Of a stretch of DNA of 64,000 nucleotides, positions 1 through 64,000 are shown piece after piece. This stretch comes from Obrimoposthia wandeli (lineage: Eukaryota): assembly GCA_977020255.1 (NCBI GenBank), contig CDROCS010000506.1, positions 1,984,001-2,048,000 on the forward strand, written 5' to 3'. Below the pieces are notes generated by a model. The model saw nothing but the letters and a program-made list of their open reading frames with translations, was not told the DNA's origin and did no database searches. The position numbers were made by a program, and so were the translations under genes. The first letter of the stretch is position 1; each line of letters begins with the position of its first letter.

Positions 1-1148
1 TAAGCCACTTAACACCATCTAACTGCCACGAGTTATTATTTGATGATGTGCTAGCAGTAGAACGAGCAGGTAAAGAGCACGATGTGTTTACCAAAACATT
101 GCGTGATCAAGGTGTAGAAGTGTTACTTCTCACTGACCTTCTTGCTGATACATTAGCAATCCCTGAAGCTAAAGAGTGGTTGTTAACAAGTCAAATATCG
201 AATTACCGCTTAGGCGCGACATTTGCTAATGACGTACGCTGTTACCTCGCTGATTTACCAAATATCGACCTTGCTAAAATCTTAACTGGTGGTCTGTCTT
301 ACGCTGAAATGCCAATGAAATCATCTTCAATGATGCAAAGCATGCACGCACCAACAGATTTCATTATTGAACCACTACCAAATCACTTATTTACTCGCGA
401 TACGTCTTGCTGGGTATATGGCGGTGTTTCTATTAACCCTATGGCTAAAGCGGCTCGCCAACGTGAAACTAATCACGTTCGTGCAATCTATCACTGGCAC
501 CCAATCTTCGCTGGCGCAGATTTCGTTAAGTACTACGGTCATGAAGAAAAAATGTATGACAACTCAACAATCGAAGGCGGTGACGTTCTGGTTATTGGTA
601 AAGGTTCAGTCCTTATTGGTATGTCTGAGCGTACAACCCCACAAGGTGTTGAGCAACTAGCATCTGGCCTATTCAAAAGCGGTCAAGCAAAACAAATTAT
701 TGCAATGCAGCTCCCTAAACACCGCTCTTGCATGCACTTAGATACAGTAATGACGCACCTGCGTGAAGATACATTCTCAGTTTACCCTGAAGTTGTAAGT
801 AAAGACGTACAGTGCTGGAGCCTAACAGGTGATGAATCAGGCGCAGTTAACGTGAAAGAAGAAGGTTACTTCGTTACCGCTATCGAAAAAGCACTCGGTG
901 TAGGACAACTAAACCTAATCACCACTGGTGGTGACAGTTTCACAGCAGAACGTGAGCAGTGGAATGATGCTAACAACGTATTAACGGTAAAACCTGGTGT
1001 CGTCATTGGTTATGAAGGTAACTCTCACACTAACGAAAAATACGATAAAGCAGGCATCACAGTTCTACCAATTCCAGGTGATGAACTAGGCCGAGGACGC
1101 GGTGGCGCTCGCTGCATGAGTTGCCCAATTGAACGTGACGGTATCTAA
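1..1148 (+). CDS. arcA: Arginine deiminase, 5'-truncated by the window edge
   Basis: Frame is open from base 3 ([15 protein letters not shown]...). ADI motifs FTRD, EGGD, MHLDT and the C-terminal catalytic GGARCMSCP are present. Confidence 0.97.
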
Positions 1149-1175
1149 CAATTTAATTCACTGAGATAAATCATT

Positions 1176-2087
1176 ATGACTAAAAAAACTGTTGTTGTGG
1201 CATTAGGTGGGAACGCTCTATTACGTCGTGGCGAGCCATTAGAAGCTGAAATTCAACGTCAAAACATCGCGACGGCTGCCAAAGCCATTGCTGAAATAGC
1301 CAAAGAATATAATGTAGTACTCGTGCATGGTAACGGCCCTCAAGTTGGTTTACTAGCACTACAAGGATTGGAATACAAAGCTGTGAGCCCTTATCCACTT
1401 GATGTTTTAGGCTCTGAAACGCAAGGAATGATTGGTTACATTTTAATGCAAGAACTTAAAAACATACTGCCTGAACAGAATGTATCTTGCTTACTAACGC
1501 AGATGAGTGTTGATCCCAATGATCCTGCATTTGCAGACCCAACAAAACCAATTGGTCCCGTTTATGCCGAAAAAGAAGCGCGTGAATTAGCCGAAAAACA
1601 CAACTGGATTATCAAACCTGACGGCGAATATTTCCGCCGTGTAGTACCGAGCCCACAACCAACTGGCATTATTGAAAATGACGCGATTGCAGCCTTAATT
1701 CAACAGCAGCATTTGGTCATCTGTACTGGCGGCGGCGGTATTCCAGTAAGAAGTGAGAATGGCAAATTAATCGGTGTAGAAGCCGTTATCGATAAGGATA
1801 TGTCAGCTGCTTATCTCGCCAAACAACTTCAAGCAGATGCGTTATTGATTTTAACAGATGCGGACGCTGTATTTATCAATTGGGGAAAACCAACCCAAAC
1901 AGCACTACGCGCAACAACCCCCTTTGAGCTAGCACAACATAGTTTCGATGCAGGCTCTATGGGACCAAAAATTGAGGCCTCTTGTGAGTTCATTAAACAA
2001 GGTGGCAAGTTTGTCGGGATCGGTGCTTTAGATGCGGGATTACGTATCTTAAAAGGCGAAGCTGGTACCAACATTACTGCAGATTAA
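1176..2087 (+). CDS. arcC: Carbamate kinase
   Basis: VVALGGNAL, HGNGPQVG, GVEAVIDKD and GSMGPK motifs; follows arcA. Confidence 0.97.
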   Translation: MTKKTVVVALGGNALLRRGEPLEAEIQRQNIATAAKAIAEIAKEYNVVLVHGNGPQVGLLALQGLEYKAVSPYPLDVLGSETQGMIGYILMQELKNILPEQNVSCLLTQMSVDPNDPAFADPTKPIGPVYAEKEARELAEKHNWIIKPDGEYFRRVVPSPQPTGIIENDAIAALIQQQHLVICTGGGGIPVRSENGKLIGVEAVIDKDMSAAYLAKQLQADALLILTDADAVFINWGKPTQTALRATTPFELAQHSFDAGSMGPKIEASCEFIKQGGKFVGIGALDAGLRILKGEAGTNITAD

Positions 2088-2113
2088 TTCGTATTAATAT
2101 ATCAAGAATATTC

Positions 2114-2141
2114 GCGGCTACGCAGCCTACGCAGTAGCCGC
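2114..2141 (+). other. GC-rich intercistronic hairpin between arcC and arcB (possible mRNA stabiliser)
   Basis: GCGGCTAC...GTAGCCGC 8-bp inverted repeat with no U-tract. Confidence 0.5.
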
Positions 2142-2168
2142 CAACCTAATTATAAAAAGGATCACATT

Positions 2169-3173
2169 ATGTCTTTCAATCTACGTAACCGTAACTTCTT
2201 AAAATTACTTGATTTCACTCCACGCGAAATCCAACACATGCTTGAATTATCTGCAGAATTGAAAAAAGCGAAATATAACGGTTATGAACAACCGCGCTTA
2301 ACAGGCAAAAACATTGCCCTTATTTTCGAAAAAAGTTCAACGCGTACACGCTGTGCTTTCGAAGTTGCCGCACACGATCAAGGCGCTCAAGTAACTTATC
2401 TCGGTCCTTCAGGTTCACAAATCGGTCATAAAGAATCAATGAAAGATACCGCTCGTGTTTTAGGCCGTATGTACGATGGCATTGAATACCGTGGTTTTGG
2501 TCAAGAAATCGTTGAAGAACTTGGCGCTCACGCTGGCGTACCGGTATGGAATGGCTTAACAACTGAATTCCATCCGACTCAAATTCTAGCTGATTTCTTA
2601 ACAATGCAAGAGCACGCTCTAGGTAAACAGTTACATGAAATTGCTTTCGCTTACCTCGGCGATGCGCAAAATAACATGGGTAATTCATTATTAGTCGGCG
2701 CAGCTAAAATGGGCATGGATATTCGTCTTGTGGCTCCAGCAGCTTTTTGGCCAAATGCAGAACTTGTCGCACAATGTCGTGAAATTGCAGCAGAAACAGG
2801 CGCTAAAATCACCTTAACTGAAGATGTTCAAGAAGGCGTGCAAGGTTGTGATTTCCTTTATACCGATGTTTGGGTATCAATGGGTGAATCAAAAGATGCT
2901 TGGGATGAACGCGTAAAAATGATGACCCCTTACCAAATCAACATGGATATGATCAAGAAAACGGGCAACCCGCATGTGAAATTTATGCATTGCTTACCAG
3001 CCTTCCACAATGATGAAACCACCGTCGGTGCAGAAGTAGCAGAGAAATATAATATGAAAGGACTAGAGGTAACTGAAGAAGTTTTCGAATCTCACCACTC
3101 TATTGTTTTTGATGAAGCTGAAAACCGTATGCATACCATCAAGGCAATTATGGTCGCAACATTAGGTCAATAA
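2169..3173 (+). CDS. arcB: Ornithine carbamoyltransferase (catabolic by context)
   Basis: SSTRTR carbamoyl-phosphate motif, HPTQ, FMHCLP; lies in the arc operon. Confidence 0.95.
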
Positions 3174-3180
3174 TGTTGAT

Positions 3181-3241
3181 TAATTAAGGCTTAAAAACAA
3201 AAGTATGCATGTAAGTCCATGCATACTTTTAGCCTTAATTA
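3181..3241 (+). terminator. Long hairpin after arcB
   Basis: TAATTAAGGCT..AAAAGTATGCATG / CATGCATACTTTT AGCCTTAATTA nested inverted repeat. Confidence 0.6.
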
Positions 3242-3300
3242 TCACACTGACTTTTAATAACTAATTGGCATAATGCCGTTAATATTTTAGGAAGCAAAAA

Positions 3301-3375
3301 ATGACCTTATCGTTCAGCAAGCTTTATCTCTCGAATCAGCATCAATCACGATTGGTCTCATTATCCAATTGCTAA
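3301..3375 (+). CDS. pyrL: pyrBI leader peptide, 24 aa (MTLSFSKLYLSNQHQSRLVSLSNC)
   Basis: AGGAAG SD upstream of the ATG, pyrimidine-rich, stop codon abuts an intrinsic terminator upstream of pyrB. Missing from the ORF track. Confidence 0.75.
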   Translation: MTLSFSKLYLSNQHQSRLVSLSNC

Positions 3376-3408
3376 AAAAAGTCTTCTATTCTAAGAGGAC
3401 TTTTTTTT
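3374..3408 (+). terminator. pyrBI attenuator terminator
   Basis: A7-GTCTTCT-loop-AGAGGAC-T8, directly after the leader stop and 64 nt before pyrB. Confidence 0.85.
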
Positions 3409-3472
3409 ACCTGTTTTTTACGAAAATAGGTGATGACATTTATAACTGTATCGAAATAAGGCAGGAAATAGC

Positions 3473-4402
3473 ATGAATAATACTTTGTTTAGAAGGCACA
3501 TAATTTCCATTCCAGAGCTAAGTCGAAATGACCTAGAGCTTATTGTGGATACTGCGGGGAAATTAAAAGCAGATCCTAATCCAACGCTACTGAAGAATAA
3601 AGTTATCGCGAGTTGCTTTTTTGAACCGTCAACACGAACGCGTTTATCATTTGAAACCGCCGTACAACGGTTAGGTGGTACAGTTGTTGGTTTTGACAAC
3701 GCTGGCAATACCTCATTAGCCAAGAAAGGCGAAACATTAGCTGACTCAGTACAGGTTATCGCATCCTATGTGGACGCCTTTATCATGCGCCATCCACAAG
3801 AAGGTGCTGCCCGCTTAGCATCTGAGTTTTCTAATAACGCCCCAGTGATTAATGGTGGTGACGGGTCTAACCAGCATCCAACCCAAACTTTGCTCGACTT
3901 ATTCAGTATCTATGAAACACAAGGCACCCTAGATAACCTCAATATAGCCTTTGTTGGTGATCTAAAATACGGCAGAACCGTGCACTCACTTACTCAAGCG
4001 CTGGCGAAATTTAATAACACTAAACTGTTCTTTATCTCACCCGATATTTTAGCCATGCCTGATTATATGTTACAAGAATTACGCGATGCTGGTATCGAGT
4101 ACAGCTTGCATAGCGACATTGAAGATGTGGTCGATGATCTTGATGTGCTGTATATGACTCGAGTGCAAAAAGAGCGCTTTGACGAATCAGAATATGCACA
4201 CATGAAAGCAGCCTTCATCCTTACTGCCGATATGTTAAAGAATGCCCGAGATAACCTAAAAGTGCTGCATCCTTTACCACGCATTGACGAGATCACCGTC
4301 GACGTAGACAAAACCAAACACGCTTACTACTTTCAGCAAGCTGAAAATGGTGTTTATGCTCGTGAAGCACTACTTGCTCTTGTCCTTAACGAACAGTTTT
4401 AA
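3473..4402 (+). CDS. pyrB: Aspartate carbamoyltransferase catalytic subunit
   Basis: [26 protein letters not shown] motifs. Confidence 0.98.
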
Positions 4403-4417
4403 TAGGGAGATAACCAG

Positions 4418-4882
4418 ATGATTAAAGAACACCAGTTACAAGTTGAAGCGATTAAAAATGGCTCTGTCATTGACCATATCCCGGCTAATTTAGGTATCAA
4501 AATATTAAAACTATTTAACCTAGAAGATTCCAATCAAAGGGTTACAGTTGGCCTAAACTTGCCATCATCAGAACTTGGCCATAAAGATTTAATTAAGATA
4601 GAAAATGTATTTCTCAATGAAGATCAAGCCAATCAGTTAGCTTTATACGCTCCCCATGCGACAGTAAACCAAATAGAAAACTATGAGGTTTCAAAAAAAT
4701 TAAAACTCACATTACCGCAGAAAGTGACTGCTGTTTTTGCTTGTCCAAACAGTAATTGCATTACCCATAATGAACCTGTGAATAGTAGCTTTGCAGTGGT
4801 AGCACGTAATGAGATCGTACAGCTGAAATGTAAATATTGTGAGAAATCATTCTCACGTGAAATCATGACTGAATGTAACTAG
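4418..4882 (+). CDS. pyrI: Aspartate carbamoyltransferase regulatory subunit
   Basis: [13 protein letters not shown]; zinc-binding CPNSNC and CKYC. Confidence 0.97.
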
Positions 4883-5057
4883 TACGTATCGTTGATAATC
4901 CTGTAATAATAGTGTTTACGGGGTTATCAACTACATAAAAAGTCATACACACCACATAAAACCAATTATTTAATAGACTTAGCTTGAAAAAAGCTATCTA
5001 ATTATAGGTAATTACGTATGACCTACCACGTACAGAAACGAGTCCATCGAGGTATGC

Positions 5058-5552
5058 ATGAATAATATAGAACAATCTACCGCCTATAATGACAACATAA
5101 CCGATGCATGTAAAAACCTGCTAAAAATAGAACGCCTTCATACTCAAGATGATATTCGCCAACGGTTAATTAAGCTTGGCTACAATAATATTAATCAATC
5201 GACAGTGTCTAGAATGTTGTCCCGCTTAAATGTCATAAAAGTAACTGATGCTTACGGTAAAAAGATATATCAATTACCCACCGAAGGTAAGTCGCAACAT
5301 TCCGATGTATCAGTATCAACCAAAATTGAATTTATCACTCACAACCAGTTAGTGGTCGTCATAAAAACGCCCCCTGGTTGTGCGCAACTCATTGCTCGAT
5401 TACTTGACTTGAATCCACACCCCGAAATATTAGGCGCTGTTGCAGGTAATGATATGGTGATGGTGGCACCTAAAAGCATCAATCGAATCGAAGATTGTGA
5501 GTCTGTAGTTAGATTGCTACTCGGCCAACCAAATACTGAATCAATAAACTAA
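5058..5552 (+). CDS. argR: ArgR-family arginine repressor (arc-cluster paralog)
   Basis: TQDDIR..L...G, QSTVSR recognition helix, TPPGCAQLIARLLD and AGND motifs. Confidence 0.88.
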   Translation: MNNIEQSTAYNDNITDACKNLLKIERLHTQDDIRQRLIKLGYNNINQSTVSRMLSRLNVIKVTDAYGKKIYQLPTEGKSQHSDVSVSTKIEFITHNQLVVVIKTPPGCAQLIARLLDLNPHPEILGAVAGNDMVMVAPKSINRIEDCESVVRLLLGQPNTESIN

Positions 5553-5651
5553 TTATCCTTATTTATTAGATTATTCAATCACTAGAGTAATCTAATAGAT
5601 CTTTCTAAAAATTGTATTTAGACTAATCATTTAGCTGAACGGATTTACGCT

Positions 5652-6401
5652 ATGTTTAATCTACTGACTTCTGCACTGGCTTCACAAACGCGCTTATGGG
5701 CTGGTACCAAAGCAGCCAAAACAACGATTAATGAGCAAGATCCGTTAATCATGTATGACAACGAAGCCGACCCTCTGTGTCGCTTAGTACGTGAAGCAAT
5801 TTCAGAATTGAACTTGGACGTGCTTATCATTCCTTGTCCAAAAGGCGGCGAGCGCCACAAGCAACAACTGCAAGAAATGTATAGCACAGATAAAATTCCA
5901 TTCTTGATTGATAAAAATACCCAGACAATCCTCAATTCTGCGTCTGAAATCATCACCTATTTATACAAACATTATGGCAATTGCAGCGCGCCAATCCGAT
6001 TACGTGCCAATCTATTTAACTATGCCAGCTCAACAACAGCTTCGTTAATCCGCTTTAATGCTGGTAAGACAAAAACGCCAGCAATCGAACCAACTGACCC
6101 GCTGGTTTTATATAGCTTTGAAAGTAGCCCTTATTCACGTCCAGTACGTGAAACCTTATGCGAATTAGAACTGCCGTATTTATTGGTTAATTTAGGTAAG
6201 CAGCGATTTGGTGAACTTGGCCCTGCAACAAGACGCTTAAGCCCAGGTGAATACAGCCCGTTACCTGAAACTAAGCGCAGTGCATTCTTGGCTGAACACG
6301 GCACAGTACAAGTTCCTTTCTTAAAAGATCCGAATACAGACGTCGATATGTTTGAGTCAAAAGCTATCGTAAAATATCTCATTACGACTTACGCCATTTA
6401 A
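5652..6401 (+). CDS. Protein with two tandem glutathione S-transferase N-terminal (thioredoxin-fold) domains
   Basis: Repeated units L..Y....P.(C/S)R.VRE...EL.L ... (IP/VP)FL.D.NT; no GST C-terminal domain. Confidence 0.8.
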   Translation: MFNLLTSALASQTRLWAGTKAAKTTINEQDPLIMYDNEADPLCRLVREAISELNLDVLIIPCPKGGERHKQQLQEMYSTDKIPFLIDKNTQTILNSASEIITYLYKHYGNCSAPIRLRANLFNYASSTTASLIRFNAGKTKTPAIEPTDPLVLYSFESSPYSRPVRETLCELELPYLLVNLGKQRFGELGPATRRLSPGEYSPLPETKRSAFLAEHGTVQVPFLKDPNTDVDMFESKAIVKYLITTYAI

Positions 6402-6414
6402 GTTTATCCAGACC

Positions 6415-6456
6415 AGGCGTAAGCATGTATAGCAATTGATATGCATGCTTACACCT
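6415..6456 (+). terminator. 16-bp imperfect hairpin after the 2xGST-N gene
   Basis: AGGCGTAAGCATGTAT / ATGCATGCTTACACCT with a 10-nt loop. Confidence 0.5.
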
Positions 6457-6477
6457 CCTATTAATAGCAGCTCAGAC

Positions 6478-6513
<36 letters not shown>
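6478..6513. repeat. Perfect tetranucleotide microsatellite (ATAG)9
   Basis: Read directly: 36 bp of ATAG units, intergenic. Confidence 0.97.
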
Positions 6514-6882
6514 TTCCCCGTTTTAAATCCAACACATCCTCGCCATTATCAATATTAAATACCGTTTTAGCCGCACCTGTAAGTTAGATTCAAGCCCTCC
6601 CCCCAAAAATAATATCCCGCGTAAAAAGATGATCCAGTTAGCAAATTATAACAAACAAAAAGAGACTACTTTATGTATACATACGCAGTTAACCTGCATA
6701 ATATTTAGCAATTTAAGTTATTAACCTAAGCATAACAAAATTGTAAAAAATCAAATTTAATAGAATCAATAATTTAAATAACAATGCCGTATTTACACTG
6801 TTATAAGGCCATAATAAAAACATTAGCACGCATAATAAAACAGTTTTAAATCAACCAGATACAAACAAAACAATAATCAACT

Positions 6883-6924
6883 TGTGATTAAGTTCAAAGA
6901 TTGTTCATTCCTATTACGTATACT
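6883..6924 (+). promoter_or_regulatory. CRP-like site plus -10 box (class II geometry) for the 3x Rid gene
   Basis: TGTGA-TTAAGT-TCAAA at 6883-6898 (1 mismatch to TGTGA-N6-TCACA). TATACT at 6919-6924 would centre the site near -41.5. Confidence 0.6.
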
Positions 6925-6973
6925 CGAGCCAACAACATCGAACTATAATCATATCAAATAGGATAAATATCAT

Positions 6974-8212
6974 ATGAATAACGTCATCATCAAAGCGTCA
7001 AGAAACACTGAAACTGCACCTCAAAATACAGCATCAACACAAACGGTCGCTTTTTCTCATTACAATAATATTTCAGCGCAATTACCAGTAGACCCAAGCA
7101 CTGGTGAAATTGTAGTGGGTAATATAAAAGATCAGGTAAAGCAGTGCTTAACGAATATTAAAGCGATTATAGAAAGTACTGATCATGTGATGGATGACGT
7201 AATTAAACTCACAGTCTTCCTGAAGAACATCTCAGATATGGACGCTGTAGACGAAGTCTATGCGACATTCTTCCAAAGCTACCTGCCGACACGGACGACT
7301 CTTGCTGTTGCAGCGTTGCCGATGAATGATGCTTTAGTACAAATTGAAGCGCTGATTTCCAACGGTGAAGGTACTGCGCCACAAGCTCCTTGCGCGCTGA
7401 TTAAACTAGCAAGAAATACTGCAAATGCACCGATAAGTCCGACCTCGACACAAACGGTCGCTTTTTCGCATTACAACAATATTTCATCACAATTACCTAT
7501 CGATGCAAAAACCGGTGAATTAGTCGCAGGTGGTATAACAGAGCAAGCAACGCAGTGTTTAAGCAACATAAAAGCCATTTTAGAAAGCATCAACCATGAA
7601 ATGAACGATATTGTTAAAACCACAATATTCCTTAAAAACATCGCCGATGTTGAAGCAGTCAACGCTGTTTGTGCGACGTTTTTTCCAAGCTATGTTCCTG
7701 CACGCTCAATCGTTAATGCTACCGACTTACCGATGGACGCTTTAATACAAATTGATACTTCGGTATCACACGGCGATGGCACCCCACCACAACTTCCTGA
7801 AGACACACGATTACTCGTTATAGAAGCAAGCAACACTGAAAATGCACCAACAATGTCCTGTTCACACACAGTCGCGTTTTCTCATTACAACCATGTTGCA
7901 GGTCAATTACCTTTAGATCCAAAAACCAATGTAATAGTCACGGGTGATGTGAAAGCACAGACAACACAATGTTTAATCAACATTAAAGCAATTCTAGAAA
8001 GTATTGACCACGTTATGGATGATGTCGTTAAAGTGAATATCCAAGTTAAAGATATCGCCGATATTGATGCTGTAAATGAAATTTACAACACCTTCTTTAA
8101 TAGCGACCTTCCAGCAAGAACAATCATTGGTGTTGCCGCGATCCCGATGGATGCTTTGGTACAAATTGATGTCGTTGTTTCTAACGCTGAAAGTACACCG
8201 CCACAGGCATAA
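6974..8212 (+). CDS. Single-chain protein of three tandem Rid (YjgF/YER057c/UK114) domains
   Basis: Three ~137-aa repeats (AFSHY at residues 26, 163, 301), each with (SA/SS/AG)QLP, K..(V/I)..K and P(T/A)R(T/S) motifs. Confidence 0.92.
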   Translation: MNNVIIKASRNTETAPQNTASTQTVAFSHYNNISAQLPVDPSTGEIVVGNIKDQVKQCLTNIKAIIESTDHVMDDVIKLTVFLKNISDMDAVDEVYATFFQSYLPTRTTLAVAALPMNDALVQIEALISNGEGTAPQAPCALIKLARNTANAPISPTSTQTVAFSHYNNISSQLPIDAKTGELVAGGITEQATQCLSNIKAILESINHEMNDIVKTTIFLKNIADVEAVNAVCATFFPSYVPARSIVNATDLPMDALIQIDTSVSHGDGTPPQLPEDTRLLVIEASNTENAPTMSCSHTVAFSHYNHVAGQLPLDPKTNVIVTGDVKAQTTQCLINIKAILESIDHVMDDVVKVNIQVKDIADIDAVNEIYNTFFNSDLPARTIIGVAAIPMDALVQIDVVVSNAESTPPQA

Positions 8213-8268
8213 CAGGCATTAATTTCTGCTGAGTAATTATTTAATTTCAAAGGCTTAACCTTCGATAC

Positions 8269-8303
8269 TTTTACATACGTAACCTTGGTTACGTTATGTA
8301 AAA
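8269..8303 (+). terminator. Hairpin downstream of the 3x Rid gene
   Basis: TTTTACATACGTAACC / GGTTACGTTATGTAAAA near-perfect inverted repeat. Confidence 0.5.
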
Positions 8304-8333
8304 TCAATAAGTAAGCTGCTGAAAATAAAGCAC

Positions 8334-8371
8334 AAAAAAGCCCGCTAAACATCGTCATGTTTAGCGGGCTT
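8334..8371 (-). terminator. Intrinsic terminator of ilvC
   Basis: 15-bp perfect stem AAGCCCGCTAAACAT/ATGTTTAGCGGGCTT with a U-tract on the minus strand. Confidence 0.85.
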
Positions 8372-8403
8372 GATTAACTACACCTTGATGGTTACATCAG
8401 GTA

Positions 8404-9879
8404 TTAGCCAACGATTTTTTTCATGTCTGACATGTAGCCACGAAGTTTCTTACCGATAACTTCTACAGGGTGATTACGAATTTCTTCGTTCACGTCGATT
8501 AGACGTGCATTATCAACACTGTTAGATTCAGCAGTGAATGCAGAACCCATCAATTCAGTTGGTAGCGCATTTACGTAGTCACGTAGTTGTGGACCCGCTT
8601 CATGAGCAAATAAGTAACAACCGTATTCAGCTGTATCAGAGATAACAACGTTCATTTCATATAAACGCTTACGTGCAATCGTGTTCGCGATTAACGGCGT
8701 TTCATGTAGTGACTCGTAGTATGCAGACTCATCAACGATACCTGAAGCAACCATGCTTTCGAATGCTAGTTCAACACCCGTTTTAATCATAGCTACGAAT
8801 AACGTACCGTTGTCGAAGAATTCTTGTTCGTCAATAACGATGTCTGATTCTGGGTAGTTCTCGAATGCAGTTTCGCCAGTCTCTTTACGCCATTTAAGCA
8901 GGTTAACGTCATCGTTTGACCAGTCAGCCATCATCGTTGATGAGAAGTGACCAGTGATAATGTCATCCATGTGCTTTTCGAATAATGGGCGAAGCGTCGT
9001 TTTCATTTCTTCAGCCATTTCGAAGGCTTTAATTTTAGCAGGGTTAGATAGACGATCCATCATGTTAGTGATGCCGCCATACTTAAGTGCTTCAGTGATT
9101 GTTTCCCAACCGAACTGAATCAATTTACCTGCGTATGCTGGTGACTTACCGTCAGCAACCATTTTATCAAATGCTAGGATTGCGCCTGTTTGTAACATAC
9201 CGCAAAGGATAGTTTGCTCACCCATAAGGTCAGATTTAACTTCAGCAACAAACGAAGACTCAAGAACACCAGCGCGATCGCCACCTGTAGCCGATGCGTA
9301 TGCTTTAGCAATCGCAAGACCGTCACCTTTTGGATCATTTTCAGGGTGAACAGCGATAAGTGTTGGAACACCGAAACCACGTTTGTATTCTTCACGTACT
9401 TCAGAACCAGGACACTTAGGTGCAACCATAACTACTGTAATATCTTTACGAACTTGCATGCCTTCTTCAACGATGTTGAAACCGTGAGAATAAGCTAGCG
9501 TTGAATCTTGTTTCATCAACGGCATGATCGTTTCAACAACATTTGAATGCTGTTTATCAGGAGTAAGGTTTAATACTAGATCCGCTTGTGGGATTAAGTT
9601 TTCGTATGTATCTACAACGAAACCATTTTCTGATGCATTAAGGAAAGATTGACGTTTTTCAGCAATTGCCGCGCCACGTAATGCATAAGAAATATTAAGA
9701 CCAGAGTCACGCATGTTTAGGCCTTGGTTAAGACCTTGCGCGCCACAACCGACTACTACTATGTTCCAATCTTTAATGAAGTTACAACCGTCAGTAAATT
9801 CACTGCGATCCATAAAACGACATTTGCCAAGTTGTTCTAACTGTTGGCGTAAGTTTAAAGTGTTAAAATAGTTAGCCAT
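8404..9879 (-). CDS. ilvC: Ketol-acid reductoisomerase (long, class II)
   Basis: [14 protein letters not shown] start, [18 protein letters not shown]; GGAGAG SD before the second Met. Confidence 0.98.
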
Positions 9880-9946
9880 GCTGCTCTCCATGAGAATTTA
9901 ATAATTTAAATGTGCCATCACTACTCCAGTGATGCGCTATGTATTC

Positions 9947-10013
9947 ACTATATGCTAAGTTACTCATTGCTGGAAATGATATATTTACAATACAGTGTTG
10001 CATTTTATGCAAC
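9947..10013 (-). promoter_or_regulatory. ilvC promoter with tandem IlvY operators
   Basis: Palindrome GTTGCA-TTTTA-TGCAAC (9997-10013, LysR T-N11-A), second site ATATATCATTTCCAGCAAT (9966-9984, minus) and TATAGT -10 (9947-9952, minus). Resembles the E. coli O1/O2 layout as I recall it. Confidence 0.75.
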
Positions 10014-10222
10014 GTAACCATTTATCCAATGCGAAATAGGTTAATATCAGCTTTTAAAATAGTGAAACAGAGACTGGGCATACAAATATTTCACAGATCA
10101 AAGTATAAACAGTTTTTTACCCTATTTTAGCGCTAGTCGTTTTTTTGAAAAAAAATATTAGCCGCAATAATAAAGCTAATAATAACAATATATAAACATT
10201 ATACGGTCAGGAAAAAGCCAAT

Positions 10223-11101
10223 ATGGACATTCGCTCACTACAACTTTTTTTACATCTAGCCACGACATTGCACTTTGGTAAAACCGCAGAGGCGATGCAT
10301 GTCAGCACATCGACACTGACGCGCACGATGCAACGATTAGAAGAATCCGTTGGCAGCCAAATTTTTACCCGTGATAATAGATCCGTCGCGTTAACAGAAA
10401 GCGGCAAACGCCTGCGCAGCTTTGCCCAGCAAACCCTCGAAAATTGGACACAACTGAAAGCCGACCTTAGCAGTCACAGCGGCGAACTCGATGGTGAGCT
10501 TAAAATCTTCTGTTCTGTCACCGCTGCATACAGCCATTTGCCGCCTATATTAGACAAATTCCGCTTATTGCACCCAAATGTAGAGCTAAAGCTGATCACC
10601 GGTGATGCCGCCATGGGCATGCAACTCGTTGATGAAGAAAGCATTGATATTGCCATTGCTGCGCATCCAGACCAAATATCTAACCGTTTAAAGTTTGTCG
10701 AGATAGCCAAAGTACCGCTATCTATCATTACCCCTGTGATTTCTTGCCAAGTTCAACAGCAGATCATGCAAGACAATATTGACTGGAATGAAGTGCCATT
10801 TATCCTGCCTGAACACGGCCCCGCGCGTAAGCGTATTGATAAATGGTTTAAGCAGATGAAGATTAAACCGAGTATTTATGCCACGGTGGCTGGTCACGAG
10901 GCCATTGTCAGTATGGTAGCGCTAGGATTAGGCGTCGGTATTGCCCCTGCCGTGGTGGTTGATAACAGCCCCGTTCGCGATCGGGTATTAACCTTTGAGA
11001 ACAGCAATAAAATTGAGCCTTTTGATCTGGGCTTATGCTGTCAGCGTAAACGCTTTGACGAACCAGTGATCACTGAGTTTTTTAGCATGATTAAGCATTA
11101 A
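10223..11101 (+). CDS. ilvY: LysR-type activator of ilvC
   Basis: MDIRSLQLFLHLA..LHFGKTA HTH, FCSVTAAYSHLP, VAGHEAIVSMVALG; divergent from ilvC. Confidence 0.96.
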   Translation: MDIRSLQLFLHLATTLHFGKTAEAMHVSTSTLTRTMQRLEESVGSQIFTRDNRSVALTESGKRLRSFAQQTLENWTQLKADLSSHSGELDGELKIFCSVTAAYSHLPPILDKFRLLHPNVELKLITGDAAMGMQLVDEESIDIAIAAHPDQISNRLKFVEIAKVPLSIITPVISCQVQQQIMQDNIDWNEVPFILPEHGPARKRIDKWFKQMKIKPSIYATVAGHEAIVSMVALGLGVGIAPAVVVDNSPVRDRVLTFENSNKIEPFDLGLCCQRKRFDEPVITEFFSMIKH

Positions 11102-11239
11102 ACCTTCAGCTATGAACCATGATCAGCACCGTTGTCAAAGTTGATGAGGTCAAAATAAAATATGATTAAGACCCGCGGACGAATTCCGCTATAATCGAGC
11201 ACACGCTATTTCCCTCATCATTGTTAATATGGAGTTTTC

Positions 11240-11851
11240 ATGGGATTCAAAAAAATATGTTTGGCAGTACTGGCTACGTTAAGCCTAAGCCAGGCTGCAA
11301 TTGCCAATGAACTACCAGCGCAGTTTTCAACAGTCGGCCTTAACGCACCAGCAGGTCAAGACGTTGATGGTTTCCGCTTTGCCCTATTTCATGGTCAAAC
11401 AGAAACAGTACAAGGTTTTGATATGGCGGTATTGGGTTTATCCGAAGTTGATAAACTTGAAGGTGTCAGTTTCAATTTATTACTGGGCGCGAGTAAAGTA
11501 AATAAAGAATTCTCAGGTGCATCATTCAGTTTATTCAATTGGCATTTAGGCCGTGATACTGGTTTTAACATGGCGTTAGTGAACAATACTAGCCATGTTA
11601 AAGGCGTTAATTTCGCCATGGTCAATTTATCAAAAACCGTAGCAGGCGCTAATATCGGCCTGATAAACTACAGTGAAAAATTATCATTGGTGGATTTTGG
11701 TGTGATGAATTATGCCAAAACAGCAAAATTCCAAATCGGACTGTTTAATATGACCGAAAACTTGCAAGGTTTGCAGATCGGTTTATTAAATTATGCTGAA
11801 AACGGCGTAGTTAAAATATTACCGCTGATCAATTTTCAGCAGTCATTTTAG
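11240..11851 (+). CDS. Secreted/outer-membrane repeat protein (VC2662/LA_2272-like glycine-asparagine repeats)
   Basis: Signal peptide (KK, hydrophobic stretch, AIA), repeated G.(N/Q).(G/A)..N units, C-terminal Phe. Confidence 0.6.
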   Translation: MGFKKICLAVLATLSLSQAAIANELPAQFSTVGLNAPAGQDVDGFRFALFHGQTETVQGFDMAVLGLSEVDKLEGVSFNLLLGASKVNKEFSGASFSLFNWHLGRDTGFNMALVNNTSHVKGVNFAMVNLSKTVAGANIGLINYSEKLSLVDFGVMNYAKTAKFQIGLFNMTENLQGLQIGLLNYAENGVVKILPLINFQQSF

Positions 11852-11944
11852 GTCGATTAATCGATAATTAAAATGCTAGACTAACAACAAGCAACATTAA
11901 CGTCTCATGAAGACGAGTTACATTCAATCGCAATTAGGTGCCGT

Positions 11945-12181
11945 ATGATCAAGCCACAAAAATTAGAAGAAATCGCGAAGCAAATACATGAATCATTACC
12001 AGCGGGTGTAAAAACGTTAGGGTCAGAAGTTGAAAAGAAGATCCATCAAGTATTGCAATCACAACTGAACAAACTTGATCTGGTTAACCGTGAAGAATTT
12101 GAAGTACAAACTAAAGTGTTATTACGCACCCGTGAAAAATTAGCGGCGCTAGAAGCACGTTTAACTGAACTAGAAAAATAG
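11945..12181 (+). CDS. ubiK: Ubiquinone biosynthesis accessory factor
   Basis: [29 protein letters not shown] signature of the YqiC/BMFP family. Confidence 0.9.
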
Positions 12182-12280
12182 TTCATCCATCTGATACTGC
12201 TAGCACTGGCTATGATTAACATAATACATGGCTAACAGTATCAGGTATTCCTTTTCTATTACTCTTCGCTAAAGCGTTTC

Positions 12281-13357
12281 CTACTTTTCTATTTTCAGCA
12301 GTAACACATCAACCCAATTGATCTCTTGCTTACGGATCCTTTCATTGGCTATATAATGTAATATTTGTCCAGCATACAACTGTGTATCCATATCAGGGTT
12401 TAATTTAAAACCGCCACCTTTTTCATCATCAGCAATCGCCATCAAGGTCATACCGTATTTCTCGCGCAGTGGCTGAAACACATCTCCGACTGTCATTTCC
12501 GGTATATTGTCTAATGTTAAGCAGTACAAAGTAGCTTCATCTAACGTTGAAAACAGTTGTTCATGCAAAATACTCGCACCAGGTGATTGCATCGTACGCA
12601 CTAAAATCTCAGCGTGACGAGAACTCGCACATTCGACATTAGGGCAATGCGCCCGTAGCAATTCAGCTTTACTTTCTTCATGGAAATAAGCACTAATATG
12701 CGCCTGTTTCGAGGCATGTGATGACGCACTTAATGCCATTGATAACGTCATTTCATCATTCTCACCATCAACAATGATCGAGCTCGCTTGCGCCATGGCA
12801 ATACGACTTAGCTCCTCTTGATCTGTGAACGATTCAAGTTGTGCAAATTCCACATCCAACATATGTGGAAATGGATGGCTCATCTCGCGTTCCACACATA
12901 AAATGATTTTACGTTGATGACGCTTTTTGTCTGCAAGGATCAGCTCTAAAATCCGTTTGGTGCGATGTGCACGCCAACCTAAAATTAAAATATGATCGCT
13001 GTACGTACTAAAATCTTTTTTTCCGTTCATACCTTTCCTTGCTATAGCGACAATGGCTTGCGTGGTTTTACCAATCGCGGCACCAAAAATTAACAACCCA
13101 AATGGGATCTGAATAAGCGCAACAACCAACTGACCAGTAGGTGTACTTGGCGAAAGATCACCAAAACCAACCGTAGAAATCACCACCACGGTATAATAAA
13201 AGAAGGTCAGAGGATCGGTTAATGCAGTTTCATTACTTAACCACAATAGCCCCCAAACGACCGCTAAATAGCTACAAAAAATCAATAATAAATTAACCCA
13301 GCGTAACTCAGCAGTGAGCTTGCGCAAGGCTAAACTAATCAATCTGGATATATACAT
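12281..13357 (-). CDS. Two-TM potassium channel with RCK (TrkA-N) domain
   Basis: TVGFGD selectivity filter between two TM helices, followed by an HILILGW Rossmann-like start. Confidence 0.88.
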   Translation of the reverse strand: MYISRLISLALRKLTAELRWVNLLLIFCSYLAVVWGLLWLSNETALTDPLTFFYYTVVVISTVGFGDLSPSTPTGQLVVALIQIPFGLLIFGAAIGKTTQAIVAIARKGMNGKKDFSTYSDHILILGWRAHRTKRILELILADKKRHQRKIILCVEREMSHPFPHMLDVEFAQLESFTDQEELSRIAMAQASSIIVDGENDEMTLSMALSASSHASKQAHISAYFHEESKAELLRAHCPNVECASSRHAEILVRTMQSPGASILHEQLFSTLDEATLYCLTLDNIPEMTVGDVFQPLREKYGMTLMAIADDEKGGGFKLNPDMDTQLYAGQILHYIANERIRKQEINWVDVLLLKIEK

Positions 13358-13363
13358 ATTCGC

Positions 13364-14230
13364 CTAATTCTTATGGGCAACTAACTGCTGACGAATCATT
13401 TCAGCGGTTGGCACCGGTTGTTCTAATGGGAACAAATGTCCGCCTTCAACTTCAATTGATTTAATGTGTGGCTTCTTACGTAATAAACGAGCCATCGCTT
13501 GTGCTGATAAAGTGTCAGAATTACGCCCTCTTATCACCACTGTATCAGTGGTTAATTTATTAATACTAGACCAAACCCAAGGCACTGTTTGATAAATAGT
13601 GGCTTCCCAATCACGGCTATAACTTAATTTGAAACCGTCATCAGCTTGGTATAAACCTTCCGCCATATAATCAGCTAATACACTGTCAGAAATACCTTTA
13701 AAACCACGGACTTTACGATGGAAATTGAATCCTTGTTGCGGGTCAATAAACGTATCGGGACGCCTTAAAGTCTTTTCCACAAGCGGTAATTTTTTACGTA
13801 AAAAACCAGGTAAGCTACGCATTACCCAAATGAGGTGAGGTTCGAGGATCACAGGGTCGAGCAGAATGAGTTGCTTTACTTTGTCCGGTTCACGTACTGC
13901 ACAAATAATACTGATTAAGCCGCCCATCGAATGACCGACTAGGGTAATAGGTTCTGGCTGCGCAGCGATGAATCGACAGGCATCTTCAATCATTAATCGC
14001 CAATTATCGAAATTTTCAGGCACAGGTAATGGCCATAGTGGGCGCTGATATACAGCACTCACTTTATATTCATCAGTGAGTGGCTGTAGCATCTGCTGAT
14101 ACATAGCAGGAGGGAAACCATTGGCATGGAAAAAGACCAGGTGCTCTCCCTCACCACCGATATGTTTAGCAGGTAAGCCTTCTGCCACATTTCCTTGTGC
14201 TGTTAATTGCGCTGCTATCCATTGCTTCAT
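13364..14230 (-). CDS. Alpha/beta-fold hydrolase
   Basis: HANGF oxyanion motif, GHSMGG nucleophile elbow, C-terminal GGHLFP His. Confidence 0.88.
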   Translation of the reverse strand: MKQWIAAQLTAQGNVAEGLPAKHIGGEGEHLVFFHANGFPPAMYQQMLQPLTDEYKVSAVYQRPLWPLPVPENFDNWRLMIEDACRFIAAQPEPITLVGHSMGGLISIICAVREPDKVKQLILLDPVILEPHLIWVMRSLPGFLRKKLPLVEKTLRRPDTFIDPQQGFNFHRKVRGFKGISDSVLADYMAEGLYQADDGFKLSYSRDWEATIYQTVPWVWSSINKLTTDTVVIRGRNSDTLSAQAMARLLRKKPHIKSIEVEGGHLFPLEQPVPTAEMIRQQLVAHKN

Positions 14231-14251
14231 AACTTACCTATATATTAAAGT

Positions 14252-15094
14252 TTATTCAGGTACTAACCATTCTAAACGGAAAGATGCATCTTTATCTTGC
14301 GCTAACTCTTTCGTTAACCAAGGCAGTAATTCTTCCATTTGTGAGTACAGTTTCCACGGTGGGTTGATCACAACCATACCAGTACCTGTCATGCCACGTT
14401 CGCCAGTATCGCCTTTAACGCATAATTCGATAAGCAGGATTTTTTTAATGCCTGTGCCAACAAAATCACGCAGTAAACGCTCGATCGTACGGCGTTCGAT
14501 CACTGGATACCATAACGCATATGTACCCGTAGAAAAACGACGGTAAGTGCTGGCAATTTCTTGTACAACCTGACGGTACTCAGATTTAATTTCATATGAT
14601 GGATCAAGTAGTACTAGACCACGTTTATTACGGCCAGGTAATAACGCTTTTAGTCCATCGTAAGCATCTTGCTTATATACGCGAGCTTGACGATCGCCAG
14701 CAAACTCTTGCTCTAATAATTTCACATCAGCAGGGTGTAATTCTGTCATTTGCATGCGATCTTGTTCACGTAACAATAATCGTGCAACTAACGGAGAACC
14801 TGGATACTGTTTCAATTTAGAGGTTTTATTTAACTGCTTAATCACATTTAAATAAGGAATTAGCGGCGCAGGTACTTCACCCTGCTGCCAAAGACGAGCG
14901 ATACCATCAACGTATTCCGCTGTTTTTTCAGCGTTGGCACTCGATAAGCTATAACGACCTGCTGCAGAATGGGTATCGTGATAAATAAAAGGTGCATCCT
15001 TTTGTTTTAGCGATTCTAAGATCAGTACTTCAACTGCGTGTTTAAGTACATCTGCAAAGTTGCCAGCGTGAAAGCTGTGGCGGTAGCTCAGCAT
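14252..15094 (-). CDS. rlmJ: 23S rRNA m6A2030 methyltransferase
   Basis: MLSYRHSFHAGNFADVLKH, DTHS.AG.Y, DPSYE, WYP motifs. Confidence 0.96.
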   Translation of the reverse strand: MLSYRHSFHAGNFADVLKHAVEVLILESLKQKDAPFIYHDTHSAAGRYSLSSANAEKTAEYVDGIARLWQQGEVPAPLIPYLNVIKQLNKTSKLKQYPGSPLVARLLLREQDRMQMTELHPADVKLLEQEFAGDRQARVYKQDAYDGLKALLPGRNKRGLVLLDPSYEIKSEYRQVVQEIASTYRRFSTGTYALWYPVIERRTIERLLRDFVGTGIKKILLIELCVKGDTGERGMTGTGMVVINPPWKLYSQMEELLPWLTKELAQDKDASFRLEWLVPE

Positions 15095-15248
15095 AATATT
15101 TTCCAATATAAAAAGAATGAGATTAATGCGCTAAGGGTATCATTGTTTAGTTAAACTAGGCTATTAATTCGCTGACAATGGCGTAAGGGTAAAGGCATTG
15201 ATAATGACTGGAGAAGATAAAGAGGCTCAGCTATAACCCTGACATAAT

Positions 15249-15284
15249 AAAAAGCCACCGAGAATTGCGTAATGCTCGGTGGCT
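15249..15284 (-). terminator. Intrinsic terminator of ilvA
   Basis: AGCCACCGAG/CTCGGTGGCT stem with a U-tract on the minus strand. Confidence 0.75.
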
Positions 15285-15314
15285 GATATAAACCGTCTTA
15301 ATTAATCATTCAAA

Positions 15315-16880
15315 CTAGTGCGCTAAAAAGAACTTATAAGCCGGGTTATTAGTTTCTTCTTTATACTGATAACCTAATTTAACCAAGTAAGCTGAAAACG
15401 CCTTCATTTCACCATCTGGTAATTCAAAACCGGTTAATACACGGCCATAAGCAGCGCCATGATTACGATAATGGAATAAAGTAATGTTCCAGTTCATTCC
15501 CAAGGTTAACAAGAATTTCTGCAGTGCACCTGGATTCTCTGGGAATTCAAAGCTAAATAACCGTTCTTGCAAGGCTTCAGCTGGACGTCCGCCGACCATA
15601 TAACGCACATGCTGTTTGGCCATTTCATCTTCTGACAAATCAACCACTGGGTATTCAGCATCTTCGAGTTGTTTGATCACAGTTGCCAATTCTGATGTGC
15701 CTTGCGGCGTGCGTAAACCAACAAAGATATTCGCCGCTGCACGATTCGAATAACGATAGTTAAACTCCGTCACTGCACGATTACCGATTAACTCACAGAA
15801 TTTTAAGAATGCACCCGGACGCTCTGGAATGGTAACAGCAAGTACCGCTTCTTTTTTCTCACCATACTCACTGCGCTCCGATACATAGCGTAACGAGTGG
15901 AAGTTTACATTAGCACCACTTAAGATCGCGGCCATGTTTTTATCACGTACATTATGTAACTCTGTGTATTTCTTTAAACCAGCCAGTGCTAATGCGCCCG
16001 ACGGTTCTGCAATTGCACGGGTGTCTTCAAAAATATCTTTTAATGACGCGCAAATTTCATCGCTGCTTACGGTAATCACATCATCAATGAATTGATTGCA
16101 CAAACGGAATGTTTCCGCACCGATGCGTTTTACCGCAACACCATCAGCAAAAATGCCTACGCGATCGAGCGTAACAGGTTCACCAGCATCAAGCGCTGCA
16201 CGTAAACAAGCTGAATCTCGAGGTTCGACACCAATGACTTTAATCGAAGGTTTTAGCTGTTTGATATAAACAGCAATACCCGCCGCTAGGCCGCCGCCGC
16301 CAACGGGCACAAAGATATAATCTAAGTGCGCATTTTGCTCAAGCAGTTCACGTGCGATAGTACCTTGTCCCGCGATCACATCCGGATCATCAAATGGCGG
16401 GATCAGCGTATAATCTTCTTCTGCAGATAATTTTTGAGCATGCTTAGAGGCTTCATCAAAACTGTCACCGTGCAAACATACTTCAGCACCAAAGCCGCGC
16501 ACTGCGCTCACTTTAATTTCTGGAGTAATAACCGGCATCACAATAATAGCTTTGATACCGAGTTTTTTCGCTGACATCGCCACACCTTGGGCATGATTGC
16601 CCGCCGAGGCTGCAACAACGCCACGCAATTTTTGTTCTTCAGATAGCTGAACTAATTTATTAAAAGCGCCACGCAGTTTAAATGAATGCACAGGTTGGCG
16701 ATCTTCACGCTTTAGCAAAATGTTATTGCTGAAACGCTGTGAAAGTTTAGTCAGTGGTTGTAATGGGGTAACCACAGCAGCTTCATAGACTGGTGATAAT
16801 AAGATCTTACATAAATAATCATGTGCTGTAAGTAGCGTTTGGTCTTGTTGGGGTTCGTTATTTGTCACTCGATCATCCAT
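15315..16880 (-). CDS. ilvA: Biosynthetic threonine deaminase
   Basis: KREDRQPVHSFKLRGA PLP lysine, SAGNHAQG, two C-terminal ACT-like domains (PERPGAF, FPENPGAL). Start may be the GTG four codons in. Confidence 0.97.
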   Translation of the reverse strand: MDDRVTNNEPQQDQTLLTAHDYLCKILLSPVYEAAVVTPLQPLTKLSQRFSNNILLKREDRQPVHSFKLRGAFNKLVQLSEEQKLRGVVAASAGNHAQGVAMSAKKLGIKAIIVMPVITPEIKVSAVRGFGAEVCLHGDSFDEASKHAQKLSAEEDYTLIPPFDDPDVIAGQGTIARELLEQNAHLDYIFVPVGGGGLAAGIAVYIKQLKPSIKVIGVEPRDSACLRAALDAGEPVTLDRVGIFADGVAVKRIGAETFRLCNQFIDDVITVSSDEICASLKDIFEDTRAIAEPSGALALAGLKKYTELHNVRDKNMAAILSGANVNFHSLRYVSERSEYGEKKEAVLAVTIPERPGAFLKFCELIGNRAVTEFNYRYSNRAAANIFVGLRTPQGTSELATVIKQLEDAEYPVVDLSEDEMAKQHVRYMVGGRPAEALQERLFSFEFPENPGALQKFLLTLGMNWNITLFHYRNHGAAYGRVLTGFELPDGEMKAFSAYLVKLGYQYKEETNNPAYKFFLAH

Positions 16881-16930
16881 TGAAATATAACTGACAAGTT
16901 AACGCTTTGGCATGCCATCGTTAACGCTGC

Positions 16931-16994
16931 TATCTAGCTTAATATCTAGCTTTAATACCTAGAACTATGACTTAGTACTATTACCTAGTTATAA
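16931..16994. repeat. Degenerate 12-14 bp tandem repeat (about 5 units, CTAG-rich) upstream of ilvA
   Basis: TATCTAGCTTAA TATCTAGCTTTAA TACCTAGAACTA TGACTTAGTACTA TTACCTAGTTATAA. Confidence 0.45.
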
Positions 16995-17048
16995 CAACAA
17001 TTGAAACAGATAAAAAGAATTAACGCAGGATAACTTTTAGCAGAAAAT

Positions 17049-17075
17049 AAAAAAGGGAGCATAAGCTCCCTTTTT
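17049..17075. terminator. Bidirectional-looking terminator after the symporter
   Basis: A6-GGGAGC-ATAA-GCTCCC-T5. Confidence 0.8.
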
Positions 17076-17093
17076 CTCATTACCTTTTAGTGA

Positions 17094-18374
17094 TTAAGCT
17101 GTTCTAGCTTCACCTTGAGGTTCTTCAGCGTTAGCAATTGAGATGTCTAACTCGCCTTCAGATTTAGCAACGATAGTATTAACCGCTGTATCACCGATAA
17201 CGTTAGCAGAAGTACAGAACATATCGTTGATACGGTCAACCGCAGCGATGATTGCTAGTGCTTCAACAGGTAGACCCATTTGCGTTAGTAACACACCGAT
17301 CATCACGATACCGCCACCAGGTACACCACCTGCGCCTACTGATAATAGTAGAATAGTTAGACCCATAGTGAACAAGTCAGTCACTTGGATTGGTGTGCCG
17401 TATGCGTTTGCAGCAAATACTGTTGCAATTGAGATGTAGATAGATACACCAGACATGTTCATTGTTGCGCCTAGTGGCACACCGAAACCAGCAACTGTTT
17501 TAGATACACCGATTTTCTCAGTTAGTGTACGCATAGTTACAGGGATAGTTGCGTTTGAGCTCGCTGTAGATAGTGAGAATAGGAACTGCTCACGAATCTG
17601 ACGACGGAACGTAGCTGGACGGATACCTGTAGTTGCCCATACCGCTAGTGGGTATACAACTAAAATCCAAACAATAAGTAACGAAACAACTAGACCTACA
17701 TAGCTTGCTACAGAAGCAAGTGTTGCACCGTCAAGTGTCGCACCTAATTGAATCATTAACGCGAATACACCAAACGGGGCAAAGCTCATGATTAGGCTAA
17801 CAAGTTTCATCATGATGTCATTTGCGATTTGGAATGCATTGATCGCTGGACCACCTTTCTTGTCTAGTGCTTGAATAGCTAGACCAGTGATGATTGCCAT
17901 AAAGATGATTTGTAACATGTCACCAGATGCAAACGCTTCAACAGGGTTGCTTGGTACGATGTTTACAATTAGTTGACCGATATCTGGTGTTTCAGTAGTT
18001 GCTAGTACTACTGCAGTACCACCTAGTTCAGCAAGGTTAGCGCCAACACCTGGTTGTACAATCATTGCAACAATAAGTGCTACTGTAATCGCAACAGCTG
18101 TATTAGCTAGATAAAGGAAGAAAGTTTTGCCACCTAGGCGACCGAAACTTTTGATGTCTTTCAGTTCACATACACCACATACAATAGAGATGAAAACTAA
18201 TGGTACAACCATCAATTTGATTAGTGATACAAACATAGTACCGACTGCAGTAGCTGCGCCGACAAAGTATGTGTCAAGGAACGATCCTGCTCCAAAGCCA
18301 TACTGAACGATTGTACCCAGTAGTAAGCCCACAAACAGGGATATAAATATTTTCGAACTTAGTGATTTATCCAT
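17094..18374 (-). CDS. Dicarboxylate/amino acid:cation symporter (DAACS/SDF family)
   Basis: STASSNATIP (HP1), GATMNMSG (NMDG-like) and AVDRINDM motifs. Confidence 0.92.
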   Translation of the reverse strand: MDKSLSSKIFISLFVGLLLGTIVQYGFGAGSFLDTYFVGAATAVGTMFVSLIKLMVVPLVFISIVCGVCELKDIKSFGRLGGKTFFLYLANTAVAITVALIVAMIVQPGVGANLAELGGTAVVLATTETPDIGQLIVNIVPSNPVEAFASGDMLQIIFMAIITGLAIQALDKKGGPAINAFQIANDIMMKLVSLIMSFAPFGVFALMIQLGATLDGATLASVASYVGLVVSLLIVWILVVYPLAVWATTGIRPATFRRQIREQFLFSLSTASSNATIPVTMRTLTEKIGVSKTVAGFGVPLGATMNMSGVSIYISIATVFAANAYGTPIQVTDLFTMGLTILLLSVGAGGVPGGGIVMIGVLLTQMGLPVEALAIIAAVDRINDMFCTSANVIGDTAVNTIVAKSEGELDISIANAEEPQGEARTA

Positions 18375-18873
18375 AACAAACTCAGCCTTTCAATTATCAT
18401 AGTAGTGTGTGTGTTTTATTTGCTTATATATTATTTTTATATTTTTACAATTCTTTGCACTGCAAGATTTGATGGGTGGAGAGTATTACAACTACATTGT
18501 CTATGGGAAGCAGTTCAATCATCTAGAGCCTGGAAAATTGAGCTCTGTCACATATCCAAGCATTTTTTAACCTTTTACGAGTGTGTAACATCTATATAAT
18601 CATCAATAAAACCCCCTTAAAATTAAGAAACGGCAATTTTTCTGGCTTAAAACCACCAAAAACGCTTATATACTCAAAAGTAGGCATTATATCGATAATG
18701 AGGGAAATATTAAAAACCAGTGATTTTTAACAAATGTAGTGATTTATAGCGTAAATTTAACCTAAGTTACCTTTACGAACCAACAGTGTGGGAAATAACA
18801 GAGGATTGGCATAAGAAGGAAGTCAGAAAGGCACTCAGTAAGGCACTGAGCACCCAAAAAGTAAACTAGGTAA

Positions 18874-19947
18874 TTATTCTGCTATCACCGTTTTTACTGG
18901 TTTTTCTGGTGTTACAGCGCCATCTTCAATATTGTCGATTATCTTACTTGGCTCAACTTTAGTTGAATCGGATTTTTTCGCTTCAACTAAAGTTGTACTC
19001 GTACGGTCTACAGCAATAGTAACTGTATCCGTATTTTCCACTGCCAGTGTTACTGCATTCGTATTTTCAGCGTCAACAGCAGTTTCAACAATAGCTACAT
19101 CGTCAGTCAGGGTAATTACCTCGGGTAATTCAAGCGCGTCTTCGGTGACGATTTCAGTGATCACAGGTTCAGGCGCCGCACACAACGCATAATCGGTACT
19201 GGTATTGTTACGCCAGAATTTACGGTTATGACGGATCATTGCGCGGATCTCATCTATATAGGCTGACTTTCTTTCTGAATAGTTAATTAATCCTGCCGCC
19301 AGCGCACAAGCATTGATATTCTCATCATTCATGCGTAGCTCGCTACGAATATCACGTAACGGTAAGTAACTTTGATTGCGGTTAATATTGCGGAAATACG
19401 AACGCACAGACGCGTCTATCGAATCAAAGCTGGCAACTTCATGCGCAGCGCCTTGATCACGTTGGTTCGGCACGATGCCGCAACCTTGACTAAAACACCA
19501 TTGGCCAAAGAAGTTATGGCCTTGTTTAGCAAAGCGCGATGTACCCCAACCCGTCTCGTTAGCAGATTGACTAAACACCAACTCTTCTGGAATCACATCA
19601 ACTTGAATTAATAATTTAGCAATCACTTGCTGATCAGTATCAGCCGTGACTTTATACATATCAGCCATTGCTTGCAGTTGGGCTTGCTCATCAGTGGTTA
19701 ACGTAGCTTTAGTTTGCCAAGTGGTGAGTAATGCACGTTCTGCTAAGACTTCGGCAGTGACGACATCAAACGCAGGTTGTAGATAGTTAAAGAAGGCTGT
19801 TTTTTTGGCATTCACATCGCTGATAGCAGCAAAGTCAGGTACATCTGATTTTTCAACATCAACTGTATCATCAGATTGAAGGAGGGTATAAAGGCCAAAT
19901 AGACCGAGTCCGGCGATAAGGATTAACGCCGTTATTTTCTTTTGCAT
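18874..19947 (-). CDS. Bax-like glucosaminidase-domain protein with a long acidic low-complexity C-terminal tail
   Basis: N-terminal TM/signal; SQSANETGWGTSRFA..GHNFFGQWCFS.GCG and YSER motifs; ~100-aa E/D/T/V/A-rich tail. Confidence 0.8.
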   Translation of the reverse strand: MQKKITALILIAGLGLFGLYTLLQSDDTVDVEKSDVPDFAAISDVNAKKTAFFNYLQPAFDVVTAEVLAERALLTTWQTKATLTTDEQAQLQAMADMYKVTADTDQQVIAKLLIQVDVIPEELVFSQSANETGWGTSRFAKQGHNFFGQWCFSQGCGIVPNQRDQGAAHEVASFDSIDASVRSYFRNINRNQSYLPLRDIRSELRMNDENINACALAAGLINYSERKSAYIDEIRAMIRHNRKFWRNNTSTDYALCAAPEPVITEIVTEDALELPEVITLTDDVAIVETAVDAENTNAVTLAVENTDTVTIAVDRTSTTLVEAKKSDSTKVEPSKIIDNIEDGAVTPEKPVKTVIAE

Positions 19948-19949
19948 AC

Positions 19950-19979
19950 AAAAAAGCACCATTAATAAATAATGGTGCT
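19950..19979 (-). terminator. Intrinsic terminator of ald
   Basis: AGCACCATT/AATGGTGCT stem followed by U6 on the minus strand. Confidence 0.75.
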
Positions 19980-20008
19980 AATTTAACACGTTCTTGCAAT
20001 AAGCTAGA

Positions 20009-21124
20009 TTATAAAATCATGCTCTTTGGTGCAACGAACGGTAAGTTATGTGCTTCAGCAACGTCTTGAACAGTAACGTGACCAGCAATAACGTTTAGAC
20101 CGTTAAGCAGGTGTGCATCTTGTGTTAACGCTTCTTTCCAACCTAGGTTAGCAAGTTTGATGATGTACGGTAGTGTTGCATTGTTTAATGCGAATGTAGA
20201 TGTTTTCGCAACAGCACCAGGCATGTTAGCAACACAGTAGTGAACAACGTCATCAATGATGTAAGTTGGGTCTTGGTGTGTTGTAGCGTGTGAAGTTTCG
20301 AAACAACCACCTTGGTCAATCGCAACGTCAACAACAGCAGCACCAGGCTTCATGCGTGAGATAAGCTCTTTTGTAACTAGTTTAGGCGCAGCAGCACCCG
20401 GTACGAGTACAGCACCAATTACTAGGTCAGCTTCTAATACATATTTTTCAATTGCATCATGCGTAGAGTAAACTACTTTTAGACGACCATCGAACTGGTT
20501 GTCTAGGTTAGCTAGTACAGTCAGGTTACGGTCTAACATAGTTACGCTAGCGCCCATACCAACAGCCATTTTCGCTGCGTTCATACCAACAACACCGCCG
20601 CCGATAACAACAACGTTTGCAGGAGCAACACCCGGTACGCCGCCCATTAGAAGACCACAACCACCTTGTGATTTTTCTAATGCTTGTGCGCCAGCTTGAA
20701 TTGACATACGACCAGCAACAGCAGACATAGGTGCAAGAAGTGGAAGACCACCGTTTACATCTGTTACTGTTTCATAAGCGATACATACTGCATTACTCTT
20801 GATTAGGTCTTCAGTTTGTGGAAGATCTGGTGCAAGGTGAAGGTAAGTGAATAGCACTTGGTCTTCACGTAACATTGCACGTTCAACAGCTTGTGGTTCT
20901 TTAACTTTAACAATCATGTCTGCAATTGCGAATACTTCAGCAGCAGTTGTTAAAATCTTTGCGCCAACAGCTTCATAATCACTGTCGCTAAAACCAATAC
21001 CAGCACCAGCAAATGTTTCAACATTAACTGTATGGCCATGTGCAATAAGCTCACGTGCACTTGCAGGAGTCATACCTACGCGATACTCATGGTTTTTAAT
21101 TTCTTTTGGTACGCCGATAATCAT
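20009..21124 (-). CDS. ald: Alanine dehydrogenase
   Basis: [46 protein letters not shown]. Confidence 0.98.
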
Positions 21125-21314
21125 ATGCTGTTTACTCCGATATATGGTTTATTAAACTGGTTGAGAAAAGCTTCTCGATATATAGGTGCAGTATAGACGC
21201 AGAACTGCAGAATTAATCACTAAAGATCATTCTAATTTCAAGAAAATTTTATATAAGATTTGTTAAATTGATGTTGAACAGAAGATAATTTTTTCTGTGA
21301 GCGAGATCTCGCCC

Positions 21315-21362
21315 AAAAAAAAGGGTGTTACTGTAATCATAGTCGATTACAGCAACACCCTT
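21315..21362 (-). terminator. Terminator of the ilvGMED operon
   Basis: 18-bp stem AAGGGTGTTACTGTAATC/GATTACAGCAACACCCTT with U8 on the minus strand. Confidence 0.85.
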
Positions 21363-21417
21363 GATATAGATCATAGCGAATAGCTAGATAATACTAACGA
21401 GGTAGTTTATATAAGGC

Positions 21418-23265
21418 TTAGATCAGGTTTCTATCGCGTACAGCACCTTTATCAGCACTTGTCGCAAAGTGACCGTAAATACGCAACGCTTGAGTTACTT
21501 TACGCTCACGAATTTCCACTGGTTTCCAAGCTTGCTCGCCACGACTTTCCATTTCCACACGACGCGCTGCTAAAATATCATCAGCAACAACCAAGTTCAT
21601 TGAACGTTCTGGAATGTTGATATCAATAATATCGCCATCTTCAACCAGACCGATCAAACCACCGCTTGCCGCTTCTGGTGAAGCATGACCAATAGAAAGA
21701 CCTGAAGTACCACCCGAGAAACGGCCATCAGTAATTAATGCACACGCTTTACCAAGTCCCATTGATTTCAGGTAACTGGTTGGATAGAGCATTTCTTGCA
21801 TGCCCGGACCACCTTTAGGACCTTCATAACGGATCACAACAACATCACCGGCTTTAATTTCGCTGGCTAGAATTGCGCTTACCGCAGAATCTTGGCTTTC
21901 AAATACACGCGCAGTACCGCGGAATAATAGATTGTCATCGGCAACACCAGCTGTTTTAACAACTGCGCCATCAACTGCAATGTTACCAGTTAATACGGCA
22001 AGACCACCTTCTTGGCTGTACGCATTTTCGATTGAACGAATACAACCGTTAGCGCGATCATCATCAAGTGAATCCCAACGACAATCTTGGCTAAATGCTT
22101 TAGTAGTACGAATACCAGCCGGGCCTGCTGAGTACATTTTCTTCACCGCTTCAGATTCAGTCGTCACGATATCAAACTTAGCTAATTGCTCAGCCATTGT
22201 CATGCCCATTACGGTCATGTTGTCTGTATGCAATAAACCAGCACGATTCAGTTCGCCCAAAATACCCATCACACCACCGGCGCGATGCACATCTTCCATA
22301 TGATAAAGTGGCGTTGACGGTGCTACTTTACATAACTGCGGTACTTTACGTGATAGCGCATCCATATCCGCTAAGCTGTAATCAACTTCGCCTTCAATCG
22401 CTGCAGCAATTAAATGTAATACAGTATTGGTTGAACCACCCATCGCAATATCAAGCGTCATCGCATTTTCAAACGCTTCACGGTTAGCAATGTTACGCGG
22501 TAATACTGATTCATCATCGTTCTGATAATAACGCTTACACAGATCAACAATACGACGACCAGCATTTAAGAATAATTCTTCACGGTCAGCATGTGTTGCG
22601 ACTAATGAACCATTACCCGGCTGTGATAGACCTAATGCTTCTGTTAAACAGTTCATTGAGTTTGCTGTGAACATGCCAGAACATGAACCACAAGTAGGAC
22701 ACGCGCTACGCTCTACTTTATCAAGATCTTCATCAGACACATTTTTATCTGCGCCCATCACCATTGCATCAACAAGATCAAGTTTAATCAGTTGGTCTGA
22801 AAGCTTGGTTTTACCCGCTTCCATTGGACCACCGGAAATAAAGATAACCGGAATATTAAGACGAAGTGCCGCCATCAACATACCAGGGGTGATCTTGTCA
22901 CAGTTAGAAATACATACTAATGCATCCGCGCAATGCGCATTCACCATGTATTCAACTGAATCAGCAATTAAATCACGAGAAGGTAAGCTATATAGCATGC
23001 CGTCGTGACCCATCGCGATACCGTCATCGATAGCAATAGTATTGAATTCTTTAGCGATACCGCCCGCTTTCAAAATTTCATCGGCAACTAATTGGCCCAT
23101 GTCTTTTAAATGTACGTGACCCGGTACAAACTGAGTAAATGAATTGGCAATCGCGATAATTGGCTTACCGAAGTCTTCTTCGCGAGTACCAGTTGCACGC
23201 CACAAGGCACGTGCACCAGCCATGTTACGGCCTTGGGTAGATGTTGCAGAACGTAATTTAGGCAT
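21418..23265 (-). CDS. ilvD: Dihydroxy-acid dehydratase
   Basis: [58 protein letters not shown]. Confidence 0.98.
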
Positions 23266-23386
23266 TGTTCTCTCCATGAAACAAAAATAAAATAGTAACG
23301 ACGAGGCCTATCTGAGCCTCACTTTAATAATCAAATATAAGCAATAAGGTAGTCGACTCTCGGTCGGTGTAGTTAAAACAAGGGCG

Positions 23387-24316
23387 TTAGCTTGGATCAG
23401 CAACGTAATCTAACCAACCCCACTTGTCTTCACTCTGACCTTTAATCAAAGCGAAATAAGCTGTTTGTAATCTTTCTGTAATTGGACCACGTTTACCGTC
23501 GCCAATATCAATGCGATCAACAGAACGTACCGGTACAACTTCAGCAGCGGTACCACACATGAACATTTCATCTGCTAAGTACATTGCTTCACGTGCAATC
23601 GGCTCTTCACGAACTTCATAACCAAAGTCACGTGCTAGCACCATTAAGGTATTACGGGTTAAACCCGGTAAGATACACGCTGTTGTTGGTGGTGTATGAA
23701 TCACGCCATTTTTAACAAAGAATAAGTTCTCGCCTGCGCCTTCAGAAATAGTGCCGTTCACGTCTAGTGCAATACCTTCTGCATAGCCGTGACGTTTCGC
23801 TTCAGATGAAATCAGTTGCGATGATAAATAGTTACCACCGGCTTTAGCACCTGTCGGGATAGTATTTGGTGCCAAACGATTCCAAGAAGTAACGCAAACA
23901 TCAACGCCCTCTTCTAAGCTTTCATCACCAAGGTAAGCGCCCCAGTTCATTGCCGCAACAAGTGCATCACACACGGTTGATTTTGGTGTTAGACCCAAAC
24001 CAACATTACCAATATAAGCCAACGGACGTAAATAAGCATTCGTTAAGCCATTAGCTAATACAGCATCTTTACACGCTTGTTCTATTTCTTGCTTAGTATA
24101 AGGAATAGTCCAACCATAGATTTTTGCTGAATCGAACAAGCGTTGAATGTGTTCTTGTAGGCGGAAAATAGCCGGTCCCTTTGGAGTATCGTAAGCACGA
24201 ATACCTTCAAATACCGATGAACCATAATGCAGAGCATGGGTAAATATGCTCACTTTTGCTTGTGATTCGGGTACCATTTTGCCATTAAACCAAACTTGTT
24301 GTTCAGTATTATCCAT
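23387..24316 (-). CDS. ilvE: Branched-chain amino acid aminotransferase
   Basis: HALHYGSSVFEGIRAY, AKAGGNY PLP lysine, EGAGEN, GTAAE. Confidence 0.97.
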   Translation of the reverse strand: MDNTEQQVWFNGKMVPESQAKVSIFTHALHYGSSVFEGIRAYDTPKGPAIFRLQEHIQRLFDSAKIYGWTIPYTKQEIEQACKDAVLANGLTNAYLRPLAYIGNVGLGLTPKSTVCDALVAAMNWGAYLGDESLEEGVDVCVTSWNRLAPNTIPTGAKAGGNYLSSQLISSEAKRHGYAEGIALDVNGTISEGAGENLFFVKNGVIHTPPTTACILPGLTRNTLMVLARDFGYEVREEPIAREAMYLADEMFMCGTAAEVVPVRSVDRIDIGDGKRGPITERLQTAYFALIKGQSEDKWGWLDYVADPS

Positions 24317-24330
24317 AACTGCTTCTTCCT

Positions 24331-24585
24331 TTATGCTGTAATTTGCTGATAACTTAATTTGCTCACATCAAACAATTTATCTAACTGTTTATAGAGTAGA
24401 TCAATGCCGCGCTCACCAGATACTGTAACCGTAATCTTTATGTTATTGCAATCATTCATTTGTTCGGCATTCATGCAACTAACACGGAAACCACGATGAC
24501 GAATAACACGTAATACACGCTCTAAAATTTCCAATGTATTGGTCGCTTCAATCACCACTTCATGTACTTGTTTAACACTCATCAT
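24331..24585 (-). CDS. ilvM: Acetolactate synthase II small subunit
   Basis: [21 protein letters not shown]; overlaps the ilvG stop. Confidence 0.93.
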
Positions 24586-26230
24586 ATTGCTCCAACATCT
24601 CGCCGTTATTCACACCTGGTGGTACTAATGGCCACACATTTTCTTGCTCTGAAATTTGCACATGCAAGAAATACGCGCCTTTACTCGCCAACATACGATC
24701 CATGGCAGGTTGCACTTGTTCTTTAACAACAACCGTTTCACCAGGAATACCACATGCTGCCGCTAATGCCACAAAGTCCGGGTTATCGTCCAGAATTGTC
24801 TGCGATAAACGGCCATCAAAAAACAGTGTTTGCCATTGACGAACCATACCAAGACGTTGATTATCGATGAGCACAATCTTTACCGGTAATTTAGCGCGGT
24901 TAATCGTCGCGAGTTCTTGGATGTTCATCATGATCGAGCCATCACCCGTTACCACAACAGGCATCGCATCGGGACGTGCTAATGCAGCACCAACTGCAGC
25001 CGGTAAACCAAAGCCCATCGTACCGAAGCCAGCACTGGATAATAAGTTTTCAGGCTGAGTAAAAGTCATGTGCTGCGCGGTCCACATTTGGTGTTGACCA
25101 ACATCACAAGCAACCAGATGATCTTCCGGTAAACTCGCTGATAATTGCTTAAGTAATAAAGGAGCGTAAATCGCAATGCCAGGATGGTCATAACGGAAAG
25201 CAGTTTCCACTTTCATTTCTAAGGTATGTAATCGCCATGGGGCAATATCCAACGTCATTTTTAACGCTGGCAAAATAAGTTTTAGATCAGTAGTAATAGC
25301 AACGTTAGCAACACGTAATTTATTATGCTCACAAGCATCGATATCCAAATGGATAACTTTCGCATGCGGTGCAAATTCATCAAGTTTACCGGTGACGCGA
25401 TCATCAAAACGCGCACCGACGGCAATCAACAGATCGCTTTCTTGTACTGCTAAGTTAGCCGCTTTTAGGCCATGCATACCCAACATGCCCAAATAATAAG
25501 GGTGTTCAGGATCAGCACTACCAATACCTTTTAAGGTACTGACCATAGGAATGTCCAACGCTGCGGCTAATTCGCGTAGCTCAGGTACCGCATTCGCCAT
25601 GCCGACACCGCCGCCAACATACAAGACAGGTTTTTTAGCTGCATGTAATAATGCACGCGCCGCAGCAACTTGTTCATCAACCAAACCATCGAGTGGTGGT
25701 AATTCAGCTAATTCTGATACCGTTTCATTCGCCATGACAGCCAGTTGAATATCTTTAGGAATATCAATAAGTACAGGGCCAGGACGGCCACTTGTGGCAA
25801 TGGTAAATGCTTCAGCAATAATGCGGTCTAAGTCATTTTGATCTTCAACCAAAAAACTATGCTTAGTACACGATAACGTCATGCCAAGAATATCCACTTC
25901 TTGGAACGTATCGACACCGATTAACGCACTCGGCACTTGGCCTGTGAAAGCAACAACAGGAATTGAATCCGCCATTGCTTCCGCTAAACCTGTGACTAAG
26001 TTGGTTGCACCTGGACCTGAAGTGGCAATACATACACCCACTCGAGCACCTGCACGTGCATAACCCAGTGCCGCCATGATCGCGCCTTGCTCATGTCGCG
26101 CTAATAAATGCGCCACACCACCGTCATATAACGCATCATACAATGGCATGATCGCGCCGCCAGGATAACCAAATACTTGGGTTACCCCCTGTTTACGCAA
26201 AGCATTTACAATAAACTCTGTTGCTTTCAT
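24572..26230 (-). CDS. ilvG: Acetolactate synthase II large subunit (intact)
   Basis: [39 protein letters not shown] ThDP motif. Confidence 0.96.
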
Positions 26231-26277
26231 TAATCCACATCCCTTTAAACATCATTCTTGTAAACAATTAAACGTTA

Positions 26278-26315
26278 GACAAAAAAAAACCCCGGTTATT
26301 TACCGAGGTTTTCTT
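26278..26315 (-). terminator. ilvGMED attenuator terminator
   Basis: Minus strand AAAACCTCGGT-AAATA-ACCGGGGTTTTTTTTT, just downstream of the leader stop. Confidence 0.85.
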
Positions 26316-26330
26316 ATTGCTGGATTAAGC

Positions 26331-26426
26331 TTAGTTTCGCTTAGCAGTAAGTCCCCGGTGAGGTAATTTAATAATTACCACCAGAATGCTGACTACAATA
26401 ATAAGACGCGAAGTAAACCCAAACAT
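26331..26426 (-). CDS. ilvL: ilv operon leader peptide, 31 aa (MFGFTSRLIIVVSILVVIIKLPHRGLTAKRN)
   Basis: Run of Ile/Val/Leu codons followed by a terminator upstream of ilvG. Missing from the ORF track. Confidence 0.9.
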   Translation of the reverse strand: MFGFTSRLIIVVSILVVIIKLPHRGLTAKRN

Positions 26427-26729
26427 ATAACTAATCCAACAACTCTAAATAATTTTGATAATTCATTATTAGCATGGCGAATTTATTTAAGCAAGCCTTT
26501 AACCACGCACAAAATAACTCAAACAACCAAATAAAAGCACCAAGATAATACAAGATATTGAATAACATGAAACATCCAGTTTAAAACTTCACATATGACA
26601 TTCATCACAAAATAGACTGTGGCAAATTGCCCCTGCTTAAGGTTTTAAAATAATCCACCTAATTCAGCCGTGTTTCTCGTTAATTGCACTAGGGTAGAAA
26701 TACACCCATAAAGTGCCCAAGGAAAATGA

Positions 26730-28247
26730 ATGAATTTAGCTGTGATATATAGTCGTGCGATTTTAGGCATCAATGCGCCGTTAATTACCATTGAAGTACA
26801 CATCAGTGAAGGCCTTCCCGGGTTTACCATTGTCGGGCTGCCAGAAACATCAGTCAAAGAAGCCAAAGATCGCGTACGCAGTGCATTAATGAATTCTAAT
26901 TTTGTCATGCCAGCCAAACGTATCACAGTCAACTTGGGACCTGCTGACTTGCCCAAAGAAGGCAGTCGTTATGACTTACCCATTGCGATCGCTATTTTAA
27001 TCGCCTCACAACAGATCAATACTAGTCGGCATCAACAATTAGAATTTGTAGGTGAATTATCTTTATCCGGTCAACTAAGGGCTTGTCGCGGTACAATCCC
27101 CAGTATTATCGCCGGTAAAAAGGCCGGGCGCAGCTGTATTATTCCATTCGCTAACGGTCATGAAGCGGCCCTTATCGACAATGCTAATTGTTTTACTGCT
27201 GCGGATTTACAACAAGTATGTCAGCATATAAATGATGAGGAGACTCTCCCTGTCGCGAAGCGGGTTTTGTCATTAGCTACCCCAACAGAATCACAACACG
27301 ATATGCAAGATATCATCGGTCAGCACAGTGCCAAGCGGGCGTTAGAGATCTGCGCAGCCGGCAGTCACAACTTGTTGTTGTTTGGTCCTCCTGGCACAGG
27401 AAAAACCATGCTGGCTAGTCGTTTAACCAGCATTCAACCCGATATGACAGAGCAAGAAGCCTTAGAATGTGCGGCCATTAAATCCATCAGTGGTAACGAG
27501 TTTGTCGCTCAAGACTGGTGCCGACGGCCTTTTCGAACTCCCCACCATACTTCATCAGCCGTCGCTTTAGTTGGCGGAGGGCGTAATCCGCGCCCCGGCG
27601 AAATAACCCTCGCACATAATGGCGTGTTATTTCTGGACGAACTCCCCGAATACCAACGCAAAGCGCTCGACTCGTTACGTGAACCGTTAGAAGCAGGACA
27701 GATCAGTATTTCCCGCGCTAACCAACAAGTGGACTTCCCCGCTCGATTCCAATTGATTGGCGCACTTAACCCCTCGCCTTCTGGTTATTACGACAATAAT
27801 CGATTCGGCGGTAATAGTAGCCAAGTAGCCAAATACTTAAGTAAGTTATCGGGGCCATTTTTGGATCGTTTCGATCTCACCATTGAAGTGCCTGCATTAC
27901 CAAAAGGTAGCTTAACCGAACAAGGGCAACGTGGTGAAAGCAGCGATATCATTAAGCAAAGAGTCAGTGCTGCACAAGCTATTCAGCGCCAACGAGGTAA
28001 TAAATTAAATGACGCACTCACCAATAAAGAAATTGAATTGCATTGTTCGCTACAACATCAAGATGCGGTTTTTTTAGAACTCGCGATAGATAAAATGGGG
28101 CTATCAACACGGGCTTTTCACAAGATAATTAAGGTCGCCCGCACCATCGCAGATTTAAACAATTGTATAGATATCAATAAATCACATTTGCTTGAAGCAC
28201 TCTCCTACCGCGCAATGGATCGGTTATTACAGCAAATTAATGTTTAA
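26730..28247 (+). CDS. yifB: YifB/ComM-family Mg-chelatase-like AAA+ ATPase
   Basis: N-terminal Lon-like domain (VGLPETSVKEAKDRVR), GPPGTGKT Walker A, FLDE Walker B, DRFD; divergent from ilvL as in enterics. Confidence 0.93.
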   Translation: MNLAVIYSRAILGINAPLITIEVHISEGLPGFTIVGLPETSVKEAKDRVRSALMNSNFVMPAKRITVNLGPADLPKEGSRYDLPIAIAILIASQQINTSRHQQLEFVGELSLSGQLRACRGTIPSIIAGKKAGRSCIIPFANGHEAALIDNANCFTAADLQQVCQHINDEETLPVAKRVLSLATPTESQHDMQDIIGQHSAKRALEICAAGSHNLLLFGPPGTGKTMLASRLTSIQPDMTEQEALECAAIKSISGNEFVAQDWCRRPFRTPHHTSSAVALVGGGRNPRPGEITLAHNGVLFLDELPEYQRKALDSLREPLEAGQISISRANQQVDFPARFQLIGALNPSPSGYYDNNRFGGNSSQVAKYLSKLSGPFLDRFDLTIEVPALPKGSLTEQGQRGESSDIIKQRVSAAQAIQRQRGNKLNDALTNKEIELHCSLQHQDAVFLELAIDKMGLSTRAFHKIIKVARTIADLNNCIDINKSHLLEALSYRAMDRLLQQINV

Positions 28248-28322
28248 TAATTACAATTTTTGTTTGGCATAACGTGATGATAGTTTTATCATTTCACCTC
28301 TTCATCACACCAAGGCCATATA

Positions 28323-29225
28323 ATGTTATCGATATTCACCCAGAAGGTGGCAGGTGCCATTGCATTTATTAGTTATCTTTTGAATACCATATTTTGGTTA
28401 ATCCCCATTGTTATTTTCTCGCTGGTAAAGAGCATTATTCCATTACCTATTGCACAAAAAGTACTAAACCATTTACTCGATGGCTGTGCTTCAAACTGGA
28501 TCTCAGTCAACGGTATAACGCAAAGGCTCATTGGTAATCCAGACATCCAAGTCAACGGTGTCGAAGAACTATCGCTAAATAAATGGTACATGGTAATTTC
28601 CAACCACCAATCTTGGGTTGATATCTTAGTTTTACAACGGGTATTAAACGGTAAGATCCCGTTTCTAAAGTTCTTCTTAAAAAAAGAGCTTATCTTTGTG
28701 CCGTTTTTAGGTTTAGCTTGGTGGGCGCTCGACTTCCCCTTCATGAAGCGCTATAGCAAAAAGTTTTTAGCAAAGAACCCACACATGCGTGGCAAAGATA
28801 TTGAAACAACAAAGAAAGCCTGCGCTAAGTTTAAACATAAACCTGTCAGCGTGATGAATTTTGTCGAAGGCACCCGTTTTACGCAACATAAACATAGCCA
28901 ACAAGCATCCACATTTACGCATTTATTAAAACCGAAAGCAGGCGGCATGGCATTTGCGCTTGATGCGATGGATGGTCAATTAGATACATTAGTCGACGTA
29001 ACTATTTATTATCCGCAAGGCATCCCCACTTTTTGGCAGTTCATTAGCGGCCAAGTGCAACAGATCCAAGTTCAAGTCAACACGCAAGACATCAGTCCTG
29101 ATCATATTGGTGACTACAGTAGTGACAAAGCTTTCCAAGCTAATTTCCAGCAATGGGTAAATGCGTTATGGATAAACAAAGATAAAGAATTAGAAGAACT
29201 TAAGCAGGCTCAATTAAATGATTAA
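28323..29225 (+). CDS. YihG-like lysophospholipid acyltransferase, paralog 1
   Basis: NHQSWVD (HX4D), KFFLKKEL, FVEGTRF, LLKPKAGG. Confidence 0.88.
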   Translation: MLSIFTQKVAGAIAFISYLLNTIFWLIPIVIFSLVKSIIPLPIAQKVLNHLLDGCASNWISVNGITQRLIGNPDIQVNGVEELSLNKWYMVISNHQSWVDILVLQRVLNGKIPFLKFFLKKELIFVPFLGLAWWALDFPFMKRYSKKFLAKNPHMRGKDIETTKKACAKFKHKPVSVMNFVEGTRFTQHKHSQQASTFTHLLKPKAGGMAFALDAMDGQLDTLVDVTIYYPQGIPTFWQFISGQVQQIQVQVNTQDISPDHIGDYSSDKAFQANFQQWVNALWINKDKELEELKQAQLND

Positions 29226-30114
29226 TTTTCTACCGACGTTGTTATTAATGATTATCAGTAGTGCTTTAGTGATTATCAACATTATCTGCTCGTTAACATT
29301 GATCAGCATTACTGGGTTAATTAAATTTATTTTACCCTTTGCTCCGGTACAAAAGCCTATGCGCCAGCTTGCTGATTTGCTACTGAACCTTTGGGCTTGT
29401 ATTAACACCTGGATGATCTCACTCATTAATAAAGTGGAATGGGATATTAAAATTACTGGCGACTTGAATAAAAGCAGTTGGTATTTGTTGATATCCAATC
29501 ACCACAGTTGGACTGACATTGTGATCTTATTTTCTGTTTTTTCTAATAAGATCCCACTGCCCAAGTTTTTTGTTAAGCAGGAAATAATATACATTCCCTT
29601 TGTTGGCACCGCTTGTTGGGCCTTAGACATGCCATTCATGAAACGCTATAGCAAACAGCAGTTAGCTAAAAAGCCGCACTTGAAAGGTAAAGATATGGCA
29701 AGCACACGTGAAGCCTGCTCGAAAGCAAAACTAGCGCCAACAACCATAGTCAACTTTGCCGAAGGTAGCCGTTTTACAGAACACAAAAAACAACAAACCA
29801 AGTCACCTTATCAATATTTACTACCACCAAAATCAGGGGGCATTGCATTATCTCTCGCCTCAATGGGCACAACCTTTAATAAGATTTTAGATGTGACCAT
29901 CATCTACCCTGATAATCCAGACTCACCGTTTAAAGATCTATTGCAAGGTAAGCTAAAACGCATCGTGATCCGGGTGGAAACAATTGAAATCACTCCCGAG
30001 TTACAAGGTGATTATGAAAATGATGCGATTTTTAAAAATAATTTCCAACAGTGGGTAACAAGCCTGTGGCAACGTAAAGATCAACGGATCGCAACTTACT
30101 ACCAACAAAAATAG
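29218..30114 (+). CDS. YihG-like lysophospholipid acyltransferase, paralog 2
   Basis: NHHSWTD, KFFVKQE, FAEGSRF, LLPPKSGG; overlaps paralog 1 by 8 nt. Confidence 0.88.
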   Translation: MINFLPTLLLMIISSALVIINIICSLTLISITGLIKFILPFAPVQKPMRQLADLLLNLWACINTWMISLINKVEWDIKITGDLNKSSWYLLISNHHSWTDIVILFSVFSNKIPLPKFFVKQEIIYIPFVGTACWALDMPFMKRYSKQQLAKKPHLKGKDMASTREACSKAKLAPTTIVNFAEGSRFTEHKKQQTKSPYQYLLPPKSGGIALSLASMGTTFNKILDVTIIYPDNPDSPFKDLLQGKLKRIVIRVETIEITPELQGDYENDAIFKNNFQQWVTSLWQRKDQRIATYYQQK

Positions 30115-30350
30115 CAATAACGGCGACAATATTAGGATTTAAAATTTGTGCGCCAGTTCATTTTATTTTTCAAAACACCCCATAAAATAACGCTTTAGGG
30201 GTAAATAAAGTGTGAATAACTGGCATAAATAGAGTCTTGATTCTAAAACGACATTAAGATCTCACTTTTACTTTAATCTTAAACGAAACAAGGTGTAACA
30301 TGCTATAACTGTTAATGCATTGTTGCATTACTCTTTTTTCGGGACCACAT

Positions 30351-32012
30351 ATGAGCACATTAGCACCAAATTTAAACACACCTCTCGATGCTTTATTGCA
30401 TTGGGAAAAGCATCGTGCCAATGAGGTGTATTTACGCCAACCAATTAATGGTACGTTTCATGATTTCACTTGGTCACAAGTAGCAGACCAAACAAAACGC
30501 ATTGCTCAAGCATTACAATCTCTTGGTTTAACGCCTGGTGATAAAATCGCGATCCTGGCAAAAAATAGTGCCGAATGGTTTATTAACGATTTAGCAATTA
30601 TGTACGCAGGTTTTATTAGCGTGCCAATTTACTCAACAGCAAATGCGAAAACCATTAATTACGTATTAGAGCACAGTGAAGCAAAAGTGCTATTTGTTGG
30701 TAAATTAGATAACTATCAAAGTCTAGAAGGCAAACTGCCTGCTGACGTGATCACAATCAGCTACCCATATGACACATTAACTTGCCAATATAAATGGAAT
30801 GACCTGCTAGAGCAGCATCAACCATTAGCAAAACCTGCACATATCAATTTAGAAGACCTGATGTCTATCATTTACACATCAGGCAGTACTGGTAATCCAA
30901 AAGGCGTGATGATCACGTTTGCGGCATTCAAATCAGCATCGCAAAACATTATCACTAGCTTAGGCTTTGTTGCTGGTGACAGACTACTGTCTTATTTACC
31001 ACTCGCACACATCACTGAGCGTGTTTATATTGAAGGTAGTAGTATTTATGCTGGTGAAGGCGTCGTGTCTTTTGTAGAGTCACTTGATACCTTTGTCAGT
31101 AATATTCAGTCTGTAGAGCCGACATTATTTGTTTCGGTACCACGTCTATGGACACGCTTCCAAATGGGCGTGTTACAAAAGATGCCTGCGCACAAACTTA
31201 ACTTCCTACTCAAAATCCCATTCGTTAATGGATTAGTGAGAGCGAAGATTAAACGTGGTTTAGGTTTACACCATGCACGTATGCTTGGTTGTGGTTCTGC
31301 CGCGGTATCACCTGCATTATTAAAATGGTATGAACGTCTTGGTTTAAACATTACCGAAGCATGGGGTATGACAGAAAACCTCGCTTACGGCACATTAAAC
31401 CACCCATTCAACCCGCAAAAAATCGGTACGATTGGTAAGCCAGGTAAAGGTGTTGATCTTAAGATTTCAGAGATCGGTGAAATCTTAGTAAAAGGTGATG
31501 GCCTAATGACTGGTTATTACAAAGATGAAGCACAAACCAAAGAATCATTCGATGAAGAAGGTTACTTCAAAACCGGTGATAAAGGCGAGATCGACAGTAA
31601 CGGTTATGTGAAAATTACTGGTCGTGTAAAAGATATCTTCAAAACATCAAAAGGTAAATACGTTACACCAGTACCAATTGAATGTAAGTTTGGTGAAAAC
31701 CCTAATATTGAGCAAATCTGTATTACCGGTACTGCACTAACTCAACCAGTTGCATTAGTCGTGCTATCACCTGAAGCGCGTGAGCAAGGTCAAGAAGTGA
31801 TGACTAACAACCTTGAAGAAACACGTCAGCACATTAATAAGTCGTTGGAATCGCATGCACGTATTGGTCATATCATCGTATTAAAAGATGAATGGACAGT
31901 CGATAACGGTTTACTAACACCGACATTGAAATTTAAGCGTCATGAATTAGAAAGCCGCTTTAAACCTTTCTACGAAGAAAATCATCAATCTAAGATTGTT
32001 TGGGAACAGTAA
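30351..32012 (+). CDS. Long-chain fatty acid-CoA ligase (AMP-binding family)
   Basis: IIYTSGSTGNPKGV, EAWGMTE, YFKTGDKG motifs; GGGA SD before MSTL. Confidence 0.9.
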   Translation: MSTLAPNLNTPLDALLHWEKHRANEVYLRQPINGTFHDFTWSQVADQTKRIAQALQSLGLTPGDKIAILAKNSAEWFINDLAIMYAGFISVPIYSTANAKTINYVLEHSEAKVLFVGKLDNYQSLEGKLPADVITISYPYDTLTCQYKWNDLLEQHQPLAKPAHINLEDLMSIIYTSGSTGNPKGVMITFAAFKSASQNIITSLGFVAGDRLLSYLPLAHITERVYIEGSSIYAGEGVVSFVESLDTFVSNIQSVEPTLFVSVPRLWTRFQMGVLQKMPAHKLNFLLKIPFVNGLVRAKIKRGLGLHHARMLGCGSAAVSPALLKWYERLGLNITEAWGMTENLAYGTLNHPFNPQKIGTIGKPGKGVDLKISEIGEILVKGDGLMTGYYKDEAQTKESFDEEGYFKTGDKGEIDSNGYVKITGRVKDIFKTSKGKYVTPVPIECKFGENPNIEQICITGTALTQPVALVVLSPEAREQGQEVMTNNLEETRQHINKSLESHARIGHIIVLKDEWTVDNGLLTPTLKFKRHELESRFKPFYEENHQSKIVWEQ

Positions 32013-32032
32013 CCTAACAGTATTATTTAGAT

Positions 32033-32063
32033 AAAAAAAAGGACGCAATCGCGTCCTTTTTTT
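32033..32063. terminator. Bidirectional terminator between the ligase and dsbA
   Basis: A8-GGACGC-AATC-GCGTCC-T7 between convergent genes. Confidence 0.88.
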
Positions 32064-32105
32064 ATAACTATGATTACCTAGATTAACTAGGTAAGTCTAA
32101 ATAAA

Positions 32106-32729
32106 TTAGTCCGTTTTAGCGGCTAAGTATTTAATCAAAGCAGCTAGTTTAACGTTAAACTCTTCACCACGGGCTTTAATGCTACCCATGTTAATTTGAT
32201 ATTTATTGTTAACGATTAATGCTGGTACACCACGGATATTGTTTGAAGCGGTATTTTTATCCATACGTGCAACTTTACCGTTAACAGCAAAACTATTTAC
32301 CGCAGCATCAAACTTCTTACCGTCAACACCTGCATCTGTAAAGACAGTTCGAATATCATCACGACCTGTGAAGCGACGTTTCTGATCATGGATTGCAGAG
32401 AAAATTGCTGATGACATTTTATGTTCAACATTCAACAGTTCAGCAGTCGCAAATGCTTTTTGCATTTCGATACCCATTTCACGACCAATAAAAGCAACGT
32501 GATTTTTTTCTACTTTAATATCACTGCCTTCAAGACGTTTTGTTACTTCCGTCATGATTGGTTCGAATTTATTACAGTGTGGGCAAAAATACGAAAAGTA
32601 TTCAGCTACTTGTGGCTTCGATGTTGCTTGCTCAGAAATAACATCATAGTGCACGCCTTCTTTAAACTGTGCCGCATTGGCAAACGGTAAAAATAGCATC
32701 GCAGTGATCAATATAAATAATTTCTTCAT
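32106..32729 (-). CDS. dsbA: Thiol:disulfide oxidoreductase
   Basis: Signal peptide, CPHC active site, GVP cis-Pro loop. Confidence 0.95.
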   Translation of the reverse strand: MKKLFILITAMLFLPFANAAQFKEGVHYDVISEQATSKPQVAEYFSYFCPHCNKFEPIMTEVTKRLEGSDIKVEKNHVAFIGREMGIEMQKAFATAELLNVEHKMSSAIFSAIHDQKRRFTGRDDIRTVFTDAGVDGKKFDAAVNSFAVNGKVARMDKNTASNNIRGVPALIVNNKYQINMGSIKARGEEFNVKLAALIKYLAAKTD

Positions 32730-32779
32730 CATTTTCCTTCCTGAAAATTTAAAATAAACATAATTAACTGTACAAAAAA

Positions 32780-33772
32780 TTAGTAATTAGGAATGAGAGA
32801 TAACGGCGGTTTTTGCATATTATCAATCTGTTCTTGTAAAAAACCGACCTGTTGCTGCCAGAACTGCTCATCAGTAAACCACGAAAAGTGACGACTGAAG
32901 GCAGGATCATGCCAACGTTTAGCAATCCACCCCATGTAGTTCATCATCCGCATTGCACGTAATGGTTCGATTAATTTTAGTTGCTTAGCATCAAAGGTAC
33001 AAAATTCCTCATAACCTTCAAGCAGCACTTCCAACTGTAATCGTTGTTCATGACTTTCACCGTGTAACATCATCCATAGATCTTGCACTGCAGGTCCTTG
33101 ACGGCAATCGTCAAAGTCTAACAAAGAGACCTTATCGTCACGCCACAAAATATTACCAGCATGCAAATCACCGTGTAAGCGAATTAACTGCTTATCATCG
33201 GGTTTATATTGCAACGAAATTTCTTTAGCAAGCGCATCGTAAACATTAAAGAAAGCCGTTTCTAAATGCGCTGGTACAAAGTTATTTTGTTGTAATATCA
33301 ACTTCGGAGCTTGTACAAACTCTGCAATCGACAATGTTGGTCGATGTGCAAATGGTTGCTGACTCGCTAACTGATGTACACGACCTAGATTACGCCCTAC
33401 CGCTTCCAAAGCATCGAGATTATCCACTTCAATTGGACGACCACCCACACTCGGAAAAATAGCTAAACGGTAACCTTGATAGATAAATAGGCTGCGACCA
33501 TCAAACTGTAACGGTGCAACCACATCAATTTCAGCCGCTTTTAACTGTAAAGAAAAATCATGTTCTTCTTGGATCTGTTCATCGCTCCAACGTACTGGAC
33601 GATAGAACTTAACCACAAAGCGTTGACGATCTTCATCCAGAAATTGAAACACGCGATTTTCATAGCTGTTTAATTCCAACAAACCTGAATCCACACGAAT
33701 ACCGATAGACTCTATCGCATCCAACATAAAATCAGGGGAAAGCAAACTGTAATCAACAGGTAGTTCTGTCAT
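32780..33772 (-). CDS. srkA: Stress response kinase (RdoA/YihE)
   Basis: LNSYENRV, KFYRP.RW, RLHGDLH.GN, DFDD, AVQDLWM. Confidence 0.95.
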   Translation of the reverse strand: MTELPVDYSLLSPDFMLDAIESIGIRVDSGLLELNSYENRVFQFLDEDRQRFVVKFYRPVRWSDEQIQEEHDFSLQLKAAEIDVVAPLQFDGRSLFIYQGYRLAIFPSVGGRPIEVDNLDALEAVGRNLGRVHQLASQQPFAHRPTLSIAEFVQAPKLILQQNNFVPAHLETAFFNVYDALAKEISLQYKPDDKQLIRLHGDLHAGNILWRDDKVSLLDFDDCRQGPAVQDLWMMLHGESHEQRLQLEVLLEGYEEFCTFDAKQLKLIEPLRAMRMMNYMGWIAKRWHDPAFSRHFSWFTDEQFWQQQVGFLQEQIDNMQKPPLSLIPNY

Positions 33773-33860
33773 TGTTATTTCCTAAAAAAGACTCTTTATA
33801 CAAATCTCAATATCCAAATAACCGCCATAGACCTACAACAATTTTTAGATTGGATACGAT

Positions 33861-33893
33861 AATAGCAAGCCCAGTATCACTGGGCTTGCTATT
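33861..33893. terminator. 15-bp perfect hairpin between ccoG and srkA
   Basis: AATAGCAAGCCCAGT-ATC-ACTGGGCTTGCTATT. Confidence 0.6.
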
Positions 33894-33942
33894 TACTTTA
33901 ACTTACATTGATTATAAAGCTATTTATAGTTACATATAGATA

Positions 33943-35349
33943 CTATAACTTGCTGATAAAACGACTTTGCTGGGTAAAGACATAATGATCATTGCCTTGC
34001 TCAGTAATAACAAAGTTAATTTTAATCACTGGTTGTTTCAGGTCAAACGGGTCAATCGCTAAGCTGACCGGCTGCACTAACAATTCACCCGGTAACACTT
34101 CAACTTCACGAGGACCAAACCATTCATGATCAGGTACATCAGTAACCGACAAACTGTACTTCTGGGTAAATGATGTTTTGTTAATAATTTTCAATGTATA
34201 AGTATTTTCAATATTACCGTCAGAGTTTTCACGATAGAGTGCGTTTCGATCGCGGATAATATCCATCTGTACAGGTGAAATACTGACTACACTCACGGTA
34301 AACATCACCGTCATCAACGTCATAATCACGCCATAAGCTATAAACTTGAAACGGCTCTTTTCATGCGGTTTATTGTTTAGTTCATTTTCAGAAGTATAAC
34401 GTATCAAGCCTTTTGGATAATTCATGCGTTCCATCGTTTGATCGCACGCATCAATACAAGCACCACAGTTAATACATTCATATTGCAGGCCATCACGAAT
34501 ATCAATACCAGCTGGGCATACCTGAACACATAAATTACAGTCAATACAATCGCCTAAACCTTTGGCTTTATGATCTGTTTTACGTGAACGTGGGCCACGA
34601 GATTCACCACGATTAAAATCATAGCCAACAATCAAGGTATCAGTATCAAACATTGCCGATTGAAAACGCGCATATGGGCACATGTGAGTACACATAATGC
34701 TACGCATCCAGCCTGCATTACCGTAAGTACAAAATGCAAAAAAGAGTACCCAAAAATACACAGTACCACTCGCTTGAAGCGTGAAGAAGTCAGTATAAAG
34801 CTCAAAAATAGGCACGAAATAAGCCATAAACGCCAGACCAGTAATAACAGAAACACTTAACCACGCAGTGTGTTTAAGGGCTTTCTTTTTTACTTTATCA
34901 GCAGTAGCAGGACCTTGGTTTAGCTTCAACCGTTTATTGGCTGAACCTTCAATTTTTTCTTCGAACCAAATAAAGATAAAGGTCCAAATAGTTTGTGGGC
35001 ACATAAAGCCACACCAAACTCGGCCTAAATAAGCGGTGATAAAAAATAACGCGAAGGCACCGACGATCAGCAGTAAGGCTAATATCATCAGATCTTGAGG
35101 GAAGATAGTTAATGCAAAGATATGAATACGTTGTTCAGCGATATTTAATAAGATCGCCTGATGGCCATCCCACTGGAACAAAGGTAATGCTAAAAACAGC
35201 ACCATAAAAAACCAACCCATGTACTTTCGCAGTCGCTGAAATACACCCGTCATGTTACGGACATAGATATGATTATCAGCGCCAACATTGGTATATTTAG
35301 GCTTCACTTTAGGGGTTACATCTTTTATATTTATGCGTTCTTCAGACAT
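33943..35349 (-). CDS. ccoG: CcoG/FixG-family membrane 4Fe-4S protein
   Basis: GRVWCGFMCPQT, MCPY.RFQSAM, CIDCNLCVQVCP and ECINCGACIDAC ferredoxin motifs. Confidence 0.93.
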   Translation of the reverse strand: MSEERINIKDVTPKVKPKYTNVGADNHIYVRNMTGVFQRLRKYMGWFFMVLFLALPLFQWDGHQAILLNIAEQRIHIFALTIFPQDLMILALLLIVGAFALFFITAYLGRVWCGFMCPQTIWTFIFIWFEEKIEGSANKRLKLNQGPATADKVKKKALKHTAWLSVSVITGLAFMAYFVPIFELYTDFFTLQASGTVYFWVLFFAFCTYGNAGWMRSIMCTHMCPYARFQSAMFDTDTLIVGYDFNRGESRGPRSRKTDHKAKGLGDCIDCNLCVQVCPAGIDIRDGLQYECINCGACIDACDQTMERMNYPKGLIRYTSENELNNKPHEKSRFKFIAYGVIMTLMTVMFTVSVVSISPVQMDIIRDRNALYRENSDGNIENTYTLKIINKTSFTQKYSLSVTDVPDHEWFGPREVEVLPGELLVQPVSLAIDPFDLKQPVIKINFVITEQGNDHYVFTQQSRFISKL

Positions 35350-35649
35350 TACATGCTCCTTATTTTTATAACTTAAATTATATCAAAAAAGCTTAATAAG
35401 TCTTTATAATCATCTGACTTAGCTCACGCTTATTAATTTAATCAAGCACTTATTATAATAGTAAAACTTGCTAGCCGATTTAAAAGCAAGTTAACAAACG
35501 CTAATTCCGCTATCTCTTAATGGATGGTATTAGTTAATGAATTAACGGGGGCTATTGAAACACAAATCGACCGTATAGGCATAGTACAGATCAGTACTAA
35601 ACAACCCTATAACAGATACTTTAGTTATAAATAAAGACTAGAACAGTTG

Positions 35650-37083
35650 TTATTTATGTGGCGATGCAGAAATACACAGCGCTAACGTAATCAATGCTTT
35701 GCGTATTTTATCCGTGAGTAAATACGAACAATTAATTCGCATGCAGTTTTTATATTTATCATCACTGGCAAATAAGGTACCCGGCGCGATACTGATATTG
35801 TATTGATCGAGTAAAGTATGCAGTAACTCACCTGTGTTTATATGCTCTGGCAGCACCAACCATAAGAAGTAACCGCCACTCGGTCTGGTGATCTTAGTTT
35901 CAGCGGGGAAGTATTCCTCAATGGCATGTTGCATCTGTTGCTGCCGAGACTTTAGCTGGCGCCTTAACTGCCGTAAATGAATATCATAACGGCCATGTAA
36001 TACAAATTCAGCAATCGCCAGTTGGTTAGGCACTGCAGCAGAAAGCGTCGTCATCAATTGCAATTGTTCTATTTGTTTGGCATATCGACCAGCAACGACC
36101 CAGCCAACTCTAAAACCAGGGGCTAAACATTTTGAAAATGAGGAACAATGGAGGACCAAACCTTGTTCGTCATATGCCTTGATCGGTTGTGGCTTTTGTT
36201 CTGAAAAATACAATTCACTGTAAACATCATCTTCCAGTAATGGAATTTGCGCTTTAGTTAATACATCAAGCAGGGCTAATTTATGTGGTTCTGGCATAGA
36301 TGAACCCAGCGGATTTTGGTATTTGCTCATTAACCAACAAGCTTTAATATCATGATGCTGCACAGCATGTTGCAATGCATCGACCGACATACCGAATTGT
36401 GGATCGGTGGTGATTTCAATGGCTTTCAGCTGCAAGCGCTCGACAGTTTGTAACACGCCATAAAAAGCCGGTGATTCAATTGCTACTGTATCACCCGGTT
36501 GTGTCACGGCCATTAGACTTAAACCTAATGATTCCATCGCCCCAGAAGTGATAACGATATCCTCAATAGACACATCGATACCATCACGAATATAGCGTTG
36601 TGCAATCGCTCGCCTTAAAGCCACACTGCCCGGTGGTAATTCTGTGACAGCACTAATCGCTGGCATGGTTTTAATCGTTTTAGCTAACGCGTGGCCTAAT
36701 TCTTTGAGTGGAAATAGTTCTGGGTCAGGAAAAGCAGAGCCAAGCGGGACAATATCGGGACGTTTACAAGCAGTCAGTACTTCAAAAACATGCTCATTGA
36801 TCTTAATCGCACGATTAGTAAGTTGCGGGATAGTTTGCTGAGGGATAGCCAGACGATTGAGATGAGCGGCAACAAAATAACCAGACCGAGGTTTAGCATA
36901 AATCCAACCTTCAGCCTCTAACAACTCATACGCTTTTAATACTGTCATCGGGCTGATGCTTTGTATTTTACTCATCTTACGAATAGAAGGAATACGCTCA
37001 CCAGGTAGCCATATCCGCTGTTCGATCTGTAATTGAATTTCAGCCGCTACGCCATGGTAGCGACTTTTTTGTAACAACATCAA
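35650..37083 (-). CDS. MocR/GntR-family regulator (wHTH plus PLP aminotransferase-like domain)
   Basis: PSIRKMS..TV.KAYELLEAEG HTH; EDDVY, SFSKCLAPGFRVGW. Confidence 0.92.
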   Translation of the reverse strand: MMLLQKSRYHGVAAEIQLQIEQRIWLPGERIPSIRKMSKIQSISPMTVLKAYELLEAEGWIYAKPRSGYFVAAHLNRLAIPQQTIPQLTNRAIKINEHVFEVLTACKRPDIVPLGSAFPDPELFPLKELGHALAKTIKTMPAISAVTELPPGSVALRRAIAQRYIRDGIDVSIEDIVITSGAMESLGLSLMAVTQPGDTVAIESPAFYGVLQTVERLQLKAIEITTDPQFGMSVDALQHAVQHHDIKACWLMSKYQNPLGSSMPEPHKLALLDVLTKAQIPLLEDDVYSELYFSEQKPQPIKAYDEQGLVLHCSSFSKCLAPGFRVGWVVAGRYAKQIEQLQLMTTLSAAVPNQLAIAEFVLHGRYDIHLRQLRRQLKSRQQQMQHAIEEYFPAETKITRPSGGYFLWLVLPEHINTGELLHTLLDQYNISIAPGTLFASDDKYKNCMRINCSYLLTDKIRKALITLALCISASPHK

Positions 37084-37231
37084 TATCTACCTGAGCTGAT
37101 CAAATAAGAAGTATCGGAATAAAAATAACCCGAACAAAAGAACGTACAATAAATTAGTACGAGCGATTATATACGATATTTTCAGGACGATTCTATTTTC
37201 TCACCATAGTGATGATATCCAGGTATAACTA

Positions 37232-37266
37232 AACCTTTAACCTTTAACCTTTAACCTTTAACCTTT
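37232..37266. repeat. Perfect heptanucleotide repeat (AACCTTT)5 overlapping the stop codon of the DedA-oxidoreductase gene
   Basis: Read directly; the minus strand reads AAA GGT TAA into the repeat. Confidence 0.95.
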
Positions 37267-39411
37267 ACGCATATAACGATGAAACTTAGCTACCCAAGCT
37301 AATAACTTCTCAGGGCTATTATTACGCTTCCAATTACCCGCTACATATTTATTGGCTTCGCTCATGGTTGGATATGGATGAATGGTGCCTAATACTTTAT
37401 TTAAGCCCAATTTATATTTCATTGCTAACGTATATTCCGCCAATAATTCACCAGCATGACTCGCGACAATCGTCACACCTAATATTTTATCGCTATTGCC
37501 AGCAGTGATCACTTTAACAAAGCCTTTGGTCTCACTATCAGTGATAGCCCTATCTAAATCATCAATGTCATATTTAGTCACCTGATAATCGAGCTGTGCT
37601 TGCTGCGCTTCATTTTCACTTAGTCCAACGCGTGCAAGCTCAGGATAAGTATAAGTCACCGCAGGGATCACTCGATAATCGGTGGCAAATTTTTTCACCG
37701 AGCCAAATAAAGCATTTACCGCCGCAAACCAAGCTTGATGCGCAGCGACATGGGTAAGTTGATAAGGTCCAGAAACATCACCAACGGCATATATATTAGG
37801 AATGGAGGTTTGTTGGTATTCATTAATCTCAATAAGACCACGATCCGTGATAGCAATATCAAGCTCTTCTAAACCAAAACCACGAGTATTAGCCTGACGT
37901 CCCAACGCTAAGAATACCTGGTCAAAAACAACAGAATCACCATTCGATAATACCGCGCTATATTGACCATCTTCGCTAACAAAGCTAACCACTTTATTAC
38001 CGAGTAAAATATTAACACCATCTGCCAACAATTCTGCTTGTACTACGGCAACAGCGTCTTCATCTTCGCGCCCTAACAGTTGATCCGCCATCTCAACTTG
38101 CGTAACAGCGGAACCTAAACGGGCAAAGCTTTGCGCTATTTCACAACCAATCGGTCCACCGCCTAACACTAATAGACGTGACGGTTGTTCTGTTAACTGC
38201 CACAGCGTATCCGATGTTAAATAAGGTACATCAGTTAATCCGGGAATCGGCGGAACAATAGGACGCGCCCCCGTAGCCACGACAATATTTTTAGTCGTTA
38301 ATACCTGTTCGCCAATTTGCACGCGCCAAGGATCAATAATTTTAGCTTCTGCAGTTAAGCACTCAACACCCATTGCTGAATAACGCGCAATCGAATCATG
38401 CGGTTCAATCGCTTTAATGACATTTTGAATACGCCCCATTACTTTTTCAAAATTAATCTGCTTAATTTCAGCATCAATACCAAATTCATTAGCACGACCG
38501 ATTTCAGCAACTGCATGTGCGCTACGGATCAATGCTTTAGATGGTACGCAACCGGTATTTAAGCAATCACCACCCATACGGTGTTTTTCAACCAGGGTTA
38601 CTTTTGATTTAACTGCTGCAGCGATATAAGCACTTACCAAACCGCCAGCACCAGCACCGATCACGATCATATTACGATCGAATGATGTTGGTTTAGTCCA
38701 ACGAGCATAACGTTTACGCTGACTAAATAGTGCTAGACCTCGTTTAGCTACCCAAGGGAAAATACCTAACAATGCCAATGCACCGAGCAATGAAGGAGAA
38801 GCGATACCCGATAAGCTATTAATTTCACTTAACTGAGTCCCCGCCCACACATAAACAGCGGTGCCAGCCAACATACCGATCTGACTGACAAGGTAAAAGC
38901 TACGAGTACTGATTTTAGTCAGGCCCATTAAAATATTAATTAAAAAGAACGGGAAAACAGGAATTAAACGCAGTGAAAATAAATAAAAGTCACCTTCTTT
39001 TTCTACGCCTTTATTGATCGCATCAAGCCGTGAACCAAATTTATTTTGTACATAATCTCTTAATAGATAACGACTGACCAGAAAAGCTAACGTAGCACCA
39101 ATAGAACTGGCAAAAGAAATCAACAATAAGCCATAACCAAAGCCAAACAAACCACCACCAAGTAAGGTAAGTAATACAGCGCCCGGTAATGAGAAGCCAG
39201 TGATCGCGACATAACTAACAAAGAAGATGAGCATCGCCAACGAACGGTTCTCTGCAATATAGTCACCAGATGTTTGTTGTAATGTTTTAATTTGTTCTAG
39301 CGAAGCGTACTGGTTTAGGTCAAACCCATACCACAATAAAAAGACGGTAATAATCACCGCAATAATAATTTTTTTACTCTTCGATTTTTGTTCTTTATCA
39401 TTAATAGCCAT
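37258..39411 (-). CDS. Fusion of a TVP38/DedA (SNARE-associated) membrane domain and a class I pyridine nucleotide-disulfide oxidoreductase
   Basis: N-terminal LPGAVLLTLLGG / LRLIPVFPF DedA motifs; GAGAGG, GGDCLNTGCVPSK, GGGPIGCE, AVGD, IHPYPTMSE. Confidence 0.9.
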   Translation of the reverse strand: MAINDKEQKSKSKKIIIAVIITVFLLWYGFDLNQYASLEQIKTLQQTSGDYIAENRSLAMLIFFVSYVAITGFSLPGAVLLTLLGGGLFGFGYGLLLISFASSIGATLAFLVSRYLLRDYVQNKFGSRLDAINKGVEKEGDFYLFSLRLIPVFPFFLINILMGLTKISTRSFYLVSQIGMLAGTAVYVWAGTQLSEINSLSGIASPSLLGALALLGIFPWVAKRGLALFSQRKRYARWTKPTSFDRNMIVIGAGAGGLVSAYIAAAVKSKVTLVEKHRMGGDCLNTGCVPSKALIRSAHAVAEIGRANEFGIDAEIKQINFEKVMGRIQNVIKAIEPHDSIARYSAMGVECLTAEAKIIDPWRVQIGEQVLTTKNIVVATGARPIVPPIPGLTDVPYLTSDTLWQLTEQPSRLLVLGGGPIGCEIAQSFARLGSAVTQVEMADQLLGREDEDAVAVVQAELLADGVNILLGNKVVSFVSEDGQYSAVLSNGDSVVFDQVFLALGRQANTRGFGLEELDIAITDRGLIEINEYQQTSIPNIYAVGDVSGPYQLTHVAAHQAWFAAVNALFGSVKKFATDYRVIPAVTYTYPELARVGLSENEAQQAQLDYQVTKYDIDDLDRAITDSETKGFVKVITAGNSDKILGVTIVASHAGELLAEYTLAMKYKLGLNKVLGTIHPYPTMSEANKYVAGNWKRNNSPEKLLAWVAKFHRYMRKG

Positions 39412-39679
39412 CTGGCACCTATCCTTGCACTCATCAATAACGCGTCTAATTGTAAGCCTAACCTTCAATCATCACGAAAGTCTCACGACAATCTATTATT
39501 TCTATCTTAATGTTAAGTTTCACACAGTTAAATCACACTAATAGATATTCGAGCGTTAATCTACTTGATATGCTGCATTTTGCGGGCAAGTGCTTGTTAA
39601 TATTACATTGAGGACAGTTTCTGGAGTCGAGCGTGGGGATATTGAAATACACGATTTCAATCATGCTGCTAAATAGAAA

Positions 39680-39708
39680 CAGCGATATAGAATGAAGCTA
39701 TATCGCTG
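39680..39708. terminator. Hairpin downstream of the Yip1 gene
   Basis: CAGCGATATAG / CTATATCGCTG 11-bp stem. Confidence 0.55.
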
Positions 39709-39737
39709 CTGAAAAATACTTACTATTGTGGGTCTGA

Positions 39738-40337
39738 TTAAATTACAAATTGTGGACCTAATCCAAAACTCCACATCACGACAGTAAAGCCCATCGATGC
39801 CACAAATAACACCAAGCCAACGGTCAGTAACGACGAGGCATAAATGAATCCCCGTTCTTCAGTAATGTGCATAATCACTGGCACACCCGTGTAAAGAGCA
39901 CGCACCGAAAATGCCACACCAACTAATAACGCGATCATGATCACCCAAGCAACAGGGATCAGCGCGGCAATACCCGTAATGAAGATAGGTGCTGCGGTAT
40001 ATGTGGTTAATTCTAACGCTTGAGTAAAGCTCGATGATGAACCAAAATTACCCGCCATCCATTGCACAAAAATAGCAAATGTAGTGACCAACGTAATGCT
40101 GACAATGATCATAGCAACAGCCATGATCGTCGCACTTGAAGAAGATAAATAAGTTGTTTCCCCAACACCAAGCTTCCAACCTGTCACTGTTGCGGTATAC
40201 CAGGCGGAAGTAGCCGGTATTAAAGCAAAAAATAACAGGCTTACAACGACGGATAATAAAGACTCATGGTGGGTATCAATATCAATCCATTCGTCCTTGG
40301 GCTGTACGTATAAACCCCATAAGTGTTTTACTAACAT
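39738..40337 (-). CDS. Yip1/YohC (DUF1282)-family inner membrane protein
   Basis: HLWGLYVQPKDEW start, five TM segments, LYTGVP..M..ERGF motif. Confidence 0.8.
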   Translation of the reverse strand: MLVKHLWGLYVQPKDEWIDIDTHHESLLSVVVSLLFFALIPATSAWYTATVTGWKLGVGETTYLSSSSATIMAVAMIIVSITLVTTFAIFVQWMAGNFGSSSSFTQALELTTYTAAPIFITGIAALIPVAWVIMIALLVGVAFSVRALYTGVPVIMHITEERGFIYASSLLTVGLVLFVASMGFTVVMWSFGLGPQFVI

Positions 40338-40420
40338 AAGTCGATCCCTTAATGTAAGATAGAGACTTAAGTATTAGCGAATATATTGAGATTGCCAGTT
40401 ACGCAACTAACAATTAGTAA

Positions 40421-41305
40421 TTAGTGTGACTCAGTAATCAAGTAGTGCTCAATTTGCTCTGCAATCCAATCTGTCACCGCGCCACGACAAAAATCAACAC
40501 CTGTAATTTCGCCATAAATCTCCCAACTCATCGACTTTTTATAACGAAGTACTTTAAGTGTTTCATTTCTAAGTTGATCTGTAATCAAAGGCGCCGGTAC
40601 TTTAGCCCAGCCAACACCATTACATACAGCATCACGTAAATACTCATAAAATGTTAAGCCGATATAACGGTGACTAATCGACGCCTCAACGGTTAATAAG
40701 TCATCCATATAAGCCAAAACAACCTCGGTATACAAGGCTAAATCATTGCTGGTTAAACGGTTACCTATCGTATGTAATGGGTGGTCTGCAGCAGCAACGG
40801 CCATCATTCTAAGCTGACCTAATTCATTGCGTACATGGCGCTGATAATCATGCGTATCCGAGATCATGCCGTAAGCAATATCCACTTTGTTATTTTCCAC
40901 ATAAGCGATTAATTCTGGTGTCGGTGCGGCATACATAGATAACGAAGTTTGTGGAAATTTCTTTTCTAATTGGCTAATCAATTGGTTCCAGAACTTCTCC
41001 GGTAAGGCATCATCTCGCGCAATACGTAATGCCGACTCAGCACCAGCCAAATGATGAGCACATTTTGCATGCACTCCCTGCGAAAGGTGATATATACGCT
41101 GACAGTCAGCAACGATATTTTCACCTATATTGCTTAATTCAATTTTATTACCACTGCGTAATAGTAAGTTCACACCTAACTCATCTTCAAGTGCAAGCAG
41201 TGCTGCGCTAACTGTAGAACGGCTTTTACCAAGCTGTATGGCCGCTTCAGAAATCGACCCAGTTTTAACCGCCAACAGAAACATCTCTATTTGTATTAAT
41301 CTCAT
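40421..41305 (-). CDS. LysR-family regulator divergent from mdtJI
   Basis: GSISEAA..LGKSRSTVSAAL..LEDELG HTH. Confidence 0.9.
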   Translation of the reverse strand: MRLIQIEMFLLAVKTGSISEAAIQLGKSRSTVSAALLALEDELGVNLLLRSGNKIELSNIGENIVADCQRIYHLSQGVHAKCAHHLAGAESALRIARDDALPEKFWNQLISQLEKKFPQTSLSMYAAPTPELIAYVENNKVDIAYGMISDTHDYQRHVRNELGQLRMMAVAAADHPLHTIGNRLTSNDLALYTEVVLAYMDDLLTVEASISHRYIGLTFYEYLRDAVCNGVGWAKVPAPLITDQLRNETLKVLRYKKSMSWEIYGEITGVDFCRGAVTDWIAEQIEHYLITESH

Positions 41306-41435
41306 AACAACCCTTAGTGACGAAATAACCGACGCTGAGCGATTTCATCTTTTTAGTAACCAGCGATACACTTAATCCCATAGTAATTAAATAAGACATT
41401 AATTACAGCATTATTAATACAAATAGGGACTTTTT

Positions 41436-41768
41436 ATGTATCACAGCATGATGCTGTTTTTCGCCATTGTTGCTGAAGTCGCAGGCACTATTTCCATGCG
41501 CTATTCAGCTGAGAATAACCCAGTAACGGGTACAGTAGCGATGATTATATTAATAGGGATATCCTATTTTTTATTATCTAAAGCAATCCAAAAAATTCCA
41601 TTAGGAGTGGCTTACGCAATTTGGGAAGGGGTTGGGATCTTACTCATCACAGTCATTAGTAATTACCTGTTTGATGAAATGATCACTCCCGCTAAAGTTT
41701 TCGGTGTTGGTTTGATCGTCGCTGGACTTATCTTTATTAACACAGATGAAGGACATGATGATGAATAA
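41436..41768 (+). CDS. mdtJ: SMR-family polyamine efflux subunit, MdtJ-like
   Basis: Membrane Glu in AEVAGT, AYAIWEGVG signature, four TMs. Confidence 0.78.
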   Translation: MYHSMMLFFAIVAEVAGTISMRYSAENNPVTGTVAMIILIGISYFLLSKAIQKIPLGVAYAIWEGVGILLITVISNYLFDEMITPAKVFGVGLIVAGLIFINTDEGHDDE

Positions 41769-42093
41769 TGCAGAACTCATACACATCGTATTCTTGTGTT
41801 TTTCCATATTGTTAGATATTACCGCCAACTACTTTTTAAAATTATCGGATGGTTTTAAAAATAAACTACCAGGCGTATTTGCAATTATATTGGTTGCAAT
41901 GGCCTTCATCAGTCTAGGCCAAGCAGTACAGTCAATCCAACTATCGATTGCCTATGCGACTTGGGGTGCTGGCGGTATTATTGGCACCCTATTGGTTGAT
42001 AAGTATATGTTTGGCGAAACGATAGGACGTCGCAGCCAAATAGGCGTACCACTGTTAATTTCAGGCATTGTGGTACTGCAGTTTTCACACTAA
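41761..42093 (+). CDS. mdtI: SMR-family polyamine efflux subunit, MdtI-like
   Basis: AN.FLKLSDGF, QAV..I.LSIAYATWG; overlaps mdtJ. Start could be 41755, 41758 or 41761. Confidence 0.78.
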   Translation: MNNAELIHIVFLCFSILLDITANYFLKLSDGFKNKLPGVFAIILVAMAFISLGQAVQSIQLSIAYATWGAGGIIGTLLVDKYMFGETIGRRSQIGVPLLISGIVVLQFSH

Positions 42094-42160
42094 ACGTAAT
42101 CATTAACTCAAAAATAAATCATATAACATGAATTAATATATTAAAGATAAGAGGCTATAT

Positions 42161-43672
42161 ATGTCGGAAACCATTCAAAACCCAGAAATCGATTTTCAAA
42201 GTGAAGTTGAGCAACGTCGTCAAAAATTGGCAGACTTACGTACCCGAGGCAATGCTTTTCCTAATAGCTTTCGCCGGGATGCGATCTCAAATGAGCTGTT
42301 AAATAAATACGATGATAAAAGCACTGATGAGTTAAATAAATTACAGGTTACAGTAAAAGTAGCTGGTCGTATTATGACACGTCGAATTATGGGTAAAGCC
42401 AGTTTTGTAACGCTACAAGACATGGGTGGTAAGATCCAATTATATGTAAGCCGCGATAACCTGCCAGAGAATTTCTATAACGAGCAGTTTAAAAAGTGGG
42501 ATATTGGCGACATTGTTGGTGCTGAAGGTACTTTATTTAAAACTAAAACGGGTGAGTTAACGATTAACTTAAGCAATATCGAGTTACTGACAAAAGCACT
42601 ACGCCCTTTGCCAAACAAGTTCCACGGTTTAGCAGAACAAGAAACCCGTTATCGTCAACGCTACTTAGACTTGATAGCCAATGAAGAAGCGCGTAATACT
42701 TTTACAATTCGCTCGCAAGTTATTACTGGTATCCGTAATCTGTTAAGCAAAAATGGCTTTATGGAAGTGGAAACCCCAATGATGCAAGTGATCCCTGGTG
42801 GCGCATCTGCACGTCCATTCATTACTCGACATAACGCACTCGATATGGATATGTACTTACGTGTATCACCAGAACTGTATCTAAAAAGGTTAGTCGTGGG
42901 CGGTTTTGAACGCGTATTTGAAATTAATCGCAATTTCCGTAATGAAGGTATTTCAACGCGCCATAACCCAGAATTTACCATGCTTGAATTCTACATGGCT
43001 TATGCTGATTACAATGACTTAATGGCGTTGACAGAAGAAATGTTACGTACCTTAGCGCTTGATATTCTGGGCTCGCCAATGGTGCCTTATGGTGACTTAA
43101 CGTTTGATTTCGGCCAACCTTTTGCCAAAATCGGCATGAAGGATTCTGTCTTAAAATATAATCCGGAGATCCGTGCTGAACAGCTAGCAACATTATCAGC
43201 AGCAACTGAATTAGCTGACAGTCTGAATATTCGCATTGATGCAAGTTGGGGTATTGGCCGCGTGATCACCGAGATATTTGAAGAGACAGTTGAAGAGAAA
43301 TTAATTCAACCGACCTTTATTACTGAATATCCAGCAGAGGTATCACCACTAGCACGTCGTAACGATGATGATCCACTCATCACAGATCGTTTTGAGTTCT
43401 TTATTGGTGGTCGTGAAATTGCCAACGGTTTCTCTGAATTGAATGATGCAGAAGACCAAGACGCGCGCTTCAAAGAACAAGTACAACAAAAAGAAGCTGG
43501 TGATGATGAAGCAATGTTCTATGATGAAGATTATGTCACCGCACTTGAACATGGTTTACCACCAACAGCAGGTCAAGGAATTGGTATTGATCGCTTAGTG
43601 ATGCTGTTCACTAATAGCCATACGATCCGTGACGTGATCTTATTCCCGACATTACGCCCACAAAATAAATAG
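42161..43672 (+). CDS. lysS: Class II lysyl-tRNA synthetase; LysU-like by context
   Basis: [29 protein letters not shown]...RHNPEFT, GIGIDRL; no prfB upstream; adjacent to the cad genes. Confidence 0.95.
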
Positions 43673-43690
43673 TTCCAACTGATTAAAACG

Positions 43691-43723
43691 AAATAAGGCA
43701 GCCATTGGCTGCCTTATTTTTTT
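43691..43723. terminator. Terminator between LysRS and pdxY (convergent)
   Basis: AAATAAGGCAGCC-ATT-GGCTGCCTTATTT-TTTT. Confidence 0.85.
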
Positions 43724-43740
43724 CACGTGATATTTATATT

Positions 43741-44601
43741 CTATAACGTTGTCGCGTTAACCTTTACCTCTGGCTGAGCAATTAAATCTTGTGCGGCAAT
43801 AAGCTGCAATTCATAACTGCCTTGCTTAAAGGTCGCCTCCAATACTGCATCAACAGCCGCATTCGTCAATTCAAACGCTGCCACCGGCTTATAACCAGCT
43901 AATAAATTAGCGAGCATCACGCCACTAATCAAATCACCAACACCAACAGGTTGGCGAGCAAAATCATACAAAGGACGGGTAATGTGATAATAACCATCAG
44001 TCGTGGCTAATAACATTTCAAACTGATTTGTCGTTATACCCGCTTTACTCAAATGCTTAACCAATACAATCTTCACACCTTGCTCTAACAACATAGCGCA
44101 TGCTTGTTTTACCTGCTCTATATTATCTATTTTCATATCCGTCAGTGTTTCTAATTCAAGTAGATTTGGCGCGATAACATCCGCTTTTGGTAATGCGTGA
44201 TATTTGAAAAAATCCATGACTTCAGGTACGACAATACAGCCCTTTTCAGGATGCCCCATAACCGGATCACAAAAGTATAAAGCATCCGCATTATGTTGTT
44301 TTACTTGCTCGACAGCATAAAGCACTTCCTTGCCTTGCGTTGCAGACCCCAGATAACCACTTAATACAGCGTCACAACTTGATAAGCTGTCAATATTGAT
44401 TAAGCCATCAACGAGACTCTTAATTTGATCAACCGGCATTACCATTCCTTGCCACCCTTGCTGATACTGGGTGTGATTCGAAAACTGAACCGTATTAATC
44501 GGCCACACCTCAACCCCCATTCTACGCATTGGAAAAACGACAGCACTATTACCCGCACAGCCAAATACAACATGAGATTGAATAGACAAGATAGATTTCA
44601 T
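43741..44601 (-). CDS. pdxY: Pyridoxal kinase
   Basis: [45 protein letters not shown]. Confidence 0.95.
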
Positions 44602-44623
44602 AAATAAGACCTTAACAAGAAAT

Positions 44624-44648
44624 AAAAAGAGGGCATAAAGCCCTCTTT
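44624..44648 (-). terminator. Terminator after cadA
   Basis: Minus strand AAAGAGGGC-TTTAT-GCCCTCTTTTT. Confidence 0.75.
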
Positions 44649-44698
44649 GGTTGAATCATCAATAAGATTAATTTATAGATTAAATGGTTAAATGCAAC

Positions 44699-46834
44699 TT
44701 AATCTTGCTTTAACACCTTCACAGTATAGCTACCATCTGCTTGGTGATATAAACCATGAATATCAGTTTCAAAACCAGGGAACTCTGTACCAATTTCACA
44801 CAGCATTTCCAAGAAGTCTAATACTGGACGTGATGTTTCAGTGATCATCTCACCAGGTAATACAAGTGGTACACCTGGAGGATAAGGTAGGATCATATTC
44901 GCATTAACACGATTAACCATATCTTCTAGCTTCACTTCTTCAGTGTGGCCACGTAACTCTTGTTGCCATGCTGCATTTGGCGTTATTTTAAGTTCAGGCA
45001 ATACATCAAACGCTTTAAACATTAGCTCTGGCAATTTGAATTTCTTCATCATGTCATGAATACCTTGAGCTAAGTCTTGGATATGCATGTCTTCATAGAA
45101 TTTTGGATCTTCAGCGTATAACGTAGGGATGAAGTTTTTCACCGTTAAGTTTAGATCGAAACCACGTTTGAACTCAGTCAGTGTACGTAATAATGCCAAT
45201 GACTTCGCTTTATCAATACCAATTGAGAATAGGAATAACAGGTTATATGGTCCTGTTTTTTCTACCACAACACCACGTTCATCTAAGAACTTAGCCACTA
45301 ATGACGCAGGAATACCTGTTTCAGCTAAGTTGTCACCATCCATGCCCGGAGTTAACAAGGTTACTTTAATTGGATCGAGGTACATATGGTCAGCATCGAT
45401 ATCTTTAAAGCCGTGCCAAGTGTCTTTTGGATCTAAATTCCAACATTCTGTTGTTTCAATGTCTTCTGGCTGCCATACGTCAAAGAACCAACCTTCAGTT
45501 TCTTTTTCAAGACGCTTAACTTCTTTACGGAAACGAATAGCGCGATCGATCGAATCTTGCATTAGTTTCTTACCAGTATTGCCACGCATCATCGCTGCAG
45601 CAGTCTCAGTTGACGCCACAATAGAATATTGTGGTGATGTTGAAGTATGCATCATATACGCTTCATTAAATGTTTCTTTATCGATGTCGCCTTTAATGTG
45701 GATCATCGATGATTGTGAGAATGCCGCTAATAGTTTATGGGTAGACTGTGTTTCATAGAACACTTTACCAGGCATTGCTTCACCACTCATGCCGCACTTA
45801 CCTTCGTAAATATTATTGAAGTTAGTGTAAGGTACCCAAGCGCTGTCAAAGTGGATGAATTTAGTATCCAATGTTTCTTTAATAAATTGGGTGTTATATA
45901 GCAGACCATCATAAGTAGAATTGGTTACTACGGCATAGTTTGGCATCACTGCATTTGGTGTCGCCGCAACTTTAGCCGCAATCACGTCACGACTGAATTC
46001 ACTTTGTGGAATACCACCAAGAATACCGTACGCATTACGTGTTGGGCGGAAATAGATTGGCGTAATGTCACTCATCATTAATAAGTGAGTCAGTGATTTA
46101 TGGCAGTTACGATCGATAAGCACTGTGCTACCAGATGGTGCAGAGAACATACCAACGATCTTGTTCGCAGTCGATGTACCGTTAGTCACAATATAAGAGT
46201 GGTCAGCGTTAAATGTTTTTGCAATATACTCTTCAGCTTCTTGGTGTGGTCCTGAATGATCTAATAATGAACCCAGTTCAGGCATCGATACTGATACGTC
46301 AGCTTTGAATGCATTAGGACCATAGAAGTCATAAAAGATACTACCTGCAGGGCTACGTTGAAACGCAGTACCGCCCATGTGACCAGGAGTACAGAAAGTA
46401 TATTTACCTTCTTCAACATAATTAAACAATGCTTTCGTGAACGGAGGCATTAATTCGTCTTTGTACTTGTCAATCGCTTGGTTAATTTTCAATGCGATAT
46501 CATCGCTCATACCAAGTGCATATTCGAAGAACGAAACATTCAAACGTAGCTCTGTTAGCGATACATCAAGCGCAGATTGTTCATTAGCAAATGCGAATAC
46601 AGGTAGCTTTTCGTTTAACGCATTAATTTGTTCACAAAGGGTTAGCGGGTATTTATCCCAATCAAAGATAGCACCGCAGATACGTGGGTTCATTTCGATC
46701 ATTTTGATCAGGTCTTTGTCATTTACAGGGTAAACAACTTGGTAACCGGCTTTTTCTAAAGAAGCATGTAATTGACGAATAGGTTCTTCTTTAAAGAACA
46801 CGCCCATGTGATTTAAGATAGCAATAATGTTCAT
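44699..46834 (-). CDS. cadA: Inducible lysine decarboxylase
   Basis: MNIIAILNHMGVFFKEEP start, FCTPGHMGG, STHKLL PLP lysine, GFETDIHG; GGAG SD before MNII. Confidence 0.96.
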   Translation of the reverse strand: MNIIAILNHMGVFFKEEPIRQLHASLEKAGYQVVYPVNDKDLIKMIEMNPRICGAIFDWDKYPLTLCEQINALNEKLPVFAFANEQSALDVSLTELRLNVSFFEYALGMSDDIALKINQAIDKYKDELMPPFTKALFNYVEEGKYTFCTPGHMGGTAFQRSPAGSIFYDFYGPNAFKADVSVSMPELGSLLDHSGPHQEAEEYIAKTFNADHSYIVTNGTSTANKIVGMFSAPSGSTVLIDRNCHKSLTHLLMMSDITPIYFRPTRNAYGILGGIPQSEFSRDVIAAKVAATPNAVMPNYAVVTNSTYDGLLYNTQFIKETLDTKFIHFDSAWVPYTNFNNIYEGKCGMSGEAMPGKVFYETQSTHKLLAAFSQSSMIHIKGDIDKETFNEAYMMHTSTSPQYSIVASTETAAAMMRGNTGKKLMQDSIDRAIRFRKEVKRLEKETEGWFFDVWQPEDIETTECWNLDPKDTWHGFKDIDADHMYLDPIKVTLLTPGMDGDNLAETGIPASLVAKFLDERGVVVEKTGPYNLLFLFSIGIDKAKSLALLRTLTEFKRGFDLNLTVKNFIPTLYAEDPKFYEDMHIQDLAQGIHDMMKKFKLPELMFKAFDVLPELKITPNAAWQQELRGHTEEVKLEDMVNRVNANMILPYPPGVPLVLPGEMITETSRPVLDFLEMLCEIGTEFPGFETDIHGLYHQADGSYTVKVLKQD

Positions 46835-46937
46835 TTCAAGATCTCCAAGACGAATAAGGGCACTCGCTATCATTTGATAGAGATTAACGAGCACCAGACA
46901 TTAATTAAAAAGGAATGATTTAAATTGATTGTTCAGA

Positions 46938-48263
46938 TTAAGCACTTGCAGCGATTGCAGTTGGCTCGGTTTGAGAAAGACCTTTCTTCTTGCCGTAGAA
47001 AACAAGGATGATTAGCGAGACAAGGAAGGTTCCTGTTAATGCAGAGCTTTCTGCTCCGGCAAGGGCGATTAAACAAAATACACAAGCAATACCCGAGAAC
47101 AACATCACGAAGATATTTCGAGTGGTCATACTCTCTAAACGGATTAAGTTAACGCTTGAATAGAAGTAAGGCAGCATAGTAAGCAGTACAGCAATTGTGG
47201 TTAGCTGATTGAATAAGTCGCCAGTATTTGATGAACCACTAAACATCGTGATGAAAGCCATCAAAAGCGTCATCTTGATTGACGCCAGAACCAAACCTTT
47301 CTTAGCCACACCTGATTTGTCAGTTTCACCATAAATAGCAGGGAAGTTACCATCGGCAGCAGCACGTTTACCGGCTTCACCAACCAGCATCATCCATGAA
47401 CCTAACGATGTAAAACAAGCAAGAGCAGTAAATGCCGCAACAAATGGCGCTGACCAACTACCAAAAATAGACGTTGTTGCAAGTGCAAAAGGCGCACTTG
47501 ATGCAGCTACTTCAGCGGCAGGGAACATACCAGAAATCACTTGAGTAGATAAGATGTAGATAATACCCGCTAACGCAGTGCCTAGCATGGTTGCTAACGG
47601 TACTGTGCGTTTAGGGTTTTTAACCATACCCGAAGAAACAGCGGCAGATTCAACACCAACGAATGACCATAAACAGATAAGCACAGCGCTAATGATTGCA
47701 CTTGAATCACTACCAGATGAAACATTCCAGTTTTGACTGTAAATAGTGGAATCAAAATGTTCCCAGCCGACTGTTGCCGTACCGATAACAGGAATGAGAA
47801 TAAGTACAAGACCTAATGTACATAGACGGCTAACCCAAGTACCACCCAGCAAGTTAATAAAAGTGAATATCCATACCGATGCAACTGTCGCGATAGCTGC
47901 TGGAATAGGGTGGGCTAAAACAGGAAAGAATACAGAAAGATAAGAAACACCTGTAATAGCAATGGCTAAGTTACCAATCCAGTTAGCATGGTAATACAAC
48001 ACACCCGTTTGGAAACCAAGTACAGGTGCAACATCACCCGCGTAACCAATTGGGCCACCTTCTTGTGGATCCTTCGTCGATAGACGTGCAAACACAAATG
48101 CTAAACTCAACGCACCAACTAAACAAAGTATCCAGCTAAATATAGATACCGAACCGACCGCCGCTAAAGAAGACGGTAACAATGCAATACCACTGCCCAT
48201 CATGTTGCCGGCAACAACACCAGTACAGGCAATTAAGCCAATTTTTTTTGTATTAGATGACAT
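46938..48263 (-). CDS. cadB: Lysine/cadaverine antiporter (APC family)
   Basis: KKIGLIACTGVVAGNMMGSGIALLP, YYHANWIGN, WSFVGVESA. Confidence 0.96.
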   Translation of the reverse strand: MSSNTKKIGLIACTGVVAGNMMGSGIALLPSSLAAVGSVSIFSWILCLVGALSLAFVFARLSTKDPQEGGPIGYAGDVAPVLGFQTGVLYYHANWIGNLAIAITGVSYLSVFFPVLAHPIPAAIATVASVWIFTFINLLGGTWVSRLCTLGLVLILIPVIGTATVGWEHFDSTIYSQNWNVSSGSDSSAIISAVLICLWSFVGVESAAVSSGMVKNPKRTVPLATMLGTALAGIIYILSTQVISGMFPAAEVAASSAPFALATTSIFGSWSAPFVAAFTALACFTSLGSWMMLVGEAGKRAAADGNFPAIYGETDKSGVAKKGLVLASIKMTLLMAFITMFSGSSNTGDLFNQLTTIAVLLTMLPYFYSSVNLIRLESMTTRNIFVMLFSGIACVFCLIALAGAESSALTGTFLVSLIILVFYGKKKGLSQTEPTAIAASA

Positions 48264-48704
48264 CTCATCTCCCAAATTTTATCAAGTAGAGCAATATGCT
48301 CAATAAGCAAACCAGTGATTAAGTGGTGATATTGCCGAGATAAAAAATGAGTCTCAGCAGGCCACCTGAATTTCTAATTGCAGGTTACGCCGAATGAGAG
48401 AGAAAAAAATAAAGGTAAAATGAACAATAAAATCATTAGGAAATTAAACAAAGTTTATATATTCTTTATAATCAAACCCTACTTTAACATTTAAAAACAA
48501 CCACTTAAAAAACAAGAAAATAAGGTAAGTTTATATTTATTAAGAAAGTATATTTATAAAGATTGAATACAACGCTTATTAACCTAACACCTATCTACAG
48601 CTGACCTCAGAGAAGCTAAAATTTAGATGATTACTATCCATATGAAGAATTAAAAAATAGAAAAGGACTATTCACAATCAGGAAACTTAATTGGAGTGGT
48701 AGCC

Positions 48705-48750
48705 ATTGGGATTGGGATTGGGATTGGGATTGGGATTGGGATTGGGATTG
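48705..48750 (+). repeat. Perfect hexanucleotide repeat (ATTGGG)7 plus ATTG
   Basis: Read directly in the cadC-cadB intergenic region; seven GGG tracts. Confidence 0.97.
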
Positions 48751-48866
48751 CCAAGTCTTATTGATAACTTTAGCTAGGTACTAAAACATTCATTTAAATA
48801 TCGTCAAATATAAATAACGATAAGCTATGAGGCATAACGACACTCTTATACTAGTATCGTAGATAC

Positions 48867-48892
48867 AAAAAAGCCCCTGACAAGCAGAGGCT
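48867..48892 (-). terminator. Terminator after cadC
   Basis: Minus strand AGCCTCTG-CTTGT-CAGGGGCTTTTTT. Confidence 0.75.
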
Positions 48893-48918
48893 AAAAGGTT
48901 ACAGGTTAAAAGCCTAAG

Positions 48919-50514
48919 TTATACCAACTTGATAGCCCTAGAATTCATTGCTCGGTACATAAAAATGGCTATTCTCTCAAGATTACTATGAAATGCCAGA
49001 TTAGAACTTAGTTGGTAAGTTTCGACCGACGTATCAATGTAAAACGCCTGGGTATAAGCATCACCAGCACTATCAAGGTTGCCACTTAATTCTGCTAATT
49101 TACCAACGATAATATAATATATCGAAGAACGACGACTTTTTCCCGCCAAGCTAATCAAGTTATTTGCTTTAAGCTCATGACCTTGTAATAAGGCTTGTAA
49201 TGCCAGCGCTTCATATTCTCTTGCGGCCAATACCTTATTACCTTCATAACTATTATTCTTTAATAAATCGGCACTCGAGCGTTTAATTTCATTTACAAAC
49301 TCATCAGATAACGATAATGATGACAAGACATTATAAGCAATGTAGCGCTCAGCAAGTACTAGTCCATTAGTTGGGTCCACAGACAAGATATCTTCAAATA
49401 AATCAATTCCCTGCATAAACAATTTAGGGTCTACTTGATTAGTATAATGATTAGCCATGATTAATTTAGTTAATAAATCTTGATCTTCAGGTAAGTCTTG
49501 CATGACATAATCAAGTTGTGTCGGCGTTGGGTTAATTCTTAATGCAGCCATAAGATCAGATGATGCTTGCTCTAAACTGTCATACATCTCATCGCCTGAT
49601 ATTAAGTACTGCTTACTGAATATAATTCGATTAGATGCATTATTACGATAATTAATATCTAAATATGACAAGCCCTGTTGCTTATCTATTCTGACATTCA
49701 CTAATTTCCCCGGTAAAATACCCGTTGTAAAATCAGTTTTCTTTAACTGCACACGATAATTACTGATCGTTAATACATCATTCATTAATTTTTGGCTAAT
49801 ACCATCCGCAAGATATTCACTCGTCTTATCGGATTTCTGACTTGCACAATAGCTAAACTCAATAACTTGAGTATCTAACGATCGCGTTATTTCTGGCTTA
49901 GTTTGTACGTAGGTACAAAGGACAATAATACAAATTAATACTGACAATAGAAAACTGTCAAATAGCTGTAATTTATAGCGCTGTAAGAAAGTAAGCTTCG
50001 TCTTTGACTTTGCTTCTTCTGCTGCTGCATGTTTAGATATATGGGTGACGGCGCGAGTTAATGGCCCTGCGGGAAATACAGTAATGGCTTGTTCGTAATC
50101 TAGATCAGTATCGATATCAGTCGTTTTTTCATCATCAACAATTTCGTCTGCATTTTTACTTTCAGTAATTAATTTACGGGCATCATCACAGGTTAGTTCT
50201 ATTGTATCTGCAACTAATCGATATCCACGTTTAGGCACTGTAGCAATAAATCTTTCGCAATCAACACGTCCATCTTTTAATATTTTCCGTAGCTCAAAAA
50301 TAGACTGTGTTACCACTTGGTCACTAACAATAGCACCATCCCAAATGTGCTCAATCAACTCTTCTCGTCCAAAGACTTCACTCGGTGATTGTGCTAAAAA
50401 GGATAATAAATTAACCAAACGGGGTTCAACTGTTACTTCTCTTCCTTGTCGGTACAGCTTATTTTCTTCAACAATCAATATCCAATTACTGATTTGAAAA
50501 CATAAACCATTCAT
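48919..50514 (-). CDS. cadC: ToxR-like membrane-bound activator of cadBA
   Basis: N-terminal wHTH (EPRLVNLL, VVTQSIFELRKIL, TVPKRGY), single TM, periplasmic domain ending FYIDTSVETY; upstream of cadBA. Confidence 0.92.
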   Translation of the reverse strand: MNGLCFQISNWILIVEENKLYRQGREVTVEPRLVNLLSFLAQSPSEVFGREELIEHIWDGAIVSDQVVTQSIFELRKILKDGRVDCERFIATVPKRGYRLVADTIELTCDDARKLITESKNADEIVDDEKTTDIDTDLDYEQAITVFPAGPLTRAVTHISKHAAAEEAKSKTKLTFLQRYKLQLFDSFLLSVLICIIVLCTYVQTKPEITRSLDTQVIEFSYCASQKSDKTSEYLADGISQKLMNDVLTISNYRVQLKKTDFTTGILPGKLVNVRIDKQQGLSYLDINYRNNASNRIIFSKQYLISGDEMYDSLEQASSDLMAALRINPTPTQLDYVMQDLPEDQDLLTKLIMANHYTNQVDPKLFMQGIDLFEDILSVDPTNGLVLAERYIAYNVLSSLSLSDEFVNEIKRSSADLLKNNSYEGNKVLAAREYEALALQALLQGHELKANNLISLAGKSRRSSIYYIIVGKLAELSGNLDSAGDAYTQAFYIDTSVETYQLSSNLAFHSNLERIAIFMYRAMNSRAIKLV

Positions 50515-50888
50515 AAAAAATCCCAACATTTAATATTATTAACGCAAGGTATCACAATTCTATTTTTCAACCAACACCATAAAAGTGAGTGCTAACAAGC
50601 GATAAGCACGACGTCTAAAGCATGATTTATTCTCATAATACCAGCAGTAAAACGGCGACTAGCACTCCTTTTTCATCAGCTTAACGCATTCTCCAATAGT
50701 GTGACGTAGATCGCTAAAAACACCATATTAGGGCATTGTACCTAATATTAAATATTCTGATTAATCACCACTTTTAGAACTTAGATCAATAATAATATTA
50801 AAACAATAACCACAAAAAATAGAGGGTATAACTTCTAAAGCTACCCGCTTAATTGTGACAGTCTTTTTAACATTTGAATTTCAGATAT

Positions 50889-50920
50889 AAAAAAAGCCTG
50901 AATCGTAAGATTCAGGCTTT
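50889..50920 (-). terminator. Terminator after the degenerate tRNA-Asp copy
   Basis: GCCTGAATC/GATTCAGGC stem with U7; near-copy of the terminator at 51075-51103. Confidence 0.8.
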
Positions 50921-50930
50921 CGTTGTTTGT

Positions 50931-51036
50931 TGGCAAAGAGAGAGTGGACGACTTTTTATAAGTCACAACTCGCGGCCCCGGTGTGACAGGCCGCTTGTCT
51001 TTTTATAGAGAGTCTAACCAACTGAACTACTACTCC
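50931..51036 (-). pseudogene. tRNA-Asp-derived 106-nt element with three insertions
   Basis: Aligns in blocks to the tRNA-Asp at 51114-51190 (GGAGT.GTAGTTCAGTTGGTTAGA; GGCCTGTCAC; GCGAGTT; TCGTCCACTC; GCCA). Same CAGATTGT(A/G)C leader. Confidence 0.85.
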
Positions 51037-51074
51037 GTACAATCTGTTTTTCTGTATGCCTGAATTTCAGGCAT

Positions 51075-51103
51075 AAAAAAACCTGAATCAATGATTCAGG
51101 TTT
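51075..51103 (-). terminator. Terminator after tRNA-Asp (end of the rrn operon)
   Basis: AAACCTGAATC/GATTCAGGTTT stem with a U-tract; a second 9-bp hairpin at 51055-51075. Confidence 0.8.
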
Positions 51104-51113
51104 CTTTATTAGT

Positions 51114-51190
51114 TGGCGGAGTGGACGAGACTCGAACTCGCGACCCCCGGCGTGACAGGCCGGTATTCTAACCAACTGAACTACCACTCC
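51114..51190 (-). tRNA. tRNA-Asp(GTC)
   Basis: 77-nt cloverleaf GGAGTGG...CCGGC-CTGTCAC-GCCGG...TTCGAG...CCACTCCGCCA. Confidence 0.97.
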
Positions 51191-51273
51191 GCACAATCTG
51201 TGCTGATATAATATCAGTCTATTCTTTATACAAGGTTTACACCTTGATTGTAGTCTTTCGACTCAATTTGGCG

Positions 51274-51390
51274 CTTGGCGATGCCCTACTCTCACATGGG
51301 GAAGCCCCACACTACCATCGGCGTTATTACGTTTCACTACTGAGTTCGGAATGGAATCAGGTGGTACCGCAACACTATGGTCACCAAGCA
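51274..51390 (-). rRNA. rrf: 5S rRNA
   Basis: CCATTCCGAACTCAG.AGTGAAAC and GATGGTAGTGTGGG..TTCCCCATGTGAGAGTAGG; ends approximate. Confidence 0.97.
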
Positions 51391-51523
51391 AATCTGGTTT
51401 GCTTTCTATAGAAGTTTTCACTTCGTTTTAATCTGAAAAGCTATAAATAAAGAAGTCTTTAAAACGTAAAGTGTTCAATTCTATTCTTAAGTCGATATTT
51501 CAATTAATCATACTTTAATTTGT

Positions 51524-51660
51524 ATGGTTAAGCCTCACGGGTAATTAGTACAAGTTAGCTCAATGCCTCACAGCACTTACACACCTTGCCTATCAACGTT
51601 GTAGTCTCCAACGGCCCTTTAGGGAGCTTAAAGCTCCAGTGAGAACTCATCTCGAGGCCT

Positions 51661-51691
<31 letters not shown>

Positions 51692-51860
51692 AGTTCCGAA
51701 CTTAGCTACCGGGCAATGCTATTGGCATAACAACCCGAACACCAGTGGTTCGTCCACTCCGGTCCTCTCGTACTAGGAGCAGCTCCTCTCAATTCTCAAA
51801 CGCCCACGGCAGATAGGGACCGAACTGTCTCACGACGTTCTAAACCCAGCTCGCGTACCA

Positions 51861-51893
<33 letters not shown>

Positions 51894-51895
51894 AA

Positions 51896-51938
<43 letters not shown>

Positions 51939-51967
51939 ACCGCCGTCGATATGAACTCTTGGGCGGT

Positions 51968-52023
<56 letters not shown>

Positions 52024-52144
52024 AGAACCACCGGATCACTAAGACCTACTTTCGTACCTGCTCGACGTGTCTGTCTCGCAGTTAAGCTGGCTTATGCCTT
52101 TGCACTAACCACATGATGTCCAACCATGTTTAGCCAACCTTCGT

Positions 52145-52187
<43 letters not shown>

Positions 52188-52445
52188 ACCCACCAGACAC
52201 TGTCCGCAATCCCGATAAGGGACCTACGTTAGAACATCAAACGTACAAGGGTGGTATTTCAAGGTAGACTCCACATCATCTAGCGACAATGTTTCACAGT
52301 CTCCCACCTATCCTACACATGTAGGTTCAATGTTCAGTGCCAAGCTATAGTAAAGGTTCACGGGGTCTTTCCGTCTAGCCGCGGGTACACTGCATCTTAA
52401 CAGCGATTTCAATTTCACTGAGTCTCGGGTGGAGACAGCGTGGCC

Positions 52446-52543
<98 letters not shown>

Positions 52544-54425
52544 CATGAGCTTCGACCTAAGTCTAACCCAATCAATTAACCTTCCGGCACCGGGCAGGCG
52601 TCACACCGTATACGTCATCTTTCGATTTTGCACAGTGCTGTGTTTTTAATAAACAGTTGCAGCCACCATTTCTCTGCGACCAACAATAGCTTACGGAGCA
52701 AGTCCTTCACCATCATTGGCGTACCTTCTCCCGAAGTTACGGTACCATTTTGCCTAGTTCCTTCACCCGAGTTCTCTCAAGCGCCTTAGTATTCTCTACC
52801 TAACCACCTGTGTCGGTTTGGGGTACGATTCTCTCATATCTGAAGCTTAGAGGTTTTTCCTGGAAGCCGGGTATCAACTACTTCATCTCCGTAGAGACTC
52901 GTCATCAGTTCTCAGCATTCTCATTAAAGAGAGCGACCCGGATTTGCCTAAGTCACTTGCCTACTACCTTAAACATGGACAACCATCGCCATGCTAGCCT
53001 AACCTTCTCCGTCACCCCATCGCAATATAAGCGAGTACTGGAATATTAACCAGTTTCCCATCGACTACGCCTTTCGGCCTCGCCTTAGAGTCGACTCACC
53101 CTGCCCCGATTAACGTTGGACAGGAACCCTTGGTCTTTCGGCGTGGAGGTTTTTCACCCCCATTATCGTTACTCATGTCAACATTCGCACTTCTGATACC
53201 TCCAGCAAGCTTCTCAACTCACCTTCAACGGCTTACAGAACGCTCCTCTACCATGCAAAGAACAAGTCTTTGCATCCGTAGCTTCGGTGGTATGTTTAGC
53301 CCCGTTAAATCTTCCGCGCAGACCGACTCGACCAGTGAGCTATTACGCTTTCTTTAAAAGATGGCTGCTTCTAAGCCAACTTCCTGGCTGTCTGAGCCTT
53401 TCCACATCGTTTCCCACTTAACATACACTTTGGGACCTTAGCTGACGGTCTGGGTTGTTTCCCTTTCCACGACGGACGTTAGCACCCGCCGTGTGTCTCC
53501 CGCGATTGAACTTATTGGTATTCGGAGTTTGCAAAGGGTTGGTAAGTCGGGATGACCCCCTAGCCTTAACAGTGCTCTACCCCCAATAGTTAGACGCGAG
53601 GCGCTACCTAAATAGCTTTCGAGGAGAACCAGCTATCTCCCGGTTTGATTGGCCTTTCACCCCCAGCCACAAGTCATCCGCTAATTTTTCAACATTAGTC
53701 GGTTCGGTCCTCCAGTTGATGTTACTCAACCTTCAACCTGCCCATGGCTAGATCACCGGGTTTCGGGTCTAATCCCAGCAACTATTCGCGCAGTTAACAC
53801 TCGGTTTCCCTACGGCTCCGCTATTCGCTTAACCTTGCTACTGAAATTAAGTCGTTGACCCATTATACAAAAGGTACGCAGTCACAGAACAAGTCTGCTC
53901 CCACTGCTTGTACGTATACGGTTTCAGGTTCTATTTCACTCCCCTCACAGGGGTTCTTTTCGCCTTTCCCTCACGGTACTGGTTCACTATCGGTCAGTCA
54001 GTAGTATTTAGCCTTGGAAGATGGTCCTCCCATATTCAAACAGCATATCACGTGTGCCGTCCTACTCGATTTCACAGTAAGGTCGTTTTCATGTACGGGA
54101 CTATCACCCTGTATCGTGAAACTTTCCAGATTCTTCCATTAACTTCCAAACTGCTTAAGGGCTAGACCCCGTTCGCTCGCCGCTACTAAGGGTATCTCTA
54201 TTGATTTCTTTTCCTCGGGGTACTTAGATGTTTCAGTTCTCCCGGTTCGCTTCGTTAAGCTATGTATTCACTTAACGATACCTTACTTAGTAAGGTGGGT
54301 TCCCCCATTCGGAAATCTGTGGATTAACGCTTTTTATCAACTCCCCACAGCTTAACGCAGATTAACACGTCCTTCATCGCCTCTGACTGCCTAGGCATCC
54401 ACCGTATACGCTTAGTCACTTAACC
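51524..54425 (-). rRNA. rrl: 23S rRNA (~2.9 kb, no large insertion)
   Basis: 5' GGTTAAGTGACTAAGCG, sarcin-ricin loop AGTACGAGAGGAC, 3' CCGTGAGGCTTAACC; ends approximate. Confidence 0.98.
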
Positions 54426-54570
54426 ATACAATCTAAAGTAGACCGTACAATTGAAATAACTAGGTATTATCTAGTTTTTTTCGCCTCAAGAATACTCAAG
54501 AACACTTCATTGTTATTACCGAAGTAATAACGTGTTTTAAGAACTTCTTTATTTATTCAGCTTTCCAAAT

Positions 54571-54582
54571 TTTTAAAGAGCA
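54571..54582 (-). promoter_or_regulatory. Spacer boxA-like antitermination element
   Basis: TGCTCTTTAAAA on the minus strand in the ITS. Confidence 0.7.
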
Positions 54583-54645
54583 ATTTGCTAAAAAGCAAAG
54601 ATAAGCATTAAGCTTGCTTAGCTTTGTATTTTAACAACTATGATG

Positions 54646-54721
54646 TGGTGGAGCTATGCGGGATCGAACCGCAGACCTCCTGCGTGCAAGGCAGGCGCTC
54701 TCCCAGCTGAGCTATAGCCCC
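54646..54721 (-). tRNA. tRNA-Ala(TGC)
   Basis: GGGGCTATAGCTCAGCTGGGAGAGCG...CTTGCAC...TTCGATC...CCACCA, 76 nt. Confidence 0.97.
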
Positions 54722-54745
54722 ACATCATAGAGTTAGTAAGAAGAT

Positions 54746-54822
54746 TGGTAGGACTGAGTAGATTTGAACTACCGACCTCACCCTTATCAGGGGCGCGCTC
54801 TAACCAACTGAGCTACAGTCCT
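54746..54822 (-). tRNA. tRNA-Ile(GAT)
   Basis: AGGACTGTAGCTCAGTTGGTTAGAGC...CTGATAA...TTCAAAT...CCTACCA, 77 nt. Confidence 0.97.
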
Positions 54823-54899
54823 ATCGCATTTCTTACATGCTTTTTACTTTTCTATTCAAGCAATTTGTGTGGGCACTTACAAAGATTAACAACTTTACG

Positions 54900-55020
54900 T
54901 AAGGAGGTGATCCAGCCCCAGGTTCCCCTAGGGCTACCTTGTTACGACTTCACCCCAGTCATGAACCACACCGTGGTCATCGCCCTCCCGAAGGTTAAGC
55001 TAATGACTTCTGGTGCAGCC

Positions 55021-55074
<54 letters not shown>

Positions 55075-55232
55075 GACATTCTGATTCACGATTACTAGCG
55101 ATTCCGACTTCATGGGGTCGAGTTGCAGACCCCAATCCGGACTACGACGCACTTTATGGGATTCGCTTACCATCGCTGGTTTGCAGCCCTTTGTATGCGC
55201 CATTGTAGCACGTGTGTAGCCCTACTCGTAAG

Positions 55233-55285
<53 letters not shown>

Positions 55286-55325
55286 CTCCTTAGAGTTCCC
55301 ACCATTACGTGCTGGCAAATAAGGA

Positions 55326-55361
<36 letters not shown>

Positions 55362-55367
55362 TTCACA

Positions 55368-55399
<32 letters not shown>

Positions 55400-55455
55400 C
55401 TCATAGTTCCCGAAGGCACCAATTCATCTCTGAAAAGTTCTATGGATGTCAAGAG

Positions 55456-55526
<71 letters not shown>

Positions 55527-55632
55527 ATTTGAGTTTTAACCTTGCGGCCGTACTCCCCAGGCGGTCTACTTAATGCGTTAGCTTAAGAGCCCAGTTCTCA
55601 AGGAACCAAACTCCGAGTAGACATCGTTTACG

Positions 55633-55666
<34 letters not shown>

Positions 55667-55887
55667 ACCCACGCTTTCGCATCTGAGCGTCAGTTACTTG
55701 CCAGGTGGCCGCCTTCGCCACTGGTATTCCTTCAGATCTCTACGCATTTCACCGCTACACCTGAAATTCTACCACCCTCTCAAGAACTCTAGTTTGCCAG
55801 TTCGAAATGCAGTTCTGGTTGAGCCCGGGGCTTTCACATCTCGCTTAACAAACCGCCTGCATGCGCTTTACGCCCAGTAATTCCGAT

Positions 55888-55943
<56 letters not shown>

Positions 55944-56071
55944 CTTCTGCGAGTAACGTCACAGTGATAAAGTATTAATTTACCACCTTTCCTCCTCGCT
56001 GAAAGTACTTTACAACCCGAAGGCCTTCTTCATACACGCGGTATGGCTGCATCAGGCTTTCGCCCATTGTG

Positions 56072-56154
<83 letters not shown>

Positions 56155-56441
56155 GGGATCGTCGCCTTGGTGAGCTCTTACCTCACCAACAAGCTAATCC
56201 CACTTGGGCTCATCTAGTCGCGAGAGCTTTCAAGAAGAGGCCCCCTTTCACCCGTAGGTCGTATGCGGTATTAGCAGTCGTTTCCAACTGTTGTCCCCCT
56301 CGACTAGGCAGATTCCCAAGCATTACTCACCCGTCCGCCGCTCGACGCCAGAATAGCAAGCTATTCTTCGTTTCCGCTCGACTTGCATGTGTTAAGCCTA
56401 CCGCCAGCGTTCAATCTGAGCCATGATCAAACTCTTCAATT
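54900..56441 (-). rRNA. rrs: 16S rRNA
   Basis: AGAGTTTGATCATGGCTCAG, GTGCCAGCAGCCGCGGTAA, anti-SD GATCACCTCCTTA; ends approximate. Confidence 0.99.
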
Positions 56442-56628
56442 AAAAGTTTTTTTGACTGACTGCCTAAGCAGCCAAGTCGGCTCAATGAATTCTGTACTTC
56501 AACAACAAACCGAAGCTTGTTGTTTATAAAACCAAATCTTTCGATTTAATTTAATGTTCACAATTACATTGATATAATATTTGGTCATTATATCTCTGCA
56601 AGTGCTCACACAGATTGCTTGAATAAAT

Positions 56629-56640
56629 TGTTAAAGAGCA
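56629..56640 (-). promoter_or_regulatory. Leader boxA of the rrn operon
   Basis: Exact TGCTCTTTAACA on the minus strand. Confidence 0.9.
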
Positions 56641-56665
56641 TACTGAACGACTGTTGCCGTGTCAG

Positions 56666-56701
56666 TGGGAGCGATTATAGACAACTCAGGTTTATTGGCA
56701 A
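56666..56701 (-). promoter_or_regulatory. rRNA sigma70 promoter
   Basis: TTGCCA, 16-nt spacer, TATAAT, then GC-rich discriminator CGCTCCC; AT-rich UP-like region upstream. Confidence 0.85.
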
Positions 56702-56923
56702 GTAGTTTTGAAAATAAACATTACAAATAGCGTTTACTGTACAAAATTAGCACTAAAGTGTTTCTTTTCGATCTTCCTAGTATGCAAATACAGCAATAGC
56801 GTTGATACAACGCTAAATAATGTAATGCTTTAGCCAGCGACAACCTTAGCATTATAGGTTTATCACTAAACAGTGATATTAACCATCTCGAAAATATCAC
56901 TTTTAGTGCAGTTATTACCTAAC

Positions 56924-57439
56924 TTATAATGTTTTGGCAAAAGCGGTGACTTTAACCCAATCTGTAAACTCAATATCTTTGCTTTTATCTGTACTACCAC
57001 CGGTTATTTTCATAATCAGTTGAATGATGAGAGTCTGCCACCAGTTATACTTTGAGTATGACAGCGCGCCAGCAAACACTGCTTGCTGTTTTGGTATCCA
57101 GTCTGACTTAACTAAAAACGCCTGCATATATGCATTTGTTTCCGGCGTATTCTTCTCTGCTTTTCTCGCGGTTAAATTAACACAGAAAAAACCATTGTCT
57201 TTCGCTTCTAATTGCGCTTTATTAGCCGCTATAAATTTATAGAGTTTTTTATTCAAATGGCCATAACGAACAGATGCGCCAATAACCACTTTATCAAAGA
57301 TAGCCATATCGATATGTTGGCATTCATCAATGCTCATCACTTCGCAAATATACTCATGAGCAATAGCCGCTTCGATTGCTTTAATTATTTTGAGCGTTTG
57401 ACCATCAACGGTCGAATACAGAACTAGCATTTTTTTCAT
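56924..57439 (-). CDS. hemG: Flavodoxin-type protoporphyrinogen IX dehydrogenase
   Basis: LYSTVDGQT.KI, GASVRYGH, FFCVNLTARK, FAGAL.YSKY, EFTDW. Confidence 0.95.
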   Translation of the reverse strand: MKKMLVLYSTVDGQTLKIIKAIEAAIAHEYICEVMSIDECQHIDMAIFDKVVIGASVRYGHLNKKLYKFIAANKAQLEAKDNGFFCVNLTARKAEKNTPETNAYMQAFLVKSDWIPKQQAVFAGALSYSKYNWWQTLIIQLIMKITGGSTDKSKDIEFTDWVKVTAFAKTL

Positions 57440-57451
57440 TATAGGTTCCAC

Positions 57452-58909
57452 TTAACTACGCCAGAAAGCTGGGGTAAATAAAATTAATAAGGTAAATACT
57501 TCTAAACGACCGAATAACATAGCAACCACTAAGATCCATTTAGCACTGTCATTCACGTCTCCAAAATGAACTGCAACCTGGCCAAGTCCAGGCCCTAAGT
57601 TATTTAACGTTGCTACGACAGCTGAAAATGCTGATAACTCATCCATCCCCGTTGCGATCAAGGCCAACATACAAATAACAAATACTAAGGCGTATGCTGA
57701 AAAGAACCCCCAAACGGCATCGATAACACGATCGGGTAATACTTTCTTGCCTAACTTAATCTTGTAGACCGCACGTGGATGAACCAAACGCTTCATTTCA
57801 CGCATACCTTGTAAATAAAGTAATAAGATACGCACAACCTTCATACCACCACCAGTAGAACCAGCACAACCGCCAATAAAGCTCGAGAATACAAGTAGCA
57901 CAGGTAAGAATAATGGCCAATCTTGAAAGCTAGTCGTCGTAAAGCCTGCGGTAGTCGAAATAGATACAGCTTGGAATAATGCTTTATCTAATGCCATCTC
58001 TGGAGAATCGTATACACCTTTAGATAGTAATATAGAAAAACAAATTGCAACCAACGCTAACTGCACGAATAAAAAGGCACGCAATTCAATATCCTGAAAA
58101 TAGGAACCGGGTTTAAACCCTTTAATTGAAAAGGCGGCGAAGTGTAACGAGAAGTTAATCCCTGCAATAATTAAAAACACCACAGTGATCAGGTTTATCA
58201 CCGGGCTATCAAAGTGCCCCATACTACTATCATGGGTAGAAAACCCACCTATCGCGATGGTCGAAAAACTATGTGATATAGCATCAAAGAGCGTCATTCC
58301 CGCCAGCCAAAAAGCCATAGCACAAACAACGGTAAGACATAAATAAATATACCAAAGCGCTTTCGCCGTCTCGGCTATTCGCGGTGTCATCTTCGAATCT
58401 TTTACTGGTCCAGGTGTTTCAGCGCGGTACAACTGCATACCACCAATACCTAATACAGGCAGAACTGCAACGGCAAGCACAATAATCCCCATTCCGCCTA
58501 ACCACTGTAGAAACTGGCGATAAAACAATAATGCTTTAGGTAATTCATCCAGTCCAACAATAACGGTTGCGCCGGTTGTGGTTAACCCTGAAAAGGATTC
58601 AAAAAATGCCCCGGCAACACTGAGATTCGGTTGTTCAGAAAGAATAAAAGGTAATGCACCAATACTACCCAGTACAGTCCAAAACAAAACCACAATTAAA
58701 AAACCTTCTTTGGCTTTTAATTCTTTTTTATAATTACGGTTTTTGTACCATAAGATACTGCCTAATACGATGCAGAAAACAAAGGAGTTAATGAAGACAA
58801 GACCACCACCATCCTTGTATATCGCCGCGATCAGTGCGGGGAATATCATCGTTACACTAAAAAGAGTAACCAATATCCCTACAATTCTTAAAATTGCCCT
58901 GAATTGCAT
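57452..58909 (-). CDS. trkH: Trk potassium uptake membrane protein
   Basis: SFSGLTTTG, TIAIGGFS, STTAGF, LNNLGPG pore repeats; LFGRLE. Confidence 0.97.
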   Translation of the reverse strand: MQFRAILRIVGILVTLFSVTMIFPALIAAIYKDGGGLVFINSFVFCIVLGSILWYKNRNYKKELKAKEGFLIVVLFWTVLGSIGALPFILSEQPNLSVAGAFFESFSGLTTTGATVIVGLDELPKALLFYRQFLQWLGGMGIIVLAVAVLPVLGIGGMQLYRAETPGPVKDSKMTPRIAETAKALWYIYLCLTVVCAMAFWLAGMTLFDAISHSFSTIAIGGFSTHDSSMGHFDSPVINLITVVFLIIAGINFSLHFAAFSIKGFKPGSYFQDIELRAFLFVQLALVAICFSILLSKGVYDSPEMALDKALFQAVSISTTAGFTTTSFQDWPLFLPVLLVFSSFIGGCAGSTGGGMKVVRILLLYLQGMREMKRLVHPRAVYKIKLGKKVLPDRVIDAVWGFFSAYALVFVICMLALIATGMDELSAFSAVVATLNNLGPGLGQVAVHFGDVNDSAKWILVVAMLFGRLEVFTLLILFTPAFWRS

Positions 58910-58930
58910 TATTATTTTTATCCCTAAATA

Positions 58931-59551
58931 TTAATCGACCACAGTGACATTAACTCGGCCATTGGTTTTATTTTTAACAGCTGTTATAAAGGCTTGAACA
59001 TGCCTTGCATCAACATCGAGCTGCATGACGACTCGCTCACCATATTCGGCATGGTTTAATTTACCATTATATACTGAAAATAAACTCTCTATTGCAGCTA
59101 TTTGGGCATAATCACATGTTAAGTCCAGTTCTACATATATAAGGCATTCAATCGGCTCTACTAATTTTAATATTTGTTGTACACCGCCAGCGTAAGCACG
59201 CACTAATCCGCCAGTACCTAATTTGATACCGCCATAATAACGCACAACAACAGCGGTCATTTCACCTACATTACTTCCCAACAAGCAATTAAGGATCGGT
59301 TTACCTGCTGTACCCGAAGGTTCACCATCATCACTAAAGCCATATTGCTGTCCATCACTTGGTCTACCAGCTACAAATGCCCAGCAGTGGTGACGCGCAT
59401 CAGGGTGTTTTGCTTTAATATCTCGCACAAACTGCTCGGCCGCTTGGCGCCCTTTCGTTGGTGTAAGATAAGTGATAAAACGGCTTTTTTTTATTTCTTC
59501 GGTATATTCATAAGCCTGTTCTAAAACAAAATAAGGACTATTCGCTGTCAT
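58931..59551 (-). CDS. yigZ: IMPACT/YigZ family protein
   Basis: IKKSRF, ARHHCWAF, SDDGEPSGTAG, VVRYYGGIKLGTGGLVRAY. Confidence 0.95.
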   Translation of the reverse strand: MTANSPYFVLEQAYEYTEEIKKSRFITYLTPTKGRQAAEQFVRDIKAKHPDARHHCWAFVAGRPSDGQQYGFSDDGEPSGTAGKPILNCLLGSNVGEMTAVVVRYYGGIKLGTGGLVRAYAGGVQQILKLVEPIECLIYVELDLTCDYAQIAAIESLFSVYNGKLNHAEYGERVVMQLDVDARHVQAFITAVKNKTNGRVNVTVVD

Positions 59552-60048
59552 TTATATCCTGAGTATATTCTACTATAAAAGGTGCTCATCACCATTCTAC
59601 TGTTATATGCTTGTTGATAATAGCAGGTTCAGGATCACAATTTTTAAAAGTTAAGTAAGGTCCAATTTATCTTCATTAAACATTCATCAACAAACATCCA
59701 ACAATTAAAAACAGATGTAAGCCGAACACTTTGAGGGTAATTAAACCAAATAGTAAACAAAAAACAGCATTAAATTTCAATCTACCATTCAAAAAAGGTG
59801 CCTAGCGCCAAGTTTACAGCCAAATAACTTATTTTAGTAGAATAACCCCTCTCTCTCCCCCAATTACAATTATACTACTTAGTAGATACTCAATCCTAAT
59901 ATCTCAGATATGAATTTAAACGACCGTTTAAAATAAGTGTTGAAATATTGTTAGTTTATAGACAGAATGAAATCAACCAGTACCCTACACAGCTGGTAAA
60001 TAGCAAACGGAGCAGATGATCACCATCGCTTTAGCAAGGAGAAACGTA

Positions 60049-62193
60049 ATGATTTACCAAGCCGAACAACTCTCGGTCACTCTATTAGAAGATGGCATCG
60101 CAGAATTAAAATATGACGCGAAAGGCCCTGTTAATAAATTTGATCAAGCAACATTACAAGCATTAACTGAAGCTGTAAAAGTATTACAGACTAATTCAGA
60201 TATTAAAGGATTAATTCAAACATCAGGCAAAGGTGCCTTCATTGTTGGCGCTGATATCACTGAGTTCCTTGAGCTGTTTAAATTACCAGACGCTGAGTTA
60301 AATGCTTGGTTAGAACAAGCAAATGCAGTATTCAATGCAATTGAAGACCTGCCTTACCCTACAATTTCAGCAGTTACCGGTCATGCACTTGGCGGTGGCT
60401 GTGAAGCAATTTTAGCAACGGATTTCCGTGTAGCTGATACAACTGCACGTATTGGTTTGCCAGAAACTAAATTAGGTATCATGCCTGGTTTTGGTGGCAC
60501 AGTACGTTTACCACGTCTAATCGGTGCAGATAATGCAGTTGAATGGATCACAACAGGTAAAGACTATAAAGCACCAGCTGCCCTTAAATTTGGCACTGTA
60601 GATGCGGTTGTAGCACCTGAAAAACTACGTGATGCAGCGCTTTCTATGATTAAAGATGCGATTGCTGGCAAACTTGATTGGCAGTCACGTCGTGCGCAAA
60701 AACAAGCGCCACTAGGTTTAAACAAAATTGAAGCAACAATGAGCTTCTCTACTGCACTTGGTATGGTATATGCGAAAGCAGGTAAACATTACCCAGCACC
60801 AACAGCAGCAGTTAAAGCCGTTGAAGCTGCAGCAAGAATGGACCGTACTGGTGCACTTGCTGTTGAATCTGCAACCTTCATTAAACTTGCTAAAACAGAT
60901 GCAGCACAAGCATTAGTTGGCTTATTCCTAAGTGACCAAGCGCTAAAGTCTGGCGCTAGAAAAGCAGCTAAAGCGGGTAAAGCAACAAATAAAGCCGCTG
61001 TACTTGGCGCTGGTATCATGGGTGGCGGTATCGCTTACCAATCAGCAGTTAAAGGCACGCCTGTTATCATGAAAGATATCAACGATGCTGCACTCGATCT
61101 TGGTATGGCAACGGCTTCAGGTTTATTAACAACACAACTTAAACGCGGTCGTATTGACGGCACTAAGCTTGCTAAAGTAATTTCTTCAATCACACCAACG
61201 CTAAGCTATAACTCAGTTGATGAAGCTGACATTATTGTTGAAGCGGTTGTTGAAAATCCAAAAATTAAAGCAGCAGTACTTGCTGAACTAGAAGACAATG
61301 TAAGTGCTGATACTGTTATCACTTCAAATACGTCGACTATCCCAATTAATGTACTAGCGAAGAGTCTAAAACGCCCAGAACAGTTCTGCGGTATGCACTT
61401 CTTCAACCCTGTACATAAAATGCCATTAGTAGAAATCATCCGTGGTGAGAAATCATCAGATGAAACAATTGCGACGACTGTTGCATACGCAGCTAAAATG
61501 GGCAAAACGCCTATCGTTGTAAACGACTGCCCTGGTTTCTTCGTTAACCGCGTATTGTTCCCTTACTTCTTTGGTTTCTCAAAGTTAATCGCTGATGGCG
61601 CTGATTTTGTTGCTGTTGATAAAGTAATGGAAAAACAATTTGGTTGGCCAATGGGTCCAGCATATCTACTCGATGTTGTTGGTATTGATACTGGTCACCA
61701 TGCCGCAGCTGTTATGGCTGAAGGTTTCCCTGAGCGTATGGCTAAAACTGGCAAAGATTCTATCGATGTTATGTATGAAGCGACACGTTACGGTCAGAAA
61801 AATGGTGTTGGTTTCTATACTTATGCAAAAGATCGTCGTGGTCGTATGCAGAAGACTCCAGATGCAAAAAGCTATGAGCTGCTTGCAGAAGTTGCAACAA
61901 CCAAAGCTGATTTCACTAAAGAACAAATTATTGCTCGCTGCATGATCCCAATGATTAACGAAGTTGTTCGTTGTCTTGAAGAAGGTATTGTTGCTACTCC
62001 AGGTGATGCTGATATGGCACTTATCTACGGTATTGGCTTCCCTCCATTCCGTGGTGGTGTGTTCCGTTACCTAGATACTATGGGTCTAGATAAATACATT
62101 GAATTAGCAGATTCATTTGCTGATTTAGGACCGCTTTACCAAGTAACTGATGGCTTGCGTCAACGCGCAGCTGACGGCAAAACTTTTTACTAA
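60049..62193 (+). CDS. fadB: Fatty acid oxidation complex alpha subunit
   Basis: Crotonase domain (GADITEF, GGGCE, PETKLG) plus HAD domain ([15 protein letters not shown]); AGGAG SD before MIYQ. Confidence 0.97.
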
Positions 62194-63384
<1,191 letters not shown>

Positions 63385-63423
63385 TAACAACTGTACAAAA
63401 AATACGGTTATTTAATCTATATC

Positions 63424-63452
63424 AAGCCAACTATCCCATAGTTGGCTTTTTT
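63424..63452 (+). terminator. Terminator of fadBA
   Basis: AAGCCAACTAT-CCC-ATAGTTGGCTT-TTTT. Confidence 0.85.
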
Positions 63453-63535
63453 ATGTCTTCTTAAAATGTTCTTCTTGAAATTTCCCGCTCCAAGCTGTTC
63501 AATAGACATTACGCAATGTAAATAATGGATTGAGC

Positions 63536-64000
63536 ATGAGTACCAAAAAGCAAATTTTAGTCGTTGACGATGATGTAGAAATCAAAGAATTACTCAGTGA
63601 ATATCTCGATCAAGCAGGATTTTCAGTGCTAACCGCTGGCGAAGGCAAAGAAATGCAACGCGTACTCGCAACCAACACCCCCGATCTTATCGTCTTAGAT
63701 GTGATGATGCCTGGTGATGATGGTTTTACCTTATGCCAAAAAATCCGCCGTACTTCGCAAGTACCTATCATCATGTTAACTGCCAATTCAGATGAAGCAG
63801 ATCGCATTGTAGGACTGGAAATTGGTGCTGATGATTACATGGCGAAACCTTTTAGCCCGCGTGAATTACTGGCGCGCATTAAAGCGTTATTACGTCGTTC
63901 AAGTTATACCAAGCCAACCCAAGGTCGCTATTTTGTGTTTGCCAATTGGAAACTCGATACCTTAACACGTCAACTTATTAACTTAACCGATAACAACGCC
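63536..64000 (+). CDS. OmpR-family response regulator, 3'-truncated by the window edge
   Basis: Translated by hand: MSTKKQILVVDDD...DLIVLDVMMPGDDG...MLTA...GADDYMAKPFSPRELLARIKALLRR. Missing from the ORF track. Confidence 0.93.
   Translation, partial: MSTKKQILVVDDDVEIKELLSEYLDQAGFSVLTAGEGKEMQRVLATNTPDLIVLDVMMPGDDGFTLCQKIRRTSQVPIIMLTANSDEADRIVGLEIGADDYMAKPFSPRELLARIKALLRRSSYTKPTQGRYFVFANWKLDTLTRQLINLTDNNA

What the first reader, a model, noticed from the sequence alone, without database searches (positions are those of the whole stretch)
6974..8212. Single-chain pseudo-trimeric Rid protein with a remodelled active site in all three domains
Seen: three ~137-aa Rid repeats joined by G(E/D)GT(A/P)PQ linkers, with DNA-level similarity (ACAAACGGTCGCTTTTTC recurs). 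The catalytic Arg is kept in all three (R107, R244, R382). Against E. coli RidA (recalled), the GPY Tyr17 motif is lost, Glu120 is Gln in every domain (VQIEA, IQIDT, VQIDV), and SGQ is SAQ, SSQ, AGQ. Known: Rid proteins are homotrimers with active sites at subunit interfaces that hydrolyse reactive imines/enamines such as 2-aminoacrylate, protecting PLP enzymes like IlvE. Inference: fusion fixes the trimer and lets three non-equivalent sites diverge in specificity. The gene is next to ilvC and near ilvA/ilvE.
Basis: partly seen in the sequence, partly recalled or inferred. Interest (0 to 1): 0.75.

Follow-up and report, generated by a model that had tools for sequence, protein, structure and literature searches.

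The report
Three-in-one Rid (3x-RidA) protein
This Moritella gene encodes three fused Rid domains that probably fold into one trimer-like enzyme; the design was named "3x-RidA" in 2015 and is common in marine bacteria, but nobody has tested it, and it tends to sit beside genes that make carbamoyl phosphate or carbamate.

Summary
Window 6974-8212 (+) encodes a 412-aa protein made of three Rid (PF01042) domains that are 54-57% identical to each other. The catalytic Arg is kept in all three, and Gln replaces RidA's Glu120 in all three.

The architecture is not new. Niehaus et al. 2015 named it "3x-RidA" and presumed a covalently linked trimer. More than 5,000 protein clusters with this architecture exist, and the closest named one is 92% identical (Moritella sp. 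F3). I found no biochemical or structural study of any member.

- The Glu-to-Gln change, an F-S-H-Y-N motif and a Q-C motif are invariant across the fused family and shared by all three domains. The remodelling therefore marks the family rather than divergence between sites.
- One ancient triplication accounts for the domains. About 15 domain-specific conserved positions exist, and 12 of 81 members lost Arg in exactly one domain.
- AlphaFold gives pTM 0.84, consistent with one compact unit.
- Adjacency to ilvC is specific to Moritella. The recurrent neighbours are carbamate kinase with arginine or agmatine deiminase genes (11 of 81 loci) and urease operons (10 of 81).
- All five genomes tested also keep a canonical RidA.

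Verdict: a new member of a known but uncharacterised kind, of moderate interest.

The parts
6974..8212 (+). 3x-RidA coding sequence (412 aa plus stop)
   Evidence: ORF list. PF01042 x3 and TIGR00004 x3. 92% identical to 'RidA family protein' of Moritella sp. F3.
6974..7384 (+). Rid domain 1 (residues 1-137). Arg107 is at 7292-7294, Gln123 (Glu120 position) at 7340-7342, and SAQ at residues 34-36.
   Evidence: TIGR00004 scores 101.8 bits for this domain alone.
7385..7798 (+). Rid domain 2 (residues 138-275). Arg244 is at 7703-7705, Gln259 at 7748-7750, and SSQ at residues 171-173.
   Evidence: TIGR00004 scores 101.0 bits alone. The D2 clade has 99% support across phyla.
7799..8209 (+). Rid domain 3 (residues 276-412). 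Arg382 is at 8117-8119, Gln397 at 8162-8164, and AGQ at residues 309-311. It carries the D3-specific Phe-to-Gln change in beta4.
   Evidence: TIGR00004 scores 104.9 bits alone. The D3 clade has 99% support.
7364..7396 (+). Linker 1 (about residues 131-141, GEGTAPQ...)
   Evidence: Motif position. pLDDT is below 50 for residues 131-137.
7772..7804 (+). Linker 2 (about residues 267-277, GDGTPPQ...). The G-D-G-T-P-P-Q stretch is invariant in a 44-protein alignment.
6402..6973 (+). A 572-nt AT-rich upstream intergenic region with an AGGA ribosome-binding site at 6960-6963. No Rfam family and no ARG box were found.
   Evidence: Large upstream gaps are typical of the family.
8338..8371 (.). A 15-bp-stem hairpin between the convergent 3x-RidA and ilvC genes. 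The scan calls it terminator-like on the minus strand (the ilvC side).
48..3173 (+). Arginine deiminase pathway genes: arcA (48-1148, cut by the window start), arcC carbamate kinase (1176-2087) and ornithine carbamoyltransferase (2169-3173).
   Evidence: NCBIfam. ORFs.
3473..6401 (+). pyrB (3473-4402), pyrI (4418-4882), an ArgR-family regulator (5058-5552) and a protein with two GST_N domains (5652-6401), directly upstream of the 3x-RidA gene.
8404..11101 (.). ilvC (8404-9891, minus strand) and ilvY (10223-11101, plus strand). These are neighbours, but the adjacency is not conserved.
   Evidence: In Moritella PE36 other genes lie in between. ilvC occurs only in the Moritella loci.

Best explanation
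The gene encodes a member of the 3x-RidA family. Three Rid domains descend from one ancient triplication and fold within a single chain into the trimer-like barrel that ordinary Rid proteins build from three subunits. This gives three clefts between domains, and each cleft keeps the carboxylate-binding, catalytically essential Arg.

The most likely activity is hydrolysis of reactive 2-imino or enamine acids, that is, damage pre-emption as in RidA. It would work as an accessory enzyme alongside the cell's canonical RidA.

Its recurrent placement suggests where it acts. It sits next to carbamate kinase with arginine or agmatine deiminase genes, as here (arcA-arcC-OTC-pyrBI-argR), and next to urease operons. 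This points to the still undefined Rid function linked to carbamoyl phosphate or carbamate metabolism, rather than to branched-chain amino acid synthesis.

Shown here: the architecture, the residue pattern, the single triplication, co-occurrence with canonical RidA in the five genomes tested, and the gene neighbourhoods. Inferred: the fold as one unit (a prediction only), the catalytic activity and the physiological role.
For: - Three Rid domains are present, and each superposes on solved RidA monomers at TM 0.85-0.91.
- The whole-chain AlphaFold2 pTM is 0.84.
- Arg is present in all three domains in 69 of 81 family members. It is never lost in more than one domain.
- All three domains are equally conserved, with 72-76% mean pairwise identity.
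- All fused domains form one clade (100% support). D2 and D3 are each monophyletic across phyla (99%).
- Five of five genomes with a 3x gene also carry a canonical RidA scoring 165-172 bits. This chromosome does too.
- Carbamate kinase lies within 8 kb in 11 of 81 loci: Moritella, Photobacterium, Endozoicomonas and one unnamed Vibrionaceae genome. Three of these are complete agmatine deiminase clusters.
- Urease genes lie within 8 kb in 10 of 81 loci, directly upstream in most: Shewanella, Oceanisphaera, Photobacterium and Flavobacteriaceae.
- Niehaus 2015 (PMC4433059) named 3x-RidA and showed that Arg105 is essential. It also reported RidA genes clustering with OTC, ATCase, argR, arginine deiminase and carbamate kinase genes, and carbamoyl phosphate toxicity in ridA mutants.
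Against: - No activity, structure or expression data exist for any 3x-RidA.
- Glu120 is replaced by Gln, and the Tyr17 lid loop is shortened and remodelled. In TdcF both residues contact the ligand or delimit the cleft.
- Each domain alone scores just under the RidA-subfamily cut-off: 101-105 against 106.25 bits.
- About three quarters of loci show no carbamoyl-related or urea-related neighbour. Several are next to transposases.
- Niehaus 2015 found no hydrolysis of carbamoyl phosphate or isocyanate by S. enterica RidA.
- The model's lid and linker regions have pLDDT below 50, and I could not inspect coordinates.
Confidence: 0.6

Rival explanations
1. The fused family is a functionally separate Rid subfamily. 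Its rebuilt pocket (Gln for Glu120, S-H-Y-N for G-N, invariant Cys in helix 1, shortened lid) would act on a substrate other than 2-iminoacids. Candidates are products or by-products of carbamoyl phosphate, carbamate, cyanate or ureido-compound metabolism.
For: - Ten positions are at least 90% conserved, identical in all three domains, and different from the canonical RidA consensus.
- A long branch separates the fused clade from canonical RidA.
- Per-domain TIGR00004 scores are below the cut-off.
- The gene co-occurs with canonical RidA in the five genomes tested rather than replacing it.
- It is enriched next to carbamate kinase with ADI or AgDI genes, next to urease, and occasionally next to adenosine deaminase, xanthine permease or XdhC.
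Against: - Arg105, the residue tied to imine hydrolysis, is kept.
- Gln can still hydrogen-bond a ligand or water, and Glu120Ala barely affected RidA (Niehaus 2015).
- No carbamoyl-directed activity has been shown for any Rid protein.
- Most loci lack such neighbours.
Confidence: 0.2
2. Fusion freed the three sites to evolve different specificities, and the protein protects PLP enzymes of the neighbouring ilv pathway (IlvA products, IlvE) from several different imines.
For: - Fifteen positions are conserved within each domain but differ between domains. Examples are Tyr kept in the D3 lid in 65 of 81 members, Phe to Gln in D3, and Asn/His/Asn near the C-terminus.
- Twelve of 81 members lost Arg in exactly one domain, an asymmetry a homotrimer cannot have.
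- ilvC is adjacent, and ilvA and ilvE are 7 and 15 kb away.
Against: - The principal pocket residues (Arg, Gln, Ser-x-Gln, Asn/Asp) are the same in all three domains.
- The ilv neighbourhood is confined to Moritella and is interrupted in strain PE36. ilvA is near the gene in only two other loci.
- A canonical RidA is present elsewhere on the same chromosome.
Confidence: 0.12
3. The protein is not an enzyme. It binds small carboxylate metabolites and acts as a sensor, buffer or regulator, as was once proposed for TdcF and YjgF proteins.
For: - TdcF binds 2-ketobutyrate, serine and propionate through Arg105.
- Loss of Glu120 and of the Tyr lid could reduce catalysis while keeping binding.
Against: - The Rid family is now established as imine/enamine deaminases wherever Arg is present (Niehaus 2015).
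- There is no DNA-binding or signalling domain.
- Sequence conservation is very high across phyla (67-92%), which is typical of an enzyme under strong constraint.
Confidence: 0.08

Closest known systems
3x-RidA (Niehaus et al. 2015, BMC Genomics 16:382; example EF_0115 of Enterococcus faecalis)
   Same: Three RidA-type domains are fused in tandem in one polypeptide of about 410 aa, presumed to be a covalently linked trimer. Partial sequences from Firmicutes (Streptococcus uberis, Bacillales) carry the same SHYN and QC motifs and Gln in place of Glu120.
   Different: Nothing defining differs, so this is a member. I could not retrieve EF_0115 itself for a direct comparison. The paper gives no residue analysis, structure or assay for 3x-RidA.
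RidA / YjgF (S. enterica, E. coli; PDB 1qu9) and the canonical RidA on the same chromosome (C506:2428282-2428635)
   Same: The Rid fold is shared (TM 0.85-0.91 per domain). The essential Arg is kept, as are the Ser-x-Gln loop and the Asn88-equivalent. The gene also sits next to a pyrBI operon and arc genes, as ridA does in Salmonella.
   Different: - Identity is only 32-42%.
- It is one chain instead of three.
- Gln replaces Glu120, the Gly-Pro-Tyr lid is lost, and invariant S-H-Y-N and Q-C motifs appear.
- Each domain scores 101-105 bits against 183 bits for the canonical RidA on TIGR00004.
- It is present in addition to RidA.
TdcF (E. coli; PDB 2uyj/2uyk/2uyn/2uyp)
   Same: It is a trimeric barrel with inter-subunit clefts in which Arg105 binds the ligand carboxylate.
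   Different: In TdcF the Glu120 side chain hydrogen-bonds the ligand, and the beta1-beta2 loop with Tyr17 closes the cleft. Here the first is Gln and the loop is one residue shorter without Gly-Pro. The NF008490 equivalog is not met (157 against 222 bits).
RutC (pyrimidine utilisation protein C; PDB 3v4d)
   Same: It is a Rid-family protein tied to a nitrogen-catabolic pathway that releases carbamate.
   Different: TIGR03610 is not met (160 bits for the whole protein against 169.1; 50-73 bits per domain). No rut genes are nearby.

Membership tests
Rid / YjgF-YER057c-UK114 superfamily (Pfam PF01042) | Match to the Ribonuc_L-PSP profile above the gathering score | tested here: met
   253.7 bits against 27.3, in three stretches.
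Rid / YjgF-YER057c-UK114 superfamily (Pfam PF01042) | Chorismate-mutase-like beta-alpha-beta-alpha-beta-beta fold | tested here: met
   The AlphaFold2 secondary structure repeats three times. Foldseek matches RidA chains at TM 0.85-0.91 and rmsd 1.5-2.8 A.
3x-RidA (Niehaus 2015) | Three RidA-type domains fused in tandem in one polypeptide | tested here: met
   The definition is quoted from PMC4433059.
3x-RidA (Niehaus 2015) | Folds as a covalently linked trimer unit | tested here: inconclusive
   pTM is 0.84 with mean pLDDT 74.8, but the linkers and lid loops are below 50 and coordinates could not be inspected. No solved chain covers more than one domain.
RidA subfamily (NCBIfam TIGR00004) | Score above the curated cut-off (106.25 bits) | tested here: inconclusive
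   The whole protein scores 284.6 bits. Each domain alone scores 101.8, 101.0 and 104.9 bits, just under the cut-off. The canonical RidA of the same chromosome scores 182.9.
RidA subfamily | Conserved catalytic Arg (Arg105 of E. coli/S. enterica RidA) | tested here: met
   R107, R244 and R382 align with it. All three are kept in 69 of 81 family members.
RidA subfamily | Conserved Glu120 | tested here: not met
   Gln is present in all three domains (Q123, Q259, Q397), and in all three domains of 79 of 81 family members. The canonical sequences have Glu in 10 of 10.
RidA subfamily | Conserved Tyr17 (or Phe) in the beta1-beta2 lid loop | tested here: not met
   The window protein has Ser, Ser and Cys at the aligned position. 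In the family, D3 keeps Tyr in 65 of 81 members. The loop alignment is uncertain.
RidA subfamily | 2-iminoacid / enamine deaminase activity | not testable with these tools
   This needs an enzyme assay.
RutC (TIGR03610) | Score above the equivalog cut-off (169.1 bits) | tested here: not met
   160.4 bits summed over three domains, and 50-73 bits per domain.
TdcF-type enamine/imine deaminase (NF008490) | Score above the equivalog cut-off (222 bits) | tested here: not met
   157.2 bits, and 52-71 bits per domain.

The most novel reading that the evidence does not exclude
The fused-Rid family could be a distinct Rid enzyme class. It is marked by Gln for Glu120, S-H-Y-N, Q-C and a shortened lid in every domain. 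Its real substrate would arise where carbamoyl phosphate or carbamate is made or used (arginine and agmatine deiminase pathways, ATCase, urease). [quoted passage not shown] In this reading the single-chain design also allows conserved asymmetry between the three sites, including one site becoming non-catalytic.
Probability: 0.2. Interest if true: 0.6.

Novelty: new member of a known kind. Interest (0 to 1): 0.33.

Why it matters
Rid proteins are a universal system for pre-empting metabolite damage. Their link to carbamoyl phosphate metabolism was shown genetically in 2015 but was left biochemically undefined in that paper.

The fused 3x-RidA branch is widespread: it occurs in at least 539 places in a collection of about 186,000 species genomes and in a third of sampled Vibrionaceae. 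It is extremely conserved across phyla, yet I found no study of it. A single-chain trimer is also an experimental opportunity, because each of the three clefts can be mutated independently. That is impossible in a homotrimer.

The family signature and the carbamate kinase and urease neighbourhoods found here give concrete, cheap experiments. For this particular window, however, the gene is an ordinary, already annotated member of that family.

Tried and rejected
1. A BLAST search for E. coli ridA DNA, to anchor residue numbers, found no match. Numbering therefore rests on the canonical RidA of the same chromosome, aligned to solved RidA chains, and on residue names in PMC4433059 and PMC1884159.
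2. I looked for a riboswitch or leader in the 572-nt upstream gap. Rfam found nothing there. The weak Trp/His-leader hits at 8267-8416 fall on the terminator hairpin and are below threshold.
3. I tested ArgR control with an ARG-box pattern. There were three matches in the window against 8.6 expected by chance, and none upstream of the gene.
4. The sigma-70 scan found no plus-strand promoter upstream.
5. I looked for a single-domain ancestor with the family signature. Nearly all short hits are fragments of 3x proteins. The few genuine 137-138-aa ORFs look like chimeras with a D1 head and a D3 tail, so I read them as secondary collapses.
6. I first labelled neighbour cluster c3 as pyrB. BLAST against the window's genes showed it is carbamate kinase, and that cluster c5 merges OTC and ATCase. 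I corrected this.
I did not try for expression evidence by another route.
8. I considered a metal site formed by the invariant His, Cys and His. I could not test it without model coordinates.
9. I did not use the large representative-protein search, because the word search and family scans already answered the question.

Full report
**1. The observation**

Window 6974..8212 (+) is an intact 412-aa ORF. Pfam finds three Ribonuc_L-PSP (PF01042) stretches (253.7 bits). NCBIfam finds three TIGR00004 "Rid family detoxifying hydrolase" stretches (284.6 bits).

Cutting the protein at residues 137 and 275 gives three units. They are 54-57% identical in protein and 66-68% in DNA.

I aligned the domains with ten canonical RidA sequences from the same assembly, including the one on this chromosome. 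That one is anchored to solved RidA chains. R107, R244 and R382 fall on the catalytic Arg. Q123, Q259 and Q397 fall on the Glu120 position. SAQ, SSQ and AGQ fall on SGQ. Ser, Ser and Cys fall on Tyr17, in a lid loop that is one residue shorter and lacks Gly-Pro.

**2. Where it comes from**

The "genome" is a 1.35-Gb assembly of 6,912 contigs that holds many bacteria. The window lies on a 3.78-Mb bacterial contig. Three other contigs of the assembly encode their own 3x-Rid proteins, 73-76% identical.

**3. It is a known architecture**

Niehaus et al. [quoted passage not shown] No other paper in the library uses the term, and I found no characterisation. No solved PDB chain contains more than one Rid domain.

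The family is abundant:
- More than 5,000 protein clusters of about 410 aa match at E <= 1e-10.
- At least 539 places in a collection of about 186,000 species genomes encode a relative.
- 49 of 151 sampled Vibrionaceae carry it, eight of them twice.
- None of 250 evenly sampled other Gammaproteobacteria carry it.

Members from Gammaproteobacteria, Bacteroidota, Spirochaetota, Verrucomicrobiota, Desulfobulbaceae, Acidobacteriota and Actinomycetota are 67-78% identical to the window protein. Transposases flank two copies. I read it as a patchy, probably horizontally mobile accessory gene under strong constraint.

**4. What the residue pattern means**

Across 81 proteins (80 genome loci plus the window):
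- Arg is present in all three domains in 69. The other 12 lost it in exactly one domain: D1 four times, D2 twice, D3 six times.
- Gln occupies the Glu120 position in all three domains in 79.
- Thirty-six alignment columns are at least 90% conserved and identical in all three domains. Ten of these differ from the canonical consensus. Examples are Gly-Asn to Ser-His within an invariant F-S-H-Y-N motif, Val to Cys in helix 1 (Q-C), and Glu to Gln.

The same signature is seen in partial sequences from Streptococcus, Bacillales and Salmonella, and in four-domain variants. The "remodelled active site" is thus a family hallmark shared by the three domains, not divergence between them.

Its functional weight is uncertain. 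In TdcF, Glu120 hydrogen-bonds the ligand and the Tyr17 loop closes the cleft. Yet Niehaus 2015 reports that Ala substitutions at these positions had little effect on S. enterica RidA, whereas Arg-to-Ala abolished activity.

There is also conserved asymmetry. Fifteen columns are conserved within each domain but differ between domains. For instance, D3 usually keeps Tyr in the lid and has His for Gln next to it, D3 has Gln for an otherwise invariant Phe, and the C-terminal position reads Asn/His/Asn.

**5. Origin**

In a quick maximum-likelihood tree, all fused domains form one clade (100% support), separated from canonical RidA by a long branch. D2 and D3 are each monophyletic across phyla (99%), and D1 is basal and unresolved. 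One ancient triplication explains this.

A search with domain 1 alone found almost only fragments of 3x proteins. The few genuine stand-alone 137-138-aa ORFs combine D1-type N-terminal features with D3-type C-terminal features. They look like secondary collapses rather than ancestors.

**6. Fold**

AlphaFold2 with a 44-sequence alignment gives mean pLDDT 74.8 and pTM 0.84. The Rid secondary-structure pattern repeats three times. The linkers and the first 25 or so residues of each domain are below pLDDT 50.

A pTM this high for a three-domain chain indicates a confidently packed single unit. I could not inspect coordinates, so three-fold pseudo-symmetry is inferred and not shown. Foldseek matches every domain to RidA monomers (TM 0.85-0.91), and no solved chain covers more than a third of the model.

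**7. Context**

Upstream, on the same strand, lie arcA, arcC (carbamate kinase), ornithine carbamoyltransferase, pyrB, pyrI, an ArgR-family regulator and a protein with two GST_N domains. A 572-nt gap follows, and then the gene. Downstream, convergent, are ilvC and then ilvY. ilvA and ilvE are 7 and 15 kb further on.

This upstream set is the one Niehaus 2015 lists around Salmonella ridA: OTC, arginine deiminase, argR, ATCase and carbamate kinase.

The chromosome has a second pyrBI operon (PyrB 79% identical) next to its canonical ridA.

Across 81 loci no neighbour is universal, and ilvC occurs only in the Moritella loci. Two contexts recur:
- Carbamate kinase lies within 8 kb in 11 loci: Moritella, six Photobacterium loci, Endozoicomonas and one unnamed Vibrionaceae genome. 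Three of these are complete agmatine deiminase clusters with aguA, putrescine carbamoyltransferase, carbamate kinase and antiporters.
- Urease genes lie within 8 kb in 10 loci, directly upstream in most: Shewanella, Oceanisphaera, Photobacterium and Flavobacteriaceae.

Adenosine deaminase, a xanthine/uracil permease and XdhC appear in a few more loci.

By my rough estimate, a random gene would lie within 8 kb of either module in well under 1% of genomes. The enrichment therefore looks real, even allowing for related genomes. This estimate is an inference, not a formal test.

All five genomes tested that carry a 3x gene also keep a canonical RidA.

**8. Reading**

- Most likely (about 0.6): a single-chain pseudo-trimeric Rid hydrolase with three Arg-bearing clefts. 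It would act as an accessory imine/enamine deaminase whose physiological niche is tied to catabolic modules that make carbamoyl phosphate or carbamate.
- Rival (about 0.2): a distinct substrate class linked to carbamoyl or ureido chemistry.
- Rival (about 0.08): a non-catalytic ligand binder.

**9. Limits**

- I had no model coordinates.
- I could not retrieve EF_0115 itself.
- E. coli residue numbers come from the cited papers, not from an E. coli sequence fetched here.
- The tree is the quick version, because the careful search did not finish.
- The neighbourhood survey uses my own simple ORF calls and only the 80 loci closest to the query.

**10. Verdict**

The object is a new member of a known, named but uncharacterised kind. 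The added value is at family level: the invariant signature, the single triplication, the tolerated loss of one site, and the carbamate kinase and urease neighbourhoods. Interest is moderate to low for this window, and somewhat higher for the family as an experimental target.

Noticed in passing
window 6478-6513: An (AGAT) tetranucleotide repeat of about nine units lies in the intergenic region about 460 nt upstream of the 3x-RidA start codon. I did not check whether its length varies between Moritella strains.
   Followed up: no
window 3473-4882; G000:C506:2426526-2427923 (L098 4027-4488, L005 210-1142): The chromosome carries two pyrBI operons (PyrB 79% identical). One lies upstream of the 3x-RidA gene. 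The other is divergent from the canonical ridA.
   Followed up: partly
L061, L063, L064, L073 (Shewanella); L074, L080 (Oceanisphaera); L087, L089 (Photobacterium); L079, L058 (Flavobacteriaceae): In most of these loci the 3x-RidA gene sits at the end of, or next to, a urease operon (after ureG or UreJ, or after ureC). In Shewanella an adenosine deaminase gene follows it.
   Followed up: partly
L023 5722-12135 (Endozoicomonas elysicola); L018; L086 (Photobacterium): The 3x-RidA gene is embedded in agmatine deiminase pathway clusters with aguA, putrescine carbamoyltransferase, carbamate kinase and antiporters. The Endozoicomonas locus has two carbamoyltransferase genes and two permease genes around it.
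   Followed up: partly
L095/L096 3001-3417; L097 1089-1502: Metagenomic contigs carry stand-alone 137-138-aa Rid ORFs with the fused-family signature. These look like chimeras with a D1 head and a D3 tail, which suggests a three-domain gene collapsing to one domain by recombination between repeats.
   Followed up: partly
P0015 (565 aa), P0017 (Laribacter hongkongensis, 579 aa), P0014 (634 aa): Four-domain versions of the same family exist, with four SHY and four QC motifs. How a four-domain chain would close a three-fold barrel is unclear.
   Followed up: no
P0175, P0224 (Salmonella enterica, 215 and 186 aa; P0175 seen on 71 contigs): Salmonella carries truncated 3x-RidA-type ORFs that end inside domain 2. 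In P0175 the D1 Arg is replaced by Leu. They may be pseudogene remnants.
   Followed up: no
window 5652-6401: A 249-aa protein with two GST_N (thioredoxin-like) domains lies between argR and the 3x-RidA gene. It is conserved in that position in the three Moritella loci only, and a second copy follows the 3x gene in L012.
   Followed up: no
L032 9334-10254; L050 5167-5685: IS1595-type and DDE transposase genes lie directly beside the 3x-RidA gene in a Spirochaetia and a Vicinamibacteria genome. This fits horizontal spread of a gene that is 72-75% identical across phyla.
   Followed up: no
G000 contigs C4085:227485-228612, C5137:12319-13470, C4901:21362-22498: Three further bacterial contigs in the same host-associated assembly each encode a 3x-RidA that is 73-76% identical to the window's.
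   Followed up: partly

What the first reader, a model, noticed from the sequence alone, without database searches (positions are those of the whole stretch)
50931..51036. tRNA-Asp-derived RNA that looks remodelled rather than randomly decayed
Seen (minus strand): GGAGTAGTAGTTCAGTTGGTTAGA-CTCTCTATAAAAAGACAA-GCGGCC-TGTCACACCGG-GGCCGC-GAG-TTGT-GACTTATAAAAAGTC-GTCCACTCTCTCTTT-GCCA. Two insertions share TATAAAAAG and flank the anticodon region. Substitutions create a new perfect GCGGCC/GGCCGC stem, extendable by ACAA/TTGT, that still loops out GUC. The T-loop is replaced by a GACTT/AAGTC hairpin. The 5' end, D-arm sequence and terminal GCCA are retained, with a U/C-rich insert before it. Inference: point decay would not be expected to insert the same 9-mer twice and build complementary arms, so this may be a tRNA-derived ncRNA (sponge, decoy or processing-dependent regulator) or the footprint of a small element that targets tRNA genes.
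Basis: partly seen in the sequence, partly recalled or inferred. Interest (0 to 1): 0.72.

Follow-up and report, generated by a model that had tools for sequence, protein, structure and literature searches.

The report
Conserved remodelled tRNA-Asp copy behind tRNA-Asp
The odd 106-base tRNA-Asp look-alike is real, and it belongs to an apparently undescribed, conserved family of refolded tRNA-Asp copies that sit in tandem behind genuine tRNA-Asp genes in Moritella, Aliivibrio, Shewanella and Thalassotalea, so it is a candidate new structured RNA rather than a randomly decayed pseudogene.

Summary

**Context.** The window is a Moritella-like bacterial contig inside a large mixed assembly. The order on the minus strand is 16S, tRNA-Ile, tRNA-Ala, 23S, 5S, tRNA-Asp, terminator, this unit, terminator.

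**Origin.** The unit is a tandem copy of the whole leader/tRNA-Asp/terminator cassette. No tRNA finder or Rfam family recognises it.

**It is not a one-off.**
- The same remodelled unit follows 4 of 7 tRNA-Asp genes on this chromosome.
- It occurs in 11 of 13 Moritellaceae species and 13 of 15 Aliivibrio species, with related forms in Shewanella and Thalassotalea.
- It always lies behind a real tRNA-Asp.
- Unit subtypes are older than the species that carry them.

**Structure.**
- In Aliivibrio the two insertions are the most conserved segments (0.92 and 0.89 identity, against 0.42-0.62 for flanks). They pair with each other over 12 + 6 bp, 95% paired, and every common polymorphism keeps the pair through wobble.
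- In the window copy the same rod fold is the predicted minimum at 10 C.

**Expression.** Evidence is weak: one metatranscriptome contig, with no ends.

**Function.** My best guess is a read-through trailer module that adds processing and fail-safe termination. This is inferred, not shown. A trans-acting tRNA mimic and functionless repeat DNA remain live rivals.

Another first-stage note (s1-237463) flagged a sister array in the same genome.

The parts
51114..51190 (-). genuine tRNA-Asp (GUC), last gene of the rrn operon; parent of the cassette
   Evidence: ARAGORN; Rfam tRNA 68.7 bits
51072..51103 (-). intrinsic terminator of tRNA-Asp (11-bp stem 51079-51103, then T run)
   Evidence: sequence; the scan lists this stem only on the + strand; the reading as a minus-strand terminator is by eye, where the same stem is followed by a run of 7 T
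51056..51074 (.). 19-bp palindrome with core CCTGAAATTCAGG, repeated in every spacer of Moritella arrays
51037..51046 (-). copied 5' leader (9 of 10 identical to the leader of the real tRNA-Asp at 51191-51200)
50931..51036 (-). the remodelled tRNA-Asp-derived unit (106 nt)
51013..51036 (-). unit 1-24: 5' acceptor strand, D-stem 5' side and D loop, almost identical to the real tRNA
50994..51012 (-). insertion 1 (unit 25-43) replacing the D-stem 3' side and position 26. With the two preceding bases (unit 23-34, 51003-51014) it forms the 5' strand of the proposed long helix.
50979..50993 (-). anticodon arm remnant (loop still reads GUC; G39A weakens the canonical stem in this copy)
50950..50966 (-). 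insertion 2 (unit 71-87) replacing the T loop; its 3' part (50950-50961) is the 3' strand of the proposed long helix (10 of 12 pairs)
50935..50941 (-). CU-rich insertion between the 3' acceptor strand and GCCA, present in most Moritella units and absent in Aliivibrio
50931..50934 (-). retained GCCA end
50885..50921 (-). the unit's own intrinsic terminator (13-bp stem 50892-50921, then T run)

Best explanation
**What it is.** The 106-nt stretch is one member of a conserved, so far unannotated family of tRNA-Asp-derived cassettes.

**Origin (shown).** The whole cassette of leader, tRNA-Asp and terminator was duplicated in tandem behind the real gene.

**Remodelling (shown).**
- In the copy, two related A/U-rich insertions replace the 3' side of the D stem (position 26) and the T loop.
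- The tRNA L-shape is thereby abolished.
- The 5' acceptor strand, the D loop, the anticodon stem and, in Moritella, acceptor pairing and GCCA are kept.

**Fold (supported by comparison).** The two insertions pair with each other. The molecule therefore refolds from a cloverleaf into a long interrupted hairpin that encloses the anticodon arm.

**How it probably works (inferred).**
- No promoter-like site precedes it, so it is made only when RNA polymerase reads through the tRNA-Asp terminator of the very strongly transcribed rrn/tRNA-Asp operon.
- The retained acceptor stem plus GCCA stacked on a rod resembles hairpin-type RNase P substrates. This would let the trailer be cut off at the unit's 5' end.
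- The unit's own terminator stops the transcript.
- Each cassette would thus be a fail-safe processing and termination module that shields downstream genes, here a CadC-like regulator gene on the same strand.
- It is not a decoding tRNA.

**Confidence by layer.**
| Claim | Confidence |
|---|---|
| Family member derived by cassette duplication, not a tRNA | about 0.9 |
| RNA-level structure under selection | about 0.6 |
| The cis-acting trailer function | about 0.3-0.35 |
For: **Cassette duplication.**
- The alignment of the two units includes leader and terminator.
- ARAGORN and Rfam find the real tRNA only.
- No Rfam hit covers the unit as tRNA even at E <= 10.

**Family.**
- 6 to 8 copies in the same assembly, each behind a tRNA-Asp.
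- Exact-pattern hits in four Moritella species, two Shewanella, Thalassotalea and A. fischeri ES114.
- 11 of 13 Moritellaceae species; 13 of 15 Aliivibrio species.
- 12 true hits among 401 genomes of the order, with 0 hits for the reversed control.
- In Moritella the insertion motif is confined to the arrays.

**Age.** In the unit tree, units of this genome fall into at least 3 clades shared with other species (96/92, 99/87 support).

**Constraint in Aliivibrio.** Between-genome identity is 0.92 for insertion 1 and 0.89 for insertion 2. This compares with 0.47 for the leader, 0.62 for the terminator and 0.42 for the spacer.

**Helix between the insertions.**
- 12/12 pairs with 4 G-U in Aliivibrio, 12/12 in a sister type of this genome, 10/12 here.
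- On 37 Aliivibrio units the two helices are 95.3% and 95.4% paired, and the common polymorphisms are wobble-compatible (G/A opposite U, U/C opposite G).
- Two of these sites are mismatched in 15-17 units under the local-hairpin alternative.
- The rod is the MFE of the window copy at 10 C and lies 0.6 kcal/mol above the MFE at 37 C.
- It is the centroid structure for two other Moritella units.

**Structured extra module.** A D-loop module shared by Moritella and Shewanella has compensatory changes in 4 of 13 pairs.

**Transcription.**
- No sigma-70-like site lies on the minus strand, and terminators flank the unit.
- An RNA-library contig lies over the unit, while the non-genic spacer 50572-50906 has no cover in three RNA runs.
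Against: - **Expression is not shown.** There is one contig at depth about 8 in 1 of 3 metatranscriptomes. Contigs give no ends, strand or level, and DNA carry-over cannot be excluded.
- **Moritella shows no extra constraint on the insertions.** They are no better conserved than the leader and terminator: 0.71-0.74 against 0.74-0.75.
- **The Moritella long helix is weak statistically.** It is only 81% paired, not above shuffles, with recurrent C.A mismatches.
- **The single-copy fold is not more stable than shuffles**.
- **The Aliivibrio polymorphisms may be few events.** They may represent only two or three independent events inherited by two paralogue lineages.
- **Mosaic units point to frequent gene conversion.** Units with insertion 1 and a normal T arm exist. 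This can mimic covariation in the tRNA-derived stems.
- **Array length is not critical.** It varies from 1 to 5 units.
- **RNase P cleavage and an insulating effect are pure inference.**
Confidence: 0.45

Rival explanations
1. Functionless repeat DNA. The cassettes are by-products of unequal crossing-over and gene conversion among the many rrn/tRNA-Asp loci. They persist because loss at one locus is re-seeded from others. The insertions are historical accidents carried along.
For: - Arrays vary from 1 to 5 units, with truncated and mosaic units.
- T-stem variants of the units follow the resident real tRNA, as expected from conversion.
- In Moritella the insertions are no better conserved than the rest of the cassette.
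- No helix exceeds the shuffle controls in Moritella.
- Thalassotalea spacers hold obvious tRNA 3' fragments.
Against: - Concerted evolution homogenises copies within a genome but does not slow divergence between species. Yet in Aliivibrio the insertions stay at 0.89-0.92 identity while flanks drop to 0.42-0.62.
- The same motifs recur in four families.
- Subtypes outlive speciation.
- Polymorphisms in the inter-insertion helix are all wobble-compatible on the tRNA-sense strand.
Confidence: 0.25
2. A trans-acting tRNA mimic. The unit is released from the read-through transcript as a stable small RNA of roughly 105-150 nt. It binds a factor that normally sees tRNA-Asp or its precursor (a nuclease, a modification enzyme, AspRS or a toxin), or it acts as an RNA or protein sponge.
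For: - Sequence-level, not only structural, conservation of the D arm and both insertions in Aliivibrio.
- G10, G73-CCA and usually the GUC loop are retained in Moritella units.
- Each unit carries a terminator hairpin with a U tail, as small RNAs do.
- There is precedent in RtT RNA and the 3' ETS of leuZ (from my own knowledge).
Against: - No promoter of its own.
- Only trace RNA evidence.
- The anticodon loop varies (GUC, GAC, AUC and others), and in Aliivibrio the acceptor stem is only 73% paired. AspRS- or anticodon-specific recognition is therefore unlikely to be the common function.
- Copy number is variable.
Confidence: 0.2
3. Footprint of a small mobile hairpin element (MITE- or REP-like) that inserts into tRNA genes or dead tRNA copies.
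For: - The two insertions resemble each other and are partly palindromic.
- In Shewanella the larger insertions carry a GCATCCNTGC hairpin that is dispersed 53-87 times per genome, against 7-15 for the control.
Against: - In Moritella the insertion-1 motif and the D-loop module hairpin occur only in the arrays.
- No plasmid or phage match.
- The insertions sit at the same two tRNA positions in all lineages and co-vary as two strands of one helix.
- No target-site duplications were seen by eye.
Confidence: 0.06
4. A working tRNA-Asp gene with intervening sequences that are removed after transcription.
For: - The 5' end, the anticodon loop and GCCA are retained.
- Some relatives with insertion 1 and a normal T arm are called as odd 92-96-nt tRNAs by ARAGORN.
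Against: - ARAGORN and Rfam do not call this unit.
- Removing the insertions does not restore the D stem or the T stem.
- The insertions are 17-19 nt, unlike bacterial group I introns.
- Anticodons vary within the family.
Confidence: 0.02
5. Assembly artefact in a repeat-rich rrn flank.
For: - Two sister loci (L002, L003) carry indels in the real tRNA and in 5S that look like consensus errors.
- Contigs break at the repeats.
Against: - An identical 180-nt contig in run X12 and a near-identical RNA-library contig in X2.
- The same architecture in finished genomes of other species.
Confidence: 0.01

Closest known systems
RtT RNA of the E. coli tyrT operon (Rfam RF00391; from my own knowledge)
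   Same: Repeated units directly downstream of a tRNA gene, containing tRNA-derived sequence, released from the tRNA operon transcript, function still unclear.
   Different: RtT repeats hold only the last bases of tyrT and no tRNA 5' half. No sequence or model similarity: nothing from Rfam matches the unit. Here the whole cassette with its terminator is copied and refolded by two insertions.
Tandem tRNA pseudogenes in tRNA arrays of Vibrionaceae (for example the Photobacterium phosphoreum tRNA-Pro/His cluster described by Giroux and Cedergren; recalled from memory, not found in the paper library)
   Same: Tandem duplication of tRNA genes with non-functional copies in marine gamma-proteobacteria.
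   Different: Those are treated as decaying copies. Here the same specific insertions are conserved across species and families and form a helix.
tRNA-precursor by-products that act as RNA sponges (3' external transcribed spacer of leuZ; from my own knowledge)
   Same: An RNA arising from the 3' trailer of a tRNA operon that could have a function of its own.
   Different: The 3' ETS lies before the terminator and is made with every transcript. This unit lies behind a terminator, is itself tRNA-derived, and no target or seed is known.
Hairpin-type RNase P substrates (4.5S RNA precursor, tmRNA precursor; from my own knowledge)
   Same: Acceptor-like stem with 3' RCCA stacked on a long helix, without a tRNA elbow.
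   Different: Resemblance of shape only; cleavage was not tested; in Moritella a CU-rich insert separates the stem from GCCA.
Fail-safe tandem terminators at the ends of rrn operons (for example rrnB T1/T2; from my own knowledge)
   Same: Several strong intrinsic terminators in series after the last gene of an rrn operon.
   Different: Here each extra terminator comes with a conserved tRNA-derived structured element, which in Aliivibrio is better conserved than the terminator itself.

Membership tests
Functional tRNA (Rfam RF00005, tRNA-Asp) | Cloverleaf recognised by tRNA finders at their thresholds | tested here: not met
   ARAGORN calls only 51114-51190. Rfam tRNA gives no match over the unit even at E <= 10.
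Functional tRNA (Rfam RF00005, tRNA-Asp) | Intact D stem and 7-nt T loop for the elbow | tested here: not met
   The D-stem 3' side and the T loop are replaced by insertions.
Tandem duplicate of the tRNA-Asp cassette | Homology extends into leader and terminator of the parent gene | tested here: met
   A1: leader 9 of 10, terminator and following palindrome aligned.
Randomly decaying pseudogene | Changes differ between copies and species; no constraint beyond that of the flanks | tested here: not met
   The same insertions recur in 11/13 Moritellaceae and 13/15 Aliivibrio species. Insertions are at 0.89-0.92 identity against 0.42-0.62 for flanks in Aliivibrio. In Moritella alone this test is inconclusive.
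RtT RNA (RF00391) | Match to the Rfam model | tested here: not met
   No hit.
MITE/REP-like mobile element | Dispersed copies outside the locus type | tested here: not met
   In three Moritella genomes the insertion-1 motif lies in the arrays, apart from 4 chance-level hits. The D-loop module hairpin is likewise confined. No plasmid or phage match. A Shewanella hairpin motif is dispersed, but it is not part of the window's unit.
Structured non-coding RNA | Base pairs kept through compensatory or wobble changes, above controls | tested here: inconclusive
   Aliivibrio: helices 95% paired, paired cells and covariation score above all 500 shuffles, and a site pattern that favours the long helix. 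The sequences are related and the events few. Moritella: not above shuffles. D-loop module: 4 of 13 pairs compensatory in 6 sequences.
Structured non-coding RNA | A transcript with defined ends | not testable with these tools
   Only Logan contigs were available: one RNA-library contig over the unit, with no ends or strand.
Intrinsic terminator cassette | G+C-rich hairpin followed by a T run on the transcribed strand | tested here: met
   50921-50892 on the minus strand: 13 pairs, then a T run. The equivalent hairpin lies behind the real tRNA.

The most novel reading that the evidence does not exclude
A previously undescribed class of bacterial RNA. A tRNA-Asp copy has been refolded from cloverleaf to rod by two complementary insertions. 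It has been kept for a long time in several families of marine, mostly cold-water gamma-proteobacteria, including the model symbiont Aliivibrio fischeri. It would act as an RNA in its own right, either as a tRNA-precursor mimic that engages RNase P or another tRNA-binding factor, or as a regulatory or decoy RNA made in proportion to rrn read-through.
Probability: 0.35. Interest if true: 0.8.

Novelty: new variant of a known kind. Interest (0 to 1): 0.62.

Why it matters
- tRNA-derived RNAs with functions of their own are few in bacteria, and most were found by chance.
- This is a multi-copy, unannotated element that sits next to the most strongly transcribed operons of the cell.
- It is conserved across genera, and it is present in a genetically tractable model (A. 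fischeri ES114, 7 annotated tRNA-Asp genes and no annotation of these units; PMC11294920). That makes it directly testable.
- It shows how a tRNA gene can be converted into a different fold by two matching insertions.
- If it proves functional, it may explain how cells deal with read-through from rrn operons.
- It is also a practical annotation issue. Relatives with a normal T arm are miscalled as 92-96-nt tRNA-Cys(ACA) or tRNA-Phe(AAA).

Tried and rejected
- **Rfam.** Searched at gathering and at E-value thresholds on the window and on six related loci. Only spurious terminator-driven hits such as MicC and Thr_leader, all far below threshold.
- **RNAalifold on Moritella and Aliivibrio units.** It gave implausible consensus folds. 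I therefore scored named alternatives instead.
- **Hammerhead-like core, CsrA GGA loops, promoter reading on either strand, small ORF.** All considered by eye and dropped, because the needed motifs are not conserved in the family.
- **Antisense terminator.** The scan found one formed by the anticodon stem plus the T run of insertion 1 on the plus strand. It is not conserved in Aliivibrio, so I dropped it as a general explanation.
- **Plasmid and phage collections.** No match.
- **Literature.** Five full-text searches found no description of these units.
  - One genome search failed because 'of' needs a genome handle.
  - Two structure strings were malformed, and one script crashed on a regex.
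- **Three tRNA-Asp loci not inspected.** The three tRNA-Asp loci on this chromosome without a detected unit were therefore not inspected, and no further genomes were fetched. I did not try to obtain those letters in another way.

Full report
**1. What is there**

The window is bacterial. On the minus strand lie:
- 16S rRNA (54900-56442);
- tRNA-Ile and tRNA-Ala;
- 23S rRNA (51524-54425);
- 5S rRNA (51273-51388);
- tRNA-Asp (51114-51190).

Aligning the 176 bases that hold the real tRNA-Asp with the 176 bases that hold the flagged stretch shows that the whole cassette was duplicated. The copied parts are the 10-nt leader (9 of 10 identical), the tRNA body, the trailer, the terminator hairpin with its T run, and the start of a palindrome that follows it.

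Within the tRNA body the copy differs from its parent mainly by three insertions:
- unit 25-43, replacing the 3' side of the D stem and position 26;
- unit 71-87, replacing the T loop;
- a CU-rich 7-mer before GCCA.

TATAAAAAG occurs in both large insertions.

ARAGORN does not call the unit, and no Rfam family, tRNA included, matches it even at E <= 10. Its predicted stability is ordinary, z = -0.85.

A contig of run X12 covers 50909-51088 without a difference, and a metatranscriptome contig covers 50909-51082 with two differences. I therefore see no sign of mis-assembly, though X12 may be the source sample.

**2. It is a family, not an accident**

*This assembly.*
- The assembly that holds the window is a 1.35-Gb mixture with many bacterial contigs.
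- On the window's own contig there are 7 real tRNA-Asp genes. Four of them are followed by units with the same insertions at the same positions. Two more such loci lie on other contigs.
- Arrays hold one to three units here. Some units are truncated.
- One third-position unit has insertion 1 but a normal T arm, and ARAGORN calls it a 92-nt tRNA-Cys(ACA).

*Public species genomes.* An exact pattern spanning the D loop and the start of insertion 1 was scanned against 185,579 species genomes. It hit Moritella sp. JT01, M. dasanensis, Moritella sp. PE36, a Moritella MAG, Shewanella atlantica, a Shewanella MAG, Thalassotalea sp. ND16A and Aliivibrio fischeri ES114, plus one unrelated hit. The bacterium in the window is thus a Moritella or a close relative.

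*Prevalence.*
- A covariance model of the Moritella type finds 1 to 10 units in 11 of 13 Moritellaceae species.
- A pattern for the Aliivibrio type finds up to 12 units in 13 of 15 Aliivibrio species.
- In an even sample of 401 genomes of the GTDB order, 16 had the pattern. Four were unrelated GC-rich matches, and the reversed control pattern hit nowhere.
- The 12 true hits were 8 Moritellaceae, 3 Shewanella-like genomes and 1 Aliivibrio.

*Position.* In every locus I read, the units lie directly behind a genuine tRNA-Asp. This holds whether that gene ends an rrn operon or belongs to a free-standing tRNA operon, as in Thalassotalea, the Shewanella MAG and A. fischeri chromosome 2.

*Not mobile, not described.*
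- Nothing similar is present in the plasmid or phage collections.
- In Moritella the insertion-1 motif occurs essentially only in these arrays.
- The published A. fischeri ES114 annotation, as summarised in PMC11294920, lists 7 tRNA-Asp genes and no such elements.
- Five literature searches found no description.

**3. Signs of constraint**

*Age of the subtypes.* A maximum-likelihood tree of 50 distinct Moritella units does not group them by genome. The units of this genome fall into at least three clades shared with other species. Examples are the sister type at L004-L006 with units of G143 and G160 (support 96/92), and the unit with a normal T arm with one of G176 (99/87). Unit subtypes are therefore older than these species.

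*Between-genome identity by segment.*

| Segment | Aliivibrio (35 units, 13 genomes) | Moritella |
|---|---|---|
| Leader | 0.47 | 0.74 |
| 5' part / D arm | 0.90 | 0.88 |
| Insertion 1 | 0.92 | 0.71 |
| Anticodon arm | 0.84 | 0.87 |
| Insertion 2 | 0.89 | 0.74 |
| 3' acceptor strand | 0.73 | not compared |
| Trailer and terminator | 0.62 | 0.75 |
| Next spacer / beyond cassette | 0.42 | 0.47 |

In Aliivibrio the insertions are the best conserved segments. That is not what a decaying copy or a hitch-hiking spacer predicts. In Moritella the picture is weaker: there the whole cassette is conserved, and the insertions do not stand out.

*Gene conversion.*
- T-stem variants of the units follow the resident real tRNA.
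- Mosaic units exist, combining insertion 1 with a normal T arm, with or without an extra variable-arm hairpin.
- This shows frequent conversion and unequal exchange. Apparent covariation in tRNA-derived stems therefore cannot be taken at face value.

**4. Structure**

*Moritella.* Several mutually exclusive helices pair about equally well in 18 distinct Moritella units, and none exceeds the shuffle controls:

| Helix | Cells paired |
|---|---|
| Cloverleaf remnants | 92% |
| Local hairpin in insertion 2 | 88% |
| Long helix between the 5' half of insertion 1 and the 3' half of insertion 2 | 81% |

*The long helix, tested unit by unit.*
- 12 of 12 pairs, four of them G-U, in Aliivibrio.
- 12 of 12 in the sister type of this genome.
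- 10 of 12 in the window copy.
- 9 of 12, not significant, in PE36 and JT01.

*Aliivibrio, 37 units.*
- The 12-bp helix and an adjoining 6-bp helix are 95.3% and 95.4% paired.
- Every common polymorphism keeps the pair through wobble: G/A opposite U, U/C opposite G.
- Under the alternative of two local hairpins, two of these sites are mismatched in 15 and 17 units.
- These may be few independent events, so I call the covariation evidence suggestive.

It lies 0.6 kcal/mol above the MFE at 37 C and is the MFE at 10 C, a realistic temperature for Moritella. The same fold is the centroid for two other Moritella units.

In Shewanella units that keep a normal T arm, both strands sit together as a local hairpin at position 26.

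*Extra module.* Some Moritella and Shewanella units carry a further 45-55-nt module in the D loop. It has two hairpins, and 4 of 13 pairs change on both sides while staying paired (6 sequences).
- In Moritella this module is confined to the arrays.
- In Shewanella a related hairpin motif is dispersed in the genome. Part of the larger Shewanella insertions may therefore be repeat-element insertions.

**5. Expression**

- No sigma-70-like site precedes the unit on its strand, and terminator hairpins flank it. Any transcript must come from read-through of the tRNA-Asp terminator.
- Of three marine metatranscriptome runs that hold this organism's CadC-like mRNA (depth 4-9), one has a contig over the unit, with summed depth about 8-14 over the unit.
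- None of the three covers the 330-bp spacer between the unit's terminator and the CadC-like gene.
- This fits low-level read-through, but contigs give no ends, strand or level.

**6. Interpretation**

*Shown.*
- Cassette duplication.
- Loss of tRNA character.
- Family membership across genera.
- Long persistence.
- In Aliivibrio, sequence constraint centred on the insertions.

*Supported but not proven.*
- An RNA-level rod fold made by pairing of the two insertions.

*Inferred.*
- The unit is a module of the read-through trailer.
- Its acceptor-like stem with GCCA on top of a rod resembles hairpin substrates of RNase P and would allow the trailer to be cut.
- Its own terminator ends the transcript.
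- Each cassette would then add a processing and termination step between a very strong operon and the next gene. Here that gene is a CadC-like regulator followed by a CadB-like permease on the same strand.

*Odds.* I put about 0.3-0.35 on this function, 0.2 on a trans-acting tRNA mimic, and 0.25 on no function. The remainder, about 0.2, goes to the minor rivals and to functions I have not thought of.

- No N stretches were met.
- Read laying was given 2001 letters.

Noticed in passing
window 48919-50529 (-) and 46938-48275 (-): The first gene behind the array, on the same strand as the rrn operon, is a 536-aa protein with an N-terminal Trans_reg_C domain (CadC/ToxR-like). It is followed by an amino-acid permease (CadB-like). 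Read-through from the rrn operon would run into this acid-stress regulator.
   Followed up: partly
window 51056-51074 and each spacer of loci L001-L006, L023, L026, L033: A 19-bp palindrome with core CCTGAAATTCAGG follows every terminator in Moritella arrays. It shares its half-site with the terminator stem. It could be a second hairpin or a protein-binding site.
   Followed up: no
L002 (G000:C506:2133942-2137046) and L003 (G000:C5043): The real tRNA-Asp, and in L003 the 5S rRNA too, carry several single-base deletions, and ARAGORN finds no tRNA there. These are either consensus errors of the assembly in repeats or truly broken rrn ends.
   Followed up: no
L006:1320-1419 (-), L022:151-246 (+): Units with insertion 1, an extra variable-arm hairpin and a normal T arm are called by ARAGORN as 92-nt tRNA-Cys(ACA) and 96-nt tRNA-Phe(AAA). 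These are likely mis-annotations in public genomes.
   Followed up: partly
Genomes G003, G220, G307 (Shewanella-like): The hairpin motif GCATCCNTGC occurs 53-87 times per genome against 7-15 for the reversed control, often in pairs. This is a dispersed small repeat family that has also entered the tRNA-Asp-like units.
   Followed up: partly
L021 (Thalassotalea sp. ND16A), spacers between the four real tRNA-Asp genes: The spacers contain fragments resembling the T arm and 3' acceptor end of tRNA-Asp, reminiscent of the repeats behind E. coli tyrT.
   Followed up: no
G000 contigs C253, C2834, C1209, C122, C4929, C5841 and others: The assembly holds many further bacterial contigs with their own tRNA-Asp arrays, for example 7 tandem copies on C253. 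The 'genome' is therefore a host plus a community of bacteria.
   Followed up: no
window 50985-50999 (+): On the strand opposite to the unit, the anticodon stem plus the T run made by insertion 1 scores as an intrinsic terminator. JT01-type units show an even better one by eye, but Aliivibrio units do not.
   Followed up: partly
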